A stretch of 20,020 nt of DNA from Paramoeba atlantica (taxonomy: Eukaryota > Protista > Discosea). The translations under genes were made by a program, and so were the position numbers. How positions within the stretch are numbered: the stretch's first letter is position 1; the number at the start of each line of letters is the position of its first letter. Where the stretch lies: the NCBI GenBank assembly GCA_977017575.1, contig CDRNVI010000219.1, positions 1-20,020 on the forward strand. The letters run 5' to 3'. Shown here in pieces: positions 1 through 20,020 of the stretch. The notes beneath the pieces were generated by a model that saw nothing but the letters and a program-made list of their open reading frames with translations, ran no database searches and was not told the origin of the DNA.

Positions 1-1666
1 AAAAAGTACAATTTTATTTGTAACTTGTCTGGAAATGAACTTTTAAACATCAAAAACTAAATAACAATTGAGAAAAAATGAAAATAATACAAATATTGAA
101 TTATACATTGAAAAAAGTGATTGGGAAATAATCAAAAACAAAGGGAAATATGTTTTTTTTTTTGTAAATAAATCAAATAAATTGTAAAATTGAGTAAAAT
201 ATTCAATTTTATTTGTAACTTGTTTGGAAATGAACTTTTAAACATCAAAAACTGAATAACAATTTTCTAAAAATGAAAATAATACAAATAGACATTGAAA
301 AAAGTGGTTGGGAAATGATCAAAAATAAAGGGAAATATGTTTTTTTTTTTGTAAATAAGTCAAATAGATTGTAAAATTGTGTAAAAAGTACAATTTTATT
401 TGTAACTTGTCTGGAAATGAACTTTTAAACATCAAAAACTAAATAACAATTGAGAAAAAATGAAAATAATACAAATATTGAATTATACATTGAAAAAAGT
501 GATTGGGAAATAATCAAAAACAAAGGGAAATATGTTTTTTTTTTTGTAAATAAATCAAATAAATTGTAAAATTGAGTAAAATATTCAATTTTATTTGTAA
601 CTTGTTTGGAAATGAACTTTTAAACATCAAAAACTGAATAACAATTTTCTAAAAATGAAAATAATACAAATAGACATTGAAAAAAGTGGTTGGGAAATGA
701 TCAAAAATAAAGGGAAATATGTTTTTTTTTTTGTAAATAAGTCAAATAGATTGTAAAATTGTGTAAAAAGTACAATTTTATTTGTAACTTGTCTGGAAAT
801 GAACTTTTAAACATCAAAAACTAAATAACAATTGAGAAAAAATGAAAATAATACAAATATTGAATTATACATTGAAAAAAGTGATTGGGAAATAATCAAA
901 AACAAAGGGAAATATGTTTTTTTTTTTGTAAATAAATCAAATAAATTGTAAAATTGAGTAAAATATTCAATTTTATTTGTAACTTGTTTGGAAATGAACT
1001 TTTAAACATCAAAAACTGAATAACAATTTTCTAAAAATGAAAATAATACAAATAGACATTGAAAAAAGTGGTTGGGAAATGATCAAAAATAAAGGGAAAT
1101 ATGTTTTTTTTTTTGTAAATAAGTCAAATAGATTGTAAAATTGTGTAAAAAGTACAATTTTATTTGTAACTTGTCTGGAAATGAACTTTTAAACATCAAA
1201 AACTAAATAACAATTGAGAAAAAATGAAAATAATACAAATATTGAATTATACATTGAAAAAAGTGATTGGGAAATAATCAAAAACAAAGGGAAATATGTT
1301 TTTTTTTTTGTAAATAAATCAAATAAATTGTAAAATTGAGTAAAATATTCAATTTTATTTGTAACTTGTTTGGAAATGAACTTTTAAACATCAAAAACTG
1401 AATAACAATTTTCTAAAAATGAAAATAATACAAATAGACATTGAAAAAAGTGGTTGGGAAATGATCAAAAATAAAGGGAAATATGTTTTTTTTTTTGTAA
1501 ATAAGTCAAATAGATTGTAAAATTGTGTAAAAAGTACAATTTTATTTGTAACTTGTCTGGAAATGAACTTTTAAACATCAAAAACTAAATAACAATTGAG
1601 AAAAAATGAAAATAATACAAATATTGAATTATACATTGAAAAAAGTGATTGAGAAATAATCAAAAA
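1..1666. repeat. Tandem satellite array: 382-bp unit (dimer of 195-bp and 187-bp monomers), 4 full units plus a partial fifth; truncated by the left window edge
   Basis: aaaaagtacaatttt recurs at 1, 383, 765, 1147 and 1529 (period exactly 382). caattttatttgtaacttg recurs at 9 and 204 inside each unit. The monomers differ by an 8-bp indel plus substitutions (about 90% identical), while the 382-bp units look identical. Confidence 0.97.
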
Positions 1667-1702
1667 ATCAAAAAATCAAAAATCAAAAAAAAAAAAAAAA
1701 AA
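1661..1702 (+). repeat. Slippage repeats of caaaaa(a)t followed by an 18-nt poly-A at the end of the satellite
   Basis: The fifth unit breaks off at taatcaaaaa into caaaaaat caaaaaat caaaaat c, then A18 at 1685-1702. Confidence 0.8.
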
Positions 1703-1768
1703 GAAACAATCTTAAAAATCAATTTCTTTAAATTTAAATTTTTTACTTAAAAAAAAAATAATAAAATA

Positions 1769-2361
1769 AATTAGAAATAAGAATTCAAATTCACAGGCAA
1801 GGAATTTGAGATAATAAAGTGAAAAATCCAAAAAGGTTAACAACAAAGTACATTCAGATTTAAGAAGTATAAATTCAATTCAAAATTACTTTGAAAATAT
1901 CAGGAATTTTTAAAAACATCATTGAGATAGAGGGAAAAATCTAATCAAGCTTTGAGGAAACAAAACAAAAGAAAAAATCATTAAACATAAAAATAAATCC
2001 AGTTAGACAAATTCACAATTACAAATTCACAATCAAAAGTAACAGTTGAGAAATAAAAAAATCTGAAAATATAAATTTATAAATTCAAAATGAAATAGAA
2101 ATGAGTATTAAAACTACACAACCATCATTCAATCAATACAAATGATCACAAACATTCATTAAATCAAGAAAAAAAGCTTGATTAGGACTCAACTCAAAAT
2201 CAATAATAAAATAATCATCAAAATGCAGTTTGTAAGCATGAGGTGAACATCAACAAAGACCAATTGAAATAACAGAAGGAATTATGAAAATTTTCAAATA
2301 GAACCAACAATTATAATATCCAACACAAAAAAGAGATTGAAGAACATGAAGAGGCATTGAG
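1769..2361 (+). repeat. Dispersed repeat fragment (module R), direct copy of 11286-11876
   Basis: Colinear alignment from aattagaaataag to gaagaggcattgag against 11286-11876, roughly 85% identity by eye, differences mostly C/T and G/A. Confidence 0.93.
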
Positions 2362-3398
2362 TGTGAAGTGGCCAGGAGTTTGGAGAAGGAAAAAGTGGGT
2401 GGGTGAAGGAAAGAAAGAAAGGGAAGAAAGGGAAAAAAAAGAAAGAGAAAAGTCAAGAGCAAATTATGGGAAAGATTGGCAATGCATTGCAAAGGAAACC
2501 AATTAAGTAAGTTTATTCCTTTTACCAACAAACAAAAAAAGTATTCATATGAAACAACAAATATAATAAATGTAGAATTGACAAGAAGCAAAACAGAATG
2601 AAAGATAAAAACATACAAGAAAAAGAATGTGGCAGAGAAATTAAATCATAGATAAATGTTACAGAACATAGGATTAATTGATGTAAAGATAATATGAAAT
2701 AGATAAATAAAATGGTGTGAAAATATTAAGGGAACAACTTGAATTTAGAGTGAGAACTGGATGGGAAGAGCTCAGATGAGAGAGATAGAAATACATGCAG
2801 AATCAAAACAGTTTATATAATCTTACAAATGTTTATTAGGGATATTCACACAACAGGGAAGCACAGTAGTGTACAAAGAGAAACAAATTAATTTGCATAA
2901 CATAGAATTAGTTCACACCAGGATTCTGATACACTCTTCCAAATGAATATGTTTTACATAAATCAGAAGAAAGAATTTCACAACACATTAGAAATCAAGA
3001 ACAATTAAAGCAAAGCAGCAAAACAAATAGGATTTATATTTAACATAGCAAATCAAGATGAGACAAACAGACTCCATCATTAAACCAAATATTAAGCCAT
3101 TGAGGAAATCAGAATAAATCACAAAATCACAGAAACAAATATCAGTTGAATAGAATGGAAAAACATAAGGGATTGGTGCAGAAGCAATCAATAATCCAAA
3201 ACATATTACTTTGAAGCAAAAGAGGGATTAACATGAGAGCACAAAAGATAATCAGAGAACTTAAGGCATAGACATGAAGAACAAGACAAGAGAATTCAAT
3301 TCAAAAATTCAAAAATAATACAACCCAGGGAAGGAGAAGTCAATCCAACAAAAACAGCAGGAAATAGGAAGAAAGGAATTTGTGTTCACTATTGGAAA
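2362..3398 (+). pseudogene. Decayed A-rich coding-like sequence, probably TE-derived (LINE ORF1/gag-like); continues at 9384 beyond the copia insertion
   Basis: Strong purine skew on the + strand, broken Lys/Glu-rich frames and no CpG seen. One frame reads ICVHYWK|HRWC across the reconstructed copia empty site. No firm domain assignment. Confidence 0.4.
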
Positions 3399-3799
3399 TG
3401 TTACGAACCCTGTTCGGTTGTCTTCTATTCAATTTGATGCCATCCTGTCGCTCCGCTCCTCCGATTGATCACCGCTCTTTCTCTCTCTCTTTTCCCTTTC
3501 TCTGTTGTATTTTTCCCCTTGTATTATTTTCCCTTTTCCTATTTTTCCTGATGTTTATTTTATCCCTTCCTGATTTGATTTTGTCCTTGTTTCCTTCCAC
3601 AAAAACGCTGTTTTTGTGTTCCTTTTTATTCTTGTCACGATCACATCTCAACTGTCTTTTCACTGCCCTCACATTTCTCTCTCTTGAGCAAATGTTCACC
3701 TTGTTTGTTTCCTTGAATAAATCTACATTTTCGATTTGATCTTTGGTTTGGCTTTGCTTTTGTTTTGTCCGTCTCTCCTGAGATCCAGTCGATCTGACA
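3399..3799 (+). repeat. 5' LTR (401 bp)
   Basis: Starts TGTTACG, ends CTGACA. No differences seen versus 8978-9378. Very pyrimidine-rich on the + strand; AATAAA at 3716-3721. Confidence 0.97.
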
Positions 3800-3830
3800 G
3801 ATTAAGAGTCTAGGCTTGCCCCTGAGCCAC
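3800..3830 (+). promoter_or_regulatory. Primer-binding site complementary to the 5' half of tRNA-Lys(CUU)
   Basis: Reverse complement of 3800-3811 is AGACTCTTAATC, the anticodon arm of eukaryotic tRNA-Lys(CUU) as I recall it. Reverse complement of 3822-3830 is GTGGCTCAG, resembling tRNA positions 7-15. No TGG-type PBS follows the LTR. Confidence 0.75.
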
Positions 3831-3904
3831 TCTCGAGCGTGAAAAGAAACTTGTCTTGAACGCGACCTGTGTGTGAAGTTGTTCACATACGATAAGCTTT
3901 AATC

Positions 3905-6900
3905 ATGGCCGACGTACAATACCCAGCGAAAGAACCTTCCAGGAGCGATTTGAAATACTTGAAACCGATCGAGAACAAGTTCAGAGGTGACGATGACCCC
4001 ACTTACGAAACCTGGAAACATCAGATCAAAGGTAGGCTGATGCAAGCCCGAGTATTGTATCACATACAAATTGACGATGAGAATGATCTTGTTGCCCCTG
4101 CAAATGAGGAAGAACCAGCGAAGAAAACACGAGAACAAAGAATGATAAACCGAATTGTCATCGCTTCCTTCTTGACGGACTGTATCTCAGGACCACCTCT
4201 GAAATACATAACCCAAGATAGATACCTCTCTCGACCCCACTCGATTATAGCGGTGCTTGATAACCACTATTTGAAGGACACTGAGGGAGAGTTGGAAAGA
4301 ATTAAAAAGGAGATTAACGACTTCAGAAAGAGCGAAAGCGAAGATATTTCTGCAATGGTTATTCGCCTTTTGAACCTGAAAAACCGTTTTGAGAGAGCTG
4401 GTGGCGATATGGATGAGGATATGAAGTGCAACATCTTATTAAAAGCACTTGTATCGAGGAAATGGGACCAGACGACACTTGACATTAAGAAAAGATATAA
4501 GAAGAAAGAAATCAAGTATGAAGATATAATAGCAGAATACAAAATGACAGAGAACCACTTTAAGAATCGAGACGCAATTCGAGACCAAGACGCCAAGATA
4601 CAAAGAGCAAACGCAGCACACCAACAACAACAACAGAACCAGAACCAGAATCGAAGACAGCAACAACAACAACAACAAAGTCAGAACCAGTACCAGAACA
4701 GAGGATCAAGAAGAGACAAGTACGAGAAATTTAGAAACATAAGTGGATGGGAAGAACCCCCGAAAGGACCTCGAAATTGTTTCCACTGTGGAAAGCCTAA
4801 CCACCGGACATCTGATTGTTGTGATGGACAGAAGCCACGTACACAAGCTGGAAAAGACGCAGAGGCTGCTTTCGATAAGTACCTGAAAGAAAAAGGAGAA
4901 TGGAATTGCAAGATGCATAATAAAAACATCATGGTTCCCGTTTACTCTTTTCTCTCTTTCCCTCCATCCTTGAAAAATACTGCTCCTATTGAAACAGATG
5001 ATGAATTTCTTATTGACTCTGGTTGCTCGAACACTATTGTGACCTCTGAAGATAGAATAATGAATACTCGAAAACCTGACCCAATTGTTGCTATTTCGCA
5101 AGCGAACGGTGAATTAATCCCTGTTTCTCTTGTGGGTGATTTAGAATTGGAGAAAAGTCTTCCCCCTATTGAGAATGTTTCTGTTGCTCCCGAATGCTCT
5201 ACGAACCTGCTGTCCGTTTCACAAATGTGCAAATTGTGGAATGCTTCTGTTATTTTTGATAAAGACGGTGTATCTGTGACGAAGAAATCGATTGATCTGC
5301 CTCAAGCTGAAAAGATATTAAGTGGACCTCTCCAGAATGGACTGTATAATGTTACCCTTCCAAAGGTAGATGTACAAGAAGCTTATTGTACGAAACTTGT
5401 TGAAGAAGCTGATCCTGAAGAATATATCGGACCAAAAGTTGATAACCCTAAACGAGTGAGACACACACTTCGCCCACAACGTGAAAAAGAATTAAAATTA
5501 TGGCATGGACGAACTGGACATCAATCTGGACTTAGAAGAACCATTAAGGCCAGAGCGATCCACGGTTTGCCCGATAATTACCACAAATTAATTGCTGACC
5601 CGAATGATGTATGCGACGCCTGTGTGTTTGCCAAAAACAAGAAGCAACCCCATTACGCTGGTACGAGAACTTTTCGCCGCCGAGGTGAGATGCTTCACAT
5701 TGATCTCCATGAAAAATCGACACTCTCTTATCATCACAACCGATATTCTATCTCTATTATTGAAGATTACTCTGGTGCTGATCTCTCTCGCTTCATTAAG
5801 AAGAAATCTCGCGCTGGAAGAACCATCATTAATGTAATCCGAAAATTGGAGAGACAAGCTGATGTGAAGGTGAAGATTGTTCAATGTGATGGCGCTTCTG
5901 AATTTATTGGAAAGAATACTGATCTTGGAAGATTTTGTAGAAACAAAGGAATTGAAATTCGACGATCCAGTCCTGACTGTCCTGAGGAAAACGGTGTGGC
6001 TGAGAAAGGAAACGAAACTCGTTGGAATACTGCTCAAGCAATGAGGCTCGCTGCCCGTCTACCTCCTAAATTTTGGGAATTCGCTGAGAGGATGGCTAGT
6101 AAACTGATATCTCTGATGGTAAAAGAAGGACAAGAAATTACCCCTTTTGAGAAATTGTATGAGACAAAACCAAGCATGAATTTGATACGAACTTTTGGTT
6201 GTCACGCTTTTGCCCATATCCCTCGCGACCAACGTTCTAAAACTGACCCGAAATCCCGAGCTGCTATTAATCTGGGACCTGCTGAGAATATGAATGGATT
6301 TTTGCTTTACGACCCGATTGCCATGAAAACTTTTCAATGCTCTAATGTATTATTTGATGAATATGCGTTCGGCATTCCTGAGTTGAAAGAAAGAATTAAG
6401 AATAAGAAAATGCCAAGTTATTATGACCAGGCGAAATATGAAGATAATGAAGAAATTAGAAATTTACCGGTACGAACAAGAATGGATGACCTAAAGAACT
6501 GGGACGCTGGTTTGATGGATGATCCACCCTATGAACATGATGAAAAATATGAACGAGACGAATCTGATGACGAATTTGTGGAGACTGATAGTCCTGCTAG
6601 AAGAGCGCAACCTGTTGATGAACTGCCGAATACTTTTGATATTTCAAGAACTCTTACTGGACACTCCAATGTGCATTCAACTGATGAGACTGACGAAAAA
6701 GAAGACACTATTGATGATGATTATGATAGTGAAACAAACCCTTTGATGAAAATCGACCTTTTAGATGAATCAAAAGGACCTGAAACTGAATCGGAGGATG
6801 ATGTGGATAATGACCCTAAAGTTGATCTATTTTTACCCACCCCTTCAATGCAAGGAAGAACAACTTGCCCTCCCACCCCCAGAAAAAGACCCCTGAAGAA

Positions 6901-8944
6901 TATTTCTGGAACTACTACTCCTCAAACGAACCCCATGAGAAGTAAAACGAATACCCCCATGAAAATCGTGAATACTCCAAGACGAAAAATTGATTTTTCT
7001 CCTCCTTCTCCCAAGGAAGCCGAACTTCCTGCTACTGAAGAAACTACTGAACCTGAACATCCAACTAGCACACGACCTGGCAGAGGAGTGGAAAGATTTG
7101 ACTACAAGAAATTTCACACGAAAGGATTGAAGAACAAAGATAAGACTGAACAAGCGAAATTGGCCAAATTAGAAGGAGACCTACAATCCAACACCGAACA
7201 TACCTACCAATCTCATAAGAGGAAATGGAATGATGGAATGAAAGCTGATCTCGATGCCCTTGCGAACGAAAATACCTCGTTACCTCTCTTTCTTCAACAA
7301 GCTTTTGCTGCTGAGCAGGTTGTTTTTGACAAGATTACTCCCAAAACTTTTAAACAGATGAATAGAAGTAAAGAAAAAGGAGAATGGATAGCTGCCTGTC
7401 GACGTGAAATTGAAGCTCACAAAGAAAATAACACTTGGACCCTTGTTCCCAGACCGAAACCAAATCAAGACGGAAAGAAACATATTATTATGAGAAGTCT
7501 GTGGCGATTTAAAATCAAGACTGAGAATGGAGTGATAACCCGATTCAAAGCCCGCTTGTGCGCCGATGGAAGCTCTGTGAACCGAAAACTGAAAGCTGAC
7601 CCCAATATCGAATTTGAGGATAATTACTCTGGATCTGCAACCTCGACTTCTATGAACCTAACCTACGCCATTGCTGCTGCCTACGGACTTGAAGTGCATT
7701 CCGGTGATGTACCCAGTGCCTATGTACAATCAGAAATGCCAGAAGGAGATGTTGTCTATTATGTGGAACAACCTGAAGGTTTTGCTGACCCCACAAAGCC
7801 TGACCATGTTTGCAAACTGAACATGGCCCTCTATGGAGTCCCTGTTGCTGGACAAAGATGGAATTTGACCTTCCGTAAATTCCTGACTGAAGAACTAAAA
7901 TTTGTTTGCTGTGATTCTGACCCAAACCTCTACATTCGTCGTGAACAAGATGGAAATTTTTGTATTATGCCCACTGCTGTCGATGATACTCTCGATATAT
8001 GTACTTCACAAGAACTCCGTGAAGAGATACATGCGAAATTATACAAACGATTCAAATGGAAAAGCTCTGGAAGTTGCGATTGGTTTCTTGGCTGCTCTGT
8101 AAAACAAAACTTTAAGGAAATCTCAATTGACCAACGTGCATTCTTGGACAATTTGATCAAATCTTTTGAACGATTTAATCCTAAGCCTGCGAACAACCCT
8201 GCAATCTCAACCTTACTAAGCGAACCGGAAGAGGATGAACCCAAAACTGACTTCCCCTACTCCAGCCTTGTTGGTTCCCTCAATTGGCTGACGAAGACCC
8301 GACCTGATATCTCTTATGCCGTATCACAATGCTCTCGCTACCTCCACAACCATTGCCAAAGACATGATAAAGCTGCTTTAAGAATCCTCGGATATTTGAA
8401 GAAATTCCCAGATTACGGACTGAGTTTTCCGAAATTGGATGATAATGAAAGAAAGGATTTATTTTTTGACGCTTACTCGGACTCAAGTTTTTCCGACTGC
8501 CCTGATGATTGTACCTCCTCTTATGGCTATGTGACGAGAATTAATGGAAGACCCATATCTTGGCGATCAAAGAAAGAACCCCAGATATACCTATCCAGTT
8601 GTGAAGCTGAATACCACGCGATGACCGAAACTACAAGAGAAATAACATTTATTGAAAATTTACTATGCGAACTCGAGTTACCCCACAACAAACCTGTGAT
8701 TCTGAATGTGGATTCTGAACCTGCAAGAGCGATTGCCACGATTCCTCGAGTGACCCAAAGAAACAAACATTTCAACCGAAAAGACCATTATGTTAGACAC
8801 AAAGTTGCTGATGAAACAGTTGAAATTAAACATGTACCCACTGCTGAAAACCTTGCTGACATTTTTACCAAACCCCTGACCCCTGCGAAACTTAATCCCT
8901 TGAGAGAAGATCTTATTTCCCAGTGTGCTGCTGGAGATCACTGA
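3905..8944 (+). CDS. Copia gag-pol polyprotein, 1679 aa (Gag with CCHC knuckle, aspartic protease, integrase, reverse transcriptase, RNase H)
   Basis: CFHCGKPNHRTSDC 4778-4819; protease IDSG 5012-5023; WHGRTGH 5501 and CDAC 5612; integrase Asp 5702, Asp 5888, Glu 6002 (PEENGVAE); RT KARLC, GDVPSAY (Asp 7706), AVDD 7976-7987, YSSLVGSL; RNase H YSDS 8474, SSCEAEY, NLADIFTKPL. Confidence 0.97.
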   Translation: MADVQYPAKEPSRSDLKYLKPIENKFRGDDDPTYETWKHQIKGRLMQARVLYHIQIDDENDLVAPANEEEPAKKTREQRMINRIVIASFLTDCISGPPLKYITQDRYLSRPHSIIAVLDNHYLKDTEGELERIKKEINDFRKSESEDISAMVIRLLNLKNRFERAGGDMDEDMKCNILLKALVSRKWDQTTLDIKKRYKKKEIKYEDIIAEYKMTENHFKNRDAIRDQDAKIQRANAAHQQQQQNQNQNRRQQQQQQQSQNQYQNRGSRRDKYEKFRNISGWEEPPKGPRNCFHCGKPNHRTSDCCDGQKPRTQAGKDAEAAFDKYLKEKGEWNCKMHNKNIMVPVYSFLSFPPSLKNTAPIETDDEFLIDSGCSNTIVTSEDRIMNTRKPDPIVAISQANGELIPVSLVGDLELEKSLPPIENVSVAPECSTNLLSVSQMCKLWNASVIFDKDGVSVTKKSIDLPQAEKILSGPLQNGLYNVTLPKVDVQEAYCTKLVEEADPEEYIGPKVDNPKRVRHTLRPQREKELKLWHGRTGHQSGLRRTIKARAIHGLPDNYHKLIADPNDVCDACVFAKNKKQPHYAGTRTFRRRGEMLHIDLHEKSTLSYHHNRYSISIIEDYSGADLSRFIKKKSRAGRTIINVIRKLERQADVKVKIVQCDGASEFIGKNTDLGRFCRNKGIEIRRSSPDCPEENGVAEKGNETRWNTAQAMRLAARLPPKFWEFAERMASKLISLMVKEGQEITPFEKLYETKPSMNLIRTFGCHAFAHIPRDQRSKTDPKSRAAINLGPAENMNGFLLYDPIAMKTFQCSNVLFDEYAFGIPELKERIKNKKMPSYYDQAKYEDNEEIRNLPVRTRMDDLKNWDAGLMDDPPYEHDEKYERDESDDEFVETDSPARRAQPVDELPNTFDISRTLTGHSNVHSTDETDEKEDTIDDDYDSETNPLMKIDLLDESKGPETESEDDVDNDPKVDLFLPTPSMQGRTTCPPTPRKRPLKNISGTTTPQTNPMRSKTNTPMKIVNTPRRKIDFSPPSPKEAELPATEETTEPEHPTSTRPGRGVERFDYKKFHTKGLKNKDKTEQAKLAKLEGDLQSNTEHTYQSHKRKWNDGMKADLDALANENTSLPLFLQQAFAAEQVVFDKITPKTFKQMNRSKEKGEWIAACRREIEAHKENNTWTLVPRPKPNQDGKKHIIMRSLWRFKIKTENGVITRFKARLCADGSSVNRKLKADPNIEFEDNYSGSATSTSMNLTYAIAAAYGLEVHSGDVPSAYVQSEMPEGDVVYYVEQPEGFADPTKPDHVCKLNMALYGVPVAGQRWNLTFRKFLTEELKFVCCDSDPNLYIRREQDGNFCIMPTAVDDTLDICTSQELREEIHAKLYKRFKWKSSGSCDWFLGCSVKQNFKEISIDQRAFLDNLIKSFERFNPKPANNPAISTLLSEPEEDEPKTDFPYSSLVGSLNWLTKTRPDISYAVSQCSRYLHNHCQRHDKAALRILGYLKKFPDYGLSFPKLDDNERKDLFFDAYSDSSFSDCPDDCTSSYGYVTRINGRPISWRSKKEPQIYLSSCEAEYHAMTETTREITFIENLLCELELPHNKPVILNVDSEPARAIATIPRVTQRNKHFNRKDHYVRHKVADETVEIKHVPTAENLADIFTKPLTPAKLNPLREDLISQCAAGDH

Positions 8945-8967
8945 TCAATTTGAGATGACTTCAAATT

Positions 8968-8977
8968 GGGAGAGGTG
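8968..8977 (+). promoter_or_regulatory. Polypurine tract (plus-strand primer)
   Basis: gggagaggtg immediately upstream of the 3' LTR. Confidence 0.85.
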
Positions 8978-9378
8978 TGTTACGAACCCTGTTCGGTTGT
9001 CTTCTATTCAATTTGATGCCATCCTGTCGCTCCGCTCCTCCGATTGATCACCGCTCTTTCTCTCTCTCTTTTCCCTTTCTCTGTTGTATTTTTCCCCTTG
9101 TATTATTTTCCCTTTTCCTATTTTTCCTGATGTTTATTTTATCCCTTCCTGATTTGATTTTGTCCTTGTTTCCTTCCACAAAAACGCTGTTTTTGTGTTC
9201 CTTTTTATTCTTGTCACGATCACATCTCAACTGTCTTTTCACTGCCCTCACATTTCTCTCTCTTGAGCAAATGTTCACCTTGTTTGTTTCCTTGAATAAA
9301 TCTACATTTTCGATTTGATCTTTGGTTTGGCTTTGCTTTTGTTTTGTCCGTCTCTCCTGAGATCCAGTCGATCTGACA
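8978..9378 (+). repeat. 3' LTR (401 bp)
   Basis: Same length and, by eye, same sequence as 3399-3799. AATAAA at 9295-9300. Followed by TSD GGAAA. Confidence 0.97.
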
Positions 9379-10655
9379 GGAAACACAGGTGGTGCATTGA
9401 ATCCTCAGAAATGCTATGTTCATTCATCATTGAGTGAGGATTGGAAGGGAGAAAGGATAAGTGTTCAACAGGAATTACTATTGCATAGTTCCTCTGGGTA
9501 TGCTACATTTACTCATCATTGAGAGAGGAAGGTGTTGAAGATGTTGAAAAGAAGAATTTTTCAAAGAAAAGCAAAACAAGTCATCATAAGATGAACCAGT
9601 GAGATTGAGAGTAGAAAATCAAAATGTTTTCAACAAAAACAAAGAAATCAAAAGTTCAGCAGAAATTATCAAGGTGTTACAAGCTTCAGAAATGATTGGA
9701 AATGGGCAAGAAAGACATTGGACAGAGAGCAACAGGAATGAAGCACAACAACAACAAAAAAGACAAAAAAGATCATTCAGAATAGTGTTGAAAACATGGT
9801 TCAGAGGCAAAGCATTTCAGGTACACATTTTCAAAATTTAGGGAATGAATTTTCAAAGATAAATCACACATCATATATGTAAAAACAAATATATTGTTAC
9901 ACAAAAGATAAATGTTGATCAAACCAACAAATGTTACAATTGCATTGAGATTTGAGAAGAGAGGTGAGAAAAACACAAGCTGAAAGAAGAACATCAAAGA
10001 AAAAATGTTATGAGGCCAGTGAAAATCCATTGCAAAGGTGAGAAAAACAAAGACTCAGAGAGTTAGAGAAAATAAAACTCAGAACTCCCTTGAAAGAACA
10101 AAAATGAGGCAATGGAGTTACAAAAGAACAAAAAGGGGACATGAGAACTCCCTTCAAAGGTAACAGGTGTCTCAAAAGCAAAGTAATGTTGGAGGGCATT
10201 GTTTAAGGGATTGCAAAGACAAAAGCAATTATTAAATTGCAGGCAAAACAGAAAGAAATGAGATAACAATCTTTAAAAATGATGATAACATTGAAACAGA
10301 GGAAGAAGAAACAATATTCACAATCAACCATAAAACAAGAGAGAATTGAAAAGTGAAAACCAGATCAAAAGATTAAATTGCACAACAATAATTTGATAAG
10401 AATAAACTATGGGGAATAACAAAGGAAATCAAATAATACCAAAATATTTTAGGTGAAGCCAAGAAATTAGTTACAAGTCACACAAACACTCCCTTTCAAT
10501 TTGATATTTTGATTTCATCACAATAAAGGCATTTCAAAACAAGAGAAAGTATTAACCATCAAATCACAAAACTGAATCAATAGAGGAAATCCAAAATCAA
10601 CTTATCAAAAACCAAGAAAAAACTTAATTCCAATAAATCAACCAATAATTAGAAT

Positions 10656-11291
10656 AGGATGTAAATGGTACAAGATGCTCAATAGAACTTGCTGAAAATA
10701 AAGCCATTACAAATTAAATTCAAGAATCAGCATCATTACCAAAGAATAAACAAAAACATGAGACTATGATAGAAGGAAAAGCAAATTGAGGTTTTTCAAA
10801 AAAAAAAGAAATTTAGAATAAAGAGTATTGAGGACAAAAAAGAAGCATCAGCAATTGAATCAACTTCAAAACAAACAAATCAAATTAGAAAGGTTATAAC
10901 TTGAGGGAAAGTGCAGTAACCAAAATCAAAACAGCTTTGGGGGTGGTACATCTGAAATGACACAAACACAATTTTTTAATGAAATATCCTTTTAACACCA
11001 AAATGGATTTCAAAATTCAAGTAGGAATATCTGAGAGAGGAATCCAAGTGAAAATAAAGTCTAGAATCAAAATCACAAAAGGTAAAAGGAAGGTATAAAT
11101 TCAACAATTTCAAAGCAAAAAAGGAAATTAGAAGAATTTCCATTATCAACCAAAAACAAAAGAATAAGAAGAATCATCCTGAGGCATCAATCCAAGAATG
11201 ATAAATTCAAAATAATATTGTTACAAGAAAAACAAGAAGATGGAATCAATTATTTCTTCAATAAAATCAACACAGGGATGAATTCAATTAG
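10656..11291 (+). repeat. Dispersed repeat (module L), inverted copy at 19385-20020
   Basis: atgtaaatggtacaagatgctcaat through caacacagggatgaattcaattag aligns colinearly over about 635 bp with the reverse complement of 19385-20020. Confidence 0.93.
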
Positions 11292-11876
11292 AAATAAGAG
11301 TTCAAATTCACAGGTAGGGAATTTGAGATAACAAGATGAAAAATCCAAAGAGATTAATAATAAAGTACATTCAGATTCAAAAAGTACAAATTCAATCTAG
11401 AATTACTTTGAAAATATCAGGAATTTTTAAGAATATCATCAAGACAGAGGGAAAAATTCAATCAAGCTTTGAGGAAACAAAACAAAATGAGAAATTGTCA
11501 AACATAAGAATAAATCCAGTCAAGCAAATCCACAATCACAAATTCACAATCAGAAATGGCAGTTGAAGAACAAAAATCTGAAAATACAAATCCATGAATC
11601 CAAAATGAGATAGAAATGAGTATTAAAACTACACAACCATCATTCAATCAATACAAATGATCACAAATATTCATTGAATCAAGAGAAAAAGTTTGATTAG
11701 GGCTCAACTCAAAATCAACAATAAAATAATCATCAAAATGCAATTTGTAAGCATGAGGCAAACATCAACAAAGACCAATTGAAATAACAGAAGGAATTAC
11801 AAAAATTTTCAAATAGAACCAACAATCACAATATCCAACACAAAGAAGAGATTGAGGAACATGAAGAAGCTTTGAG
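11286..11876 (+). repeat. Dispersed repeat (module R), direct copy at 1769-2361
   Basis: Colinear alignment with 1769-2361. Confidence 0.93.
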
Positions 11877-12552
11877 AAATGTTGACAAACAAAACTCAAG
11901 TCAAGATTATACAAGGAAACAGTGTTGTGTAAGCTGAAGTTGTTCAGAATGTTAATTCCAAACAATATGTTGTTCTAAAAGCATAACCAAAGACAAATAA
12001 CCAAAACAAACAATGAGCAAGAGGACTGAATTGATTCACCAATAAAAATGAAACATGGAAATCAACAAGAAATCATCTTAAGCAAATCAAAGGCAGAGAA
12101 AATCTATAAAACAGAAATAAAATCAAAAGAACAGTTGGGCAAAACAAAGAACAAAGTTAAAACAGAGTGTCATAACAGGCAAAAAAAAACATTGACAAAT
12201 ACAAAAATAATCTCCAAGAAACAAGAAAAATAACATGAATCTTCTATAACATAAGGAGAAAAACAAAAATAGATGTGATCAGAACTGTGTTTATTGAAAA
12301 ACCATGTGCTAAGTCAAAAATGGCTGCCAGAAATATAATTCAAAATAGTGCACACCAGTATAAAATTGTAAGCTGAAAAAACAAGAAAAATAATCAATAA
12401 AGATAGGGAAAAAGTGAGGCAAAGTAAAAAGAAATTGAAAGGCAACACAAACAAAATATTGGAAGTTAAAAAATCAAACACAATTTTCAAAACCATTCTT
12501 GCAAAGAAGGAAAAAAGTAATAAAGTGAGAAATTCTAGAGGTGTCCTTTCCC

Positions 12553-12875
12553 AATTGTAGCATAATAGCTTAGTTGGTAAAATAACTATTGCTTCAATTC
12601 AAGGTTGTAGATTCAAATCCCAAAAAGGAAAATATTAAAACATTATTTTCTCTTCCTACTCACTTGAATGTGAATTACAGAATAGATTATTCTTTGTTCT
12701 GTCTGCTAAAAAGCAGAGAATAAATTCCTTAAGAAGGAGTTTGAGTGAATTAAAGGTCTTTAAACCATTTGAACTTAAAGAAGTGAAATTCTATCCTTGT
12801 TATTTTTAACCTTAAAAAATTAGTGGCTTTGGGTTAGACCATCATCTAATAAAGTCCAATATTAAAAAAAAAAAA
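12553..12875 (+). mobile_element. tRNA-derived SINE-like element, family 1, copy a (about 320 bp)
   Basis: A-box tagcttagttgg 12566-12577; B-box gattcaaatcc 12610-12620; AATAAA 12848-12853; poly-A 12864-12875; 16-bp TSD agaggtgtcctttccc (12537-12552) / agaaatgtcccttccc (12875-12890); homologous copy at 16994. Confidence 0.85.
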
Positions 12876-13307
12876 GAAATGTCCCTTCCCCTTCTTCCTC
12901 CACTAATGTTTCTTTCCCTCTTTCCTCCACTGGTGTCCAAAGTGTTCCTCTCCTCTGAAGGTGTTTCCTATAGAGTCCCTAGATCACAAGCCAAAAAAGT
13001 AATCAAGAAAAAGAACATCACCATTAGTTTGTAAAACCAGAAAAACACTATCTCTTTTAGTAATTCAAATAAACATGAATTTTCATCTTTTTCATTTGAT
13101 TTTCATTCTAACAATAGTTAAAAAATTGTTAATTCCCTCTTTCCCTCTTATCTTTAAAATACTAATCTTGATGGAAATTCAAAATTATCTTCAAATGACC
13201 TTCAAGGAAGCTTTTCTATTGTTTAAAAGAAAAAGAGGAAAAGTTTAAAGAAAAAAAAAAAATTAGAAAAAAAGAAAAAAAATTAAAAGAAAGTTCTAAA
13301 TTAAAAG

Positions 13308-13732
13308 TTTTTTTTTTTTCTTTTTAAGGCAAACTTTATTCAATTAATAGTTCTTAATCTAAACCATTTGAATTACATTAAATTATATTTGTTTTTAACT
13401 TTTAACAAGAGATGAAGTTTTAAACTTTAGCTTAGTTCAGTTGGTTTTTATGTTGAACTTTAGAACTTCTGTAAATTCAAGCTAGAGAATGCACATCAGA
13501 AGAAAGAATAATCCAAAACTCCTTTCAAGGGAATTTATCCTTAACTTTTTAGCAAACAGGGCTGAGATGTAATCTGTTCCAATTTTCATACTTCTTCAAA
13601 AACTTCTCACTCCAATCAAATCACTTTATAGCACCAGAAAAATTTTCTTTTATATCAAAAAACTGGGATTTGAACTCACCCCCCTAGGGTGGAACATAGT
13701 CAAATTTATAACTAAACTACAGGTGCCAACCC
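13308..13732 (-). mobile_element. tRNA-derived SINE-like element, family 2, copy a (about 425 bp)
   Basis: Reverse complement begins gggttggcacctgtagtttagtt. B-box at 13666-13676, AATAAA at 13335-13340, A-tail 13308-13325. 14-bp TSD ttctaaattaaaag (13294-13307) / ttctaagttggaag (13733-13746). Full-length alignment to 15011-15452. Confidence 0.85.
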
Positions 13733-14012
13733 TTCTAAGTTGGAAGTTAATTAAAAAAAAGGAAAGAAATACTAAAAAATAGAACAGAAGATGGTAAACA
13801 AAAGGAAAAAAAAAGGAAAAAAAAATAATCAAAATAATATTAGAAAATATGAGCTCTTTCAATTCTCCTCCCTGAGATTTGATGCTCAACTTCAACCCCT
13901 TTCTTCAACAGTTATCAACAAGTTCCAACTAATTTCTCAACTTCCCACTCCTCCCACCCCCCTCAACTCTCTTTTCCCCCAAGAGAGACTTTGTGATTTC
14001 CAAATCTCCTCT

Positions 14013-14869
14013 CACATAGGGGTGAGCTCAAGCTGCACTTACAATCATGATATTTTTTAGGGTTAAAGTAACTTCAGATATTTCTTTTGAGCCTTCAAAA
14101 AAAAAATCTGATATTATATCCATATGTTCACTTTTATGGTCTCTCTTTTGATTTGTTTGTTTTTTGGTTGAATAAGAATGGTGAAAGTTGAAAAAATAAA
14201 ATAAAAAAGAAAAAGAAAAAAGAAAAAAAGTGTGTATTTGTTATTCTTTTGATGATTGAATTGTTTGATTTGAAAGAAAAGGTTGTATATTGAAGTTGAA
14301 GATGATGATATTGTGGAAGGAAAAAAAAGAACTTGTTTTGTTGATTAATTCAAACAAAAAGAAATTTCTTATTGTAAATTCATTTGATGATAAAAAAGTG
14401 AAAAGAGAAACAAATTTTTTTTTTTCTTCAAAAAACACCTCAAAACTCACTCTCAAACACTCTTTTCAACCTTTCTTTCAGTTTTGAAGAGAAAAAACAA
14501 AACAAAAAACTGGTGATAGCTTTGTTTTTTGGTAGTTGAAAAAAAAATGCAAAAAAAAGCACTTTTTTTTCAACAATCAATTTTTTTTTTGTTTTTTTTT
14601 GACTGTTGAAATTATTTTTTCAATGGTTAAAATTTTTGTTATTTTTTTTCAACCATCAAAGTTATTTTTTCAACAATTAATGTTTTTTTTGGTTTTTTTT
14701 CAATGGTCAAAAGTTTGAACAATGAAAGAAAGTCAAGTTGAGGCTGTTTGTGAGCTGAGGTGAGCAATAACATTAGCTAACTTTCAGGGTATTGAAACCT
14801 CTCCAACAGTCCAATTCAAATCCACAAATTGCCTTGACTGTAAGTGCAGCTTGAGCCCACCCTCATGTG
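14013..14869. mobile_element. Non-autonomous DNA transposon (MITE-like, 857 bp) with 34-bp terminal inverted repeats starting CAC and an apparent 2-bp CT TSD
   Basis: cacataggggtgagctcaagctgcacttacaatc (14013-14046) matches the reverse complement of 14836-14869 at 30/34, all transitions. CT flanks both ends (14011-14012, 14870-14871). AT-rich non-coding interior with a repeated 10-mer. Confidence 0.7.
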
Positions 14870-15010
14870 CTGGAATTCAATCCTTCCAATTTATCCTAAA
14901 TTCAATATTTTTTTTATTTTCTTAACTTGAAAGTCCTCTCCTGGAACATAAATAAGCTTTAAAATGAAAAAAAACTTAAGATCTGTAAGAAAATAATAGC
15001 TAGCTCTTGA

Positions 15011-15452
15011 GGGTTAGTGCCTGTAGTTTAGTTATAAATTCAACTATATTCAACCTTGGGGGGGCAAGTTCAAATCCCAGTTTTTTAATATTTTAGAAAA
15101 TTTTTTTGGTGCTGTAAAATGATTTGATTGAAGTGAAAAGCTTTTGAAAAAGTGTGAAAATCAAAACAGATTACATTTCAGCCTTATTTGCTAAAAAGTT
15201 GAAAATAAATTCCTTTGAAAAGAGTTTTGAATTATTCTCTCTTTTGATGTACATTCTCCAGCCTGAACTTGTAGAAGTTCTAAAGTTCAGTATAAAGACT
15301 AACTAAACTAAGTTAAAGTTTAAAAACTTTACTTCTCATTAAAGATTAAAAACAAATATAATTTAATGTAATTTAAATGGTTTAAATTAAAAACTACTAA
15401 TTGAATAAAGTTTGCTTCAAAAAGAAAAAAAAAAAAAAAAAAAAAAAAAAAA
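15011..15452 (+). mobile_element. tRNA-derived SINE-like element, family 2, copy b, inserted in the old LINE endonuclease
   Basis: Starts gggttagtgcctgtagtttagtt; B-box agttcaaatcc 15067-15077; AATAAA 15404-15409; long poly-A 15419-15452; 16-bp TSD aatagctagctcttga (14995-15010) / aacagttaactcttgg (16361-16376, displaced by the later LINE insertion). Confidence 0.85.
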
Positions 15453-15462
15453 CAGTTAACTC

Positions 15463-16356
15463 TTTTTTTTTTTTTTTTAAGGTTCAGACACTAGGTGCCA
15501 TTTATTAGAGTTAAAAAACCATCTCTAGGATGGAAAAGAGGGGGGAAGAAAGGGGGGGGGGAGGGAAGATAAATTAAGAGTTAGATCCAAAGATCTCTTC
15601 AGCATGGGATGCATTGGAGTTTCTTTACCAACTTTAGTTCTCACTAAGGGGTCTGCGTTTGATTGTTCGCCTTCTAAAACCAGGGAGTGAATTCGGTTTG
15701 GAGGTTTCTATGAAGTTAATTACATTCCTTCGAAAATCTTCCTCAATAAAGCTCCTCACCAGATTGCTCTCTTGGGACTGATGGAACCATCCTTGGATAT
15801 CTTTAGTAATTATTACAGGGAGAATTAGAGCATTCTCAAGAGCAGTTTGGGCCAGAAACAAAACATGGAGGGTTGTCACCGTGTTTTCTTGGAATTTCCT
15901 TATAAAATTCCCTGGGGGGATGGGGAAGGTCCAGTCATGGGTGAGGGGGGAATTGATCCAGTTCCACAGGGTTGAATTCAAAATAATCCACTCTTCACTG
16001 GTTTCTGCAATATGTTGTGATCTTGGATCCCAATGATGGTCATTCACAGCACATGTTCCATCCTCTTTAGACCAACTTGCAGCAGTTGCAATTGCATCAG
16101 CTCGCTTGTTAAGCTCTTGGGGTACATGGGTGAATTCTATCTCATCAAAGCACATTGCTAACTTACGGATTTCACAAAGTAGTTCATTCAAGGCATAGTT
16201 TTTGATGGCATGGGTTTTGGGTGCAGCCTTGGTGAGAATCATACAATCCCCGACAACTTCAATCTCATTCGTCATTGATCTGGCACATTGCATTCCTTTC
16301 AAACAGCCTGTAAATTCACCAATATTGTTGGACCCAAGAGGGATGGTTTCAAAACC
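15463..16356 (-). mobile_element. Young 5'-truncated LINE insertion (about 0.9 kb)
   Basis: Poly-A tail (T16 at 15463-15478), AATAAA on the minus strand at 15501-15506, identical 16-18-bp TSD aaaaaacagttaactc(tt) at 15447-15462 and 16357-16372, open frame running up to the truncation point. Confidence 0.92.
15634..16356 (-). CDS. C-terminal fragment of LINE ORF2: RNase H (RVT_3 / archaeal-plant-like type) plus about 120-aa extension; 5'-partial
   Basis: GFETIPLGSNNIGEF...IEVVGDC...FTHVPQELNKRADAIA matches the TNNxAE / GDS / HVPRxxNxxADxLA pattern. The first catalytic Asp is lost to truncation. Open for 241 codons including the stop. Confidence 0.85.
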   Translation of the reverse strand, partial: GFETIPLGSNNIGEFTGCLKGMQCARSMTNEIEVVGDCMILTKAAPKTHAIKNYALNELLCEIRKLAMCFDEIEFTHVPQELNKRADAIATAASWSKEDGTCAVNDHHWDPRSQHIAETSEEWIILNSTLWNWINSPLTHDWTFPIPPGNFIRKFQENTVTTLHVLFLAQTALENALILPVIITKDIQGWFHQSQESNLVRSFIEEDFRRNVINFIETSKPNSLPGFRRRTIKRRPLSEN

Positions 16357-16993
16357 AAAAAACAGTTAACTCTTGGCCTCAATACATCTTCCTCCAGGAA
16401 ACCTATGCAACATCTGAAAATGATTTTAATCATCTTAAGAACTACTTGAGGAAGTACATTTGGTTTTGTGATTCCTTCTCAGAGAGGAAATGTAGTCTTA
16501 TGATTGGAATTAGACATGTGAAAGGATTGAAAGATCTCATTCTCTTCTTTTTTGAGAAAAATGAAGGTAAATCATTTGGATTAAAAGTTTTCATCCAAAA
16601 TCAAAAATTCTTAATCTTCAATGTTTATCACCACCCTGGTTTGAAACTGGAACACCTAATGGAAGAATCTTCCTGATTTTTCTCCTAAAGCAAAAATATT
16701 TTGGTTAGGAATCTCAATTGAGATTTAAACAAAACCAATTGCTAGAAATTAATTGAACACCTTTCTGATATGAATTTGTCTTGCCTCAACTAGTCAAAAC
16801 CCATCCATTTTCAGGGGCAGTGTATTGATTATATTTTCCTTTTCTTGAAGGCTCCTGAAGATCATTTGTTTATAAATGGAATCTTATTTGGTTTTAAAGA
16901 TCATATTGTAATGATTGAAGGGACCAGTGTAAAAGAGTGGAAGATCAACTCTTGGAAGAAAAGAATTCCTGAATACCTAATTAATAACCCTAC

Positions 16994-17190
16994 AATTGTA
17001 GTATGATGGCTTAATTGGTAAAACAGCTATTGCTTCAATTTAAGGTTGCAGGTTCAAATCTCAAAGAGGAAAATATTAAAAATATTATTTTTTCTTCCTA
17101 TTCATTTGAATATGAAAAACAGAACAGGTTATTTTTTGCCCTGTTTACTAAAAAACAAAGAATATTAATATTAATATTAATATTATTATC
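16994..17190 (+). mobile_element. tRNA-derived SINE-like element, family 1, copy b, 3'-truncated
   Basis: Aligns with 12553-12722. A-box tggcttaattgg 17007-17018, B-box ggttcaaatc 17051-17060. Ends in (aatatt)n repeats with no matching TSD. Confidence 0.82.
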
Positions 17191-19336
17191 CTTTTTGATG
17201 TTTTGTTGGTTAGTTTGAACAATGGAGATGATTTTAAGAAGCTTATTGGGTTTATGGATGACTTAATCCTTTTCCTCCATAGGGTCCAATCCATAAATTC
17301 TTTAACCTTAATTTTCCAAGAATATGAACAAAGAACTGAAGCTAAACTCAATTATAATAAATGTTTTGTATTATTAACTGAAAAAAACCCTTGGATTGAA
17401 ATGCCTTTGGCTAATTATTTGAAAGAGGAGATTGTATACTTGGAAATTATAATTTCTTGAAGAATGAACCCAACTAAGGATTGAGAAGGGATGATCAAGA
17501 AAATACAAAAGGTTGGAACAGCAATTAAGCAAAAGAAAGGCAGCTTCAATGAAAGAGTTTAGATGATTAATACTTACTTTATTCCTTGTATAGATTATTT
17601 AACAAGATTTAAGCTTATTTCAAAAGCTATCTCCTCAAAGATGTGGAAAGCTATTCATTCAACCTTAGGTGCATATGTAAATCTAAAGTCCTATGTAATG
17701 ACTTCTCTTTGTCTCTTGTTTTTTGAAAAACCCCAAGTTAAACATCCTATTTTGTTTAACTGGGCTCTACTAGTATCAAGAAAGCCTCTCCAAGATTATT
17801 ATAAGAATCCATTGTTCATTGAAGCTATAAAGATTGATGCTTTAGAAGCTAATAGGGTTATCTTAGAACAAGTAAAGATGAGCTCCAAAATCAAGAAATC
17901 TTTCTTTTTTCTATTTTGAAACATTTTTGTAAGAGTAAAGAATTTCTATGTGAAGGATGGGTGCTTGAAATGTATGATCTATAATTTATCTCTTCCACAA
18001 AGACTCCAGATTAAGCAAAATCTTCTGAAGTTCTTCTTGAGGGGCCTTCTAACTGTGGATAAGATTGTCCATTTCACATTTGTGAGTTTACTTTGTCAAC
18101 TGTGTAGAAAAGCCAAAAAGTCAAAGATGCACCTTCTCAAAGAATGTTTGAAAGCTAAGATGATTTTGAAAACTATTAAAAAGAAATGCTTTGTTTTAAA
18201 GATTCCTAGGTGGAAAAGTGCTAACTTTGTGTGTGAATTCACAAACTAATATTTAAAAAAGGCTAAAGCATCTGCAGTGAGTATAACTCTATTGAGCTTA
18301 TGGATTATTGTATGTGCAGAAGAATCTAAGTTCTCAAGCTTTATTATTAAAATTTTTGATGAAATTGCTAAGACAAACAAAATGATCCTCAAACTTTAGA
18401 CTATAAAGAAGGCTTCCTCCAAAGGTAAAAGAGAAGTGAAACAACTAAAGTTCAAATACTCTACCTTACAAGTGTTTTATGATAGCTTTAAGTATGTAAA
18501 TTTCTGCATTGGAGAATTTGAATGTGTGATTATTAAGGAAGGTTTGAAAGTTGGAGGTAGATTTAAAACAATTCCATTAAGCTCAAATAACTTGAATGAG
18601 TTTTCAAGATACTTAACTGGTTTACAATAAGTTATTGGTTTTGGATAACATGTAAAAATAGTGGGAAATTGTAAAATTTTAATTGAGGCAGCATCTAAAA
18701 TGAATTGATAATTTTGAGTTCAATGAGATCTTATCTAAGATTAGAAATATTATTAAAAGTAAATTTGCCAAAATAAAGTATATTCATGTGTATTACAAAT
18801 TTAACAAAAGATCAGATGTGATTATAACAGCAACAAGTCACTTTGAAGAGGATGAAATGGAAACTATATTTGATAAAAACTAAGATCCAAGATTGAAGCA
18901 ACTAACAACAACCAATGAGGAATGGATTATTAAGAATTCTAAATTATGAAAATGGGTGATGAAACCATTGGATTTAAATTGAAGCTTTTTTGTGAAGAAA
19001 GTTAAATAATATTATTAAGTGGTTTCCTAAAAGAGTTGCATTTGATGAAATGTTAAAAAGTTTTGTTGAGAAAGAAAACCAAAAGTGGAGAAAAGAGTAT
19101 GAACAAGCAAGGAACTACTAGTTGAAAAGTGTAATAAGACTTTCTATAAAAAGGAAGATTATTAAATTTATTAAAGTTGATGAAAAGAAAAGAATTTTAA
19201 AAGAGATTTGAATGAGAAATAGAAAGAAACATTAGAACTTTTGGCTACTAAGTTAGTATTAAAGTGAATTAATCTTACTTGACTATAATAATTTAATTTA
19301 AGTATATTCTTAAATATCTAGATTACACTTCATTTC

Positions 19337-19373
19337 AATAAATGATATTTTTGATATTTAAATTAAAAAAAAA
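19337..19373 (+). terminator. Probable 3' end of the old LINE: AATAAA and short poly-A
   Basis: AATAAA 19337-19342 followed 22 nt later by A9 at 19365-19373, the same layout as the young LINE end. Confidence 0.55.
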
Positions 19374-19384
19374 TTTTTTTTTAA

Positions 19385-20020
19385 CTGATTGAATTTATCC
19401 CTGTGTTGATTTTATTGAAGAAATAATTGATTCCATCTTCTTATTTTTCTTGTAACAATATCATTTTGAATTTGTTATTCTTGAATTGATGCCTCAGGAT
19501 GATTTTTCTTGTTCTTTTGTTTTTAGTTGATGATGGAAATTTTCCTGATTTCCTTTTTTGCTTTGAAATTATCAAATTTATACCTTCCTCTTACCTTTTG
19601 TGATTTTGATTCTGGACTTTATTTTCACTTGGATTCCTCTCTTGGATACTCCTACTTGAATTTTGAAACCCATTTTGGTGTTGGAAGGGTATTCTATGAA
19701 AAAATTGTATTTGTGTCATTTCAGATGTACCACCTCTGAAGCTGTTTTGATTTTAATTACTGTACTTTCCCTCAAGTTTTGACCTCTCTAATTTGATTTG
19801 TTTGTTTTGAAGTTGATTCAATTGCTGATGCTTCTTTCTTATCATTGATATTCTCTGTTCTAAGTTTCTTTTTTTTTTGAGAAATCTTGATTTGCTTTTC
19901 CTTCTGTTATAATCTTATGTTTTTGTTTATTCTCTGGTAATGATGCTGATTCTTGAATTTGATTTGTAATGGTTTTATTTTCAGTAAGTTCCATTGAGCA
20001 TCTTGCACCATTTACATTTT
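19385..20020 (-). repeat. Inverted copy of module L (10656-11291), running off the window end
   Basis: Colinear reverse-complement alignment over about 635 bp. Confidence 0.93.

Follow-up and report, generated by a model that had tools for sequence, protein, structure and literature searches.

A Ty1/Copia retrotransposon in the genome of Paramoeba atlantica carries, directly after its 5′ LTR, the exact complement of part of the anticodon arm of the host's own tRNA-Lys(CUU). The element appears to be a recently inserted, competent copy that starts minus-strand synthesis in the Hemivirus manner, from a half tRNA; judging from the sequence, we give this reading a probability of roughly 0.85. It lies in the stretch of contig CDRNVI010000219.1 analyzed here (positions 1 to 20,020, referred to below as the window), where it occupies positions 3399-9378 and is intact, with 401-bp LTRs at both ends, a 5-bp target duplication, and one gag-pol ORF (Table 1). 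The structure of the element, the exactness of the complementarity, the adjacency of the site to the LTR, and its conservation are shown directly, and from there a cut at nucleotide 40 of the tRNA, a modification at G26, and any pairing of 3814-3830 with the D arm are inferred.

Table 1. Parts of the Copia element and their positions in the window
Feature	Position	Strand	Remarks
Target-site duplication GGAAA, left copy	3394..3398	+	Same 5 bases flank both LTRs
5′ LTR, 401 bp, TG..CA	3399..3799	+	100% identical to 8978-9378; identity ends at 3399 and 3800
Primer-binding site (PBS) core	3800..3813	+	Exact complement of host tRNA-Lys(CUU) nt 27-40; kept after the LTR in at least eight families
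Possible PBS extension	3814..3830	+	Gapped, imperfect complement of tRNA nt 7-25; 14 of 19 positions matched, G26 skipped
gag-pol ORF, single, 1679 aa	3905..8944	+	gag with CCHC knuckle, protease, integrase, RT (AVDD), RNase H
Polypurine tract GGGAGAGGTG	8968..8977	+	Adjoins the 3′ LTR; read directly from the sequence
3′ LTR, 401 bp, TG..CA	8978..9378	+	100% identical to 3399-3799
Target-site duplication GGAAA, right copy	9379..9383	+	Same 5 bases flank both LTRs

The Pfam domains of the ORF follow the Copia order: Retrotran_gag_2, Pol_BBD (aa 368-442), gag_pre-integrs (aa 525-577), SH3_retrovirus (aa 753-822), and RVT_2 (aa 1175-1433). An RVT_2-type RT with the integrase upstream of it, LTRs of the TG..CA type, a 5-bp target duplication, and a polypurine tract before the 3′ LTR are all features of Ty1/Copia elements (Pseudoviridae). 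Identical LTRs and an open frame indicate that the insertion is recent and the copy probably competent. The catalytic motif of the RT (7976-7987) reads AVDD instead of the usual YVDD or FVDD; the 1679-aa frame is otherwise open. When window positions 3389-9388 were compared with runs X1-X3, the window copy departed from other copies in the organism's reads almost entirely by C>T and G>A changes: each of these two types accounts for about 90 places, and no other type reaches 6. The excess is compatible with a RIP-like mutation process.

The first 1828 positions of the window form a tandem array with alternating 187- and 195-bp spacing (a 382-bp unit), whose copies are 100% identical at the 382-bp step. 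The Copia element is flanked by direct repeats at 1761-2349 and 11278-11864 that share 85-92% identity and are separated by 9.5 kb. Subtracting the Copia element would leave about 3.5 kb between them, so the insertion may have hit an older LTR-like element. Further downstream, two tRNA-like stretches (12552-12640 and 16993-17081; 88% identical) have box A/B-like motifs and no ARAGORN call, and may represent decayed tRNA genes or a tRNA-derived repeat.

The assembly containing the window (45.7 Mb in 248 contigs) has many tRNA genes, and ARAGORN identifies the host tRNA-Lys(ctt), with 29 gene copies by our count containing the core 11-mer of the site. The main form has the D arm GCTC-AGTCGGTA-GAGC, then G26, then the anticodon arm CTAGA-CTCTTAA-TCTAG, which is the arm that the original prediction, made from the window sequence, had deduced for the primer. 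The 14 bases directly 3′ of the 5′ LTR are an exact complement of nucleotides 27-40 of this tRNA, and the match reaches 15 nt (3799-3813 with nt 27-41) when the last LTR base is set against nt 41; the minor form, with the arm CCAGA..TCTGG, matches the site over 14 nt. The major form is found as dispersed single genes on a few contigs, and the minor form occurs in a tight cluster of nine tRNA genes spanning less than 1.1 kb (L035, 758-1804; G000 C53).

Because the LTR boundaries are fixed (Table 1), the PBS quoted in the original prediction begins at the first base past the LTR; positions 3800-3830 read as quoted, their reverse complement divides into the proposed parts of a tRNA 5′ half, and the LTR is not followed by TGG. 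Both the identity of the proposed primer and its position are borne out, the pairing with nt 27-40 stopping at the published end point of half-tRNA primers (PMC1181622). Another tRNA had been expected to pair better were the proposal wrong; among 29 distinct host tRNAs sampled from the retrieved loci, the initiator tRNA not among them, the runner-up to tRNA-Lys(CUU) matches 3795-3840 exactly over 8 nt, roughly the chance expectation for a search of this size.

Direct reading finds no TGG anywhere in 3800-3830, and hence no ordinary tRNA 3′-end site there. Canonical priming by a complete tRNA through its 3′ CCA, from a site displaced downstream of the LTR, would have to use TGAGCCACT at 3822-3830, which approximates the complement of tRNA-Lys(UUU)'s 3′ end with one G missing. 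This near-match has no complete TGG, its exact part is just 8 nt long (about chance expectation), the LTR is 22 nt away, and sister family A2 has not retained it; priming of this kind is very improbable. A site beside the 5′ LTR, exact to nt 27-40 and without a 3′-CCA site, has the form of half-tRNA priming.

The genome has 64 occurrences of the core 11-mer (tRNA strand), compared with 7 of its reversed control. We sorted the 64 matches into 29 in tRNA-Lys(CUU) genes, 29 directly after an LTR end, and 6 elsewhere, the last figure being about that of the control. The site GATTAAGAGTC(TAG) stands directly 3′ of the LTR end (..ACA or ..TTA) in at least eight LTR families, labelled here A-H, which otherwise differ from one another in their LTR ends and leaders. 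Within the window family, another 5′ end (C189) has all 31 nt of 3800-3830 unchanged, and a further one (C140), in a copy rich in transitions, keeps them but for one G>A in the core. Conservation of the motif, which had been proposed as a check, extends both to the other copies of the family and across families, judged on copies as they stand in the genome and not on any reconstructed sequence.

Some of these families are distant from one another. Measured on RT matches found at the expected distance from the site, identity to the window RT is about 70% for family E and 61-65% for C, and falls to 30% for D, 27% for G, and 31% for H; no RT was found adjacent to the site in family B. In G and H, a second copy of the 151 bases upstream of the site occurs 5.1 and 6.0 kb downstream, respectively; its last base corresponds exactly to the one preceding the site, so that the LTR boundary is fixed in both. 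That families with unrelated LTRs have the site in common, and that the site matches a tRNA, argue against Tf1-like self-priming, in which the 5′ end of the transcript would fold back onto the site and then be cut. The original prediction had counted better pairing with the element's own 5′ end among the outcomes that would tell against a tRNA primer; the LTR contains no complement of 7 nt or more to 3800-3830, so the fold-back of the Tf1 type is lacking and self-priming is scarcely credible.

Outside this genome, the nearest RT-RNase H matches are metagenome proteins, and the closest of them (46% identity in RT-RNase H) is encoded on a contig with the same 14 bases after ..AACA. A 17-mer scan of metagenome contigs found 17 loci, three of which are tied to Copia pol and show Copia pol, then an LTR, then the same site (L107, L115, and L116). 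Four more of the 17 (L109, L111, L119, and L120) look like pieces of bacterial tRNA-Lys(CUU) genes in which the match is lost beyond the anticodon stem, a pattern reminiscent of junctions where mobile elements have integrated into tRNA-Lys genes. A relative at 40% identity has CGTTATCAGCACGG at the PBS position, which to us reads as an edited Ile anticodon arm, and a Fusarium element has GGTTATGAGCCC, an initiator-Met arm, at that position. The best named fungal matches show 32-33% identity in RT-RNase H; L105, the only one of them inspected, carries a half site of the iMet type. Ile-like and iMet half sites at the same spot suggest that anticodon-arm primers have been swapped among these relatives.

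We propose that host tRNA-Lys(CUU) is cut after nucleotide 40 and that RT would extend the resulting 3′-OH into U5. G3800 pairs with C40 by sequence complementarity, and the first base would be made opposite A3799, the last base of the LTR; a start there agrees with the LTR end seen beside the target duplication. The 3′-OH of nucleotide 40 is the published primer end for Copia elements that use half tRNAs (PMC1181622), and the ICTV profile sets Hemivirus apart by its short tRNA segment as primer (PMC8515867). Later in the cycle, plus-strand strong-stop synthesis from the polypurine tract would recopy the 14 primer bases and halt at G26, a base that is probably N2,N2-dimethylated. The core match ends at nt 27, and the neighbors of G26, as read from the sequence, are G10:C25 and C11:G24. 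Such neighbors direct N2,N2-dimethylation of G26, and the host genome encodes Trm1 at two loci. A halt at G26 would explain why the site is 14 nt long and would renew it in each cycle.

The original prediction also described the PBS as bipartite, with a second block matching the D-stem region and GTGGCTCAG expected at nt 7-15 of the tRNA. Its first part, the core, is exact to nt 27-40. The expected string is not found in the host, where nt 7-15 read GTAGCTCAG, one mismatch from the element's GTGGCTCAG, and the second block of the window family is weak: against shuffles, the gapped alignment (Table 1) gives P = 0.089 and the duplex energy (-20 kcal/mol) gives P = 0.044. Nor is the block specific to Lys, as the Arg(CCG), Asn, and Ser tRNAs score equally high. 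Positions 3814-3830 are identical in C189 and C140; these 17 nt match no other gene, only the three copies of the family, and sister family A2 shares only CTGAG.

Complementarity to the D arm is clearer in three other families. The leader of family D matches tRNA nt 6-40 with a few indels (P < 2e-4 against shuffles), family G has a D-arm complement after the core (P = 2e-4), and family H has an exact 9-nt complement of nt 16-24 after a 7-nt spacer (P = 8e-4). On these comparisons we treat the D-arm extension as real in families D, G, and H and as marginal in the window family. Extra tRNA-template pairing outside the core site is familiar from Ty1 (boxes 0, 1, and 2.1), from the bipartite site of Ty3, and from the U5-T-arm contact of HIV-1 and RSV. 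The idea of an additional contact is common to those systems and to our element; they use whole tRNAs primed from the 3′ end, whereas here the putative contact would be with the D arm and the primer a half tRNA.

A truly bipartite site, whose leader (3814-3830) would form a long gapped duplex, needed for priming, with the D arm of the tRNA 5′ half, or whose leader would have been recopied repeatedly from the primer whenever plus-strand synthesis passed G26, is a serious possibility to which we give somewhat less than an even chance. Past the core, leaders can be aligned, allowing indels, with the complement of tRNA nt 6-25, strongly in D, G, and H; summed over families, the two Lys tRNAs (which have a common D arm) come out on top of the 29 tRNAs; the window leader cofolds with tRNA nt 1-40 at -42 kcal/mol; and a collinear C opposite G26 occurs in none of the families of this genome: A-C lack the position, family E shows G or A there, and family G shows T. 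Weighing on the other side are the marginal block of the window family itself, which other tRNAs equal, the retention of CTGAG alone in A2, and the relatedness of families A, B, C, and E, which are hence not independent. In addition, a clear extension is missing from the three metagenome Copia elements that share the core, although their host tRNAs are not known.

The end of U5 adds a further observation. In families B and C, and less so in E, the final ~20 nt of the LTR, just ahead of the site, compared in five loci, resemble the complement of tRNA-Lys(CUU) nt 42-56 (P 0.005-0.02). Taken together, U5 end, site, and leader look like a near-whole antisense tRNA, interrupted by TCACA or TGACA. 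The window family has no U5-end complementarity to the 3′ part of the tRNA.

These U5 ends bear on the proposal that the primer is a stress-type 5′ tRNA half, which would couple transposition to tRNA-half production. Such a half would agree with a match that is limited to 5′ sequence of the tRNA, namely nt 27-40 and perhaps on to nt 7. Known anticodon nucleases, however, cut in the loop and leave a 2′,3′-cyclic phosphate that is unable to prime, whereas a primer needs a 3′-OH. Pairing in our element reaches nt 40, which lies in the stem, and the U5 ends of B and C hint that an intact tRNA may anneal first. We consider a stress half unlikely and prefer cleavage of tRNA-Lys(CUU) at nucleotide 40 to yield an extendable end.

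Even where RT identity drops to 27-31%, every one of these Copia lineages has, after the core, a gapped complement covering most of the 5′ half of tRNA-Lys(CUU), which in family D extends to nt 6. The indels of the leaders fall at G26 and within the D loop, where tRNA bases are usually modified. Tentatively, this could mean either that half-tRNA priming needs a long two-part duplex or that leaders are repeatedly rewritten from the primer when plus-strand synthesis runs past m2,2G26, and the U5 ends of B and C hint at docking of an intact tRNA that is then cut on the spot.

Half-tRNA priming has been known since copia. The Hemivirus-type elements (Drosophila copia, 1731, yeast Ty5, and Volvox Osser) resemble the window element in having a site that adjoins the 5′ LTR and pairs with an anticodon stem-loop, in Copia gene order and a 5-bp target duplication, and in priming at nucleotide 40 (PMC1181622). 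Their primer is initiator tRNA-Met, in contrast to the elongator tRNA-Lys(CUU) here, and the likeness drawn here is one of structure and priming mode. Priming by half-tRNA Met and Ile has been described in plants (PMC6317226), and half-tRNA Tyr, Ile, Asp, and iMet sites in rust fungi (PMC10886601). Bianca (Ile, plants) and Puccinia Copia and Helenus (Tyr, Ile, Asp, and iMet) illustrate that Copia lineages switch anticodon-arm primers (PMC6317226; PMC10886601), though to tRNA species other than Lys.

The closest precedent for the primer itself is the fungal FunCo1 clade, whose PBS, ATTAAGAGTCT, matches a stretch inside tRNA-Lys (Donnart et al. 2017; PMC5445492); the same 11-mer occurs in the window element at 3801-3811. 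The report consists of one sentence, in which a check against host tRNAs, the limits nt 27-40, and the D arm are absent (PMC5445492). The FunCo1 hosts are fungi, whereas ours is a protist, and the best named fungal matches to our element are as distant as noted above. Since half-tRNA priming with several tRNAs, including an internal tRNA-Lys site, was already in print, the novelty claimed in the original prediction for a tRNA-Lys half as primer was overstated.

What is new here is a host-verified case of a tRNA-Lys(CUU) half-tRNA primer with exact pairing limits (nt 27-40), together with a choice of primer that is common to many Copia families in one protist genome. Tools that seek only 3′-end sites report "no PBS" for such elements, so the finding should help LTR annotation. 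The young, intact copies provide a tractable system for an old open question, the cutting of the tRNA at nucleotide 40. The complementarity to the D arm, if real, is the more interesting part; if leaders are indeed rewritten past m2,2G26, they would hold the footprint of a tRNA modification left in the genome.
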